Origin: Guillardia theta CCMP2712
Taxonomy: Eukaryota > Protista > Cryptophyta
Length of the DNA stretch: 64,000 bases
Direction of reading: 5' to 3'
Assembly: GCF_000315625.1 (NCBI RefSeq)
Contig: NW_005434619.1
Coordinates: forward strand, 398,991 to 462,990
Numbering within the stretch: position 1 is the first letter of the stretch; each line of letters opens with the position of its first letter. Below the pieces are notes generated by a model. It did not search any database. It was given only the letters and a program-made list of their open reading frames with translations, and was not told the DNA's origin. Positions 1 through 64,000 of the stretch are shown here, piece after piece. The position numbers and the translations under genes were made by a program.

Positions 1-725
1 CAGTCCACGTCGTCACCTACAAACACGTGAAACGAGCCTTTCATCCGCACAACAAACCTTTCCGAGGCGTTCGAAGCTCGAACAAGCAACTGTGTACTGA
101 GCGTGCAGTTGCTGGAGCTGAAGAGTATCAATCACAAGAGATGAAGAGAGACGAGTGGAAGACCTTCATATCTCTCTCTGCGAGCTCGAGTTGTCTTGTC
201 TTGTCGGAAGTGATCATCTTTCGATTGCCCGACAGCAGCACTTGGTTTGCTTTCCTGGTTCCTGTCGCTCCTGATCCCCAGCACCTCGCATCCTTCCTGC
301 CAGAGCAGCTCGAAGGGGTAAGCCTGCTGCTTGTCTCGAGGGGTGACGGCGTCAGGGTATTGCGTTTTCAGCTTGCGAGTGAAGGACGGGTTGTACCCTT
401 GGAGGTTGTCCTGCCAACAAGTCAAGCCTCGAAGCCTCGCAGTCTGAGCATGAGGTACCTTCTCTTTCCACAGCGAGCACGTGTACCTCAGCTCACCCAC
501 TGGCTTCCTGATGCAGAAGTCGCAGAACGCGAGACAGAACTTGATCTCCTCCGCCAGGAGTACATCTCTGGTCTCCGACAGCGCCCTGGTCAAGTGCTGG
601 ACAAATATGGCCGTGTGCTCATCTCTTGCTGCTCCTATCGGCGCTGAGCGAGTCACCTCCTCGGCTCTTCTCAGCTGGGAGAGAGGGAGGGTAGGAAGGC
701 TCACCGCCTCCTTGCCTCCCTTCAT
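1..725 (-). CDS. Hypothetical multi-exon protein, 5' part; runs off the left edge
   Basis: ORF 132..725(-) has strong GC3 codon bias (CAG CAC TTG ACC AGG GCG CTG TCG GAG ACC) and GT..AG breaks; it is arranged divergently from the + gene at ~1303. Confidence 0.5.
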
Positions 726-1302
726 CCACCATAGACCCTTCCAACCGTCCGCGCCATCGCCGTCAAACTTGCTTTTGATGTTTCAAGTCTTTTTACTAAT
801 AAGTTAGTTCGGAATGCCGATCGGAGTTTCGGCCCGGGCCCGCCGGGTCACAAGTTCCCACTGATGCCCACCATTCCGCCGGGGCAATTCTCCTGCCGCT
901 GAGATGCCGTGAGTACGGTCTTCACTGATATACTCCCACACCGTACTTATCATCAGCAGCAGCTCCCGGCGATGTCACAAGTGACTGAGTCCTGTCACAG
1001 TACAACTTCCGGCACTAGCACAACACCATCCGATCCGATCGCCCCAGTGACAACCCGTTGAACCTGCCCGGCGGAGGCCCGGTCCGACGACGGACGCGGC
1101 CGCCCGGGCCCCGGCAACGGACTGGGATCATCACCGGGCGTCCCGGATTCACCACTTACCAAGTGACGACAACCCGCCTCATTATTATATACTAGTAGAG
1201 TCAAAAGGCAGAATGTTTTTACGATTGCTCTGCTAGGCAGTGAAAGGAGCGAAGTAGAGGGGCAGCGGTTGTTCTACTCTATCAGGTTTCTTCCTCTGGT
1301 TC

Positions 1303-3772
1303 TTGGGAGGTCCGGCAGACACAGCGACCATGCACGCTGCAGGAGGAGAGGAGGGGGGAGGATTGCGAGCACGACCAGGTTATAGAGGAGGAGGAGGATG
1401 GCAAGGACGAGGAGAACTGAGAAGGATGGGGAGGAGAGATGGAGGAGAGGCAGCATCGACAACAAGAACGACAGGGCAGGATACTGAAGGAGGACAAGGT
1501 GCGCTGCGAGGAGTAGGAGCGGGTGAAGCAGCCAGTGCAGAGGAAGGAAGAGGGAGCAGGAGATCAGCGACGAACGAGAGCGAGCCTGTGATCGCCTCCT
1601 CTTCGCTGTCTCCTATCAGCTTCACTGGGTTCGTCGCCCGCTCTCACTCCTCCCTGTCCCCTGCCGCCATCTCGCACATCTCACCGGAGCACAAGTCATT
1701 CAACGGACAGTCTCCAGGGCAGGACAACTCCAGCTCATCACCAGCTTCCGTGGGCTCCTCCTACGCCGAAGCTGTGCTCTCGAGCCGCCTGCCCTCGCTC
1801 TTCCGGAAGAAACTCTCGCCGTCCCACACTCCTCATTCCGACACCGAGGTACTTGTCGACGCACTGACGGAGCGCTGATGTCAGACGCCGCAGGTGTCAG
1901 CGATGATGATGAATAGGAAGCTACTGAGAGACCTGAGACGAGAAATATCGCGATATGACGATGACAACGACGAGTTGCTGCTGGCCAAGTCAACGCCCAA
2001 CAACATGATCGGCAGCCATCGCTCCCCTCAGTCGGAAGGCGCGGGCAGTCTTGCAGCCTATCGCAACCTCTTCAAGCAGCAGCCTGCCAGCGTCTCCGCT
2101 CTTAACTTTGACAAGCTGAGAAGCGTCGACCATGTGCACACGGCTAGAGTCAGCCCAGCGTGCAAGAGCGAAGTGACTCTGAGCTCTCCCCAGGAGACGG
2201 TTTCCTCCGTCTCCTCGCACCACGTCAAGCGGATGAACCTGACGCCTCGAGATCATATCGTCAAGTCCATCTTGCAAGATGACTCGGAAGAAGAGGTCAA
2301 GAACTTGTCAGGTCGCTTCATGACCTGAGGTGCCGTCGCAGGACTCCTCGGATGACTCCAACGAGCTCTTTCCCCGGTCAAGCACCTTCTCCAAGCGATC
2401 AGGTGGCCACCAGCTGGAGGAGAGCTGGCTGACGAGCTTCGCAGGCAAGGCATGGGAGCAACAGGCGCATGCGGCAGCAGGGCATCACTCGCAGTCATCG
2501 AGGAGCCCACGGAGACGTCAAGACTTGATCCCGCCTCATATGCGAAGTCGCTGGAGTGAACCACCCAACCCCAAGTCCGTCGGTCACTGGCATGCGGGGG
2601 AAGCGAACACCTCGATCAGTGTCGGTCACGCTGAGCAAGACGTCCTCTCCTCGCAAGCTTCTGCGGCAGGCTCTTCGAGGAATGAGATCGAGTTTGTTGG
2701 CAGCATGCGAGACTACGTCGAGAGCGAAGGTGAGGATGCGATGCCGGGGTTAGTGGTGACTTTCACCACTAGCAGAGGAGGGGGAGATCCTGCAGACGAG
2801 TGCAAACACAGAGGACGAGGCGTGGAGGGAGGAGGAACATCGCTCTCCCGACTTATCAATGCAATCGTTGAGATCTCAGGAGGGGGTGCGCGCAAGACAT
2901 GCTGTGTGCTCGACTGAACGACTGGGTGAGCAGACTCATCGAGCGGACGAGGAGCACGGGGAAGAGGAGAGGGAAGATCAGACGCCGAACAAGACAAGAA
3001 CAAACTTCGAGTCCATAGAAGTCTCCTCCAAAGTTCCAACAGCAACCATCAGCAGAGATTCCATGAAGCTCTTGTACACGGGCATGAATCAAGACGTTGA
3101 GTTCCTCAAGGCGGAGCTGGTGGGCGCCAAGGTGCAGGAGCCGAAGAGTTGGGCTGCTGGGAAAGCAAAGGGAGCTGACGACGCCTCGGGATTCCCAGCG
3201 ATGGAGGAGAAGAGCAGCAGCAACGCGATCGAGCACACAGACAGCCGACTGTGCAACACTCTCTCCCGCGGGCTGAACTCCGTCCTCAGCAGACGAGACG
3301 ACAAGGTTCGTTCCTGACCCCACCTTCAAGGTAGATGACGTCACTCCTAGATGTCCCTTGGCGCCTCCGAGCTGCAAGCGCGATGCGCCAGCGCCTTGAA
3401 CGAGGAGGGGATCCGAAGTGTCGAGGACTGGAAGGCCCTGGAGAAATGCCCTCTGATCGCAAGCATGGCCCTGCTCGAGCTGCGGCAGGAGCACCTGACG
3501 TACGTCGAGATAGCGGAGATCTACTCCAGCTTCACATCGGCAGCGCAAGATGCTGCGCTGCTTGAGGAGGAGGGCGAGGGAGGGTGTCAGAGAGTGTGCT
3601 GCCCCAGAGCTGTCTGCCTGATCTGATGCTCGATACGTCGAACTCGCTAGAGCAGGAGGGGATTCCTTCAGGCCAACCAGATCTGATAGAGGAGGATGTC
3701 CTGGCCAGGCCCATACGAGGCCCCGTTGGAGAGGAGCAGTGGAGGCAACCTGGTCAGCGACTTTCAGTTTGA
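1303..3772 (+). CDS. Hypothetical Ser-rich multi-exon protein, possible short SAM-like helical C-terminus
   Basis: Chain of + ORFs (1303-1878, 1894-2328, 2330-2917, 2859-3317, 3351-3626) separated by short GT..AG introns; both ends uncertain. Confidence 0.5.
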
Positions 3773-3844
3773 GACTGACAAGATGGGGATATGGAGAGGA
3801 AGAAATGATCAGGGGAAGGCAAAGGACTGCGGGAACAGAATCAT

Positions 3845-5379
3845 TCACCTTTGATCTAACTTGACATGACAGCCACGAGCTTCGAAGGCATCTACCACCT
3901 GCAACGTTGGAGCTCCTAAGAAGGACAGCAACAGACAGAACTCAAACCATCTGCATGCCCGCAAACGTCTTGGACTCCGTCACTGCTCGATCCCGGTAGC
4001 AACAGTAGCACCTGGGGCGATGCTTGCCTAAGGAACAAGTCAGTGAAGTAGCTAGACGACCTCCGGGCCTCCACCATTGAGGATCTTCATGACGGTGTCA
4101 ACAAACGGCTCCACCAGCTCCTTCAACCACACGCACTCAGCTGCGAGCACTACCTCCGTCTCCTCCAGATCGATGCCCTGCCAAGACTTTCAGCTCCTGC
4201 CAGCCTCTGTGTGCATGCTCTTGCCGCCTCTGATGCTTGCTCCAACGTCGGCTTCGTCCAGTCCAGTGTCATGCAGGCTGCAGTCCCTTTCCCTACATGC
4301 CCAGCTCCAGGCCAGCAGGAAGCTGTCCGGCCTTGTGGCTCCTCCCAGTTCCTCTTGACGTTGGGCCTGAGGGAGCAGTCGGTCACCTGAGCAGAAATCT
4401 CTCACGACAGGCAGGGCATGACAAGCATGAACAGTCTTCAAGTCGGTCAGCAGGACATGCGCGCCCATGGCTGCTGCGCACAGGCCAGCCAGACCTGCCC
4501 ACAACTTCACTTGCTAGGAGCTCAGGGCTGGGGTGGAGGCACCTGTGCCCGAGCCAAGCTCCACCACACGCTTGCCGACGATCTCTTGTCGGATGTTGTC
4601 TCTCATGATCTTGATCAACATCCTTGCTCCCTCCCAGATCTGCTCCTAGCAGTCACTTGGTGATAGCCTATCAAGGTCTGGTCTTGCCTGGAAACCCGTT
4701 GCTGCGGCCACAGTGTAATCTTCAGCGAAGAAATTTGGATCTACCTGAGTATCAGAGGAATGAGAAAACTTATGACCCAGGATAGCACGCAAGGACCCAG
4801 TCGCTCCCTTCCTGATCCAGATCCCGCCTTAGGACCCTGACCCGAAACCCTATGGAAAAGGGATTCAGCAACCCTTAAAGCTCATATACCCGCCCCAACT
4901 CTCATATCGTTCCATTATCCTTGTACCCCTCAACTCTTACATCCACCATATTCCTCCTCCTCCTCCTCCTCCTCCTCCTCCTCATCATCATCATCATCAT
5001 CATCATCATCGTCCTCCTTCTCCCTTCAATTAAATATCCATCATCCCCCCCTCCCCCCGACCCCCCCTCCCCCTACCCTCCTGCTCTCTCCTCCTCCCTT
5101 GCATAATCCATCCATCACCCCCACTCCTTCTCCTCCTCTCTTACATCATCCATACATCAATTGCCNNNNNNNNNNNNNNNNNNNNNNNNNNNNNNNNNNN
5201 NNNNNNNNNNNNNNNNNNNNNNNNNNNNNNNNNNNNNNNNNNNNNNNNNNNNNNNNNNNNNNNNNTCCTCCTCCTCCTCCTCCTCCTCCTCCTCCTCCTC
5301 CTCCTCCTCCTCCTCCTCCTCCTCCTCCTCCTCTTCCCTTACCCTCCACATCCTCCTCCTCCTCCACGAGCGCTGCCAT
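3845..5379 (-). CDS. METTL21/Methyltransf_16-family protein-lysine methyltransferase
   Basis: Spliced translation MAALVEEEEDVEDPNFFAEDYTVAAATGFQIWEGA...KRVVELGSGTGLAGLCAAAMGAHVLLTDL...LDWT...VVLAAECVW has motif I (ELGSGTG), post-I TD, LDW and a DxxY-like motif. Intron 1 spans an N gap; an extra last exon to 3668 is possible. Confidence 0.85.
5166..5265. other. Assembly gap (100 N)
   Basis: N run beside a (TCC)n tract. Confidence 1.
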
Positions 5380-6376
5380 CGATCCCAACAAGTGCTTGGA
5401 GGGACCACATCCCCTCATTGATCCGGGCCACCGGGCCGGTGCAGGGCCGGTGACGGCGGTGTCAGTGACACGGGTCCGCTCAGGCTCGGTGCACTGACTG
5501 AGTGACTCGCGGGCCCGGGGAGCAGAGTGATCACCCGGGGCCGTGACATGGTACTGAGGCGCACTTGGCGCCGGCCGCTATTTGGAGCCGTTTGAGAACG
5601 GGAATAGCTCATGCCATGATGAATGTAACGGTCATGTAACCGACATCATCATCTACTCTCAAGACTCTTTACCACACAGCTTCCGACCCTGCTAGCGTCG
5701 TTTGTCCTTGAAATGACGTGATTTCACTTCGACCCCCTAGAACGAATAAGCTTAAAGTTAGCTAAGAAGTTCTCCAAGATTACAACACGATTTAACCAAC
5801 TTCTAAGTTAAATAAAAGCGAACTTTCATGGTCTCTTGTTTCAGTACCGGCGTTCTGAAGGGCCAAAGCCTCGTCAAGATGGGGTACTTGGAAATTGAAC
5901 CATACCGTTTTTAGATAGCTTCTATGCAAATTTTGAGACCTCCCTGGCTGTTGAGATATTTTGTTAACTCACTTTTGACTTAAACCGTGATTAATTAAAG
6001 AAGAAGTAACCTAAAAACAGATCGTTTGAAAAGAGACCTCAGGTGCCGGACCTATCCCTATAACTCCAAGTAGAATGTATCTCTCCGTCCTCCAGCTACT
6101 CTTTCCTTGTCCCCTCCTTCCCACCCCCCCGTCCTTCCCTCCTCTCACGGCCCCGCCCCCTCCGCCCCCTCCGCCCCCTCCGCCCCCTCCGCTCCCCAGG
6201 CTTTCTCAGCTCTCACTCTCCACTTCTAGCTCACTTGCTCAGAGTGCGCTGCGTCGTCTCCTCGTGGAGTTGGAGGCTTCTGTTGTCGATCGACCTCTTG
6301 AATCAGACTGTCCTTGAACGTCAAGTTTGTGCGTAGCTGAGGTTCTAGAAGATTGATTTCCAGCTTGAGATCAATC

Positions 6377-8527
6377 ATGGGCTGTTCTGCGAGTGTTCAT
6401 GCTGAAGAACCAGGCAATGCTCTGATCGAACAATGTTCACTCGCTCTGAGAGGTCTCCAAACCCCTTCAAACGAGAGCTTCGTTACGGTTAGAAACCTTA
6501 TTAACGCGGGTGAGAACAATGCTGCTTGGTTCGTCTCAAATGGCGCAATGATAGAATTGACGCACATCCTGTTCAATCAACAGCTTCACACGTTGCATGC
6601 TGCAGCGGCTGAACTGCTCGCAGTGATGGTCCGATGGGCGGTCATCCTCATTCGAACAGAGAGCAAGAAGAACGTGCACTCAGCCACGAACGCGCTGGTG
6701 CAGCTGATAGAGGCCATGTACAGCCAGCCCAGGTCGAAGCCGCTCAAGAAGAGGATGCCGCAGACAATGACTGACGATGACATCGAGCTGATCATAGAGT
6801 CGAAGCTTCCTTTCCGAATCATCGAGTGCAACAGCCGGTTTCTGGATGAGTTCGAGGCTTCAAAGGACGTTCTGATTGGTCGTGCTCTTGGTATCATCTT
6901 TGGGCCAAGGACTGATGGGAAGAAGACCCAGCAGTTCATTGAGAATGTAGTGCTAGGAAAGCAGGTAGAAGCCTTCTTCAACACCTTCTACAACCTGCAG
7001 GGTAAGGAGGTTCTGGTCGACCTGGCCATTGCCAAGCGTAACGAAGAGTCTTGTTGCATTCGGATGCATGTGTCGAAAGCGATCTTCGAGGATCAGATCG
7101 ATACCGTCATGGATGCTACTACCTCGGAAGAGGCGACCCTCGTCATTCACGCCGCCAACCAGGTGGTAGAGAAGATCAGCGAGCAATTCACCAAGGTGTA
7201 TGGAGTCACTTCAAAACAGATTGTTGGAAGGGGTCTGAGAATTATCTACGGCCCCACCACGGACATCAAGGCATGGGATGATATACTTACAAATGCGAGA
7301 CAAGGTTTCGAGAAAGAGTCGCCCATAACTACGTACGATCTCATCAACGCTGCACAGATTGACACAGTCGTCAAAGCAATGCCTGTCATATCCACCAAAG
7401 GCCTTATTGACAAGATCATGCTCAAACTAGTCTTCAACACGACTGCTCAAGAGACTTATTGCAATGGCAACTGTCAAAATCAATTTGCTCTCATTTCGCA
7501 AACCGTCATTCAAGCGCTCGCTCAAGTCCTGGAGCGTGAGCTTGACGATAAAAGCTTACGAACAAACACCTTGGAGGCCTTTCATGTTCTCAGCATGCAT
7601 GAATCAGGTCTAGACAAGATAGCGCAGTGCCCTGAAGTTTTATCTGTCCTCACAAAGGTACGCATGATCGATGCTTTGCTTGCAGCTCGATGATTGAAAT
7701 TTGCATTTGCCAACGCAGATGTCGAAGCAAAAGAAGGGCTTTTTCTCCAAGAAGGACGAGAGCGCTCTCAAGGTAGTGGAGAACCTGGCAGCATACAGCC
7801 CCATCTCCTTGAAGGAGGAGGAGATCGACGGCATTATCGACATCGCATGTCAGCGCGACAACTTCGGCAACCAGAAGCACCTCATGGCGCTGCGAGCTCT
7901 GCTGTCGCTCACGTGGAACGAGGGATGCATCAGAACCCTGCTTCAATCCCCTCAGGACGTCCTCGGGACCCTGGACCTGATCAACCAGCAGATGGTGTAC
8001 GACGAGAAGCCCGAGCACCAGCTGGCAGCGAGTCAGGCGGCGCTCAACATCCGCATGTCGAGGATCGGGCAGACGGAGAAGAGCTCTCATCGGAGAGCCT
8101 CGACCAACCTCATGAGCATCATCGATGACAACCACAAGTGGGGCGGGAACGACCCTGTCCTCTTGGCCGAGGTGAGACCATGACAGCGACGAGTTCGCTT
8201 GCCCTGTCGTGCTGATGCTGCCTACAGGCCTTCCGGGAGCTCAACAACTCCTCTAGATCCTCGGGTCATCGCGCGACTAGTCCTGTCGCTGTCAGGCCAC
8301 GACGAATGTCCGAGAGCCAGCAAAGGAAGTCTCCAGAGCCGCGTCAGCGTCGCATGTCGCTAGAGGGAGGGGAGATGAAGAAAGATCTGCCTCACAGTCG
8401 TCGAACCCGCCTCATGTCCGACAGTGACATCGCTGCTACTACTCCTGCCAACATCGGGACTGCCAACAATGTTGGCTGGGAGTCGGGGATGCGCCGGACG
8501 CTGCTATCTCCCGTCCCTTCGGCATGA
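6377..8527 (+). CDS. N-acylated (MGC) protein with two LOV-like PAS domains inside ARM-like helical regions; 3 exons
   Basis: MGCSAS start; PFRIIECNSRF...IGRALGIIFGPRTD and VVEKISEQF...VGRGLRIIYGPTTD resemble the LOV/PAS core GRNCRFLQGPxTD; introns at ~7658-7718 and ~8173-8227 join in frame. Confidence 0.75.
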
Positions 8528-9476
8528 TAGCCACATCATCGTGGCATGTACATTGAATGATTCGATTCAATATGAAGTAATGATGTGTACAATAATAAAA
8601 CTTGAATTTGATCTTCAATCAAAGACAGGAGCGCGAGTTAGTTCAACTTGTAAGCCTAACTCGCCGAAACCTCTCACTCTCACTGAGTCAACACAAGTCA
8701 CTTCCGTCAGAACCCCCGGCTGAGTGGCGGGGGCCCTCGGACCGCCTGAGGCTGTGGCCCGTCCGAGGGAGCCTGGGGCTGGCCCGCGGACTCACTGGCA
8801 CGCAAGATAAGCAGAAGTGCTAATGAATCTTGCTGCCCCCACTGACTTCAGTTCTGAGGCAGACTTTTCAGTCCTTCCGCACTTTCCCAAAAAGGAAGGC
8901 AAAACGCGCCTTGCCACCCCCACCCCCACCCCTCGGATATGTACCCCCTTCATCTAGTTGTAGTACCCCCTATTATCCCTTCTGGTCCGTAACCCCTGGT
9001 GGTCTTTCCTGCCCTTCCTTGTCGCCCAGGCGCCGCCGCCAAACATGCTCCCTCCATGCTCTCTGCAGTGAAGGCCCTGCTCCTGCTTAGCCCTTCTCCT
9101 CCTCTTCTTCTGTAGATCTTCTGTCTCCCTCCTTCCTTCGCTCCTCTCTGCCTTCTCCACTGCACTTCCTCCCCTTGTTTGACTCTTCCTCCGGCTCGCC
9201 CTCCTTTGGTCTTGCCTTTATCCGCACGCTCACGTTTTTCTTCATCCCTCCATTTTCTTTTGAGTTTCAGCTATAAGACTAGCCTTCGTCAGTCGCTTGC
9301 TGCTCCTTCCATCTCGTCGTACTGCCTTCTCATCTTATCGTTGCCCTCACCTTGTCTCGTCCTCAGTTAGATCAAGGAGCGATCGTGTTTCTCCGGGGAA
9401 ATGCGCACAGGCTGATGCTCTTGTCTCTTTCAGGTCACAACAACTTTGAAACCCCTTGTGACAGCGCAAAGATAAC

Positions 9477-12461
9477 ATGGCCAGTGCGTCGATGTTGCCT
9501 CCCAACGTCAGGGACCCAGTCAAGGTCATAAAGGGAGGAGGGGTAGTGCCTGCCGTGACATGGCAGCAGATGGAAGAGGAGAAAGAATTCGTCTCAAGCT
9601 CGTTCACCTCATTCCTCAACGGGTAAGGGAGGCTGGAGCGCCATAGAGGAAGGGACGGTTGACTTGAGGGCGCCAGGTATGTTGAAGCAGTAGAAGAGCC
9701 GACGACGAGCAGCGGATTCCAGACGAAGGAGTACGAAGAGATCGCCAAGGCTGTTGTTGCTAAGGACAGGACAACCGTCGAGGTACAGAAAGATGTGACG
9801 AGAGGGTGATGGTGGTGGTGATGGTGATGGTGATGGTGATGATGGTGATGGTGATTCTGATTGTGATGGTGGTGGTTGTGATGATGATCAACGTAACGAG
9901 AAGGTTTCTGACAAGTTTGCAGGTTGACTTCATGCACGTTAGCAATTTTGATCCAGAACTTGCGGACAGAATCCGTTTGGAGTGAGAAACTTGAGGCAGT
10001 TGTGGTGGGACTGGCTGACTTGATTCGTCAGGTACTTTCAGCATGAAAAGACCCTCCGATCTTCTCTCAACACGTTCGTCAAGCGCGTCGTCGCCAACCC
10101 GGACACAGCAGCGCAGGAGGTGAGCGACGACTGCGTGAACTCATATTGAGCTGACATCTCCATTTCCTCCTCTCCTTTCCTCTCCCCTCTTCTCTTCTCT
10201 TCTCTTCGCTTCTCTTCTCTTCTCTTTGCTTCCCTCTTCATCTCTCCCTCTGCTCCTCTTTCTTTTTCCATCTTCTGCTCTGCCCTGCCTCCTTACCCAG
10301 TACAACCTCTCCTTCTACAACATCCCCGAGCAAGTGAAGCTAAGGGACCTGCGCACCGACCGTATCGGCTGCCTCTCCCGTATCACCGGCACTGTCACGA
10401 GGACGTCGGAAGTGCGTCCGGAACTTATGTCCGCCCACTTCCAGTGCCTCGAGTGCTACACTGAGCAGGACCCGACGGAGCAGCAGTTCAAGTACACGGA
10501 GCCGACGATCTGCAAGAACCCGACCTGCGCCAACAGGAAGCGCTGGTACCTCAACATTGACAAGTCAAAGTTCGCCGACTTCCAGAGGATCAGGATCCAG
10601 GAGAACAGCAACGAGATTCCTGCTGGCTCGATGCCGAGGAGCATGGACGTCATCGTGAGGAACGAGATGGTGGATCGAGCGAAGCCCGGCGACCGCTGCT
10701 CCTTCACCGGCTGCCTCATCGTCGTCCCCGACGTGGCTCAGCTCAGGGCAGCAGGAGAGCGAGCGGAGGCTGTGAGGGAGACTGGGAACCGTTCCAACAC
10801 GGCGTCGGAGGGCGTGACTGGCCTCAAGTCCCTGGGCGTGCGGGAGCTGACGTACAAGCTGTGCTTCCTGGCTTGCGCTGTGCACCTTGCGGAGAAGGAC
10901 GGCTGGTCGCACTTCAGAGAGGAGGGGGAGGAAGCGGTGGAGGAGCTCGACGAGGAGACGCGAAAGAAGATCGCCATGATGAACAAGTCACCCCAGCTGT
11001 ACCAGAGGATGGTCAGCAGCCTCTGCCCGACTGTCTTTGGGCACGACGAGGTGAAGAAGGGGATCCTGCTGATGCTGCTGGGGGGTGTCCACAAGACTAC
11101 CAAGACGCAGACCAACCTCAGAGGTGACGTCAACGTCTGTATCGTCGGCGACCCCTCGACCGCTAAGTCGCAGTTCCTCAAGTTCGTCGCCGACTTCATG
11201 CCCCGCGCTGTCTACACGTCCGGCAAGGCTTCGTCTGCCGCCGGCCTCACCGCCTCCGTGGCCCGGGACTCGGAGACTGGGGAGTTCGGGATCGAGGCCG
11301 GGGCCCTGATGCTTGCGGACAACGGCATCTGCTGCATCGATGAGTTTGACAAGATGGACATCAAGGACCAGGTGGCGATCCACGAGGCGATGGAGCAGCA
11401 GACGATCTCGATCGCCAAGGCCGGCATCCAGGCCACCCTCAACGCCAGGACCTCAATCCTCGCGGCTGCCAACCCGCGAGACGGGAGGTACGACAGGAGC
11501 AAGTCGCTCAAGGGCAACGTTGACATCTCTCCGCCCATCATGTCGCGCTTTGATCTCTTCTTCGTGATCCTCGACGAGTGCGACGAGATCGCCGACTACA
11601 ACATCGCCCGTCACATCATCCAAGTCCACCAGAAGGGCGCCAGGGAGGAGGAAGAGGGAGACAGCGGCGCTGAGTTCAGCAAGGAGGAGATGCAGCGGTA
11701 CATCCGGTATGCGCGGAACCTCAAGCCCAAGATGACGGAGGAGGCGAAGAGGAAGCTGGTGGAGCACTACCGAGAGCTGCGAGAGAACGACTGCCAGGGA
11801 GCGCAGAGGGCAGCGTACAGGATCACGGTAAGGCAGCTGGAGTCGATGATCCGACTTTCCGAGGCTCTGGCGAAGCTTCACTGTGACGAGGAGGTGAGCG
11901 GGAAGTACGTGGATGAAGCGAAGCGACTGCTCAAGATGTCAATCATCCACGTCGACAGCGGCGATGTCAACCTGGTCGACTTCGATGCCCCTCAGGAGGA
12001 GGAGACGGAGGAGACGGAGGACAGAGAGGAGGATGGAGATGATGGAGATGATGGCGGCAATGATGAAGACGGCGACGAGCAGGGTGGGGCTGGCGGGAGG
12101 TCCAAGGACAGCAAGGCTCGTTCTCCCTCCAAGTCGCCCAAGAAGCGCAAGGAGGAGGAAGCAGCGGAAGAGGAGGGCAAGAAGGCAGCGGATACAGCGA
12201 CAGCGGCGAAGAAGCCCAAGCTTGAGATCTCGCAGACAGAATACGATCAGATCGCACTGCTCCTGGTACTGAGGAGGAAGGGGGAGGAGGGGGGGGGGGG
12301 GGGGGGGGAGGGGGAGGAGGGAGGAGGGAGGAGGGTAGGTTACGGTTCGGTACCGTCGNNNNNNNNNNNNNNNNNNNNNNNNNNNNNNNNNNNNNNNNNN
12401 NNNNNNNNNNNNNNNNNNNNNNNNNNNNNNNNNNNNNNNNNNNNNNNNNNNNNNNNNNCAA

Positions 12462-12493
<32 letters not shown>

Positions 12494-12869
12494 GTTTTGG
12501 GACCTTCGCAGCTGACATTTCTATTCAGATGGGACAGTTGAGACTAAGAGAAGAGCGAGAAGAAGAGGAATGGACCCAAAGCGAGCTGATCAACTGGTAC
12601 GAAGGAGGAGGAGGAGGGGCAGGAGAGAGGAGATGGAGGGAGGAGGGAGGAGGGAGGAGGGTGGAGGGTGGAGAGGAGAGGGCAGGAGAGGAGGAGGGTT
12701 CAGGTATTGAGCATCACGGCAGGTATCTGGATCAGAGGGATGACATCGACAGCGAGGAAGGCCTCGCCCTCGCCAGCAGGATCGTCAGCAGCATCATCCA
12801 GAGACTCATCGTGACTGAGCACTGGATCGTTATCCTTAACGAGGACGAGGTAGGATGAAGTTGCTTGTT

Positions 12870-12909
<40 letters not shown>

Positions 12910-13037
12910 TCTCCCGCTCCTGCTCCTGCTCCTATCTTACGGGTCCTCAGGTTCGCGACATGGCTGGCTCCGCTGCTGACAGGAGAAACGCAAGAAAGCT
13001 GGCAGTGCATCCGAACTGGATCCCTCCCAACGCTTAA
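9477..13037 (+). CDS. MCM6: DNA replication licensing factor MCM6
   Basis: RTSEVRPEL, C4 zinc finger, GDPSTAKS Walker A, IDEFDKM Walker B, SRFD arginine finger, YRITVRQLES and C-terminal LAVHPNW are all typical of MCM6. Confidence 0.96.
12359..12458. other. Assembly gap (100 N)
   Basis: N run in a G-rich MCM6 intron. Confidence 1.
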
Positions 13038-13258
13038 GACAGTTAGGGGGAGAGGAGAAGGAGGAGGAGGAGGAGGAGGAGGAGGAGGAGTTGTGTGTAA
13101 TATTTTATCTCGAGATTACAAACTGAAGACAAAAGGAACAGTTGAGGAATGAAAGTGAGAAAATCTCTTTTCCCCTCCCCCTCCTCCTTTCTCTCTGCCC
13201 CTCCCTCTCTTTTTCCATCAGCACCGCGCGTCTCAAGACGTCTCCCCTCCCCCTCCTC

Positions 13259-16174
<2,916 letters not shown>

Positions 16175-16657
16175 GATCATTCACACCCGTCGCTAAATCA
16201 TCACCCTCATCACCCAATAGGCAATAATCATCCCCCTCATTACCAAGCAAGTCATCCCCCTCATTCTGACCCTCATTACAAAGCACTGAAATCATCCCCC
16301 TCATTCTGACCCTCATTACGTGCCCAGTTCAGTGCCCAGTTGCTGATCGCTAGCAGTCCGTCTTTGCACGGCTGGTGCCATAATAGTCTATCATATGCCA
16401 GACCGTGAAGAGTCGGACTCGGAAGCCGAAGTTCAAGTTGCAGCTCTGATTTATTCCGACAATGTTAGGAAAAGATTGAAGAAGACAGAGTTCTAAGAAT
16501 CCAGCGGCAAGCCCACGGAAGTCTCCATATGCATAATTTGATAGAGTTGTGATATGGTATGGAGAAATCGTCTGTACATGTTTCAAGTTTGGATTTGCAA
16601 GATTAAGGCGCTCGAAAATATCGGGCGAAACGATTGAAACAAAAAAATTCTAGGCAT

Positions 16658-17451
16658 TCAGCATTGAAATTGGAAGTCGTGACGAATTGACCGATCATTT
16701 CGTTTTTCATCTTCCTTCTGCATCTTCATTCTCGTGTAATACCGAAGAAATCGCGAATGGCTGTTTGCTTGCAGGATTGCGAATATCACCACCCCGATCG
16801 CATACAAACCGATCGAAAACAGGATGCTCTCTATTTCTCGTGTCCATGGCATTGGGTTTCGACGAAAAGCCACCCTTGATAACACACTCGCCAAGGTAAC
16901 GTAGCCTGTGCACTGAACGTACTCATTGAAACTTTGCGAAGAAACAATGAAAGACATCGTCATTATGATTAACACAATTTTCATCCTCTCAATGTGCATG
17001 TCTGCAAGTAGAAGCTCAGCAGAGAAAAACATTGTTCTTACATATAGAATGCCTTTCAGAACCTTTCCCAGTGCACACCGCTGATTTTCGTTCATTCTTG
17101 GAGTCAGTAACAGCACCACCCATAATATCGAAACCAATACCAATCGGATCAAAAAAAGTAGTCATCACTGTCGTTGATTCCCTTGTTGAAGATTCTGACT
17201 AAAAGCACTCCTATGTAATAGGTGACTGTAAGTATCAAAGTAAGAACGCAGCCTATATTGTTGAGGCTGAACATCGACAACAACACACTCCGTCGATACT
17301 TCTCCTCAAGTTCTGGATCATCAAAGGGAGAGCAATTTTCTGCCAGATATGCTGCAAATTCTCTGGCAATCGTTGAAGCTTTCTGAAGGAGCGAGTTGTC
17401 GTCGGCATGCGAATGATTGCGGGCCTGCGCAGCGTTCCTCATGTGCGCCAT
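16658..17451 (-). pseudogene. 6-TM membrane protein split by a 1-nt frameshift in a T7 run (pseudogene or sequencing error); paralog of 24671-25654
   Basis: ORFs 17149-17472 and 16658-17152 join as DDYFF-LIRLV if one T is added at 17151-17157; they align colinearly with the 24671 protein. Confidence 0.65.
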
Positions 17452-19182
17452 AGAGTTTACTTCCTCAAACACGACGAAAAAAGCCCTTGATCAGGAAAGT
17501 CTGTTTGGGGGAGGCCAGAGGCCCTGAGTCCAATGAACTATCTGCCTCGACAGCAAACAGCAAGGGCTAGCGACGAGATTTGATCCGTGTTCTCCTCCTC
17601 TCCGCGCGTCAGCCAGAGGTGTGCGCCTCGCCGCATGCACGGTATTCGGTCTCGTGATTGGTAACGTGATATGTGACGTGAGGCTAAACGTGACAATTCA
17701 GCACACCCTTGCACCTACCGACTATAATCTACCCCTTCCAATCACCTTCAGTACCCCCTTAAAGTTGACCACCCCCTTCTCATTTCTACCCCGACTTCGA
17801 TGTGACCCAGGTCGAAGCTCGATACGACCCCCGCACCCCACTCCCTCCAGATACCCTACCCCTACCACCAATTTCCTCATACCCCTACCCCCTGAGGGTG
17901 TACCCCGCCCCCCCCTTCCCGGTCCTCTGTCTAGGGAGCTACTTGCAAGAGGGCCATGATCGACATTTACCCTCTTCCCCGCACTTACCCGACAATCTGC
18001 TAAAAGTGTGATGTCCACCCTCTACCCACACATTTCCTTGCAAATACCCCTATTATTTGGTTGTGGTTTTACTACATCATATTTATTTTATGATCGGATA
18101 TCTAAAACTTTTTCGGTAGAAGTTATTCCCTAAAAGATAGTAAAACCACACATAAAACAGATTGTTTTAAACAGGATGAGTTATCACCCCCATCTACCCA
18201 CCGCCTCAGCTTCCAGCCTCTCACTACCCCTGTTTTCCTCGAATATCACCCCATATTTTCAACCCTCCACAACAAGAATGATTTCCCCAACACACCCCTA
18301 CCCTATGATCCATGTCCTCTTTTAAAAAATATGTTTTTGGACCACCCCAATTTTTCCCTATATATACCCTGCTTTTCTACCGGTTACTTTTTAAAAACAT
18401 TTTTCGAACCTACCCCACCCCCTCTTCCCAATGTATCACCCTACTCAAGCAAGGTACCCTACCATACCGTACAACCCATATCGAACACCGGGTTATTGAA
18501 CCCTTGACTACCCCGTCAATGAAATGACCCTACCCTCCCGATGCTGTCATCCCAACCCACCCCACTAGCTCCACCCATGTTTCCATGTCTCCGTCGCAAG
18601 GTCAACCCCTCATCCCCGCTCTTTGGTGGCTAGGAAATGCTGGGCGGGAGCAGAGCTGTTGAGGGGAGCGAAGGACGAGCAGGAGGGGAGGGGGAGCTTT
18701 ATACAGACTGACAGAGGATTGAGGTTACTTAGTGAAGTAGCGGCATTCCAGAGCATGCAAAGCAAAGAAGCATGCCAGGGAAGTCGAGAAGGCAGTTGAA
18801 AATGAAAGAAGGGCCCAAGGAACGCAAGGCGGGAAATGCCGATAGATGTTGAAGGGCGACGATGACCATAGCTGAATTCAAGAATGAACGAGGTTGAATT
18901 TTCTTATCTTGCATGAAGTAGTCGATGATAGAGAGCAGTTGTGAGCGAGATCGCAGCAACGTCAGAAGTGGTAGGGCCCTAGAATCCTGTTTCGTCTTTT
19001 AACTGCTGATTCGTCTCTTCACAAGCCCCGGGATGGTTGTGAGAAAACTTCTCTTCCTAAAAGATTCCGTGTGTTGTCCTGTTTGCTGCAGGAAGAATTG
19101 AAACATCCTGATCTGTCGCTGTATGTGTTGAAATCCAACATGTTGCTTACTGCCTGCTGTAAGGGATTTTGCATCAAGGAGG

Positions 19183-22100
19183 ATGTTCAGCCATGACTGG
19201 CAAGAACTGGAACAAGAAGAAGCAAGCCAGAGGCCTTCTTCAAACCGCCTTGCATTGGACTCGTATGATTACGGGCCCTTTGCCAAACATTTCCTTGAAC
19301 GAAGCAAGGAAATTAACGGGTCTAATGTACATAAGGATTCCATTGAGAAGCAGCAAGGTTCTGCACCGTTCAACGCGCGCAATGCCCCATCCCCTATGCA
19401 GCCACTTCCTGGGCATCAGCAGCAGTGGTCCCGCCAGGGCCAATCAGATGTTTGGGTGTCGAATGTAGATCTCCGTACAAGGTCGGTGCGATGCATGAAC
19501 GTGTCAGAGTGCGGTAATTACTTGTTGATTGCTTACAATCTGGGGAGTGCAGAGATTTGGGAGTATGCAGCTACCCCAACTCTATCAGACGGACCGAGTC
19601 TGCGTTTCGACAGTTCGATATCGATGAACACTCCGGAACTGATTGAGCTTGCATCGTCTTGCGCCGTGGTGGCATTCAGCAACAGGCAGAAGGAAGAGAT
19701 CATTCATGTCTTGATCGGATCCGAATTTATGGGGAGGATTTCGATCTGGGAGAAGAAATTGAAGAGCCAGAGTCCTTGGGCACTCAAGGAAATTCTAGGA
19801 GGACATCGCAAAAAGGTGCCTTAAAGTATCCCATCTTTCCCCAACCTCTAATCCTTCTCTTTTCATGGCTGTTATTCTTCTTGTTGATCCCTGGATCGAG
19901 ATTTTTCTCCCATTCGCGTGCAATTTCCTTGATAATCCCCCACCCCCCTTCTCTGTGCGTTGCCTCCTTTCCTACTTCTCATTGCTTCTCGATGTTAGCT
20001 CACTCCTGCTTGTTATAGATCTGTCATCTACGTCGTTTAGGATCGGAGACGCAAGTATCCACTTTACAGCAGCTTCGTTGGACTGCTGCGTCAGCATCTG
20101 GGCGTTGCCTCTTGACGATGAGGATAAGGTTATCTTTGAGGGATCTGCCCAGTTTGTCCCATGCGATGGCTCTGCTGCGTCAGAAGTCGCAAGTGTGAAA
20201 GAGAAGTTCAATTCAGGCGTGCAATCTTGCAAGAGGAGATTCGAATGTTGGTCTCTTGTGGCTGTTCTGATTCACCAATCACCTATGGCTCGAACTCAAC
20301 ATGTGCGGTCAGATTGCTTCAGGGATGTGCCCAACGGCAAAGGGAAGGTCGTTCCGTACGTGGTTTGCTTCACTCAAGACGGAAACGCTGTTATCTGGAG
20401 ATCTCAGAAATCTGTCAGAGGAACGGAATCTATCCTTGCTTGGAAAGTTGTCGAGCGTGTATGTTACGATGTTGGAGGGAGTGGTCGAAAGGATGGTTGT
20501 GTGTTGCAAATGAATCCAAGCAATAGTTCGCATTTTCTGGTGGCGAATGAGAAGGGTGTCGAGGTTCTAGAACTGCCACAATCTTCAGATTTTGGTAACC
20601 CGACGACTGATGCTTCAGGGTTGATGCATGTCCGAAATTTGTGCATCAACAATAGCCAGAAGGGAGGCAACTCTTTATTGCTGTTCTCCAATTGCGGAAA
20701 GATCCTTGCTGCGATTCATGGACTTGTCGATGTGAAACTCTGGAATGGTTGTGATTCATCTGTACAACCGTACAAAGAAGGCGGATCATTTAGTTTTAGT
20801 CCAGGAGGGGGTGAGAGGGTAAGCTCGGCATGCTTTCTTAACGGAGCAGCTCTTGATGATGGTTTCAAGTGGTTGTTGGTTGCTCTGGATTCCGGTGTGA
20901 TGGTGAGCATGAAATGCTACGGGGCCAAGAAGCAGAGCACTTTCAGTAACCTCTCCGACAGTGCGGCAACTTCACATCTTTCTTCTTCATTCCATGACTT
21001 GCGCACGAGCTCAAATAGCATCCAGAGGGCCTCGCAGCCCAAGGAAGCTTCCGGATATCGCGGCGTAAGCAGAAGCGATTCTTCTCCAGAGCTGTGGGAG
21101 ATGCAGACCTTGCAGGACGAGTCGCTGATTTGCAGTGGTCGGTTCGCGAGTGCCTTGGAAGCAGCCAACACCTGGGACAGGACGCTGCTCGACAGATACA
21201 CCGACAAGTCTGTTGCATCCATTCTGAATAGAGACCTTGAGAGTCACGGGAGATCGCTCCGGGGAAAAGTTGACTTGAAGAACGCACAGTCAGGGCTGGA
21301 AGGTTTGATCGAGGACTCCTGGTTCGATGTGGAACCGTCCTCTATGCTGGAAGGGCATCCAAGGTTGAACTTCTTGGGATTCACAGACATTTGGTGCCCC
21401 ACAGGATACTGCAGGAAATTTCGACCGCGATCATATCACTTTCCTAGGAATGCAGGGCCAAAGGTTGGAGACCTCGTTCTTGCTGCAAGCTTCGGCATCG
21501 ACAGCAATGCGTTCTTGGATGCAGAAGTCTTGGAGATTAGACGCAAGGACATGGCAGATGCTGGGGACGTTCAGCTAGGAGCTTCGGGCAAGTTTGCTGT
21601 GAAGGTGAGAATTTTTGCTGGGCGCAGACATTTAGTTTGACCGGGATGTGTAGGCGAGCAACAGGTCTCAGCAGCAAGCTGGAGGTGTGCTGGAGGCAGG
21701 GTCTGTACAGATGCATGCAGAGCGGAGAGAGAAGACGAGGACAAGCGAGTGCGACGACATTGAGTTCAAGGTACAGTACATGCATGGTGGTCGGGCCGGG
21801 AACTGCGCCTGGTTGAAATTCCATCACCTCTTTCAAATCTCCTCGAGGCCTGCCTTCGACACTTTGCAGGGCCTCGACCTGAGCGCATTCCAAAGGAAGC
21901 AGGGCAGTTACACCCGAGACGCGAGCAAGGCAGAGCTTGTCTGTCTGTGTGATGGTGTTTCCATGCGCAGCTTCTACCCTCCTCGCCAGGTCCTCCCCTC
22001 CTACATCGCTGCTGAAGCCGGGCATGTCAACACTCGACCGCATCCTCTGTACGAGCCGAGCTCCAGCAGCCAGAGAGTCGGAGTGGAGCCAGCAGCGGCT

Positions 22101-24521
22101 GCTCGCTCCCACCTTCCCCTGACGCTGGACGCGATCGTCGAGAGATCCAAGGATCGAGGGGCATCGAATCGATTCACAGCTGAGGTGGACGAGGAGGCCA
22201 GGAGCAGCGCAAAGATCTCTTTCTCCTTCCTGCTGGACGCCAGCCAGCGGCTGCTGAATGAGGGTGGCAGCAGCAGCTCTAAGGAGTCGGAAAGGGCGGA
22301 GACGTCGGAAGATCGAGCATGCAAGTCACTGTCAGATAGCTCGAAGGGGGCGGAGCATTATGCAGACCGATGGGTCCTGGCAAATAACAGCAAGGGATAC
22401 GTCGTGTTCTGCAAGGACCGTGACGACGACAAGAAGCGGCACTGCGGAATTCTCGTGCAGGAGTTGTCGGACGACTCCAACCCCACGCTGCGGGTGCTTT
22501 GCAAGCATGGCTGCGTCTCCCTTCCGCAGTTCGCCAGGCTCTGCGGGCGGATAACGAAGCATCCCAAGACGTACATCAGAGTGTTCAAGTTCGGCTCTGC
22601 CTCCCTCTACAACCTCGAGAAGGACGACAACACGCGGCAGGTCTACCGCGGCATCGCGCAGGTTCGGAGGGACGAGAAGGCGGAGGCAAGAGCGCCGGAC
22701 GCCTGCTTCTACGAGTACCTGGAGAGGTTCGAGGATGAGGCGGAGCTGTGCCAGGAGGTGGAGTCTGGCGTTGCGTTAGGAGGCAAGCAAAGTCATGTGG
22801 GCAGGCAGAATCCGGTCAAGAATCCCACTGCCCGACAGCAGGAGACGAAGGCTGGAGCTTCTGTAAATGTGCAGGAGGCAGCGATCCCAGTCTCGGACCT
22901 TATGGAAGTGGAGGTTGAAGTGGTCGAGGAGGATCAGGTCAAATCTGCTGACTCTCGAGCCAAGTCAGTCAGGTCAGTCAAGGTTCGAGGGAAGGAGTCA
23001 GAGGAAGCGGCTGCGGTCGGCAAGATCGCCGCCGCTGCCGACAAGTCGACCCGCCGGATGAAAAGGAACCCAGAGAGGCCGGAAGCTCCGAACGTACAGA
23101 CGAGGAACAAGAGGACTCGGTCAGGGGTGGAGGCTGAAGGGAAGGGAGCGGCAGAAGAAGGGACGATCCAGGACGGTGACCGGGAGGCTGCGCCGGTCAA
23201 GGGTTGGAACACTGCGAGCGTGCCAGACAGTCTGCTCCAGCAGCACAACCTTGCAACAAGGTCTCCTAGCAAGAGGATGCGGGCTCCTGAGAAAACCTCT
23301 GTGCAAGGTGGGAGGCTCCTTCCATTCCTCCTCCTTGATCGTCCTGACCTCGCTCATCCTGCCCTTGCACATGAGCTTGACCATCAACTCTCCTCCCTCA
23401 GTAGTCCTTGTCCGTCTCTCCCTCCTCCTTTCCCCTCCTTTTCTCCTCCATCCTTTCTCCCTCCTCTTTCCTCCCTCCTACTTCCCCCTCCTCCCTGCTT
23501 GTTCCTTCTTCCCGTCCCTGTCCTCATGGCCTCTCGCGCTTGCCAGCTTGTGATGTTTCCTTCAGGGTCAAGGGAGGAGGGAGACGAGTGGAAACTGGAA
23601 TTTGCGCTCGACACCGACCATCTCGTCACCAGCGCTGCTGCTGTCTCCATCAAGCTCTGCAGTGCCCTCAAGGCCAGGGCCTTCAAGGAGCAGTTCCGAC
23701 CGAAAGCTGTCCGAGACAAGTGGCTGTCAGCGGTGCGTCTCAACCTACCTCCTCCTCGTCTATCCCGTCCTCGTCCTCGCCCTTGTTTTCTTTCTCGTCC
23801 TCTTCGTTCTAAAGCTCCCTCCTCCCTCTTTCTCCTAGCATTCTCATCGACTTTGCATTTCTCTCACTGATCGCCCACTTCGTTGGTTTGATCCCTGTGC
23901 TCCTGTACCTTACCCACCCCTGACTTGTCTTCATCCCCTCCCTCTCCCCTCTACCGCCCCATCCCTTCACCTGAGGCTGCTGCAGGTTGCAAACGCCACC
24001 CTCCCCGAGCTCAAGTCACTCATCATGGACCTCGAAAGATTTATTCTCCCCTCCGTGTGGGATGGAGTCTACCCACTGCAGGTCCTCCTTCCTCCTCTCC
24101 TACTGCTCCTCCTTGTCTCCTTCCTTCTCTACTGTCTCCTGCTCCTACTTCTGCCCCGCCCTCTGCCCCTTCCCCTTCCCCTTCCCCTGCCCCTTCCTCT
24201 GCCCCTCTCCCTCCCTCTGGCTTGCTCTAGCAGCGGCCGGTCCTTGTCCTCTCTGAAGTGAAGGGGCAGGTGAGAGGAAGGCTCATAGCAGCGCTGGCGG
24301 ATGCCGACGATCGTCGACTGCAGCAGGCGCTGGCAGTGATAGCACAGCACATCTGCCCGACCATGTTCGTTGCGTTCCCCTTCTCCTCCGCGTCCAACAA
24401 GCACTTCTGGAGGAGCCACGACGAGTGCTCATCTGCCTTCGTCTCCTTCCACCGCAAGAAGACCCAGGAGGAGAAGCAGGAGGAGCAGGGTATGGAGGCG
24501 TGCGATCAGCAGAACGAGTAG
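19183..24521 (+). CDS. Large chromatin-type protein: WD40-like repeats, SAWADEE-like domain, SAND/TDBD-like domain, WHIM/WSD-like C-terminal motif
   Basis: WD-like motifs (GSAEIWE, GRISIWE, AASLDCCVSIW, DGNAVIW, DVKLW); DSWFDV...FRPRS...KVGDLVL...DAEVLEIRR...FKVQYMHG; VSLPQFARLCG..KHPKTYI...SLYNL; RDKWLSAV...LIMDLERFI; start uncertain. Confidence 0.7.
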
Positions 24522-24670
24522 GGGCTCGGAGCACGCGGGTTGGGCCGCAGCGGATGTATCAATAGAGTCGCGCCGTGTTATCATGTCAGTGCAGAGGAGA
24601 AGAGAGTAGCTTCAGTCATCATGTAAACTAGTCACAAGCCCCAAGGAATAAGAAACTCTTATCAACAAGT

Positions 24671-25654
24671 TTACCCACTTCGCTCCTCCTCTCTCCTCTC
24701 TCCTCTCCCTCTCCCTCTCCCTCTCCCTCTCCGTTCCTCCCTCGTCGACATCACATGGCCTTGTTCCCCTGCGTTGCGAGGAGTCAGAGACGAGCCGTTG
24801 TCGACGTCAGCACTCACCTTCTGCAGCTGCGACATCCTCTCTGCCTCCTGCTTCCACTTCTCGGTGAACTTCTGCCGCATGAACGCATGGAACGATACTG
24901 ATCCGAGGTTGCCGAGGACGAAGACAGTGATGGAGAAGACGAGGCTATCTATCTCCTCGTTGAGAGCAAGGCGCTTCGACGGCCACAGCAGCCGCGCAAG
25001 GTTGCCTACGAAGCAGATAGTCGCCGTCCTCCTCACGTTGAGCGGCCAGAAGCGCGGGGAGATCACGATGCAGCCGAGGCTGAGGGAGATGCTGGCGATG
25101 AAGGCAGAGTCGTAGAGGATCTCGAACCGCAGGTGGTCCACCGCAAACATGAAGATCCTCAACTCCACCACCCAGTTCAGCCACCGCCCGGCGAACGTCA
25201 GGTAATGAGCGGGGAGCTTGTCGGATACCGTGATGACGAGCCAGCAAGTGAGCAGGATGACGAACCGGAACATGAAGAGGAAGTCGGAGAGCGAGAGGGA
25301 CTTGTGGCTCATGATTCGCACCGCCAGGACTCCGCCGTTGTACGTCAGCGCGAGGATGAAGACGGAGCGCAGAAAGACGTTGTCGGAGCGGAAGATGGAG
25401 GTGAGGAAGAACTTAGTGTACTTCTTCTCCTTCTCCACGTCCTTGAACGCCCTCGCTGACGCAACGAGCGAGGCCAGGAAGGGGATGATCTGCACAGATC
25501 TGCGACTGTTCCTCATAACCTCCAGCTCCTTGTCCTCTATGACTTGTTCTCCAGACGTTCTGGTTTCATTGCCGCCCGTATGCCCCGGTCGATTCGCAGA
25601 ATTTGTCTCCCTTACCGCCCTTACTCTAGCCACCTCCTCTATGGCTGCTGCCAT
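24671..25654 (-). CDS. 6-TM membrane protein of unknown function
   Basis: 327-aa ORF with six hydrophobic segments after FKDVEKEKKY; GC3-rich; the extreme C-terminus may be intronic. Confidence 0.75.
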   Translation of the reverse strand: MAAAIEEVARVRAVRETNSANRPGHTGGNETRTSGEQVIEDKELEVMRNSRRSVQIIPFLASLVASARAFKDVEKEKKYTKFFLTSIFRSDNVFLRSVFILALTYNGGVLAVRIMSHKSLSLSDFLFMFRFVILLTCWLVITVSDKLPAHYLTFAGRWLNWVVELRIFMFAVDHLRFEILYDSAFIASISLSLGCIVISPRFWPLNVRRTATICFVGNLARLLWPSKRLALNEEIDSLVFSITVFVLGNLGSVSFHAFMRQKFTEKWKQEAERMSQLQKVSADVDNGSSLTPRNAGEQGHVMSTREERRGRGRGRGRGERREEERSG

Positions 25655-27740
25655 GCTTTAGCTGCCCTTTGGACACAATGCAGCAGCAATTGACTGCACG
25701 CCCTCCCTCCCTCCCTCTCCCCTCCTCCTTCTACTCTCCTCTTTCTCTCTTGGTTCTCTCTTCCTTCTCTTCCTCTTCCTCTTCCTCTTCCTCCTCCTCC
25801 CCTTTCTCCTTTCCCCTTCGCTGTGCTGCTCTTCGCTCGAGCACTTTCGTGACCCCTTGCAAAGGTCACGTTACCTGGCTGTGAAATCGAACTATTTCAA
25901 AATATCATATACACACAATACCTGCAAATAACCCCTACCTCCCTATTACACGTCAAGTACCCACCTTTTGATGAAAAATGTCTCCCCACAGTGGACTCAA
26001 GTATAATATTTTTAGTTTGGCGCCGTGAGCGACTGTTGTACCACTACCCCCCTCTCACTAAAGATTTGCCCCTGACTATAACCCCTTCTTTCATCATGTT
26101 TCAGACCCCTTCGTGACATTACCCCTACCCCCTCAGATCCAGTTTGGTGCCTACAATGTCAGATGACTCGAAGGAGTAAAAAACTCTCGAGATTTTATAT
26201 AGTTTTAATAAACAATAGTTTTAAAATTGTTAAAATTAGTAATAACTCCAAAGGTGGTTCATATCGGATTAGTCACGGTTCTGTAACCGCCCGATGCATT
26301 GCCCGGACCAGATCGGGCCCGTGACCCGAGAAGTGCCGGAGGCACTGACCGAATGCCTTTGAAAGGTCAGTGAGGGGACGAGGCCAAACTTGCCAGCAAA
26401 GTAAGCGGACGCCGAGGTGGGGGTAGTAAATGAAGGGGTGAGGGGTAGACAAGCCTTCAATTTTGAGGTAAATTAGGGGTAAGTTTTGTGTCCAATGGAG
26501 GGGTATGGAGAAACAAAATGGGGGTAGGGGTACAAATTTTCATTACATGAGTGTGAAGGTGCATACAGGTAGGTGAGGCCTGACTCATTGGGAGGGGGTG
26601 GTGTTGAATCGAGGAGTTTAATGACCCGGTGGGTGTATTTATTACCCGAGGGACATGGAATATTTGCATAAAATTATGGGAAATATAGGGGTAGGTAAAA
26701 AATGAAAGGGGTCCTAATGATGCCCTTGTTATATATGGGGGTACTCTGGCAGCAAGGGTATCTAAGGAGGGGTAGGGGTGGCAGTAGCCATGGAGGGGGC
26801 TGAACCCCCCCGATGCTCCTGCAGCTGAGCTTGCCTCCAACCCCTCCTCCTCGCCGCCGCCCTCCCTCTCTTCTCTCCCGATCTTCTCTCCCCTCTATCT
26901 CTTCTCTTCCTTTCCTTACCTCATTGTCCCGCCTCGCCCTTGCCACCGCTCTCTCCCTTTGCCCTCGTTTCTCGCTTACCTTGTCCCACGTTCTTATTGA
27001 GGCTTCACCTTTTCCCCTCTTGCTGTTCTTCCTTTCCTCAACTTATCTGCATTCCTGGACCCTGATCCTGACCTCCTGACCCCTTGCCCTGCTCCTCGTG
27101 TTCCTCATGCTCCTCCTGGCACTGTTATCCAAAGTTTCTTGATCTTTCACCCACCCTCTGTCGCACAGGTGGATCGTAACGTCCACTGGCCTTAGTACAT
27201 ACCTTCCTCAGGCTAGGAAAGCAAGGAGAGATGCAGAGGTCGAGGATAGAACTTGTTGGAGGCGATTCCTCAGTGTCCCTCCATAACAGGATATTTCTTC
27301 CTTTCCTTTTTCTGCTCTCTCATACTCCATGTCTTCTGGGTGGTGTCCAGAGCTTGTTTGGAAGCCAGCTAGTTTGGACTCGGTCGTGTTTGACTTAGCA
27401 CTATCTTCCTTGAGCCTCCTCAATGTCTACCCGCTGCTCTTCCTTCCCTCCTCCCCTCTCCTCTCTCCTCTCTCCTCTCCCTCTCCTCTCTCACTCCCCG
27501 TTGCCCTGTGGGGACTGCCTTACGACGCTCACTGTGTCTTGCATGCCTGTCATCTTCATGACACGTGAACGATCTCATCCCGTGCGAGTTCAGCTCGTTG
27601 TCTTGCGTGCCCTGCTGTTGATCACCTCACCTGAAGCATCTTATGTTCGTCGCAGATCGCAGAGGTCATGGAACTTGCCTGAGTTCGGTGCGATCAAGGC
27701 AGGAGAGAGTGGCATGTGACGGGAGTGCTGTGTTGGAGAC

Positions 27741-30700
27741 ATGGGAAGCGGTATGCTGAAGCATGCAGACAAAGTGAAATCGAAGAGAGGAGAGAAGGAG
27801 CCGGAGGATTCGACGCTGCACACGAGGAAGGTGAGGAAACTTCACCACGACGATCAGCCCAGTGGCCAGGAGGAGAGCATGGAGGAGGAGACCGACGAGC
27901 TCCTGAACAGAGACGGGATTGAGCAGGAGGAGCAGAAGGGAGACCAGGGCAAGGTGGAGCACAAGGAGCGAGAGTTCTGGATTGTTGGAGATCCCCAGTC
28001 TAGCGAATTCGGGAAGCCGTTCCTGGACGAGCGGCTGATCCGAGCAGGAGTCCGACGGGGCCCCTACTGCCTGGTGACTCGCGAGGATGAGACGACCCTC
28101 CTCCTCCACAGGGCCCCTTCGGTGGCAGACTTTCACTCCCACTACCTCGAGAAGGCGAAGCCGCAGATCGCGGCGATGGAGGCGGAGGCGAGGAAGAAGC
28201 TCGCTCTCCTGGGGGACTCCCGCACCTCAGAGAGGAGGGCGGAGCTCGGGCATTGGGACATCATCGCTATGCGCCCTGCCTTCGTTCCTCGTCGGGTGAT
28301 CTACGGATTTGTCATCTTCCTACTCATCATCGGGACGGGAATCATGCTGTACAGGGACGAGCCTCCCTCCCTCCTCCTCCCCGTCCTCGTCACCTGCCTC
28401 TACCCGATCGCGATCATGGTCGCGTCTCGCATCATGATGGAGAGGATTCAGCCAGCGGAGAAGTACGTGTTCGAGTTTCTCCTGGTCTTCGACCTCTACC
28501 AGACCATCTCCTCCTCCTTCATCTTCATCCTCGTCCTCCTCGAGTCCAACAGGCTGGGAATGCTGCGACATCCATGGGGCAACCGGGCGGAGGTTTCCTC
28601 CCCCACCTTGCGCTGTCTGATCCAGCTGCACTACTACAACCGTATCCTCGAGCTCCTCGACACGATCTTCCGCATCTCCCAGAAGAAGTTCCGCACCTAC
28701 GGGGCCCTTCACTTCTACCTGCGCCTCGTCAACGTCTGGTCCTGGTTTGCTGCAGCTCGAGTGGGAGGAGGAGACGCGTTCTTCATCACCGCCCTGGACT
28801 CTGCTGTGGTCGCCATCAGATTCGTAGTCTTCACACTCTCCCTCCTCCGTCTCAACTGGAACATCCGCATCGACTTCGGCATGCATGCGCCGAAGTTACA
28901 CTTGTTCAGGAAGGAGCATCTGTACCACCTGCAGGTTTACGAGTTCGCCGTCCTCCTCCTCCATGCCCTGCTGGCGCTATGGTGGAGGAGCATGCCGGCC
29001 GGCCTGATGGTGATGCAGATCTTTGTGATGCTGCAGGGGCTCTTCATCTTCACGGACTTCTACTTCTCACGCGACGCTGAGAAGAGGCTGTGGAAGAGGA
29101 GGTACACCGAGTCTCGCCTCATGATCAGCTTCGACTCCTCGGCATGGCTCTTCCTCTACCACTTTGGAGTCGCCATGTGGTTCGAGGACAACATCGACAA
29201 GGACCCGAAGCTCATCGGCTACAGCGGCAGCAGCGGAGGGTCGCTGGTTGCCGGCACACTCGCCTCAGGCATCGACGCCCGAGCCCTCTCAACCTGGGTC
29301 ATCTCCAACTCGTTCCCGGTGGCTGGCAGGAACCCCTTCCGCCTCCTCTCCCAGTGCGAGCAGGCGCTGGACATCTTCCTGCCCAAGGACGCACACCTCA
29401 AGAGTACCGAGGTTCTCCGCGTCCTTCTCACCAAAGTCTCAAGCAAGCCTCCCTTCCTCATGGGAGAGGTAGTTAGCACCTTCCACACTTGGGGGGAGCT
29501 CTTTGCCAGCCTTCGTGCCTCCTGCCACATCCCCCTCGTCTGCCTCCTCCCGTATCCTGTCCCCGGGCACGGCTGGTACTACGACGGGCTCGTGTGGGCG
29601 TCGCTCTTCGTGCCGTGGAGGACGTTCAGTGAGTCGGACACGGTGATCAAAGTCAGGTAACACCTCCCACCATCTGCTCCTGCTCCTGCTCCTGCTCCAT
29701 GCTTCTCCTTCTCCTTCTCCTTCTTGCTGGTTCCCCTCATCAACTTGCCGTTCTGCTCCTCCGCTTTGTTCCCTCCATAACTTCCTTTTGTCATCGTCAG
29801 CCTCCTTTCATCCTCCTACTCCTCATGTTCGTCTTCTTCGACTTCTCCCTCCTTGTTCGTTTTCTTGCTGTACTTGTTGTCTTCTCTTGTCTGTCGTTCT
29901 TGTCTTCTCCCTCCTCCGCTCTTGTCGCCTTGGCATTGAATGGATGAGGCAGCGCGTTTGGAGCTCCGGGAGCTGATCTGAAGCCCAGCGTTCGGATTCC
30001 GTTTTGGTGGTGAGAAGAGGGGAGGAGAGGAGGAGACGGAGGAGGAGGCAAACATGGAGGAAGCAAGAGTTTAGAGACCAGGACGAGGACGAGGACGAGG
30101 GGTACACGAGGAAGAGGTCGGGCTTGAGAGAGAGACTCGAGAGGGAGGGAGGAGGATACGCAGGAAGAGACGCAAGGATCTTGTGCGCTGATGGGGGCGA
30201 GCAGGGCGATTTTCCCTCCCTCCATGGAGGCTCTACATGGCCTTGTCATGCTGGGATATCACGACACGCAAAGTGAGATGATAGCTTTGACAGGCTGCTT
30301 GTCGTGTTTGACAAGCTGACGAGTTTTTCTCAGACTACTTCAAGCAGCCCGGCTGCTCTTCGAAGAGCCTCCTTCTCCTCCGACAGCGTGCGAAGGAGAG
30401 GCCGCTAGAGTCCAGACTAGACAAGGTGAGGGGAGGAGGAAAACCAAGAAAGGAAGAGGCAGAGGGGGATCTGAACGAGTTGGCTGGGAAGTTTTGGCAA
30501 GGGAGGGAAGCAGGAAGGCAGGAGGCCTGAGCATGAGGGGGAAAGGTAGGAGAGGTAGTGTAGGCATGATGAGGATGGAGGAGAAGGGAGGGAGGAAGAA
30601 GCGTTGACGCTGGAAACAGGGAGCAAAGCAGAGCATTCGAAATCTAGAGGAGCTGGTGAGGCGAACATGGACGCGTGTTTTCTACTTCTCTGTCTTCCTC

Positions 30701-30763
30701 TTCGTCCTCCTCGTCTTTGTCTGCTTCTCTTTATTCATTGTCCCATACATGAACAGTCTATGA
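27741..30763 (+). CDS. ELO/GNS1-SUR4 elongase-like domain fused to a patatin-like phospholipase, with C-terminal TM anchor
   Basis: ELLDTIFRISQKK..ALHFYLR and LFIFTDFY (ELO); ISFDSSAWLFLYHFGV, GSSGG, RASCHIP, YYDG (patatin), all in one 639-aa exon; later exons give VSAFGAPGADLKP..PP..GYHD and a hydrophobic tail ending TGA at 30763. Confidence 0.85.
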
Positions 30764-30947
30764 TACACCACACGCTCCTCCTCTCTCTCTCTGCCCCCCC
30801 TCCTCCGCTGCTCCGCTTCCTCCGACGACGACCACCTGTCGTCCATATCCTCGTACTCGTCCTACTGCTCATGTCCTTGTCTCCGCCCCATCCTCCTCCT
30901 CATCCGCCTCCTCTTCCTCACCCCCGTCCTCCTCCTCCATGTCGTCA

Positions 30948-33716
30948 CTACATCTCTGCCATGAGCTCGTGTACCCTTTGATTCATTGGCACGCGCTTCC
31001 TCTTCAGCTCCTCGTAGATGCTGCCGCTCTTCATCAGTGCACCTCCTCTGCCACTTCCCTCCTCCCCCTCCTCCCCAATCTGCTACTTCCTGCCCTAACC
31101 TCCCTCTTCACCCCAGGCTACTCCTCCTCCACTCCCTCTACCCCCTCCTCCCCTGCTCCTTTCCCGCATTTCCCCCTTTTGCTTTCTCTCATCTCCCTTT
31201 CCCCTGCCCCACCTCTACCACTGCCGTGTTGTCCTCTACCTCCGTACATACTTCTTTCTTCTTCCTCTCGTCTCCTTCCTCCATGGTCCCTCAAGACTCT
31301 CCCTCCCCTCCCTCCCCTACTCCCCTCCCTCCCTCCTTCACCGTCTCAAAGTCTCCTCGTCTTCCATCTCCTCCTCAATCAGCAGCTGGAGCAGCCTGCC
31401 GTCCACCAGCCCAGCCTGCCGTTCTCTCCTCATCTCGTGCGAGGAGGACGAAACTAAGTCTCACCTGCTCGGCCTCCTCCAGCAGTGCTCTGGCCCTCCC
31501 CATCCCAGCATCCCCCCTCCTCCCGTGCAGCTGTAACATCCTCCCGTAGGTCTGCGAGCTCCGGCAGGCCGCAGGGATAGCGTCAAACATTTCCTCCGCT
31601 GACTCGACTGCTTCCTCCGAGCCATCGGCACACGCGCACGCGAGGAAGGAGTTGCAGAGGCCTGAGGAATGTGAGATGAGAGGGGAGAGGGGAGAGGGGA
31701 GAGGGGAGAGGGGAGAGGGGAGAGGGGAGAGGGAGAGGGAGAGGGAGAGGGAGAGGGAGAGGGAGAGGGAGAGGGAGAGGAGAGGAGGAGGAGGAGGTAA
31801 GTAAACGAAGGGGAGGAAGGATGAAAGAGAGGGGAGGAGCGAGAAACAGGTAGGAAACGAGAGAAGAGGAGGGAAAGGAGAGAGAATGGTTGTCAAAGTG
31901 GAGGGAGGCGGTGGTGGATCAGAAGGAGGAGGAGGAGGAGGAGGAGGAGGAGGAGGGGACGGTGGCAGGAGCGGGGGTGGAAGGGGAGGGCGCGGGGAAG
32001 GAGCAGGAGCAGGACCTGTGTCGATCTGTAGAACAGCATCTCTCTTCATAGTCTTGATGATAAGATCTGCGCTCTTTATCGTTGCTCTTTTCTTCAGTAT
32101 GCTCTGAAGAGGCGGCGAGACACAGCGAAAGGAGGAGGGGAGGAGGAGAGGAAGGGAGCAGGGAGGAAAGGAGGAGGGGAGCAGGGAGGAAAGGAGGACG
32201 GAAGAAGGGAGGAAAGGAGGACGGGAGGAGGGGAGGAGGAAGTTCAAACGAGTCAGCATGTAGGAGAAAGGGAGGAGATCGACCTGCTCGCAGATGCTCA
32301 TCAGGATGGAGAAGGAGATCAAGTCGGGTTTCACGATATCGCACCCCGCCAGCTTCTCCCTCCTCCCCTTGTGCTCGCAAAGGTGGTGGAATATTTCCGT
32401 CCTGCGAACGGTTGTCACAGCAGGGAGCAGCTGTTCGTTCCTCACCCTTCATGGAGCGGGTCGAGGAGGGATCGGGAGCTGTGCAGACAAGTCTTGAGCA
32501 GCGCGTTCAGCGTGAACCTGTCGGGGGAGAGCTTGCTGTCGACCAGCAGCTCTACGATCCCCCAGGCCCTTGCCAGCCCTCCCTGGCTGTACCTCGCTGA
32601 GTTCGCGCAGCACTCGAGGAGGGTGTTGAACGTGACGAGGTTGGGGGCGATGCCGTCAGCCGCCATCCTCTCAAGCACTCGCTCCCCGTCCTCCAGCTCC
32701 GCCTTCTTGTGAGATGCGCACTTGGCGATCAGGTCCAGCAGCGTGTTGTACACATGGAGGGAGGGGGCTAGTCCCTGGCTCCTCATCATCTCTACGATGC
32801 GCTCGCCGTCTCTTGGGGATGCCAACGATCTCTCAGCGCACTTGACGCACAGCTGCATGTAGGAGGTGAACGTGTACTGGTCGGGAGAGACTCCGTTGGC
32901 AAGCATGAGCTGAACAACGCTGAACCCTGTCATGGGCGTCACCGGCGCTCCTGATCTTCTTCCCTGCTTCATCATCATCTTCGTGCAGACGTCGAGCAGC
33001 GTGTTGAACGTGTACGCGTCTGGCTGCACCCCGTCCTCCTTCATGCTGCTGATCACCTGGCTCCCGTGAGAGAGTATCGCTTCCCCCCTCCATGCCGCCT
33101 GCGCTACTGTGTTCATGAGCGCGTTGTAGAGGATGGCATCCGGCTGAAGCCCGCACTCCTTGCACTTGCTCAGCACCTCATACGCGTCATCTGCTGTCGC
33201 TCTCCCCCTCCTTATGTCTTGTCCGCACACGCTCATGAAGGTCGTGAAGAACTTGAGGGTGAAGTTGTAGTTCTCCGATCTCATTGTCTCAAACAACTGT
33301 TCAAACAAGAATAACTCTTCCACTCCGTCCTCCTCCTCCTCCTCCTCCTCCTCCTCCATCATCACCACCACCTCCTCCTCCGCCTCCTCCTCCGCCTCTT
33401 TCCACCTCTAACCCCCCCCCCCCCCTCCCCTCCCTGCGTCTCCCCTCTTATCACTCCTGGCCTTCACCTGGTTGGCTTCAAGGAGGGAACCGCCTCTCCC
33501 CAACAAATCCTTAATGGACAGCTCTTTCTCCGGAGGCATGGCAGCTTCCTTCTTGGCATGGAGGACGACAGGAAAGCAGCGGCAACAAGCCTTCCTTGGT
33601 TTCTGCGATAGAAACATGCCATGACGGGAGGATAGCGGTCTGTGTGCAACCCAGCAGGCATCAGGGAGGACGAGGGAGAGGAGCAGCAAGACTTTGAGGA
33701 AAGGGCTTCCTCTCAT
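30948..33716 (-). CDS. Pentatricopeptide-repeat protein with signal peptide plus transit-like presequence (probably plastid)
   Basis: Repeated PDAILYNALM, PDAYTFNTLL, PDQYTFTSYM, PSLHVYNTLL, PNLVTFNTLL, PDRFTLNALL, PDLISFSILM; N-terminus MRGSPFLKVLLLLSLVLPDAC-W. Confidence 0.9.
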
Positions 33717-33846
33717 GCTCAGACCGGAATCATCCATCCCTGCACCCGACTCACTCAAAGTCAGTACCTGAGAGTTTGAAATCTCACGTGCTCTCCTTCC
33801 TGCTTGCTCGCCTACCCTCCTATCAGAGGCCTTGCTGACATTACTC

Positions 33847-33972
33847 CTGCTGCTGCTCCTGCTGCTGTGCTGCTGCTGCTGCTGCTGCTGTGCTGCTGCT
33901 GCTGCTGCTGCTGCTGCTGTGCTGCTGCTGCTGCTGTGCTGCTGCTGCTGTGCTGCTGCTGCTGCTGCTGCT
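33847..33972. repeat. Interrupted (CTG)n microsatellite
   Basis: Direct observation. Confidence 0.9.
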
Positions 33973-34244
33973 CCCAATGTCCCAACCCTCCTCCTCCTCC
34001 CCCTCCTCCTCCTCCTGTCCCCGTCCTCCTCCTGCTCCTCTATGTACAGACGCATCACATGCGCAGAAATCTAGAGAACGGTAGGGTAGGTGGAGATATC
34101 ACTGGGGTCACTACTACTATATCTTACACAATGAGGGGTACTTTGAACTATTAATTTGGGGGTTACCAACTTGTTATTCATGCACAGGGTGGGTACTTTA
34201 ATTTTGTGAGTAGGTAGGGGTCCCTAAAGTCCGGTGAAAAAGGA

Positions 34245-36443
34245 ATGAAAGTTTGCGGGCATGCTGCCGACGAAGTTCTGAGAAGGAAGCAGGTGAAGGG
34301 GAGGAGGAGGAGAGACGAGGGACGAAGGAGAGGATCATGGTAGGAGGGATGAAGAGGCAAGCTGGGAGAGATGAAGGAGGGGGAGTGAGCGAGGAGTAAG
34401 GGATGAAGGAAACACGAAAAAGCAGAAAGGGAGGGACGCGCGGAGAAGGGAGCGAGCAGAAAACAGGAGTTGGGAGGGAGAGGATGAGAAAGATTCTTAC
34501 GTGGGGTACGCCAACAACGGTGATCGGAAGTGCTGCAGGTGAAGTTTGAAGTGCGCGTGCAAGCTGAGGAATCTAGGAGGTGTGTAGACTCAGCTGCGGA
34601 GAGGGGAGTCCCCCTACATAAGATCATCAAGAGCATGGTGTTTGTCTGCCAGAGCCGAGGAGACGAGCAAGGTTCTCATAACTACCTGCATTGTATGGTT
34701 CCTGGACATTGCCAGGTGAGGGACCTTGGAAGAGGAGGGAGAGGAGGGAACGAGAGGGAAGGGGGGGTGCGGGGGGGAGAGGAGGAATCGAGAGAAGGGA
34801 GAAAAGCGGGAGGAGAGACGAGAGGAGGGAGGCAGGAGATGAAGAGGAGGTACGTAGGCGGAAGGGATATCGAGGGGAGGGAAGTGAGAGAGTGGAGGAG
34901 ACGAGAGTAGGTGAGGGAATAGAGCGCTTGGCAGCATACTCAGTAGCAAGCAAGGTCTCCAGAAGCAAACTTGAGGCGCACGTGGGCTGCGAATGTTCCT
35001 TGCTAGACCCCGACAGGATGAGGTGACCAGCTGGGAAGGGAGGTGGGGGATGAGAAGAGGACCCGCAGGTCCATCACGGGAGCTGACATAGGAGCTGTGC
35101 ATCCCTTCGTCCCCGGCGTATCGAGGAGGATCCTGGACCAGCGAGTGCTGGCGAACGAGGTAGGGAGGGGAGGAGGAACGATGTTGCGGCAGTTTCATGC
35201 TGTTTGCAAGACGATATCGTTCAACAGTGGGGATATGAAAGTCGGCCTGATTGTGAAAACAGAGGTGAAACCTGTCGCACCATTGTTTTGTTCGTAACGT
35301 TTCTCGTCAGGATTTTCTGGACGCGTTCGAAGGAGAAATTACGTGCGCTGATATTGCATGTAACAATTGATAGACTTCTCCAACTTCTTCACGCCATTTT
35401 GATTCTATCTTAAGATTGTGAGGAAGACGACTACACACCAGTTGCTAAGGTGACGATTCCGTGTAACTGCTCTTGTATGTAGGGTTGTTACGAGAGCTCA
35501 TTGTGTTCCAGACATTCGGAATAAGCCTGTCTGATGCTAAATATCTCGTCGACCGACCAAACGCGCTGGGTGAGGTTTGCTAGAGAAAAGATCTTGTGGA
35601 GGACTGAAAGTCATCGAAGATTATTTCTCAAGATGTGTAAAAGAGATCGGAGACGAACGTACTAACTGCTCGGTTGATCTCTTTTGCCCTACCAGCTCAT
35701 GTTATTGATGCTGTCTTCTCCTGCACAGACTATTGCTAAAACTCTGGATTGGATTAGAACGCTTGTAAGGTTTGCGAGCCAGGTCAAGCTCGACAGAGGA
35801 TTGCTATGACCTGAGGTGAAAATGTAACAGTTATAACAGAACAACTCAAGCATCGAAGTCGTTAGCACTTCATGGATGAAAGAGCTGATAATGAGGTGTA
35901 GTCTCGGGCCCTTGCCTTACAGTCTCTCAGTGGTTGACAGGGAGAATACAACGAAATATGCAAGAGAACAGGAAAGGTGTTGTTCACAACTTGTCCATAT
36001 CGAATGACAACTACCTTGTAGGCTCTGAAAGCATACGTCGTCAGCGGAACTCCACCGTCATTGCCACAAGAACAACAAGAAGATCAGGCTGTGATATCGC
36101 GATTTGTGCAGCAGGTCACTGCGATCATCCTGTACCATCGTGATTGAGACTGTAGACTTTGGAAAAGCATGCGGATGTCGTAGCGAAAATGAGGTATCGA
36201 TGAATCGTAGTGCACCACTTCTCCTTTCTCACCGGGCGCTACAGGCAGTCCCGACCACCGGCATCGAGGGAGAAAGACAAGATGATAAACTTCCTGATGG
36301 TAAGGAAACAATGAGGTGGGGCAAGCCTCTGCTGAACAGATGTCCGTCCTAAGGGTGAGGTCATGAAAGAAACAGCGGGGAGGTTAGCTCCGAAAGAAGT
36401 CAGAAAGGTGATCATTGAAAGTCTTCAGCCCAGCAGTCACTGA
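34245..36443 (+). CDS. YbaK/INS-superfamily aminoacyl-tRNA deacylase fused to a GatB helical/Yqey tRNA-binding domain
   Basis: N-half CVDSAAERGVPLHKIIKSMVF...ITGADIGAVHPF...RILD..ISFNSGDMKVGL; C-half FGISLSDAKYLV..ALDYFSRCV..DWI..EDQAVISRFVQQTLEKHADVV..DKMINFLMGEVMKETAGRLAPKEVRKVI; many short exons, a few internal junctions uncertain. Confidence 0.8.
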
Positions 36444-37837
36444 ATCACCGGGGAATAAAAACGGTACCTGCGAGCCTCCTCGGCTGCCGGAATAACTTCC
36501 ATCGATCACGAGTAGTACGCTGCTCAATGTACCAGCTGACTCAGATATGGATCGCACTGACACGTCGAGTTGCCGAGACTCTCAGCCTGTATTTGTAGCA
36601 CAGGGACGAAGAGGCGGGGTCTTTTTCCTAGCCATCTTCCTAAGGCTCCTCCTATGTCTGGACCCTGTTTCGTCACCGTGCATTAAACTCGGTCTTGAGC
36701 AAAACCAGTGAGGCTTGTTAGTACAGCTGGGAGTAAAGAAGCTGGGGTCAACATGATGTCTGCATCACTTCTGTGGCATACTAAGTTTACAAGTCTCCGT
36801 CACTCAGTTGAAACCCGAGCCGGGGTCCAGGAATCAAACTTCAAATTGCCTTTCAACTTGTTTGATGGGTGGGCCGCCGGGCCGCCGGCCGCCGCCGGGC
36901 CGACCGGGCCGGTGACCGGACTTATTTCACAGTGAGCATCCAACCGTTGGCAAGCCTGACCGTACCGTACAGTGAAGTGAGTCAGTTTCTATTGACAGAC
37001 GGTACGGTAAGACTTAGAGGAAAGACTGGCACGGTGCGTGAGTGGCAACGGGGTTTCAGTCGCAAAGGAGCCCGCCGCGTTGAAGGGGCTGCTCCTGCGA
37101 CTTGCAGCCACGAGCTCGCAGCTCCCCGGAGACAATCCGATTGTCAACGTCATGTCCCATCATGTGACTGATAAGTTAGCGGCAGAGCCCCGGACAAGCC
37201 CTTCAAGGGTGCCCTGGGTAAGGACATTTTAGAGTTCCGAAGTTCCGAGTTCTCAGTGAATTTCCGGCTCGAACGGGCCCTCAGGCCCCCGCTGACCTCA
37301 GGGCCTCTTTCGACCTTTCGACCGACGGTGATGCTATAAAGAAGAGTTTCTGAAAAGACTCCTCTTCGTTCACGTATAGTTAACCTCAAAGTCGTATTTG
37401 ACAAGGGGAAAAACGAAAAAGTCTGTTTTCGAGCGCTTTCTTCAGGTTCATCATTATTATTTTATGACCACACGGGTCATATTACAAAGATTTTTGAACT
37501 TGGAGCTGATGGGTGGGTATGAAAGGGAGAATAGGGGGGTGAAGGTGAGGGGGGTGGGTCAGCGAACGTGAAAAGGGTGGACACAGGAAGTTGACTGGAA
37601 GTTGACTGTGGGAAAGTAGATGGAGAGGGGGGAGGGGGTGAAAGGTGGGTGGGGGAAAAAGGGGGGTGGTGAGAAGTGGCGATCAAGGTTCGGAGGGTCT
37701 CTGCCTTGAATTGGACCGTTACAGGTCAAGAGGGTAGGTGAAGAGAGGGAAAGATGGGGGTAGGGGTTCCTCATGACTTGTATTCGAGGGGTCACTGAAT
37801 CTTGAGATAGGTAGGGGTCATAAAGAAGGAAGGACCG
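36419..37837 (+). repeat. Direct repeat copy X (end of the YbaK gene plus intergenic DNA)
   Basis: Colinear with 42062-43862; both begin aagtcttcagcccagcagtcactgaatc and end aaggaccg. Confidence 0.9.
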
Positions 37838-37874
37838 TGCGGTAGTACCTCCGTTTGACGCTTGTCAACTCTCA

Positions 37875-39011
37875 ATGGCGGGGTTGGGTGCGACAGGGGA
37901 GGAGAAGAATGGGGGAGGGACGAAGGAGGGAGAGGCGAGGGAGGAGGAGGGCAAGAAAGAAAGCACAAAGGACAAGGAGCAGAAGATCCCTCAAGCCCCC
38001 GTCAGCAAGAGCAAGCAAGCTCAACTCAAGGTGGAGACAACGGTACACAACTTGCAGGCGACCCTCGAGCATCTGAGGGGACGTTGGGAGGTAATCATGG
38101 ACGCTCGGCATGAACGTGAGAGAGTGACGGGACGTTCTTGGCAGATTCGAAAGGAAGAGATCGAGTGGGGAAGGTGAGGAGAATGATCCCATGGGACTTG
38201 TGCAGTAGATGACGCAAAGTCAGGTACCTCAGTCAAGGGGCAAACGCAGTTGTTCACATCTGCACCATCCGTGGGACGGTAGGGGCAAGTCAGAACTGTC
38301 GACCCTCTGACATTCTTCCTCAGACAACCTGCGTGGGCAAGAAGATGAAGAATAACATGAAGGCTGGGTGCCAAGTTCGCGCCTGCTGTAGTCGAGTCTG
38401 CTCGCTCATGGTCTTGTTGCAGGCATACAAGGACTTGATGATGGAGATGGACGTGCTTGCTTCGGTATGTCTTGCACTTCTGCTGAGAGGGAGAGGGACG
38501 AAGACAGAGGGAGGGAGGGAGAGGAGGAGTGCGAGAGAGAAAGGTGGAGTGAGTGAGTGAGTGAGTGAGTGAGTGAGTGAGTGAGTGAGTGAGTGACAGC
38601 CAACTTCAGATCCCACATCATCCCAACGTGGTTCAGTTCCTCGGAGCTTGCATCGAAGTACAAGTCTCGTAGCTGTGACTGTCGTGCTGACATGTTGAGC
38701 TGCAGGACATTGAAAACCCTGTGATGTTCGAGGAGTACGTCAACGGCCCAACGCTTGAGTACTTCCTGCAGTTCAGAGGAGGAGATCCCCTGCCGCGCAG
38801 GTCGATCTTCGGCTGGAGCCTTGACCTGCTCCGGGCCCTCGACTTTCTGCATTGCCGAAACCCAATGATTATCCATCGGGACGTGAAACCTGCCAACCTG
38901 ATCTTGAGCAAGGACCTCAATATTATGAAGCTCATGGACTTCGGCATGAGCAAGGCCGTGTCCTTGTCCGAGCGTGAAACTTCGATTCACAGCGGGTGGG
39001 CCCTATCTCCT

Positions 39012-39053
<42 letters not shown>

Positions 39054-39509
39054 CCTGCTCATCCTGCTCATCCTCCTTTTCCTCCTCCAGTGCTCTTGCC
39101 TGAACGATCTTATCAGCTTTACCGGGACCCCGCTCTACATGGCGCCAGAGGTCATGCTGACGACTGTGGGCCACTACACCGAGAAGGCAGACATCTACAG
39201 CGCTTCCTTCGTCATGTGGTACATCGCCGTTGGCAAGCGGCCGACCTCCCTCTCGCCCGACAAGGTGGAGGAGGAAGGGAGGAGGAGGTTTAGAGGAAGA
39301 AGAGGAGATGAGCAATAGTAGGAAGAGGGGGAGGGGGGGGATGTGGGCGGAGAGACGGGCAAGAGGAGGAGGAGGAGGAGGAGGAGGAGGAGGAGGAGGA
39401 GGAGGAGGAGGAGGAGGAGGAGGAGGAGGAGGAGGGAGGGCGATATCTTACACCTGAGTGCAGCAAATCCGTCAGTCCAAACATACAATGCTCATGTCAG
39501 ATCCTTTGA
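37875..39509 (+). pseudogene. Duplicated TKL-type kinase lacking the subdomain-XI exons
   Basis: HRDVKPAN, DFG and APE present; the exons found at ~47600-47795 in the other copy are absent, replaced by one (GAG)n run at ~39362-39438. Confidence 0.75.
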
Positions 39510-39794
39510 AAACAGGATCCATCGCCATAACCTCTTATAGCTGGTTGGTATTTTTGATCGTCGTGGAAAGTGGACGAGTAGACGCTCGAAGTGAAGAGAC
39601 TAAGATCAAAACAGTTGATTCTTGTACTGGAGGCTAGAGACTGCTTCAGAGGTGTACATAACAATAGAAAAATCTTGCCACTCAGTTTAGGTGTCAAGTC
39701 GTCCTTCTTAGAACTTTCTCACCGATGCTGACGTGAGAGAGTGAAGGTGCAAATTAACATGTCACGATGTGTTTAATAAAGTACATCAAGCCAA

Positions 39795-42064
39795 TTAAGC
39801 CTGTCCAGACATAATCGTCTCCCCGGTTCCCATGGGCTGTGCTGGCGCTGGGACGGGCTGCATGTTCACCATGTTGATTTCCTGGGGTTGCCCCTGCTCC
39901 GCATCAGCCTGCAGCAGCATCGTCAGCAATGGCCTCGGACAACCCTGTCCTCTCCCACCTGCTTGCCGTGGTAGGAGAACACATCCTTCCACTCCGTTGC
40001 CCCGTGCACAGAGTACTTGTGCTGACCGTGCATCGAAACTTGGGTGATGGGTTGATCTGATTCAAGGTAAGACCGTGAACGAGGTTGGAAGAGTAAAGGA
40101 ATGAGGACGAGGAAAGAGGTGGGAGAGGAGGAGGACGAGGAGAGGAAGGAAGAAGACGAGAGGAGGAGAGCAAGAAGAAAAGAGTGATTGTACCTGGAAC
40201 ATGTCGCTTGCCTCCCACCAAAACATCATAAATGTCCTGTCGCACCTCCCAGATGGGATAGATGACGGTAATGATAGCAGCAACGTGTCCCTGTGCAAGG
40301 AGTAAGAGAAGAGAAGGACGAGGACGAGGAAAGACGGAGAGGGGTGAAGCACGGGGTGGAGGACGGAGAGATGAAAAGAAGGGAGAAGGAGGAAAGACGG
40401 AGGGGAAGGGAATGACGGAGGACAGCTGACGTACCCAGATGAAAGCGATTGCGACCCAGAACCCAAAGTAGCTCTTGGTGAACTCACGCGCGGGAAGGGC
40501 GAGGATGGGCCAGATGAGAATCAGAACAATCGAGAGAGATCCTCCGTAGACGGAGGTATTCCAAAGAGCCCTGTCCATAGCCTGTAGGGAGTGAGCAACG
40601 CTGGGGAAGAGCAGGTAGTAGTCTTACGGCAACGCCGTCTTCACCATCGTCGTCGAGCTTCAAGCCAGTAGCGTGCTCTCCGGCGTCCAACACAACAACC
40701 TATCTCACGCATAAGAACAAGACAAGCTCAACGGAGAGGCGCTGCGAAGAAGAGAGCAACACGAGAGAGGATGAAGAGACGAGGAGAGACGTGTAAGGGG
40801 AGAAGGTTGAGGGGAGCGGCAAAGGCAAAGGAGGAGAGCATCTGAACTCACCCCGTCGGTCTCGGCTCTGAGCTTAGACCAGTCGTAGTTCTGAGGGGCC
40901 ATGAGAGAGATGGGAATGCCGACCATGGGAGAGATGAAGAGAGCCATCAGGTTGCCTCCCAAGAAGGCGTAGTCGCTGCCCATGTTGGCCACGTTGACCT
41001 CGCCGTAGTAGGTGTCGGCGATCACCAGCCAGGTGATCATGGCAGCGGCAAGACCAGCAAAGGCACCGCAGATGGCACCAGTGGCAGAGCAGTCCTTCCA
41101 AGTGAGGCAGGCGGCGAGAGGGAACACAGCAGAGCCGATGAAGTTGCCCATAGCCACGTAAACCCAGCCAAGGCCAATCTCCAGCTCGAACAGGATGATG
41201 GCGATGACACCGGAGAAGATACCCCAGCCGAGGACAGCGACACGAGAGACGAAGATGATGTCGGTGCCGGAGGCCTGAGGTCTGAAGTACCTCTTGTACA
41301 CGTCGTAGGCAAAGAGGGAAGCAACGGCGAGCTGCTCGGAGTTTGCGGTGGATGTCACGGCCAAGAAGAGCTGGAGAACGATCAAGAAGGCTCCTCCCTG
41401 TCCCATGACGTGCAGGGCAACAGCTGGAGGAACGAGGCCGGAGCCAGCCTCGCTCATGGTAATCGGAAGATCAAGAGCCCTGGCAGCAAGGCCGAGGGTG
41501 GTGGCCATACTGAAAGGGATGGCGAACCAGGCCATGCCTCCAAGCATGTAGCCCTTCCAGGTAGCAGAGGGCTTGCAAGCGACGGCTCCCTGCCAGTAGG
41601 ACTGGTCGACGAACACGGTGCCGAAGTTTCCGATGATGTTGGCGATACCGAAGATGAGACCACCGCGAGACCAAATGGTGAGGGGGCTGCCGTGCAGGTT
41701 GCCCGTGATGGGGTTCTTGAGGGTGATGGCCTTGAGATTCTCCCACACCTTGTCGGTCGATCCGAGGTCGGAGGGTCCAGCGTAGATCTTCCACATGAAG
41801 ATGAGGAGGGCGAAATAGATGATGGAAGTGTGGGACCAGGAGGCGTAGTATGTTCCTACAAGCTAGTCAGATGCTGCAGCACTAGGAATGATGAATAAGA
41901 CAGGAGAAGGTAAGGAAGTGGAGCAGAACAGCAGCAGGATAGAACAAGGTCTCACCCTTAAGACCACCGAAGGCAGTGTATCAAACAGTGCTGAGAGGAA
42001 TGATGAAGCAAGCGGCGTACGTGTTGACTCCAGTCAGGGCGTTGATAACCGCGGAACCACCAAG
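39795..42064 (-). pseudogene. DUR3: 5'-truncated copy of the DUR3 urea transporter
   Basis: Begins mid-exon ([12 protein letters not shown]) at the 42061-42064 junction; the first exons are missing. Confidence 0.85.
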
Positions 42065-43862
42065 TCTTCAGCCCAGCAGTCACTGAATCACCGGGGAATA
42101 AAAACGGTACCTGCGAGCCTCCTCGGCTGCCGGAATAACTTCCATCGATCACGAGTAGTACGCTGCTCAATGTACCAGCTGACTCAGATATGGATCGCAC
42201 TGACACGTCGAGTTGCCGAGACTCTCAGCCGCCTGTATTTGTAGCACAGGGACCGTCGAAGAGCTTCGGAGGGTCTTTTCCTAGCTGGAACCTGTTTTGT
42301 CACCGTGCATTAAACTCGGTCTTGAGCACTGAAAACCCGGCCTGTCTTGTTACAGCTGGGAGTAAAGAACTCGGAAGGCTGGGGTCAACATGATGAGTGT
42401 CCATCACTGAGTTGAAACCGTTGAACCCGACTCCGGCGAGCGGGCCCAGGAATCCTCAAACTGCCCGGACTCGAGTTTCAAGTTTAAGTTGGTGGGCCGC
42501 CAGGGCCCGACCGTCCCGGTGACAGACTCTCCGGACTTCTGACAGGCTTTACTCAAAGTTAAGTTAAAAATCAGTACGACAGCCTGGCAGTGAGCATCCG
42601 GGGCGAGCCAGTGAGTCAAACTTTGAGTACTTTTACTTTGAGTAAAGACTGACTGAGTGCTCCTGATTGTCCTCGTACTGATTTTTAACTTAACTTTGAG
42701 TAAAGACTGAGTGCGTCAGTGGCAACGGGGTTTCAGTCCGTCACCGGAGTTGTCAGTCGCAAAGGGCCCGAGCACGGGGAGAGCCCGCAAGGGGCTGCAA
42801 GCCCGTGGCGGTTGGCGTGAACTTATTGATGTCACACTCCTGCGAGCCAACTCGAGCTCCATGGCCAATCTCAATTGCGAGTCGTTTGGCGCTCTTGCAG
42901 CCACGAGCTCGCAGCTCCCTGGAGACAATCCGATTGTCAACGTCATGTCCCATGACTTAGCGGCAGAGCCCCGGACAAGCCCTTTAAGGGTGCCCTGGGT
43001 AAGGACATTTTAGGTGAGGACCACACCGTGTGACAAGTTCTCAGTAAATTTCAAAATCACTGTCGACGGGCCCCCTTTGGATTTGAAATTTTGGAAGCGG
43101 ACATACCGACATTGATGCTAAATAAGAATTGCGAAAAGTGAAGGAAACTACCAGCAGTACCCCCATCAATGACTCTGAAGGACCCCCTTAGACAGAAAGT
43201 AAATTTTTCAGTGAGCCCAGCAAGAGGGCCGTTTCTGAAAAGACTCCTCTTCGTTCACGTACAGTTACCCTCAAAGTCGCACCTAGTCAAGAGACGCATT
43301 GTCGTGGCCTTTGAAAGTTTACAAAGTAAGGGGGGTCATCGTAGTACCCTTTGCTGGGTAGTAGATGACAGGAACACGATTGGTGGGGTCATTTTCCTCA
43401 TGTAGATGGGGTGGCAGCAGTTGACAAGAAAAAAACGAAAAAGTCTGTTTTCGTGCGCTTTCTTCAGGTTCATTATTATGACCACATGGGTCATATTACA
43501 AAGATTTTTGAACGTGGAGCTGATGGGTGGGTATGAAAGGGAGAATAGGGGGGTGGAGGTCAGGGGGTGGTCAGTGAACGTGAAAGGGGTGGACACAGGA
43601 AGTTGACTGGGGGGAAAGTAGATAGAGAGGGGGGAGGGGGTGAAAGGTGGGGATAAAGGGGGTGGTGAGAAGTGGCGATCAAGGTCCGGAGCGCGCCTTG
43701 CATTGGACCGTTACAGCTCAAGAGGGTGGGTGAAGAGAGGGAAAGATGGGGGTAGGGGTTCCTCATGACTTAGGGTCGAGGGGTCACTGAATCTTGAGAT
43801 AGCTAGGGGGTGGGGGTGGGTATGACGCAGGGGGATTGGGGGATATAAAGAAGGAAGGACCG
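42062..43862 (+). repeat. Direct repeat copy X' (upstream region of intact DUR3)
   Basis: Colinear with 36419-37837, with patchy replacements and insertions. Confidence 0.9.
42547..42705. repeat. Perfect 33-bp inverted repeat with 93-bp spacer
   Basis: ctttactcaaagttaagttaaaaatcagtacga (42547-42579) and its exact reverse complement (42673-42705). Confidence 0.95.
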
Positions 43863-44079
43863 GGCAAGGAGGAGGAGGATGACGATACCGTACATCGACC
43901 CGGTGAGACGAGGCTATGCCGCGATTCACGCGATGGAGATGGTTGGGATGGGAGGACGATGACAAGGGGAAGGAAGGAGACAGCGCTTGTGTGAAATGTA
44001 CGTGTTGTAGAAGGTGAACAGCGAGGACTAGGAGGAGCTGAGACAGGGTGGGTTTGACATGATGATTGTTTGTGATGTT

Positions 44080-47000
44080 ATGGTTTCGAGATTGTGAGCA
44101 GAACGTTTTCTCGTGTCTCTGTGCACCACTGCGACCTTGTCGTCTGACTTGTCTCGCAGACCCAGATTGGCTTGACGCCTGATGGCGCGTGTGTCAATGG
44201 CGAGAGCGCATGGCGCAATTCCTTCGGCTACGTGTCATACAACGGTGCCACCTATGACGGCCGCTGCTCCTTCTTCGGTGGCAAGCCAGCGCTACCAGAA
44301 GGTGAGGTACTGTTGACAGCATCTAGCGATGTTGACTGGTTGCAGGGCTGGGATGGTTCATCATCCTCGGTCTCGGAACGATCTTTGCTATTCTTACCTC
44401 GATCATGGTGTGGATTGGAAACCGCGGGATGGAGTCCGAGTCAGCCACCTCCGAGCACTTCACCTCTGCTGGCAGAACCATCACTGCCGGTCTCACTGCC
44501 TCCGACGTTGTTAGCAAGTGGACTTGGGCTGCTACTCTCCTTCAGTCCAGTAACGTAGCCTTTCAGTATGGTGTGTCTGGACCCTTCTGGTAAGCCTTGT
44601 CAGGGAGCACATACAGCTGCTTACAGGCTCATAGGTATGCCTCTGGAGCCACCATTCAGATCATTCTCTTCGCTATTCTCGCCATTGAGATCAAGAGAAA
44701 GTGTCCGGCTATCCACACCATCCTCGAGATCGTGCTTGTGCGTTGGGGAACTGCCGCACATCTCACCTTCCTGTTCTTCTGCCTTCTCACCAACCTTATC
44801 GTGACGGTACGAGTGCCTTGCGCTTGTCTCCTCTCTGCTTACTCTCACTCTCTCAGGCTATGTTGATTCTTGGTGGTTCCGCGGTTATCAACGCCCTGAC
44901 TGGAGTCAACACGTACGCTGCTTGCTTCATCATTCCTCTCAGCACTGTTGGATACACTGCCTTCGGTGGTCTTAAGGGTGAGACCTTGTTCTATCCTGCT
45001 GCTGTTCTGCTCCACTTCCTTACCTTCTCCTGTCTTATTCATCATTTCCAGTGCTGCAGCATCTGACTAGCTTGTAGGAACATACTACGCCTCCTGGTCC
45101 CACACTTCCATCATCTATTTCGCCCTCCTCATCTTCATGTGGAAGATCTACGCTGGACCCTCCGACCTCGGATCGACCGACAAGGTGTGGGAGAATCTCA
45201 AGGCCATCACCCTCAAGAACCCCATCACGGGCAACCTGCACGGCAGCCCCCTCACCATTTGGTCTCGCGGCGGTCTCATCTTCGGTATCGCCAACATCAT
45301 CGGAAACTTCGGCACCGTGTTCGTCGACCAGTCCTACTGGCAGGGAGCCGTCGCTTGCAAGCCCTCTGCTACCTGGAAGGGCTACATGCTTGGAGGCATG
45401 GCCTGGTTCGCCATCCCTTTCAGTATGGCCACCACCCTCGGCCTTGCTGCCAGGGCTCTTGATCTTCCGATTACCATGAGCGAGGCTGGCTCTGGCCTTG
45501 TTCCTCCAGCTGTTGCCCTGCACGTCATGGGACAGGGAGGAGCCTTCTTGATCGTTCTCCAGCTCTTCTTGGCCGTGACATCCACCGCAAACTCCGAGCA
45601 GCTCGCCGTTGCTTCCCTCTTTGCCTACGACGTGTACAAGAGGTACTTCAGACCTCAGGCCTCCGGCACCGACATCATCTTCGTCTCTCGTGTCGCTGTC
45701 CTCGGCTGGGGTATCTTCTCCGGTGTCATCGCCATCATCCTGTTCGAGCTGGAGATTGGCCTTGGCTGGGTTTACGTGGCTATGGGCAACTTCATCGGCT
45801 CTGCTGTGTTCCCTCTCGCCGCCTGCCTCACTTGGAAGGACTGCTCTGCCACTGGTGCCATCTGCGGTGCCTTTGCTGGTCTTGCCGCTGCCATGATCAC
45901 CTGGCTGGTGATCGCCGACACCTACTACGGCGAGGTCAACGTGGCCAACATGGGCAGCGACTACGCCTTCTTGGGAGGCAACCTGATGGCTCTCTTCATC
46001 TCTCCCATGGTCGGCATTCCCATCTCTCTCATGGCCCCTCAGAACTACGACTGGTCTAAGCTCAGAGCCGAGACCGACGGGGTGAGTTCAGATGCTCTCC
46101 TCCTTTGCCTTTGCCGCTCCCCCCAACCTTCTCCCCTTACACGTCTCTCCTCGTCTCTTCATCCTCCCTCGTGTTGCTCTCTTCTTCTCAGCGCCTCTCT
46201 GTTGAGCTTGTCTTGTTCTTATGCGTGAGATAGGTTGTTGTGTTGGACGCCGGAGAGCACGCTACTGGCTTGAAGCTCGACGACGATGGTGAAGACGGCG
46301 TTGCCGTAAGACTACTACCTGCTCTTCCCCATCGTTGCTCACTCCCTACAGGCTATGGACAGGGCTCTTTGGAATACCTCCGTCTACGGAGGATCTCTCT
46401 CGATTGTTCTGATTCTCATCTGGCCCATCCTCGCCCTTCCCGCGCGTGAGTTCACCAAGAGCTACTTTGGGTTCTGGGTCGCAATCGCTTTCATCTGGGT
46501 ACGTCAGCTGTCCTCCGTCATTCCCCTCCCCTCCATCTCTCTTCCCCCCCTTCTTTTCTTCTCTTCGTCCTTCACTCCTCTCCGTCTTTCCTCGTCCTCG
46601 TCCTCCTCTTCTCTAACTCCTTGCACAGGGACACGTGGCTGCTATCATTACCGTCATCTATCCCATCTGGGAGGTGCGACAGGACATTTATGATGTTCTG
46701 ATGGGAGGCAAGCGACATGTTCCAGGTACAGACACTCTTTTTGCTCTCCTCCTCTCGTCTTCTTCCTTCCTCTCCTCGTCCTCCTCCTCTCCCACTCTTT
46801 CCTCGTCCTCATTCCTTTACTCTTCCAACCTCGTTCACGGTCTCACCTTGAATCAGATCAACCCATCACCCAAGTTTCGATGCACGGTCAGCACAAGTAC
46901 TCTGTGCACGGGGCAACGGAGTGGAAGGATGTGTTCTCCTACCACGGCAAGCAGGTGGGAGAGGACAGGGTTGTCCGAGGCCATTGCTGACGATGCTGCT

Positions 47001-47118
47001 GCAGGCTGATGCGGAGCAGGGGCAACCCCAGGAAATCAACATGGTGAACATGCAGCCCGTCCCAGCGCCAGCACAGCCCATGGGAACCGGGGAGACGATT
47101 ATGTCTGGACAGGCTTAA
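44080..47118 (+). CDS. DUR3: High-affinity urea transporter DUR3 (sodium:solute symporter family)
   Basis: [78 protein letters not shown]; the start micro-exon position is uncertain (coding is clear from 44160). Confidence 0.95.
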
Positions 47119-49524
47119 TTGGCTTGATGTACTTTATTAAACACATCGTGACATGTTAATTTGCACCTTCACTCTCTCACGTCAGCATCGGTGAGAAAGT
47201 TCTAAGAAGGACGACTTGACACCTAAACTGAGTGGCAAGATTTGTCTATTGTTATGTACACCTCTGAAGCAGTCTCTAGCCTCCAGTACAAGAATCAACT
47301 GTTTTGATCTTAGTCTCTTCGCTTCGAGCGTCTACTCGTCCACTGTCCACGACGATCAAAAATACCAACCAGCTATAAGAGGTTATGGCGATGGATCCTG
47401 TTTTCAAAGGATCTGACATGAGCATTGTATGTTTGGACTGACGGATTTGCTGCACTCAGGTATAAGATATCGCTCTCCCTCCTCCCTCCTCCTCCTCCTT
47501 CTCCTCCTCCTCCACCAACTCCTCATGCTTCCTCCTCCTCCTCCTCCTCCTCTTCCTCCTCCTCCTCCTTCTCCTCCTCCACCACCACCACGAGTTCACC
47601 TGATGTCCGGCTTCGTCTTGAACTGGTCCAGCATGACGAGGCAGTCCTGTCAGCCTGTCAGGAATCGAGCTCTCAGCTCTAGAGCCTCTTGCCTTGGCCG
47701 AGGGTCTCTGCTCAGCCTCGTGCTGCCACATAAGCTGGAGGAGCTGGCTGAACTCAGGCCATTTCACTGGGTCGGTAGGCGGTCGCTCGTGAATCTAGGG
47801 AGCGATCAGCATGCAACCAACTCTCCTCCCTTCGTCCTCCTCCTCCTCCTCCCTTCGTCCTCCTCCTCCCTTCGTCCTCCTCGTCCTCCTCGTCCTCCTC
47901 GTCCTCCTCGTCCTCCTCGTCCTCCTCCTCTTGACCGTCTCTCCGCCCACATCCCCCCCCTCCCCCTCTTCCTACTATTGCTCATCTCCTCTTCTTCCTC
48001 TCAACCTCCTCTCTTCCTCCTCCACCTTGTCGGGCGAGAGGGAGGTCGGCCGCTTGCCAACGGCGATGTACCACATGACGAAGGAAGCGCTGTAGATGTC
48101 TGCCTTCTCGGTGTAGTGGCCCACAGTCGTCAGCATGACCTCTGGCGCCATGTAGAGCGGGGTCCCGGTAAAGCTGATAAGATCGTTCAGGCAAGAGCAC
48201 TGGAGGAGGAAAAGGAGGATGAGGATGAGGATGAGGATGAGAAGCAGGAGCAGGAGGAGCAGAAGCAAGGAGAGCAGGAGCAGGAGGAACAGGAGTAGGA
48301 GCACAAGGAGCAGGAGCAGGAGCAGGAGGAGGAGATAGGGCCCACCCGCTGTGAATCGAAGTTTCACGCTCGGACAAGGACACGGCCTTGCTCATGCCGA
48401 AGTCCATGAGCTTCATAATATTGAGGTCCTTGCTCAAGATCAGGTTGGCAGGTTTCACGTCCCGATGGATAATCATTGGGTTTCGGCCATGCAGAAAGTC
48501 GAGGGCCCGGAGCAGGTCAAGGCTCCAGCCGAAGATCGACCTGCGCGGCAGGGGATCCCCTCCTCTGAACTGCAGGAAGTACTCAAGCGTTGGGCCGTTG
48601 ACGTACTCCTCGAACATCACAGGGTTTTCAATGTCCTGCAGCTCAACATGTCAGCACAACAGTCACAGCCACGAGACTTGTACTTCGATGCAAGCTCCGA
48701 GGAACTGAACCACGTTGGGATGATGTGGGATCTGAAGTTTGCTGTCACTCACTCACTCACTCACTCACTCACTCCACCTTTCCCTCCCTCACTCCTCCTC
48801 TCCCTGCCTCCCTCCCTTCCTCCCTGTCCCTCCCCCTCCCTCCCTCCCTCTGTCTTCGTCCCTCTCCCTCTCAGCAGGAGTGCAAGACATACCGAAGCAA
48901 GCACGTCCATCTCCATCATCAAGTCCTTGTATGCCTGCAACAAGACCATGAGCGAGCAGACTCGACTACAGCAGGCGCGAACTTGGCACCCAGCCTTCAT
49001 GTTATTCTTCATCTTCTTGCCCACGCAGGTTGTCTGAGGAAGAATGTCAGAGGATCGACAGTTCTGACTCGCCCCTACCGTCCCACGGATGGTGCAGATG
49101 TGAACAACTGCGTTTGCCCCTTGACTGAGGTACCTGACTTTGCGTCATCTACTGCACAAGTCCCATGGGATCATTCTCCTCACACCTTCCCCACTCGATC
49201 TCTTCCTTTCGAATCTGCCAAGAACGTCCCGTCACTCTCTCACGTTCATGCCGAGCGTCCATGATTACCTCCCAACGTCCCCTCAGATGCTCGAGGGTCG
49301 CCTGCAAGTTGTGTACCGTTGTCTCCACCTCAAGTTGAGCTTGCTTGCTCTTGCTGACGGGGGCTTGAGGGATCTTCTGCTCCTTGTCCTTGGTGCTTTC
49401 TTTCTTGCCCTCCTCCTCCCTCGCCTCTCCCTCCTTCGTCCCTCCCCCATTCTTCTCCTCCCCTGTCGCACCCAACCCCGCCATTGAGTGTTGATCAGGT
49501 CAAACGGAGGTACTACCGGTCCTT
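44869..49524. repeat. Right arm of the inverted duplication (inferred source copy)
   Basis: Reverse complement of 37830-42064. Confidence 0.95.
47404..49484 (-). CDS. Tyrosine-kinase-like (MAP3K/Raf-type) Ser/Thr kinase with C-terminal CaaX box
   Basis: WQIRKEEIEW, HPNVVQFLGAC, IIHRDVKPANL, DFGMSK, TGTPLYMAPEV, ADIYS, QRPSA; last exon KSVSPNIQCSCQIL*. Confidence 0.88.
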
Positions 49525-50813
49525 TATGGTCAAGTTCATGTGCTGGGGTCCTTGTTTTGGAACACTGTGTAGAGTAGATGGGGTGGGGTAGTAAAATAGG
49601 GGGTAGTAGAGGGTAAGGGCTCCCCGTACATTATTGCAGGAGTGTCAACACCAAGCATATTGGGTCATGTTGGGGGGTGGGGGGTGGAGGAGTGAACACC
49701 TTCGGGGATGGAGGGCGAAAGGGGCAGAGACGGAGGGGGGTGGGGGTGGGGGGAGAAAGTCCCAAGGTTGAGGCTCTTGAAATGACTATGGAGAAACGGA
49801 AGGTGGAAGAATGTGATGGAAAAATGACAAGATGAAAAGAATGTACCATGAGGTCCTAGGAGAAGAAGATGATAAGAAGCTGACGTGACGATGAAGAAGA
49901 ATATGACAAGAATATGACACAGGAAGTGAAGCAGATGATAAGAAGATGACATAAGATGAAGGGGAATATGACAAGAATATGACATTAGGAGATGAAGAAG
50001 GAGGAAGACAAGTTTGTGTGAGGTTGTGCGAAGATTGTGAGTTTGGTTGTGAGAACATGTAGATTGGGATTGTATGCACTCTGTTCTAAAAGTTCAAGGA
50101 TTGTACTTTCTATGAAATTCTATTCGGGTTGCGCAGCATTATGGAAATTGAGAGAAGGGACTTTCAAATTTCTTTGTCGACTCTTCGTCCTCCTCCTCTT
50201 GCCCTCCTCTCTTCTCTCAATCCCGTAGCTTCCCCCCTTGCTCTCTCAGTCTCTCAGTCTCCCTCCTCCTGCCCCCCTCTCCGGCCTTGCCATGGAGTTG
50301 ACCGATGGCTGGAACTTGACAAACGAGTCTGGCGATTTCGATCTTCGGCGGTGAGGAGACGCTTCCCCTTGCGACCTGCGGGTAAGGCTCAACAGGACCA
50401 GAAGGAATCTGGAGAAGGAGAGAAGGAGGAGGAGGGAAGGAGGAGGGAGGCAGGGAGAAGGATGCAGGGAGGACGAGGTGAGTAGGGTGGAGAGGAGGAG
50501 AAAGTGGAGGTAACAGGGAGGAGTGCAGAGAGGGAGGAGAGTGAAGCGATAGGAGGTGGGAGAGGTTCAAGGAGGGATCAGGTGAGGAGGGGGACTAAGA
50601 GAGGATATGTGAAAGAGGACGGAGGAGGAGAGTACTGGCAGAACATGAGGCAACCTGTCCTTAACAGGGGAGAGAGATCTTTTCTCGTTGACCGTGTTGA
50701 GTTGTGTGCCATAGAGCGGGTCTAGCCCGACGGATTTGCTGATCTCAGCCAGCTCACCGTCCAACCTGAAGGCAGTGAGCGTCTCAAGACGACGAGCAGC
50801 AGGCGTCTCGTGC

Positions 50814-53323
50814 TCACGAAGGTTTGACCGCACTCCTCATCTCGTCTCCTCGGGCGAAGTCGTAGGCCAGATCTCCTCGACGGACGTTCTGCGCGGTGCG
50901 TGAAAGGAGCGGAGGGAGACAATTGTCCAAAGAGCGGAGGGGATTCGATTGTCTTACCTTGGGCTTCCCTGTCTTCTTGTCGAAAGTGTGATAGAACGTG
51001 TTGACCCGCCGCTTGTTGCGCGCGTTCACATCAGCCCCGTAGGATAGGAGAAGGCCAGCGATCTCTGAACAGCTCGAGCTCAGCTGGAGTCGGTGCCCCC
51101 CAATCCTTCTCCCAGCTCACCACCACCAGCTCTCACCTTCCTGTTGAGCAACGAGCGCGACATGCAAGGGCGTGTCTCCCCGCCGCGAGTCCCTGGGGTC
51201 AACAGTGAGCAGCAGCAGCCGACGGGCTCTTGAGCTACATGATGCTGGTGGCTGCCCTGGCCTGCAGCAGGAGCTACCGAGTTTGAGAGGAAAACTCAGC
51301 ACCCTCTTCCTCCTCCTCCTCCTCCTCCTCCTCCTCCTCCTCCTCCTCCTCCTCCTCCTCCTCCTAACTGATGCAACCTGAGCCCCTCCCGAGTTGGAGT
51401 TGAAAGCAGCCCAATGTAATGCAGTCCATCCCCGCACTTTATCCTGCGGCAGCGTCAGGAGCAGGAGGAGAGCGAGAGAGCTCGGGCACCTGGAGGTTCA
51501 TGTCTGCCTTAGCTGCGATGAGCCTCTTCATTATGCTGACGTGCCCGAATTTCTGCATTGTGCAGTCATCCAAGAACGAGTGTTGAGGAGCAGGCAAAGC
51601 AAAGGAAAACAATGTCTGTGAGACGACAAAGAAGCGTTCAACAGCAAAGAAGCGTTCAAACAGCAAAGAAGCGTTCAAACAGCAAAGAAGCGTTCAAACA
51701 GCATCATTGTCAAGCACTTTGAACATCTCCAGCATCTCAATGATCGCAAACATGTTGATCCTAGTTCGTTCCACAACTTCACACCGAGGCTTCGATGAGC
51801 GGTGAGCAGCCGGCAGAATCGACTTGGTCGACGAACGCGCTGCTGACATTGGTCAGGAGGTGACAAGGGGAGAAAGAGGTTAGTCTCGGACCGCTGCTCC
51901 AGCAGGTACTTGACCACCTGATCGTGCCCTCCTCTCACTGCATAATGCAGGCAGTTGTTCCCGTCCTCGTCCACTGTGAGTTGAAGTGATCATTAGAGGT
52001 CAATAGAGGTCAGTAGAGGTCAGTAGAGGTCAGTAGAGATGATTAGAGATGAGTAGAAATCAGTCTCCACATCGCAGTTTCTCATCGCATCTCGTGCTTA
52101 CCGGAAGAAATCGGAAACCTCCGCGCTCCCTGTCTCCCTTCCACATAGTCCTTCACCTGGACATGAACCTTCAGCTCAGCAGAACCAACGATCATCTGTC
52201 AGCTTGCCAGTTCGAAGTTCCCGTCTCCCGCTGCGAGATGTCTGACAAGTACTAAGACCGAGGAGTAAAAGAGTGTTGTACGTTACAAGTCATGCTGAAT
52301 GTGATGATCTTGATCTTCATGTAACGCCATCATCCTTCGCTTCACTATCTTCCCGCACTCATGTCTGCAGTTGACGTATCGCTCCGCACAGTCGTCCTCC
52401 TGATGCTCTAGCAGATCCTTTGCCTGCCAACGGCGTCAAGGCACGTATCAGCGATGCTTCTGCTGCCCCACCTGTACTCTTATATCACACCCTTGCTCCA
52501 CCACGCTCTTCTTGAGAAAGCCTTCTTCCGCCTTTCCTGCCCCTTCCGTCTCTTGGATTCTTTCCTCCTCCTCCTCCCTCCCCTTTGCTTTGCTCTTCTC
52601 CTCCTTTTTCCCGTTCTCCTTCTCCTTCCCGTTCTCCTTCTCTCTCCCGTTCTCCTCCTTCTCCTGCTTGACCTCAATCTGCTTCTCCCCTCCCTCTCGA
52701 ATCAAGGCCTCCTCGTCTTCAAACACATATTTACACTCCAACGTGCGCAAAGGGCACCCGCTGTTCACCCAGTCTTGCGTATTTCTACATTGCGCTGCAT
52801 CCTTGCCGTCATAGTGTCCTTGAACCGCGTACCCGATGACGATCTCACCGCATCCTAACTTGCACTCAACTCTCCTCATGGGACATTCTTCCTCTTCATG
52901 CCTCTTCCTGTCCCCGAACCGAATCTCCTTCCCACAACCTGCCCACCGCAGCTTGTAACCCTCCCCCTCCAGTGTGTGGAACGGCGTCTTCAACGGGGGA
53001 TGCCAGCAGGTGTAAGGCCGCTCGAGGCACTCGATGAAAGGGTCGCCCTTGACCCTCCTCTCCTTCTCCTCACTAGACACCCTGTCGTCCAAGTGCAGCC
53101 CCAGCTCCCTCGCTGCTCCCTTCCACCTGCACCTTGGCGCGAACTTGCACTCGACTATCCTCATTTCGCAGAAGAGCATCCGGTGCCGCCGCCACTCCCT
53201 CGCCCTCACCATGAGCTCGCACTCGCACTTCTCCTTCCTCTCAGGGCACGAGCCTCGCATGTGCGCCTCCTCCTCCTCCTTCTCCACCATCGCCCCGCAC
53301 CCAAGCCGGCAACGCACCGCCAT
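50814..53323 (-). CDS. TRAF-type zinc finger plus ankyrin repeat protein
   Basis: Repeated CxxxC...H...CPxRxxxC units; ankyrin motifs GNNCLHYAVRGGH, GWTALHWAA, GDTPLHVA, GADVNARN. Confidence 0.85.
51627..51701. repeat. Intronic minisatellite, 4 x ~19 bp (caaagaagcgttcaaacag)
   Basis: Direct observation; no spacers. Confidence 0.9.
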
Positions 53324-53404
53324 GCCCGACCAATTGCAGCCGTTACTGCGATCTGTTTCCGTTGTTCCAATACCTATCAAGTCGGGATTTTGTCGGGACG
53401 CATC

Positions 53405-56072
53405 ATGGTGCGAAAGAATGGAAAGCGTAAGGGAAGGGAGGAGGAGCAGGAGGAGCAGCGGGAGAAGCAGGAGCAGGAGGAGCAGGGAGGATTAAGACAG
53501 AGACGAGCAAAGAAAGGAGAACGTGTGCTTAAAGGAAAGAGCAGGACAGGGTCTAAAGCGGTGGAGAAGGAATCTCGCAATGAAAAAAATGCGCAGTCCT
53601 GTCAGGAAATCAGCGACGAGGAGGTGAGAATCAGCGACGAGGAGGAGGAAGGGGAGGAGGAAGAGGAGGTAGAGTTAGATGCTACAGGGAAGATATATCA
53701 TGAAGGGCGTCTCAACTCAGAGGTTCAGAGCTGGTCGGATATTCTCTCTTTCACCTGCGAAACTCTGGAGAAATTTCTCGGAGACTGTGAAACAGCCTTC
53801 ATCGATGGCGGAAAGTGAGTTTTTTGCGAGCGAAGGACCGTTGTCTTGTTTTGTATCCTTTCTATTCCTCTTCTACTGCCAAAACATCGTCTTCTCTCAA
53901 AAACAACATCCTCTTCTTCTTTCAAGAAAACGTCCCCTTCTTTCTCTCAAAACATCGCCCTGCTCCATGCGATCTGTATCTCCCTCCTCTGCCTTGTGTT
54001 CGCCTTATCTCTTTCCCCCCCCTTCCTCACTTGGCCCCAGATCCTTCTGGTGCCCTTGCGGGTTCCAACCGAGATGTGCGCTGGAACAGCTTGCGCTAGA
54101 GATCTTCAGGCACCATACCAGGAGAGCCAAGTTCGATCAAGAGAGGAGCGGGGTGGAGTGGTGGGTTCAGGAAACAAACCTCCCTTCCCTTCCTCCCTAG
54201 AATGTAAAACCATCGGAGCAGGTGCGGCGACCAACAGGAGACAGCAAGGAAGACATCGGAATGCACTGGGACAAGGACGAGGATTTGGTGGACAGTCAGG
54301 GTAGGAGGAGGAGGAGGAGGAGGAGGAGGAGGAGGAGGAGGAGGAGGAGCTGCTCTAGATCTCGATCTCACCGCCGTCACCACTCACATCCTCCTACAGC
54401 GGCCCGTCCTTGCTATCAATCTATCCAGCTCTCTGCCCTTTTTCCTGCACCCCTGTTTCCTCTTCTGCCACCTCCTCCGCCACCACCTCTGCCACCACCA
54501 CCTCCTTCTCCTCCTTCTCCTCCTCCTCGTCCTTCCCCTCCTCCGCCACCTCCTCCGCCGCTACCACCACCTCCTCCTCCGCCACCTTCAGTCTTCTCCT
54601 TACAGTAGACTGCAGGTTTGAACGTCCACCCCCAGCTGAGCACGGTGACGTACTTGAGCGACGAGGGAGCACCGACTATGATACTGAGGAAGCAATCGTC
54701 TGTGGTATACGACGAGATGCTGTCAGCCTACGGCAACATCAGTGAAGGATGGCTGTCTGCTCCAAGGTTCTTCCCACCGCCACCACCTCCTCCTCGTCCT
54801 CCTCCTCATCATCATCATTGCTTCCAAATTGCACTCCTTTCCTTCCTTGCCCTCTGCTTGCCCTCCCACCACACTTCGTCCTCCCTCCAACATCCCGTTC
54901 GATGAACATCACTGCGTCGCTTCCTCTCCTCGCTCTGCTCTTTCAGTCCTGATGTTCTCCCGCTCTCTCTTGCTCCTCACTGGCTTCTCCTGCAGGACCT
55001 GCAAGCACATCTGTTTTGATGGCCGATGGCTCCATGGAGCTCCGTCCTCGCTCGCTCCTTTGGCGACGGGAAAGGTAAGAGGAGGACAGGGAGGGGCAGG
55101 AGGTGGAGGAGAAGTAAGAGGGAGTGGAGGGGGAAGAGAAGGAGGAGGGGGAATGAACGAGCGGTTCACTGACGAAGAGGATAGAGGAGGATAACATTCC
55201 TGGCGAACGTCTGGATGAATTATCAGCCTTCTGGAGTTGAAATATTTCCAGATGAAGAGATCAAAGTAAGAATTCTCGCCTCCCTGCTCCTTCCCCGCCA
55301 GCTCCTGTCCTCCTCCTCCATGTTGTTTTCCTCCCCTGCCCTCCTCGCCGGTTCTCAGCTCATGTCACGCTGGTCGCAGTCCTTTGTCATGCGGGAAGTC
55401 TCAACGAATTTCTCCTGCAAGTCAAGGATGAAACGAATCCGCGTCCCTTCAAGTGATCTATACTCCTCTACTACTACCACCTTCCTCCTCCTCTACCACT
55501 ACCACCTTCCTCCTCCTCTACCACTACCACCTTCCTCCTCCTCTATCACCTTCCTCCTCCCCTGCCGTTGCCACCTTCTCCTTTTTTTCTGCTTCCACTT
55601 CCTCAACCGCCACCACCGTCTCCTCCTCCTTCTCACCTCCCCTCTTTTCACTTGCTGCTCCTCTCTCTACCACCTGCTTGCCTGTTCTCCTGCTTCACTC
55701 GTCGTCCTCTCCTCTCCTTCTCTCCCTGCACTACTGAATGTACCCCTCCTCCCTCCCCTCTGCTTTTTCCTCCCGCCTCCTTCTTTCATTTCCTCTCCCT
55801 CTGTCTCCTGTGGGTGTCTAACATGGAGTGGATATCACAGTTTCGGATCCTATGGAGTTCCTATTCGGAGGAGCGTCAGGTTAGAGAGGATGACACTCTC
55901 CTGCTGCTCCCTCAGCTACCGCAGGTCATCAGCACCTTCTCCGCGTCCTCCTTCCGATCGCAGAGGTCAAGCGATCGCTGGTGGAGGGAGCGACGCTGCT
56001 GCTCTCCTTCCCCCTCCGCCCGCCGGCGGCCTCCCTGATGGAGAACGAGGAAGAGGTGAGAAGGAAATCTAG
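53405..56072 (+). CDS. Conserved algal protein, putative 2-oxoglutarate/Fe(II) dioxygenase
   Basis: PRCALEQLALEIF, GVEWWVQ, MHWDKDE (HxD), STVTYL, FDGRWLHG (distal His), RITFLANVW (Arg); 3' end uncertain. Confidence 0.65.
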
Positions 56073-56409
56073 AGGAAGATGCAGGAGAGGCGGCAAGAGG
56101 AGCAGCACGAGGAAGAGCAGCAGGAGGAGACGCGGACGAGGACGGGAAGGGCGGGGGGGGACGAAGGAAGTGGATTGGGCAGGGGCAGGGGCAGGAGTGA
56201 AGTGAGGACGGAGGAGGAGAGGGAGGGGGAGGGGGAGGGAGACGTTTGACATTTAAGTCTGCAGGATAAGAGGAAGAAGATGAAAGGAAGAGACGCAAAG
56301 GGATGATAGCAAAGAAAAGAAAAACTCACTGACTTCTAATCATTATCACTTCACAACCCTCCCCCTCCATAATTGCTCGAACAGCTCTTGCTCGTCCTCC
56401 TCCTCCTCC

Positions 56410-58373
56410 TCAAACGTTTTTCCGCATCTTCGCCATGATCTCTGAGCTCGGCGGCATCGGAGCGCCGCCCGCCCATCGAGGAGCGCTCAGTCGCGAATGA
56501 CGGGAAGCAGAGCGCGGGTCAGCATGCTCCTGGAGGCTCTTCTTGTGAGGAGGAGGAGCAGGAGCGAGCGGCGCGACAGTCTGCAGCCCTTGGATGTGAC
56601 CAGCAATCACGCCGTCGAAGCTGCTCCCCTCCTTGTCTGCCGCATGAACCCTAAGCGAGTTGAAGGCGGCGGGCTGACCGCGGGGACGAGGAGGGCGGGC
56701 GAGGGAGGAGGCATGCTGCTGCATCCTTTGCTTGGCTGGATCGCCTTCCTCCTGGAACTTCTTCATCACCTCCCGCACCTTCCCATCGCTCAGGTTGGCA
56801 ACCACGACGTCCTCGTCCAGCTTCAGAGCCTTCCTCTCCTCCCTCCTCTCCTCTCCCTGCGCCCTGCTAGCCTCCTGCAACTGCAAAGGAGCCCCTCTCT
56901 GCCGCAGAGGGTCTATCCCGTGGGTCCCTCCTATGTGCGGCTTCTGGACATGCCAGGGTCCCTCCCTCCTCTCCTTCCGACTCGCTCTCGCTATCCATGC
57001 GAACACAGACACGCTGATCAGACCCTTGACTCCCTCCTCCTGCTCGTCCCCCTGCCGCGCGATCGCCGCCATCCAGGAGACCTCCGGCGACGTCGCCTCG
57101 ATCTGCCCAGCCTGCGACCTTCCCAGCATCACCAGGAAGGTGTTCCTTGTGATCTCCGGGCCCAGTCGCACCAGTGCTTGTCCTCGAAGTCCCTCCTGCT
57201 GGCCCCGGGCTGGAAGCGAAGGAAGTAGGCGCGCTTCGGCTCCATCTCCACCTGCATCTTCTTGACCGTCCTCTTCGCCGCATCCTCCCCAAACTCACAC
57301 GCCTTCCTCGCCAGCGCCACTGCCTTCTGCGCCTCCTCCACCGCCCTTCCTGCATGCTCCGCCGCAAGCGAGCTGTTTGCCTGGATCTCAGCCCAGTCGT
57401 CGTACCTATACGGCCTCTTTGCCTTCACCTTCCCCTCGTTCCAGTACCCCGTGAACGTCCTCGTCGGATCGATCTCCAGCTCCCTCCCAGCTGAGTCGAC
57501 CGGTACAGCTGGGGAGTCCTTGAACCAGACCTGGGCCCACTTTCTCTGATCCGCCTCCCTCTGCGCGTTCTTCAGCAGCTCGGGGTCAGCCTCCGCAAGG
57601 GTAACCACCCCCTTGCCGTGCCGCTGGTCGTTCCTCCACTGCCCCTCATAGATATCCCCGCTCGACGTCACGAACTCTCCCCACCCATGCCTCTCCCCCC
57701 CCCTGTACTCTCCCTTGAACACCGCCCCCCTCGACGACGTGTACACTCCATACCCGAACCTCTTGTCCTGCGCATACTCCCCCATGAAGATGTCTCCCTC
57801 CGGCCAGAAGTACAACCCGAGCCCGTCCATCTTTCCTCCTAGGAACTGCCCCTCGTACTTGCCCACGAACCCTCCTCTCTCCATGATCTCGTACACTCCG
57901 TACCCATCCATCTTGCCGAACTTGAACTCTCCCCGGTACTTGGCCCCTCCTACGAACTTGTACACTCCCACCCCGTGCATCTTGTCTACCTGCCACTCTC
58001 CCTGGTAGAACTCTCCGTTGACCCCCTTGAACGTCCCGACCCCATGCGCCTCGTCGTCCATGAACTCCCCGTCGTAGATACTCCCGTTCTTGTAGTAGTA
58101 CGTCCCGTATCCGTCTATCCTCCCATCCCTGAAGTGACCCTCGTATACGTCTCCGTTCGCCATGATCAGCCTCCCGAAGCCATTCTGCAGGTTGCTCTCC
58201 CAGAAGCCCTCGTACGTCGAGCCATCAGGACGGACGTACCTTCCCTCCCCATCGATCTTGTCGTTGGCCCACTCTCCTTCGTAGTAGCTCCGATCTGAAA
58301 ACGCGCATAGGCCCCAGCCATGGCGCTTCCCGTTCTTCAGCTCCCCCTGATACTTCCCTGGTTTCGCCCCCAT
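56410..58373 (-). CDS. MORN-repeat protein with C-terminal extension (frame change near 57172)
   Basis: About 11 YxGxW/FxxxxxxGxG repeats; ORF 56410-57171 continues in another frame. Confidence 0.85.
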
Positions 58374-59321
58374 GCTTCACCTGCTCATGCTGGGACTCTG
58401 CTGATTTTCTCGATGATCCGCATCAAGGACTGCCAGCATAACATTAGAGTTGTTCTGACAAGTCGATTCTACTTGTTTCACTTTTCCTCCTCCACAGACC
58501 TGAGTAAAGGCCACAGACCATCTCTTCTACCTCTATCAGCTGCTTTTCCCTTCTCCTCTGTACTCTGCCCTCCCCTCTCTTCTACTGTACTGTACTGTCC
58601 TGTCCTGTCCTGTCCTGTCCTGTCCTGTCCTGTCCTGTCCTGTCCTTTGTCCTCTCTGCCTGCTCATTTCGTCAACGCTCATTATCCTGTGGCCAGTTAC
58701 TGGCTGCCCACCCCCACCCCCTTCTCTCTCTTGACAAACTCTCACCCATACATTTTCAGGCAAACTACCCCGTAATGGCAGACCAAAAGAATACCCCTAC
58801 CCCCCTATTGTGAATCAAGGAGCTTGTCATTCTGCAGTCAATGGTCAAGGGAAGGAGCGGGAAGCAACGAGGACGAGGAGGACGAGGACAAGGACGAGGA
58901 CGAGGACGAGGAGGAGGAGGAGGACTAGGACGAGGAGGACGAGGACGAGGAGGACGAGGACGAGGAGGGGGGAGATGGGTGTGATTGAGTGTGGAGGAGG
59001 GGGGTGGAAGGTTGGGGAGGGTGTGTAGAAGAGGAAGGAGGACGGAGAGGGAGAGGAGAGGAGAGGAGAGGAGAGGGTGGACTTAGCACCAAAGAATGGG
59101 GAGGCAGGGGGGGTCAAGGAGAGAGGAGGAATGAAGAAGCGCGGCCGAGCTGTGCAGGACGAGATGTCTTTGAAGATCAAGAGATGGTAGTGAGATGAGA
59201 GAAGGTAATGCGGAGGTTTTGCATGCGTTAGGACTTGATGAGCTCATCTTTCCGCCTGCTCTGCACCAGCGCCTGACCTGTTTCCTTCACCAGGCCATCC
59301 GACTAGGTCGAGGTTTCAAAC

Positions 59322-60245
59322 ATGATCAGCAACTTAAGGGATCGTTGGCTCCTCCTCGGCCCCCTCCTCTTCCTGCTCTTCTTAGCTCCCCATACTTCAG
59401 CGTCCTCCTGCCCCCCCGGCTCCTTCCTCCCCCTTCATGGCCTCTGTACGCCATGCCCCACCGGGACCTTCAGCACTGACTGGGACACGCGAGCCTGGTG
59501 CTCGCCTTGTCCTCAAGGATACATCAACTTCACTCCGAACTCTACCTCCTGCCCTCACTGCGACGTCGGCTTCTACAGAGACTCCTCGACCACCACCACC
59601 ATCACCAGCACCATCTCTTCCTCCTCCTCCTCCTCCTCCTCCTCCTCCTCCTCCTCCATCTCCACCTCCACTTGCAAGCCATGCCCGCCGGGCCAGTACA
59701 ACTCGTTGCTGGACAGCGATCGCTGTGAGCCTTGCGGGGTCGGAACTGTTTCGAAGGGTTGGACATGCGCATGACAGGAGGGGCGAGGTTGTTTTCTGCT
59801 CTTGTACTTGTACACACAATGAACCAACAGGATTATGGCAGACCAATCAACGCTCTTTTTGCTCCCCTGCTCTTTCCATTCTCCCTCCCTCCCTCCCTCC
59901 CTCCCTCCCTCTCTCCCTTCCTTATTCCCTCCCTCCCTGCCTCTCTCCTTTGTGTTTTTGCACCTTGCCTTGGGTAAGTAATTTTCCCTCCTTCCGTCTT
60001 CGACGTTGCTTGCCCTCAGCTGCTGTCTTGCTGCTCTTTNNNNNNNNNNNNNNNNNNNNNNNNNNNNNNNNNNNNNNNNNNNNNNNNNNNNNNNNNNNNN
60101 NNNNNNNNNNNNNNNNNNNNNNNNNNNNNNNNNNNNNNNTACTCTACTCTACTCTCCTCTCCTCTCCTCTCCTCTCCTCTACTCTCCTCTCCTCTCGCTC
60201 TTCCAGTCCATTACGACTCCTACTTACTGTGAGTCCACATTTTGA
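59322..60245 (+). CDS. Secreted/surface Cys-rich protein with GCC2/GCC3 (TNFR/ephrin-receptor-like) repeats
   Basis: Signal peptide, then CPPGSF, CTPCPTGTFS, CSPCPQGY, CKPCPPGQYN, CEPCGVGT; 3' exons uncertain across the gap. Confidence 0.75.
60040..60139. other. Assembly gap (100 N)
   Basis: N run. Confidence 1.
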
Positions 60246-60554
60246 CTAGAGAGGTTGGCAAGGGTAGGGGTAGTTTCTGACTCGATTGGGGAAGCGTAGG
60301 GTACCCAAAAAATGCCATATTTCATCAGGGGTGGTGAAATGATCTGCTGTAGAATGCAGGGTAGGTATACCAAGGGGAATTAAAAGGTGGGTAAAATGAA
60401 GTTGATAGGAGGGGTATTCATTCAGAGAGTCTCTTGAATTGTGGGTGGGGTGATGACTGGCACGCAAAGTAGGGTGGAGTTCTATACCCCACCCGTCTCA
60501 TGTGCCCTCTACCCCACCCATAGTTATTTATCCTCCGGATTTCGAATCCAGAAA

Positions 60555-60615
60555 ATGCCGAGGTTGGACATCAAGGGCAACGACAAGGTAAGGGAAGGAG
60601 GAGAAGAGGGAAGGA

Positions 60616-60651
<36 letters not shown>

Positions 60652-62304
60652 AGAGCTTAAAGGAGGAATGAGAGATGAATGCTAAGGAGCTGGGGAGGAG
60701 GAGACAGCAAGTTGAGGTGGAGAACGCAAAAGATATAATTTCATAGATGATAAGAGTTGTCTAGTAAGGGCATGTGTTGTGACACTTATTTTCAGACAAG
60801 AATGAAGGTTTGCTGTTGTTGTCATGATCATTGCTACAATCATGACATCTGTTACCCACTTCTTGATCATCATCTTCCATCATCATATCGGTGTGAAACT
60901 ACAAATGGTCTAACTTGTGTCATCCCCTTCAGAGCTCCGTCCTTAAGATCAGCAGCAGGACAGCCAAGGTCACCAAATACTCCGACTTGCAGTCTGACTC
61001 CGGTATGGAGGTGACGGCTGCGCTAATAGCTGACAGTCTTGACAGACTCCGATGTTGACTTGAAAGCTTCCCAAGCCAACAGGTCAGTCTACTCATATGT
61101 GCTGTATACGCTCCATTGTTGTTTGTCGCTGTTGTTGTCATGATCAATGTCACAATCATCACATCTTCTATCTTCTTCTTGATCATCATCATCATCATAT
61201 CAACCATGACCACCACAACAACTGACATCATCGTCATCAACGAAAACTGAACTTCCTTGACTCCAGCCCTGCTATTCAAGCTGCCCTGTCACCGGAGAGT
61301 CAGAGCCTGATGGAGAAGAAGAGGGAGAAGGAGAAAGAGAAGGAGGATACTCCAGCCTCCCTGTTAGCTTCGACTTCAGCTCAGCTTCTGGTGAGTCCGG
61401 AAACTTGCTGCCATCCTCCTTCGAGGATGCAACTGTTGTGACTGATGATGTGAACAGGATGAGTCGCACAGTCAGGACGGCAGGAGGTATACAAAAAGAC
61501 GTCTGCCCTCGTCTTTGCTGACCTCTCTGCTCAGCTCTCCTCCCCGTGGAGCGCCTGTCGTAGGCAGGAGACCGATGGGGATGGAGTTTCATAGCCTGGG
61601 GTTTGAGGAGAGGTCCGTCAAGAAGTCTGTTCATTTCCAGTAAGATATCTCCCTCTCCTCTTCCACCCTCCTCTTCCTCCCTCCTCCTCCTCCCTCCTCC
61701 TCCCTCCTCCTCCTCCCTCCTCTTCCTCCTTCCGCCCCCCTCCTCCTATGTGATCTCACCTCCGATGACAGGGCGGAATCTGAACACAGGTCCTCCAGCT
61801 CAGCTCTTGCCCAGCTGTAAAATCGCGAGCTCCCAGCAGCCTCTGGGCTGACAAAGTTTCGCAGAGCTCCTCCCGTCCTCCACTCCGATTCAGGTCCTGC
61901 CAAGATGGAAGCAAGCAGCAAGCTTTCCTTCCCATCCTCCTCCTCCTCCTCCATCCAACCTCCTCGGACCCTGCCAAAGGTCTGTCAACTTGTGCTCACT
62001 TCGCTCCTCAAGTAGTGGCAGGACGAGAGCGCAATACTGCCCGTGGCTCCGTCCCCTCACCAGCTCCATCCTCTGTGACAACGAGGCAGCACCAGCTGCT
62101 GCAGCAGCCTCGGATGCAGCCGCAACAACAACAACGACAGCAGCAGATTCAGACGCAGCAGCAGCAGCATGATGATCGGAGGAGGAGCCGGTCGGCCTCT
62201 CCTCCGTCTCCCTCCGACAACTTCGCTGAGAACGTGACTCGGCTCTCAATTGCGAGCCCATTCGCCGTGTCGGACAGGCGGCGGCAGCAGGTCGTGAATC
62301 TAAG

Positions 62305-62344
<40 letters not shown>

Positions 62345-63506
62345 TCTTCTAGCAGCGATCGTTATGCTTCGACGCCACAGAGGTCAGCAGTTTGACCCAA
62401 GGATTGTTGTCGTCTGACCTGTTTACCATTTCGCTCTTGCCTCACTGTTGGTCCTCTCCCCTCCTGCTCTGACTTCCTCCTCCTCCTTCTACCTCCTCCT
62501 CCTCCTTCTCCTTGGCAGCAGCAGGGGAGGAGTACCCAGCATACACTTCTCGATGAGGGGCCAGGCGTCGAGCGGGAAGGAATCTACGAGGGGGAACGAG
62601 AGCAAAAGCTCCCTCCTCCTCCCCTCCCACCTCACCGTCTCTCTCGAGCACGCCCCCAACATCTCCCCCGGCAGGATCGAGAAGCGTCTCACCGGGGGGT
62701 CAACTGGCCAGCCCCCCGCCCTCTACCCGCTCAGCGACCCTCCGAGGCCCCCGGGCGGGCAGCAGCAGGAGAAGCAGCTGAAGGAAGTCCAGCTGAAGGA
62801 AGTCCAGCTGAAGGAAGTCCAGCTGAAGGAAGTCCAGCTGAAGGAGGTTGTCAGGCTGAGTTTGCGGGGGAAGAGGTTTTGAGGTTACGAGGCTGCAGGT
62901 GGCTGAGCTGACGCGGCAGCTCAATGAGGCACAAAGAGAGCTCGCGGTGTTGAGACGACAAGTAGCTCAGGTACTCCTCCTCCTCCTCCTCCTCCTCCTC
63001 CTCCTCCTCCTCCTCCTTGTCATCATCATCTTCATCTTCATCATCTTCTTCTTCTCTTTTGTTCCTTTGCTCTTGACGATCAGCAGGCAAAGAGTGTATC
63101 CTCCAAGGCGACTCAGACGGAGCCGCTAGCCACGACAACGTTCACATCTGGACGATATTCTCCTCCTGTCTGTCCTCTTCCTGATTTTCTTGCTCCTCCT
63201 ATTCTTGGTTCTCCTCCTCCTCCTACTCCTCCTACTCCTACTCCTACTCCTACTCCTACTCCTCCTCCTCCTCCTCCTCCTCCTCCTCCTCCTCCTCCTC
63301 CCTGCCCATTGATTTGCTTTAGGCCACCCGATGGAAGGAGGACTACATCGTTGCTCCTGCTCCCTCGGAGAGGAAAAGCGAGACGTCTCCGTCCTCTCGC
63401 TCTCCAGCATCGGCGAGAGGAGAAGACCGAATGTCGATTGAGAACTCGTTCTCCTCCTCCTCCTCCTCCTCCTCCTCTCCCTCTCCCTCTCGCCAGCGCA
63501 ATGTGA
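60555..63506 (+). CDS. Hypothetical low-complexity/coiled-coil multi-exon protein
   Basis: MPRLDIKGNDK|gtaag start, a series of ag/gt-bounded exons, coiled-coil VAELTRQLNEAQRELAVLRRQVAQ; structure and end uncertain. Confidence 0.45.
62775..62849 (+). repeat. 15-bp tandem repeat x5 (cagctgaaggaagtc; QLKEV)
   Basis: Direct observation. Confidence 0.92.
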
Positions 63507-63817
63507 GCATATTTTTCACTCTTAGTCCCCTGCTCCCTTTCTTTCCTCTGTCCTTCTCTCCGACTTCTTTTGCTTCTTACCCATCCTCGCTTCTCCTATA
63601 CCAATGTTTTTCTCTCCTCTCCTTCCCTCTTCTCTACTCCACTCCACTTCCTTCTCCTCTCCTCTCCTCTCCTCTCCTCTCCTCTACTCTACTCTACTCT
63701 ACTCTACTCTACTCTACTCTACTCTACTCTACTCTACTCTACTCTACTCTACTCTACTCTCGTCCCCTCCCATCCTCTCGTCCCCTCTCTTTCGCTTCCC
63801 ATCTCTCCGCTCCCTCC

Positions 63818-64000
63818 TCATTTTGAAACTTTCAGAAGAAATCTGCTCCATCTCCTCGCACATTCGCCAGGAATCCTCGCGCATCCAGCATCTCCCCAGC
63901 ACCGAGGTATCCACTCCTCCTCCTCCTCCTCCTCCTCCGCCGAGTGGTCGGCGTCGGCGTGAGCGTTGGGGGGCGCGGCTGGGAGGTTGGGAAAGACGCG
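63818..64000 (-). CDS. Possible 3' end of a gene entering from the right edge
   Basis: Open minus frame ...HADADHSAEEEEEEEEWIPRCWG...LLKVSK*. Confidence 0.35.
   Translation of the reverse strand, partial: RVFPNLPAAPPNAHADADHSAEEEEEEEEWIPRCWGDAGCARIPGECARRWSRFLLKVSK

What the first reader, a model, noticed from the sequence alone, without database searches (positions are those of the whole stretch)
27741..30763. Pseudo-elongase (ELO) fused in one exon to a patatin phospholipase
Seen: both domains lie in one uninterrupted 639-codon ORF, so this is not a gene-model artefact. The ELO catalytic histidine box HxxHH reads HFYLR, and the KxxExxDT Lys is Arg. The patatin part keeps Ser (GSSGG) and Asp (YYDGL), but its Gly-rich oxyanion loop reads DSSAWLF. 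Known: HxxHH is essential for ELOVL condensation. Inference: a dead elongase has been repurposed as an acyl-CoA/lipid-binding membrane module that feeds or regulates a lipase/transacylase. This would be an unusual lipid-remodelling enzyme.
Basis: partly seen in the sequence, partly recalled or inferred. Interest (0 to 1): 0.75.

Follow-up and report, generated by a model that had tools for sequence, protein, structure and literature searches.

The report
Dead elongase fused to patatin lipase
This cryptophyte alga makes one membrane protein that joins a fatty-acid elongase barrel with its catalytic histidines replaced to an apparently intact ATGL-like lipase; the same unstudied fusion occurs in dinoflagellates, euglenozoans and a chlorarachniophyte, so it is probably a conserved but unknown lipid-handling enzyme.

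Summary
The 639-codon ORF at 27741-29660 (+) is exon 1 of a transcribed five-exon gene (CDS 27741-30763, 758 aa). It carries a Pfam ELO domain (60 bits) followed by a patatin domain. An AlphaFold model (pLDDT 83) matches ELOVL7 (Z 21.2) and patatin-type lipases (Z about 19).

I compared 59 fused representatives from cryptophytes, dinoflagellates and Syndiniales, diplonemids, Euglena and a chlorarachniophyte.
- None keeps the nucleophile His150 or His151 of ELOVL7. His181 survives in one.
- Most CoA-contacting residues of ELOVL7 are retained.
- The patatin Ser-Asp dyad is invariant in the 42 aligned full-length members.

The odd "DSS(G/A)W" loop is a conserved subfamily signature, also found in stand-alone patatin proteins. 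It is not decay.

Guillardia has six other ELO loci, and all six keep HxxHH.

Best reading: a membrane-integral PNPLA-type acyl hydrolase or transacylase whose ELO barrel is a non-condensing, probably (acyl-)CoA- or lipid-binding pseudoenzyme module. Coupling between the two halves is inferred, not shown. I found no paper on this architecture. The public NCBI gene model is truncated after exon 1.

The parts
27741..29656 (+). Exon 1 (638 codons plus 2 bases). It encodes the N-terminal region, an extra TM helix, the ELO-like barrel and the patatin core through the catalytic Asp. The donor AG|GTAACA follows.
29953..30009 (+). Exon 2 (S-AFGAPGADLKPSVRIPFW), with an AG acceptor and a GTGAGA donor
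30205..30272 (+). Exon 3 (AIFPPSMEALHGLVMLGYHDTQ), carrying the C-terminal FPPS and GYxD motifs of the patatin domain
30334..30425 (+). Exon 4 (NYFKQPGC...ESRLDK)
30620..30763 (+). Exon 5, with the C-terminal TM anchor (30686-30742) and the TGA stop
27741..27962 (+). Charged N-terminal tail of about 74 residues, predicted disordered (pLDDT below 50) and not conserved
27963..28295 (+). Conserved N-terminal small beta-sheet plus long helix. It is found only in cryptophyte and hemistasiid diplonemid members and has no known fold match.
28296..28352 (+). Extra transmembrane helix (TM0) ahead of the ELO barrel. By inference from ELOVL7 topology it places the N-terminal region on the cytosolic side.
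   Evidence: topology inferred from ELOVL7
28377..29069 (+). ELO-like seven-TM barrel (Pfam ELO; ELOVL7 fold)
28641..28664 (+). RILELLDT, the KxxExxDT box with Lys replaced by Arg. The Asp equivalent to ELOVL7 D130 is kept.
28710..28724 (+). HFYLR, the remnant of the HxxHH box. H147 is kept, the nucleophile H150 is Leu and H151 is Arg.
28797..28832 (+). DSAVVAIRFVVF, in place of NxxxHxxMYxYY. N177 is Asp, H181 is Val, and Y187/Y188 are Val/Phe.
29100..30398 (+). Patatin/PNPLA-like domain (model residues 450-698), interrupted by introns 1-3
29127..29153 (+). SFDSSAWLF, a variant of the Gly-rich loop (family consensus SFDSSGWLY). Asp and Trp are invariant.
29226..29240 (+). GSSGG, the nucleophile elbow with an invariant Ser
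29577..29591 (+). YYDGL, with the invariant catalytic Asp-Gly

Best explanation
The locus is a real, expressed five-exon gene of a cryptophyte alga, most likely Guillardia theta. It encodes a 758-residue integral membrane protein with this layout: a cytosolic N-terminal region, an extra TM helix, a seven-TM ELO/ELOVL barrel, a ~20-residue linker, a PNPLA/ATGL-like patatin domain and a C-terminal TM anchor. The ELO barrel cannot carry out the elongase condensation, because the histidine triad (ELOVL7 H150, H151, H181) is replaced by Leu, Arg and Val. It does keep the fold and most of the residues that hold CoA in ELOVL7. It is therefore most likely a pseudoenzyme that still binds an acyl-CoA-like, CoA or lipid ligand. 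The patatin domain keeps an invariant Ser-Asp dyad and is most likely the only catalytic centre, acting as a lipid acyl hydrolase or transacylase at the cytosolic face of the ER membrane. I infer, without having shown it, that ligand occupancy of the barrel tunes or supplies the lipase in cis. That would make it a single-chain counterpart of pseudoenzyme-plus-enzyme pairs such as ABHD5-ATGL or TMEM120A-GPAT4. The protein belongs to a conserved, uncharacterised protist family.
For: Gene reality. The ORF is present. Every exon's translation is found in the transcript-derived P0028, and all introns are GT-AG. Relatives encode the protein in intron-free single ORFs.

Folds. The AF2 model has pLDDT 83.4 and pTM 0.75. 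It matches ELOVL7 6y7f at Z 21.2 (rmsd 3.2 over 225 residues) and PlpD, CapV, CapE and patatin at Z 16-19. A family profile hits ELOVL7 in PDB at E 5e-17.

Dead condensing site. The essential ELOVL residues are K124, D130, H150, H151, N177, H181 and Q211, and H150 is the acyl-imidazole nucleophile (bioRxiv 10.1101/2020.11.11.378570). In 59 fused representatives the H150 column is never His (L34, Q8, M4, V4, I3...). The H151 column is R50, K7, Q2. The H181 column is His in only one sequence.

Retained ligand pocket. The counts for CoA-contact positions are N72 (N32/D14), D130 (D52), R137 (R38), H147 (H56), Y188 (Y37/F18), K204 (K37/R9) and Q211 (Q38). W156 and W158 are also kept.

Live patatin. 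G492, S494, G496, D611 and G612 are invariant in 42 sequences. The spacing Trp465-Ser494-Asp611 (29 and 117 residues) mirrors ATGL F17-S47-D166 (30 and 119).

Not needed for elongation. Six other Guillardia ELO loci keep HxxHH.

One split. One branch (SH-aLRT 98) separates the His-less fused sequences from the HH-type ELOs in a quick tree.

Precedents. TMEM120A is an ELOVL-fold CoA binder (PMC8376247) that activates GPAT4 (PMC13365615). ATGL is inhibited by long-chain acyl-CoA (PMC3988850), and ABHD5 is regulated by long-chain acyl-CoA (PMC10014278).
Against: No biochemical data exist for any member. In the Guillardia/cryptophyte branch several CoA contacts have drifted (N72 to D, R137 to Q, Y187 to V, T208 to Y), so CoA binding is less certain here than in the dinoflagellate members. 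In ELOVL7 the thioester sits deep in the membrane, which argues against direct hand-over from the barrel to a cytosolic serine. The Gly-rich loop that usually forms the oxyanion hole has lost both glycines in Guillardia (S and A), so hydrolytic competence is inferred, not shown. The Pfam Patatin score of this protein alone is just under the gathering threshold.
Confidence: 0.55

Rival explanations
1. The ELO barrel is only a membrane anchor or scaffold. It holds a PNPLA-type lipase at the ER (or an ER-lipid droplet contact) and binds no ligand.
For: The catalytic residues are gone. Cryptophyte members have lost several CoA contacts. The protein also has two further TM helices, so anchoring is plainly part of its design.
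Against: A mere anchor would not need to keep tunnel-lining and CoA-contact residues (H147, D130, K204, Q211, Y188, W156, W158, GGD) across lineages as distant as dinoflagellates, euglenozoans and cryptophytes. It would also not fix a buried Arg at the H151 position in 50 of 59 representatives. A single TM helix would be enough for anchoring.
Confidence: 0.2
2. The two domains form a composite acyl-CoA-dependent acyltransferase. Acyl-CoA is held by the barrel, and the patatin serine takes over the nucleophile role lost with His150.
For: CoA-contact residues are retained. The linker between TM7 and the first patatin strand is only ~20 residues, and the whole-model pTM is 0.75. PNPLA enzymes can act as transacylases (PMC8506970).
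Against: [quoted passage not shown] That is out of reach of a soluble-domain serine unless the ligand binds in a very different pose. Known PNPLA transacylation is acyl-CoA-independent. Stand-alone patatins with the same DSSGW loop exist without any barrel.
Confidence: 0.1
3. The barrel has evolved a new catalytic activity of its own, for example thioesterase-like or another acyl transfer, using the conserved H320, R324, D303 and E241.
For: H320, R324, D303 and E241 are nearly invariant within the fused family. R324 is a family-specific gain.
Against: All of these positions except R324 and E241 are also conserved in ordinary ELOs, where they bind CoA or stabilise the fold. No nucleophile replaces His150; the column holds Leu, Gln, Met, Val or Ile. 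Three to five of the seven residues shown to be essential are changed.
Confidence: 0.07
4. Both halves are catalytically inert, and the protein is a structural or regulatory membrane protein.
For: The Gly-rich loop is non-canonical, with both glycines lost in Guillardia. The Patatin HMM score is below threshold.
Against: The Ser and Asp of the dyad and their flanking glycines are invariant in 42 divergent sequences. Pseudo-lipases typically lose exactly these residues.
Confidence: 0.05
5. The fusion is a gene-model or assembly artefact joining two neighbouring genes.
For: None found.
Against: Both domains share one uninterrupted ORF. Independent transcript assemblies span the junction. About 59 representatives from several phyla share the architecture. 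Intron-free genomic ORFs encode it too.
Confidence: 0.01

Closest known systems
ELOVL/ELO 3-ketoacyl-CoA synthases (human ELOVL7, PDB 6y7f; Pfam PF01151)
   Same: The seven-TM inverted barrel is shared (Z 21.2, rmsd 3.2 over 225 residues). The Pfam score is above threshold. The KxxExxDT-like box, the first His of the His box, W156/W158, GG(D), K204, Q211 and much of the CoA pocket are shared.
   Different: The catalytic His150, His151 and His181 are Leu, Arg and Val, and N177 is Asp. There is an extra N-terminal TM helix. The barrel is fused to a lipase. It therefore has the fold and ancestry of an elongase but not the defining chemistry.
PNPLA1-5 / ATGL-type patatin-like phospholipase domain proteins (Pfam PF01734)
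   Same: The patatin alpha/beta/alpha fold is shared (Z 16-19). So are the GxSxG serine and the DG aspartate, with ATGL-like spacing. An aromatic residue sits at the ATGL Phe17 position. From my memory of PNPLA2/3 sequences, the C-terminal FPP... GY.D motifs are also shared.
   Different: The Gly-rich loop reads DSS(G/A)W instead of GxGxxG. The catalytic DGG is DGL. The domain is tethered between a seven-TM barrel and a C-terminal TM anchor, rather than being a lipid-droplet-associated soluble protein.
TMEM120A/TACAN (ELOVL-fold CoA-binding ER protein, PDB 7n7p and 7f3t)
   Same: It is an ELOVL-like barrel that is not an elongase. It binds CoA and acts as a partner and activator of another lipid enzyme, GPAT4 (PMC8376247, PMC13365615). 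The structural similarity to this model is Z 13.8.
   Different: TMEM120A keeps a WVFHH motif, has a six-TM barrel with an N-terminal coiled coil, and acts in trans. The present protein is closer to true ELOs (Z 21 against 14), lacks the HH pair, and carries its partner enzyme in cis.
ABHD5/CGI-58 with ATGL or PNPLA1
   Same: The logic is the same: a catalytically disabled lipid-enzyme homologue that responds to long-chain acyl-CoA and controls a PNPLA-type lipase or transacylase (PMC10014278, PMC3988850, PMC12465037).
   Different: The fold is unrelated (alpha/beta hydrolase rather than an ELO barrel), and there are two separate proteins. The analogy is functional only and is untested here.

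Membership tests
ELO/ELOVL (PF01151) elongase | Match to the family HMM above the curated threshold | tested here: met
   60.2 bits against a cut-off of 27. A family profile hits ELOVL7 at E 5e-17.
ELO/ELOVL (PF01151) elongase | Seven-TM inverted-barrel fold | tested here: met
   6y7f_A at Z 21.2, rmsd 3.2 over 225 residues, model residues 199-439.
ELO/ELOVL (PF01151) elongase | HxxHH histidine box (H147, nucleophile H150, H151) | tested here: not met
   HFYLR at 28710-28724. No His at the H150 or H151 columns in any of 59 fused relatives.
ELO/ELOVL (PF01151) elongase | KxxExxDT box (K124, D130) | tested here: not met
   RILELLDT: Lys is Arg while Glu, Asp and Thr are kept. The family column reads R30, K8, H6, Q6.
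ELO/ELOVL (PF01151) elongase | NxxxHxxMYxYY box (N177, H181) | tested here: not met
   DSAVVAIRFVVF. The H181 column is His in 1 of 59.
ELO/ELOVL (PF01151) elongase | TxxQxxQ box (Q211, Q214) | tested here: inconclusive
   YHLQVYE: Q211 is kept, T208 is Tyr and Q214 is Glu.
ELO/ELOVL (PF01151) elongase | Condensation of acyl-CoA with malonyl-CoA | not testable with these tools
   Requires a biochemical assay or yeast complementation.
Patatin/PNPLA (PF01734) | Match to the family HMM above the curated threshold | tested here: inconclusive
   24.8 bits against 27.7 for this protein, or 29.5 bits when neighbouring pieces in the frame are summed. 15 of 17 relatives match, best E 8e-8.
Patatin/PNPLA (PF01734) | Patatin alpha/beta/alpha fold | tested here: met
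   PlpD 5fya at Z 18.9, CapV at Z 18.4, patatin 1oxw at Z 16.6, iPLA2-beta at Z 16.2; model residues 450-698.
Patatin/PNPLA (PF01734) | GxSxG nucleophile serine | tested here: met
   GSSGG at 29226-29240. G492, S494 and G496 are invariant in 42 sequences.
Patatin/PNPLA (PF01734) | Catalytic Asp in a DG[A/G] motif | tested here: met
   YYDGL. D611 and G612 are invariant. The third residue is L, M or F rather than G or A.
Patatin/PNPLA (PF01734) | Gly-rich oxyanion loop (GGxR/K or GxGxxG) | tested here: not met
   SFDSSAWLF here and SFDSSGWLY as the family consensus, with D and W invariant. The same loop occurs in stand-alone patatins.
Patatin/PNPLA (PF01734) | Acyl hydrolase or transacylase activity | not testable with these tools
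   Requires an enzyme assay.
TMEM120 (ELOVL-like CoA-binding proteins) | Six-TM barrel with N-terminal coiled coil and WVFHH motif | tested here: not met
   The structural match is weaker (Z 12-14) than to ELOVL7 (Z 21). The HH pair is absent. The sequence is an ELO by HMM.

The most novel reading that the evidence does not exclude
The His-less ELO barrel is a membrane-embedded sensor for acyl-CoA, or for malonyl-CoA or free fatty acid held by the family-specific buried Arg324. On this reading it allosterically gates an ATGL-type lipase or transacylase within the same polypeptide. That would be a single-chain, independently evolved equivalent of the animal ABHD5-ATGL and TMEM120A-GPAT4 pseudoenzyme/enzyme pairs. 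It would be widespread in marine protists and would couple lipolysis or acyl remodelling directly to the ER acyl-CoA pool.
Probability: 0.3. Interest if true: 0.75.

Novelty: new variant of a known kind. Interest (0 to 1): 0.6.

Why it matters
Both halves belong to well-studied lipid-enzyme families, but I found no paper on this combination, nor on a naturally His-less ELO clade kept under selection. If the barrel still binds acyl-CoA or lipid, it would be a clear natural case of an elongase fold reused as a ligand-binding pseudoenzyme. It would also offer a built-in model for how PNPLA lipases are controlled by acyl-CoA-responsive partners. The family occurs in ecologically important, lipid-rich protists, including dinoflagellates, cryptophytes, euglenids, parasitic Syndiniales and chlorarachniophytes. 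It could therefore bear on storage-lipid turnover and PUFA remodelling in marine food webs and in algal oil biotechnology. On the practical side, the public Guillardia gene model is truncated and should be corrected. Elongase gene counts in protist genomes that rely on the ELO HMM alone will over-count by including these dead copies.

Tried and rejected
- Gene-model or assembly artefact: rejected (single ORF, transcripts, intron-free orthologues).
- A degenerate, decaying patatin loop: rejected in favour of a conserved subfamily signature.
- NCBIfam scan: no hit.
- Sequence search of the patatin part alone against PDB: nothing significant, best E about 1. Only fold comparison identified it.
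- N-terminal domain: no ESM Atlas hit and no PDB fold match (best Z 3.6), so it stays unexplained.
- Paralogues of the DSS-type patatin in the same genome: none found.
- Neighbouring genes: an ORF with only a weak DUF2512 hit upstream and a PPR protein downstream on the opposite strand give no functional link.
- Literature searches for ELO plus patatin fusions, for Guillardia, and for dinoflagellate elongase/patatin: nothing relevant.
- Earlier scan notes: none on this feature.
- Inter-domain geometry: I could not inspect it, because model coordinates are not exposed to scripts.
- Careful maximum-likelihood tree: it did not finish in the time allowed, so only the quick tree is reported.
Each exon was checked on its own against transcript-derived database proteins.
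Full report
**Observation.** The window holds an uninterrupted ORF at 27741-29660 (+) of 639 codons. Pfam finds two domains in it. ELO (PF01151) scores E 2.9e-16 and 60.2 bits against a cut-off of 27, on residues 213-443. Patatin (PF01734) scores E 2.9e-5 and 24.8 bits, just under its 27.7 cut-off, on residues 464-617.

**Gene structure.** The ORF ends at a canonical donor (AG|GTAACA). A word search returned a 100%-identical transcript-derived protein of 754 aa (P0001), and its cluster holds an MMETSP protein of 758 aa (P0028).
- I checked each exon separately against P0028.
- The CDS is 27741-29656, 29953-30009, 30205-30272, 30334-30425 and 30620-30763. All four introns are GT-AG, and the exons sum to 759 codons including the stop.
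- The 639-aa protein held by NCBI and UniRef (P0027, ending ...VIKVR) is exon 1 read into intron 1, so it is truncated.
That fits with a Hanusia phi protein sharing the same 90% cluster.

**Residue numbering.** I use P0001 numbering below. Add 4 for the CDS that starts at 27741.

**Architecture.** Hydropathy analysis and an AlphaFold2 model built on a 42-sequence alignment (mean pLDDT 83.4, pTM 0.75) give this layout:
- a disordered charged tail (1-70);
- a small conserved beta-sheet plus long helix (71-181);
- an extra TM helix (182-200);
- the ELO barrel (about 199-439);
- a ~20-residue linker;
- the patatin domain (450-698);
- a C-terminal TM helix (730-748).

Structure comparison confirms both folds. 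ELOVL7 (6y7f) matches at Z 21.2 with rmsd 3.2 over 225 residues. The patatin domain matches PlpD at Z 18.9, CapV at 18.4, CapE at 18.1, potato patatin at 16.6 and iPLA2-beta at 16.2. TMEM120A (Z 13.8) and ceramide synthase (Z 10.9) follow at a distance. In ELOVL7 the N-terminus is lumenal and the C-terminus cytosolic. By inference, the extra TM helix therefore places both the N-terminal region and the patatin domain on the cytosolic side.

**The elongase half is catalytically disabled, and this is conserved.** The ELOVL7 structure paper names K124, D130, H150, H151, N177, H181 and Q211 as essential. It shows that H150 forms the acyl-imidazole intermediate, with H151 and D130 tuning it and N177 and H181 stabilising the oxyanion (bioRxiv 10.1101/2020.11.11.378570). 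From the profile alignment to ELOVL7, these positions here read R297, D303, L323, R324, D349, V353 and Q394.

An exhaustive profile search of 1.84 billion cluster representatives gave 152 hits below E 1e-30. After I aligned all retrieved proteins to the family profile, 59 representatives carry both domains.
- None has His at the H150 column (L34, Q8, M4, V4, I3...).
- None has His at the H151 column (R50, K7, Q2).
- One (P0110) has His at the H181 column.
- The 18 stand-alone ELOs recovered by the same search keep every one of these residues.

A quick maximum-likelihood tree separates the HxxHH group from the fused, His-less group by a single branch (SH-aLRT 98). The careful search did not finish, and the root is not established. 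The Guillardia genome has six other ELO loci, all with intact HxxHH (LHEYHH, LHVYHH twice more, LHCYHH, LHWFHH). Elongation therefore does not depend on this gene.

**What the barrel keeps.** The residues that hold CoA in ELOVL7 are N72, D130, R137, H147, Y187, Y188, K204, T208 and Q211. Most are retained across the fused family: N72 (N32/D14), D130 (D52), R137 (R38/Q13), H147 (H56), Y187 (Y28), Y188 (Y37/F18), K204 (K37/R9) and Q211 (Q38). The tunnel tryptophans W156 and W158 are also kept (57 and 56 of 59).

Nearly every position conserved at 75% or more in the fused barrel is also conserved in ordinary ELOs. The family-specific exceptions are Arg at the H151 position and an invariant Glu241. 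This selective loss of the catalytic triad, with the ligand pocket retained, is the pattern expected of a ligand-binding pseudoenzyme. That is an inference. In the cryptophyte branch several contacts have drifted (D247, Q310, V359, Y391), so the ligand may differ here.

**The patatin half looks alive.** G492, S494, G496, D611 and G612 are invariant in the 42-sequence alignment. The Gly-rich loop is unusual, but it is not decayed.
- D461 and W465 are invariant, and the family consensus is SFDSSGWLY. Guillardia has Ala in place of the Gly.
- Many stand-alone patatin proteins begin with Met only 4-25 residues before the same loop (for example P0097, P0108, P0154, P0182). The loop is therefore a subfamily signature that exists without the barrel.
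- More distant stand-alone hits carry ordinary SF(D/S)G(G/C)GW loops.
- The spacing Trp465-Ser494-Asp611 (29 and 117 residues) mirrors ATGL Phe17-Ser47-Asp166 (30 and 119). In ATGL, Phe17 is needed for substrate recruitment and Ser47 is the nucleophile (PMC8506970).
- From my memory of PNPLA2/3 sequences, the FPPS and GYxD motifs after the Asp are typical of the PNPLA1-5 group. I did not test this with a tool.
- A sequence-only PDB search with the patatin part found nothing significant.

**Distribution.** Named members come from these lineages:
- cryptophytes: Guillardia and Hanusia phi;
- hemistasiid diplonemids: Artemidia motanka, and an EukProt entry prefixed 'Hpha', probably Hemistasia phaeocysticola;
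- Euglena gracilis;
- dinoflagellates: Polarella glacialis, Gymnodinium smaydae and Yihiella yeosuensis;
- the syndinian Amoebophrya;
- the chlorarachniophyte Amorphochlora amoebiformis.

[quoted passage not shown] Several dinoflagellate members carry two His-less barrels in tandem ahead of the patatin domain (P0017 and P0022). Two relatives are encoded by single intron-free ORFs on genomic contigs (L025 and L024). The gene is single-copy in Guillardia.

**Mechanism.**
- Shown: the architecture, the two folds, the loss of the condensing triad, the retention of pocket residues, and the invariance of the Ser-Asp dyad.
- Inferred: the protein is a membrane-integral PNPLA-type acyl hydrolase or transacylase, and its barrel binds CoA, acyl-CoA or another lipid and modulates or supplies the lipase.

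There are precedents for this logic. TMEM120A is an ELOVL-fold CoA binder (PMC8376247) that activates the acyltransferase GPAT4 (PMC13365615). ATGL is inhibited by long-chain acyl-CoA (PMC3988850), and its pseudo-hydrolase co-activator ABHD5 responds to long-chain acyl-CoA (PMC10014278).

Direct hand-over of a barrel-bound thioester to the patatin serine seems unlikely. In ELOVL7 the thioester lies in the middle of the membrane, at the bottom of a 35 A tunnel. I could not examine the inter-domain geometry because model coordinates are not exposed.

**Comparison and novelty.** The protein descends from ELO and PNPLA families and has both folds. It fails three of the four sequence features that define a working elongase, and it has a non-canonical patatin loop. 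I therefore file it as a new variant: a pseudo-ELO-PNPLA fusion family, not a member of the elongases in the functional sense. Four literature searches found no description of the architecture. Earlier notes of this scan do not mention it.

**Surroundings.** Neighbouring ORFs give no functional link. Upstream is an ORF with only a weak DUF2512 hit. Downstream, on the opposite strand, is a pentatricopeptide-repeat protein. The conserved N-terminal domain (27963-28295) folds with moderate confidence (pLDDT 75) but matches no solved structure (best Z 3.6) and no ESM Atlas cluster.

**Verdict.** Interest is moderate to high. This is a conserved, widespread and unstudied pseudoenzyme-enzyme fusion that can be tested directly with standard binding and lipase assays.

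Noticed in passing
window 27741-30763: The public protein model held by NCBI/UniRef (P0027, 639 aa, ending ...VIKVR) is exon 1 read through into intron 1. It lacks the last ~85 residues of the patatin fold and the C-terminal membrane anchor, which transcripts (P0001, P0028) show in four further exons.
   Followed up: yes
window 27963-28295: A conserved N-terminal module (a small beta-sheet plus a ~30-residue helix; W, D, FG and LV are invariant). It is present only in cryptophyte and hemistasiid diplonemid members. There is no Pfam hit, no ESM Atlas hit and no PDB fold match (best Z 3.6).
   Followed up: partly
P0012 (Artemidia motanka) and P0014 ('Hpha', probably Hemistasia): In the quick tree of the barrel, the two hemistasiid diplonemid sequences sit inside the cryptophyte clade next to Guillardia, and they share the cryptophyte-type N-terminal domain. 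Either the gene moved from cryptophytes to diplonemids, or the transcriptomes carry prey contamination. Euglena gracilis has a much more distant copy (P0064).
   Followed up: partly
P0017, P0019, P0022, P0023 (dinoflagellates); P0072, P0074, P0092 (1,400-1,600 aa; P0072 is Amoebophrya): Dinoflagellate members carry two tandem His-less ELO barrels before the patatin domain. Some very long proteins, including the Amoebophrya one, match the profile in four to six separate stretches, which suggests repeated modules.
   Followed up: partly
P0097, P0101, P0105, P0108, P0113, P0117, P0154, P0156, P0165, P0182 and others: Stand-alone patatin proteins of 260-470 aa begin with Met a few residues before the same SFDS(S/C)GW(L/M)Y loop. 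The unusual loop therefore defines a wider PNPLA-like subfamily that is not tied to the ELO fusion.
   Followed up: partly
P0110 (807 aa): A fused member that keeps His at the ELOVL7 H181 position and has an ordinary ...CCGFLG patatin loop. It is possibly an early-branching or intermediate form of the family.
   Followed up: no
window 32445-33371 (-), with 31375-32445 (-): A pentatricopeptide-repeat protein ORF (PPR_3 E 5e-31) lies on the opposite strand. It is adjoined by a long low-complexity Pro/Ser/Leu-rich ORF that may belong to the same gene.
   Followed up: no
G000 contigs C11, C179, C33, C16, C25 (loci L001-L005, L007): The genome has six further ELO loci, all with intact HxxHH boxes. 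The fused gene is the most divergent ELO match in the genome (63 bits against up to 181).
   Followed up: yes

What the first reader, a model, noticed from the sequence alone, without database searches (positions are those of the whole stretch)
34245..36443. YbaK trans-editing deacylase fused to the GatB/Yqey tRNA-recognition module
Seen: splicing the many short exons gives an N-terminal YbaK/ProXp-like domain. It has the conserved Lys in IIKSMVF and the GxxxP loop (GAVHP). The C-terminal half follows GatB's helical and Yqey tail (FGISLSDAKYLV..ALDYF..DWI; NFLMGEVMKETAGRLAPKEV), with no GatB catalytic cradle. Known: free-standing YbaK (Cys-tRNAPro deacylase) has little intrinsic tRNA specificity. 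The GatB tail/Yqey binds the tRNA elbow to select tRNAGln/Asn, and it is appended to Deinococcus GlnRS. Inference: this is a self-targeting tRNA proofreading factor, possibly clearing misacylated tRNAs such as Glu-tRNAGln or Asp-tRNAAsn. I do not know of this architecture being described. The ORF track misses it because the exons are tiny.
Basis: partly seen in the sequence, partly recalled or inferred. Interest (0 to 1): 0.85.

Follow-up and report, generated by a model that had tools for sequence, protein, structure and literature searches.

The report
YbaK deacylase fused to GatB tail
A 16-exon gene of the alga Guillardia theta makes one mRNA for a 349-residue protein that joins a YbaK-type tRNA proofreading enzyme to the tRNA-gripping end of GatB. 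This is a rare domain combination that nobody has studied, and the public gene model, cut short after 185 residues, had hidden it.

Summary
Spliced transcript contigs from three public runs fix a 16-exon gene at window 34245-36443 (+). One 1400-nt contig spans exon 2 to the 3' UTR, so both halves sit on one mRNA (349 aa).

- **N-half:** passes Pfam tRNA_edit (56.9 bits). It keeps the catalytic Lys (K47) and the GxxxP loop (G106-P110).
- **C-half:** aligns to the helical and tail (YqeY) domains of GatB right to the C-terminus (hhalign 94-97%). An orthologue model matches S. aureus GatB 295-479 (Z 11). There is no cradle domain.
- **Organism:** Guillardia theta. Its public protein XP_005829093.1 (185 aa) stops after exon 7 and lacks the C-half.
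- **Relatives:** colinear fused orthologues form a small family of unnamed marine eukaryote sequences plus the cryptophyte Hanusia. One of them passes both Pfam cut-offs.
- **Prior knowledge:** an ESM-Atlas cluster of 83 archaeal proteins carries both domains, so the architecture is not unique. I could not retrieve those sequences, and I found no paper on this fusion.

Most likely this is a trans-editing aminoacyl-tRNA deacylase that uses the GatB module to bind the tRNA elbow in cis. I rate it a new variant of a known kind, of moderate interest.

The parts
34245..34292 (+). Exon 1 (aa 1-16), with the ATG start. An in-frame TAG lies 30 nt upstream.
   Evidence: Joint 34292/34539 is seen in the X3 contig only. 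The model was built. It matches the start of the public protein P0001.
34539..34715 (+). Exon 2 (aa 17-75), the N-terminal part of the tRNA_edit domain. The catalytic Lys K47 codon is at 34629-34631, inside IIKSMVF.
   Evidence: Joints in X1, X2 and X3. This exon alone hits Pfam tRNA_edit positions 2-42, E 0.0075. The Lys column is invariant in family alignment A1.
34955..35022 (+). Exon 3 (aa 76-98)
   Evidence: Joints in X1, X2 and X3.
35069..35159 (+). Exon 4 (aa 98-128). The GxxxP loop GAVHP (G106-P110) is at 35091-35105.
   Evidence: Joints. G, H, P and the following FVPG are invariant in A1.
35211..35264 (+). Exon 5 (aa 129-146), carrying the SFNSGDM motif of the deacylase domain.
   Evidence: Joints. 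The A1 profile hits it in the own genome.
35311..35359 (+). Exon 6 (aa 147-163), the end of the tRNA_edit domain.
   Evidence: Joints. In P0001 tRNA_edit spans aa 27-150.
35415..35449 (+). Exon 7 (aa 163-174), an acidic linker. The public gene model reads on into the intron after this exon.
   Evidence: Joints. The P0001 sequence departs from the spliced model after '...TPVAK'.
35512..35569 (+). Exon 8 (aa 175-194), the start of the GatB-like helical domain (FGISLSDAKYLV).
   Evidence: Joints. The hhalign match to GatB begins here, at about GatB position 336.
35620..35672 (+). Exon 9 (aa 194-211)
   Evidence: Joint 35672/35729. My first guess at the donor (35658) was wrong and broke the frame.
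35729..35782 (+). Exon 10 (aa 212-229), carrying DWIRTLVRFA, the family's most conserved C-half motif.
   Evidence: Joints. W, R, V, R, F and A are nearly invariant in A1.
35840..35895 (+). Exon 11 (aa 230-248)
   Evidence: Joints.
35941..35971 (+). Exon 12 (aa 248-258, TKYAREQ). It is followed by the non-canonical GA..AG intron 35972-36021.
   Evidence: Joint 35969/36020 with 3 ambiguous letters, the same in X1, X2 and X3. No GT..AG, GC..AG or AT..AC reading is possible.
36022..36114 (+). Exon 13 (aa 259-289), the end of the helical domain and the linker.
   Evidence: Joints.
36156..36193 (+). Exon 14 (aa 290-302), the first helix of the tail domain.
   Evidence: Joints. One X17 raw RNA read crosses 36193/36245.
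36245..36299 (+). Exon 15 (aa 302-320). It carries the basic stretch SREKDK (36264-36281), at the place of GatB's Lys-rich motif, and the start of FLMG.
   Evidence: Joints. Alignment to GatB. The motif is described in PMC2811023.
36354..36443 (+). Exon 16 (aa 321-349 plus TGA), the last helices of the tail. GEVMKETAGRLAP corresponds to GatB's D-loop pocket (V449, M452, G457, P461).
   Evidence: Pfam GatB_Yqey positions 125-148, 18 bits. The joint 36299/36354 is seen in X1 and X3, but the intron is retained in X2 and in further X1 and X3 contigs.
36444..36735 (+). 3' UTR. From 36419 onward the sequence is duplicated at 42062-42253.
   Evidence: The X2 contig is contiguous from 36243 to 36735. 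blastn gives 98.4% identity over 192 nt.

Best explanation
This is a single-copy nuclear gene of Guillardia theta (public locus GUITHDRAFT_111965, whose model is truncated). It encodes a two-module protein.

Residues 1-165 are a YbaK-like member of the INS/tRNA_edit superfamily with the catalytic Lys and the GxxxP loop intact. Residues 175-349 are the helical plus tail (YqeY) domains of GatB, without GatB's catalytic cradle.

**Inferred mechanism.** The protein is a free-standing (trans-editing) aminoacyl-tRNA deacylase. The GatB module does what it does in GatCAB, and what its YqeY relative does in Deinococcus GlnRS: it lies along the tRNA and grips the elbow (D-loop and variable-loop region). 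That would hold the aminoacylated CCA end in the deacylase pocket. In effect the YbaK domain takes the place of the GatB cradle on a ready-made tRNA-measuring arm. This would supply in cis the tRNA affinity, and perhaps selectivity, that single-domain YbaK lacks.

**Shown:** one mRNA, the domain identities, conservation of the catalytic and tail motifs, and a conserved colinear family.

**Inferred:** catalysis, the tRNA-binding role of the C-half, and the compartment. Most homologues carry a signal-peptide-like N-terminal extension followed by an R/S-rich stretch, which suggests plastid targeting. The G. theta model has none.
For: - **One mRNA:** 15 joints, and a 1400-nt contig spanning both halves. 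CDS of 1050 nt with no frame break.
- **Single copy in the genome**.
- **N-half:** tRNA_edit at 56.9 bits in P0001. The orthologue model against H. influenzae YbaK 1dbx gives Z 19.2, rmsd 2.1 A over 149 residues. K, G..HP and SFNxGDM are invariant in A1.
- **C-half:**
  - hhalign of the G. theta C-half to GatB 336-503/504 gives Prob 94% alone and 97% with the family.
  - P0009 170-351 aligns to NCBIfam GatB model positions 303-479/481, E 1.6e-8, and to the GlnRS/YqeY fusion model.
  - P0003 passes the Pfam GatB_Yqey cut-off, 29.8 against 27.
  - Model residues 169-358 match S. aureus GatB 295-479 (Z 11.0). Residues 169-279 match A. aeolicus GatB 298-412 (Z 12.0, rmsd 2.8). The yeast and human GlnRS tRNA-binding N-domains score Z 7.8-8.3.
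  - The A1 profile finds haloarchaeal GatB C-termini at E 2e-7.
- **Tail features:** the pocket pattern V..M....G...P and a basic stretch are kept, and the tail has pI 9.9. Their roles in GatB are described in PMC2811023.
- **Orthology:** the G. theta N-half is 44-46% identical and the C-half 31-37% identical (E 6e-38) to the fused homologues, colinear end to end.
- **Precedent for appended domains raising tRNA binding:** the plant ProXp-ala CTD (PMC9425024) and the Deinococcus GlnRS YqeY domain (PMC1865053).
Against: - No activity or binding data exist.
- The N-domain scores far below the YbaK equivalog cut-off, so its substrate cannot be read from homology.
- The AF2 inter-domain geometry is unreliable (pTM 0.49), so the idea that the arm places the CCA end in the pocket is not tested.
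- The last intron is retained in many contigs. That form ends the protein before the final tail helices.
- The 5' end, and therefore targeting, is unresolved in G. theta.
- The GatB_Yqey Pfam cut-off was not reached by G. theta sequence itself. Only a 29-aa exon could be submitted.
Confidence: 0.62

Rival explanations
1. The GatB tail reads tRNAGln/tRNAAsn identity, and the enzyme hydrolyses Glu-tRNAGln and/or Asp-tRNAAsn, or other mischarged forms of those two tRNAs. It would act as a safety valve of the indirect (transamidation) pathway, probably in the plastid.
For: - Every characterised context of this module concerns tRNAGln or tRNAAsn: GatB and GatE, Deinococcus GlnRS, and the eukaryotic GlnRS N-domain.
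- The D-loop pocket pattern of the tail is kept.
- Homologues carry presequences that look plastid-type. From my own knowledge, plastids use the indirect pathway.
Against: - In bacterial GatCAB much of the discrimination (U1-A72) lies in the cradle domain, which is absent here (PMC2811023).
- According to the review passages read, characterised INS-superfamily pockets take small residues (Ala, Cys, Ser, Thr, Abu), not Glu or Asp.
- Hydrolysing the obligatory pathway intermediate would be wasteful.
- The G. theta model has no presequence.
Confidence: 0.15
2. The C-half is mainly a protein-protein or dimerisation module, as in the plant ProXp-ala CTD or the T. brucei MCP3 NTD. It might dock on a synthetase or on GatCA, and would not be a tRNA-binding arm.
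For: - Appended domains of other INS enzymes do mediate dimerisation (PMC9425024; PMC11286415).
- The helical domain of GatB packs against other parts of GatCAB.
Against: - The tail is basic (pI 9.9) and keeps the residues of the tRNA pocket.
- In GatB the tail is essential for tRNA binding.
- The GatA- and GatC-contacting cradle is missing.
Confidence: 0.1
3. It is a non-catalytic tRNA-binding protein. The YbaK-like domain would be a pseudo-enzyme used only to hold the acceptor end, for example as a chaperone or transport factor for aminoacyl-tRNA.
For: - The N-domain is very divergent from YbaK (33 bits on TIGR00011).
- YbaK-like domains occur in non-editing proteins such as SadB.
Against: The catalytic Lys, the GxxxP loop and several other pocket motifs are invariant across the family at only 44-60% overall identity. 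That pattern suggests selection on an active site.
Confidence: 0.08
4. It is an artefact: two neighbouring genes, a chimeric assembly, or a decaying pseudogene.
For: - The public annotation stops after exon 7.
- One intron is non-canonical, and the last intron is often retained.
Against: - Contigs from three runs in three studies carry the same 14-15 joints across both halves, with an intact frame.
- The same fusion is encoded without introns on marine contigs and in several other lineages.
Confidence: 0.02

Closest known systems
YbaK / 'ProX' free-standing trans-editing deacylases (H. influenzae YbaK 1DBX; T. thermophilus TTHA1699 2CX5/2Z0K; A. pernix APE2540 1WDV)
   Same: - Same fold: Z 18.5-19.2, rmsd about 2 A over about 150 residues.
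- Same Pfam family.
- The catalytic Lys and the GxxxP loop are present.
   Different: - Those are single-domain proteins of about 150-160 aa. This one carries a 175-residue GatB-type extension.
- It fails the YbaK equivalog model by a wide margin.
- Sequence identity to them is only 18-24%.
GatB subunit of GatCAB amidotransferase, helical (295-407) and tail/YqeY (412-475) domains
   Same: - The C-half aligns to exactly these two domains, right to the C-terminus.
- It keeps the tail pocket pattern and a basic stretch at the place of the Lys-rich motif.
   Different: - There is no cradle (GatB_N) domain, so no kinase or transamidase site.
- It is not expected to assemble with GatA and GatC.
- It is fused instead to a hydrolase.
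Deinococcus radiodurans GlnRS with a C-terminal YqeY domain (PMC1865053)
   Same: The same tRNA-binding module is appended in cis to an enzyme that acts on the acceptor end. NCBIfam's model of that fusion matches P0009 166-350.
   Different: The partner there is a synthetase, not an editing hydrolase. The organism is a bacterium.
Plant ProXp-ala with a plant-specific helical CTD (PMC9425024)
   Same: It is an INS-superfamily trans-editing enzyme roughly doubled in size by a helical C-terminal domain that raises tRNA binding.
   Different: - The catalytic domain there is ProXp-ala-type. Here ProXp-ala structures score lower than YbaK-type ones.
- The plant CTD has no recognised homology to GatB or YqeY, according to that paper. 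I could not test that here.
ESM-Atlas cluster 'YbaK/EbsC family protein' (83 members, 302 aa, 96% Archaea) with PF04073 and PF02637 in all members
   Same: It has the same pair of Pfam domains. It is the nearest Atlas cluster by language-model features (0.93).
   Different: - It is known to me only as a cluster label.
- Its sequences could not be retrieved.
- It was not found in six-frame searches of 289 sampled archaeal genomes.
- Domain order and homology to the algal family are untested.
Eukaryotic GlnRS N-terminal tRNA-binding domain (yeast 3TL4, human 4YE9)
   Same: It is a GatB-tail-like two-lobed helical module used in cis to bind tRNA. It matches model residues 169-358 at Z 7.8-8.3.
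   Different: - The match is much weaker than to GatB itself.
- It belongs to a different Pfam family (tRNA_synt_1c_R1).
- It is attached to a synthetase.

Membership tests
INS / YbaK superfamily (Pfam tRNA_edit, PF04073) | Domain score above Pfam's gathering cut-off | tested here: met
   P0001, which equals exons 1-7 of this gene, scores 56.9 bits against a cut-off of 25.5, over profile positions 3-122 of 123.
INS / YbaK superfamily (Pfam tRNA_edit, PF04073) | Conserved catalytic Lys (K46 of H. influenzae YbaK) and the GxxxP loop | tested here: met
   K47 lies in IIKSMVF, and the loop is G106-A-V-H-P110. Both are invariant in the family alignment. The Lys aligns with the Lys of 1WDV. Their role is stated in PMC9425024.
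INS / YbaK superfamily (Pfam tRNA_edit, PF04073) | Hydrolysis of a mischarged aminoacyl-tRNA | not testable with these tools
   This needs a biochemical assay.
YbaK proper (Cys-tRNAPro deacylase, NCBIfam TIGR00011 equivalog) | Score above the equivalog cut-off | tested here: not met
   Scores are 32.8 bits (P0001) and 23-37 bits (orthologues), against a cut-off of 153.
GatB_Yqey domain (PF02637) | Domain score above Pfam's gathering cut-off | tested here: inconclusive
   For G. theta only the 29-aa last exon could be submitted: 18 bits against a cut-off of 27, E 0.0027. Orthologue P0003 passes at 29.8 bits. P0009 and P0011 carry PF02637 in the precomputed table.
GatB_Yqey domain (PF02637) | Homology to the GatB helical and tail domains over their full length | tested here: met
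   - hhalign of the G. theta C-half against GatB gives Prob 94-97% over 156-161 columns, ending at the GatB C-terminus.
- The structure match runs from model 169-358 to 3ip4_B 295-479, Z 11.
GatB (amidotransferase subunit B) | N-terminal cradle domain (GatB_N, PF02934) with the kinase/transamidase site | tested here: not met
   The N-half is tRNA_edit. NCBIfam GatB models match only their own positions from about 300 to the end. No PF02934 signal was found at this locus or anywhere else in the genome by six-frame search.
Plastid-targeted protein of a complex-plastid alga | Signal peptide followed by a transit peptide with an aromatic residue at +1 | tested here: not met
   The G. theta model starts directly at the domain, and no presequence-like exon lies in the 14 kb upstream. 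Homologues do have 'LRVALLASLSLSS..AW' followed by an R/S-rich stretch, judged by eye only. The 5' end of the G. theta mRNA is unsettled.

The most novel reading that the evidence does not exclude
The GatB helical and tail arm gives this deacylase built-in tRNA identity reading through the elbow. That would make it a trans-editing factor dedicated to tRNAGln and/or tRNAAsn, policing the transamidation route in algal plastids. It could do this by clearing Glu-tRNAGln or Asp-tRNAAsn that escape GatCAB, or by removing other amino acids mischarged on these tRNAs. This would be the first editing enzyme that selects its tRNA through a borrowed amidotransferase module instead of through a partner synthetase.
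Probability: 0.15. Interest if true: 0.8.

Novelty: new variant of a known kind. Interest (0 to 1): 0.55.

Why it matters
Free-standing YbaK-type editing enzymes are thought to have little tRNA specificity of their own and to borrow it from a synthetase. A natural fusion to the tRNA-elbow-binding arm of GatB suggests another solution. It is directly testable by comparing the full-length protein with a form lacking the C-half, on panels of mischarged tRNAs.

The fusion also extends the list of enzymes that have recruited the GatB/YqeY module beyond GatB, GatE and GlnRS. It shows that the public G. theta protein model is truncated, which is why this architecture is invisible in annotation of the one cultured, sequenced organism identified here as encoding the complete fusion.

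The family is small: a few algal lineages, and possibly an archaeal cluster. Any effect is therefore likely to be lineage-specific rather than general.

Tried and rejected
- **My first hand-made splice model broke the frame.** I had picked wrong donors for exons 9, 10 and 12. The transcript joints corrected it.
- **Six-frame Pfam searches of the genome are insensitive here.** PF04073 missed this gene altogether, and PF02637 gave only 13 bits on the last exon. So the lack of any GatB_N hit in the genome says little.
- **The search for related loci in genome contigs with the family alignment found nothing.**
- **I could not retrieve the archaeal fused cluster.**
  - Five named genomes gave only ordinary GatB.
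  - PF04073 searches of samples from four archaeal phyla (61, 66, 71 and 91 genomes) and of ten further genomes gave only plain YbaK, or a MazG-like plus tRNA_edit fusion.
  - Pfam on every long open frame showed no PF02637.
  - A local profile of the C-half also found nothing.
- **Word-based protein searches reached only the algal family.** This held both for the C-half alone and for the alignment.
- **I looked for an upstream presequence exon and found none.**
- **The 13 odd letters at the 5' end of the X2 contig remain unplaced.** They occur once elsewhere in the genome, on another contig, at chance level and without a donor site.
- **T. brucei MCP3 and the L. major YbaK-like proteins, which I recalled as possible precedents, are not GatB fusions.**
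- **The spliced 349-aa protein was never typed into a tool.** All tests on it used exon references, the public partial model, orthologues or local scripts.
Full report
**What is there**

The window is part of contig C55 of an 87.1-Mb, 669-contig genome. An exact protein look-up identifies the organism as Guillardia theta CCMP2712.

I laid contigs and reads from four public runs on window 34050-36850. This gave 15 splice joints, identical in runs X1, X2 and X3 wherever those runs cover them. With these joints, a script assembles 16 exons into a 1050-nt open frame of 349 codons.

- One X2 contig of 1400 nt runs from exon 2 to 36735.
- One X3 contig runs from exon 1 to exon 15.
- One raw RNA-seq read (X17) crosses joint 36193/36245.

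The two halves are therefore on one mRNA. Fourteen introns are GT..AG and 41-246 nt long. Intron 12 (35972-36021) can only be read as GA..AG.

**Limits of what could be tested**

The spliced protein has no reference, so by the rules it could not be sent to Pfam, the protein databases or the structure tools. Tests on it used exon references, the public partial model, orthologues and local scripts.

**N-terminal half**

The public protein for this locus is P0001 (XP_005829093.1, GUITHDRAFT_111965, 185 aa). It is identical to exons 1-7 and then reads into intron 7.

- It scores 56.9 bits on Pfam tRNA_edit, against a cut-off of 25.5.
- It scores only 32.8 bits on the YbaK equivalog model TIGR00011, against a cut-off of 153.
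- K47 (in IIKSMVF) and G106-P110 (GAVHP) are present, and both are invariant across the family.
- An AlphaFold model of orthologue P0009 (mean pLDDT 76.8) superposes residues 7-167 on H. influenzae YbaK at Z 19.2 and rmsd 2.1 A. It superposes on T. thermophilus and A. pernix 'ProX' at Z 18.5-18.9. ProXp-ala structures score lower.

**C-terminal half**

- The last exon alone hits Pfam GatB_Yqey positions 125-148 (18 bits, E 0.0027).
With the family alignment as query, this rises to 97% and E 5e-11. G. theta residues of about 174-345 correspond to Haloferax GatB 336-503 of 504.
- Orthologue P0009 residues 170-351 align to NCBIfam GatB model positions 303-479 of 481 (E 1.6e-8), and also to the GlnRS/YqeY fusion model.
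- P0003 passes the Pfam GatB_Yqey cut-off.
- Model residues 169-358 match S. aureus GatB 295-479 (Z 11.0). Residues 169-279 match A. aeolicus GatB 298-412 (Z 12.0, rmsd 2.8 A).

In S. aureus GatB the cradle domain is 1-294, the helical domain 295-407 and the tail 412-475 (PMC2811023). So the C-half is the helical plus tail domains, and the cradle is absent.

The tail's D-loop pocket pattern (V449, M452, G457, P461) is kept as GEVMKETAGRLAP. A basic stretch (SREKDK; K.GKK in an orthologue) sits where GatB has its Lys-rich motif. The tail has pI 9.9.

**Relatives**

- An exhaustive HMMER search with exon 2 found only eight proteins.
- Word-based searches with an orthologue and with the family alignment found 9-17 clusters.
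- All of these are unnamed metagenome or metatranscriptome sequences, except G. theta and a fragment from the cryptophyte Hanusia phi.
- The full-length ones (P0003, P0009, P0050, P0049) are colinear with the G. theta protein from end to end. Identity is 44-46% in the N-half and 31-37% in the C-half.
- P0003 is encoded without introns on marine contigs of 61-63% G+C.
- Most homologues have an N-terminal extension with a hydrophobic 'LRVALLASLSLSS..AW' stretch followed by an R/S-rich region. By eye this looks like a bipartite plastid presequence. The G. theta model has none, and no such exon was found upstream.
- The gene is single-copy in G. theta.

**Is the architecture known?**

I found no paper that describes a tRNA_edit plus GatB_Yqey protein.

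Known appended domains in this superfamily are different. They are the plant ProXp-ala CTD, which aids tRNA binding and dimerisation, and the T. brucei MCP3 NTD.

The combination is in databases, however:
- The metagenomic orthologues carry both Pfam hits.
- The ESM Atlas holds a cluster of 83 mostly archaeal 302-aa proteins in which every member has both domains.

I could not retrieve or verify that cluster. Samples from four archaeal phyla (289 genomes) held only plain YbaK genes, or another fusion.

**Function**

G. theta also has a ProRS with an N-terminal tRNA_edit domain, a second tRNA_edit gene, and an open frame combining a 3'-5' exonuclease domain with tRNA_edit. Ala-tRNAPro editing is therefore probably covered elsewhere.

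The best-supported reading is an active trans-editing deacylase whose GatB arm binds the tRNA elbow in cis. This parallels the YqeY domain that lets Deinococcus GlnRS bind tRNAGln productively. Catalysis, tRNA binding, substrate and compartment are all inferred.

It is weakened because part of GatCAB's tRNA discrimination lies in the missing cradle, and because the known pockets of this superfamily take small residues.

**Verdict**

This is a rare, expressed, uncharacterised variant of a known kind of enzyme, hidden in this species by a truncated gene model.

Noticed in passing
window 35972-36021: Intron 12 has GA..AG ends. The other three registers allowed by the 3-letter ambiguity are AG..GT, GG..TA and AA..GG. 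The same joint appears in contigs of three runs. It is either a genuinely non-canonical intron or an error in the assembly at 35973.
   Followed up: partly
window 36300-36353: The last intron (54 nt) is retained in the X2 contig, and in further contigs of X1 and X3 at a depth similar to the spliced form. The retained form ends the protein at '...NFLMVRKQ', before the last tail helices.
   Followed up: no
window 34245-34292 (exon 1) and the X2 contig's loose end: The X2 transcript contig carries 31 letters (ending ...TACCTGTCGAGCG) in place of the first 27 nt of exon 1. They join at a site with no AG acceptor and are not in the window. The only genomic match to the 13 letters is on another contig, at chance level. 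This could be an alternative 5' exon or a chimeric contig.
   Followed up: partly
window 36419-36607 and 42062-42253: The last 25 nt of the coding sequence plus the 3' UTR are duplicated 5.6 kb downstream at 98.4% identity, and further diverged pieces follow. The duplication boundary lies inside the last exon. No second copy of the rest of the gene exists in the genome.
   Followed up: partly
window 36588-36775: Very high contig depth in run X3 (469 to 2647, against about 10 over the gene), just downstream of the 3' UTR. No tRNA or Rfam family is there. The signal may belong to the duplicated copy or to an unannotated abundant transcript.
   Followed up: partly
window 33850-34040 and introns 1-2 (34293-34538, 34716-34954): A long imperfect CTG/GCT trinucleotide array followed by a CCT-rich tract lies just upstream of the gene. 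The two long introns are almost pure purine (GGAGGA-type) on the coding strand.
   Followed up: no
L003 (G000:C57:140971-144243), minus strand 589-2454: One 622-aa open frame in G. theta combines a 3'-5' exonuclease domain (DNA_pol_A_exo1, 65 bits) with a tRNA_edit domain (31 bits). This is another unusual partner for an editing domain.
   Followed up: no
L005 (G000:C18:904324-907470): The G. theta prolyl-tRNA synthetase carries a tRNA_edit domain at its N-terminus, the ProXp-ala-ProRS arrangement reported for protists and fungi.
   Followed up: no
L147:657-1406:+ (an archaeal genome in the phylum sampled around a Thermococci MAG): A 249-aa protein joins a MazG-like nucleotide pyrophosphohydrolase domain (69.5 bits) to a tRNA_edit domain (90.9 bits). 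Open frames of 251-252 aa with the same tRNA_edit hit recur in about ten genomes of that sample.
   Followed up: partly
whole genome G000: No GatB_N (PF02934) signal was found anywhere in the G. theta nuclear assembly by six-frame search. The only GatB_Yqey signal is this gene's last exon. The method also missed this gene for tRNA_edit, so absence of a true GatB is not shown.
   Followed up: no
ESM Atlas: There are clusters of bacterial aspartyl-tRNA synthetases (Chlamydiota, CPR) with a tRNA_edit domain attached, and an actinobacterial DUF1918 plus tRNA_edit fusion.
   Followed up: no
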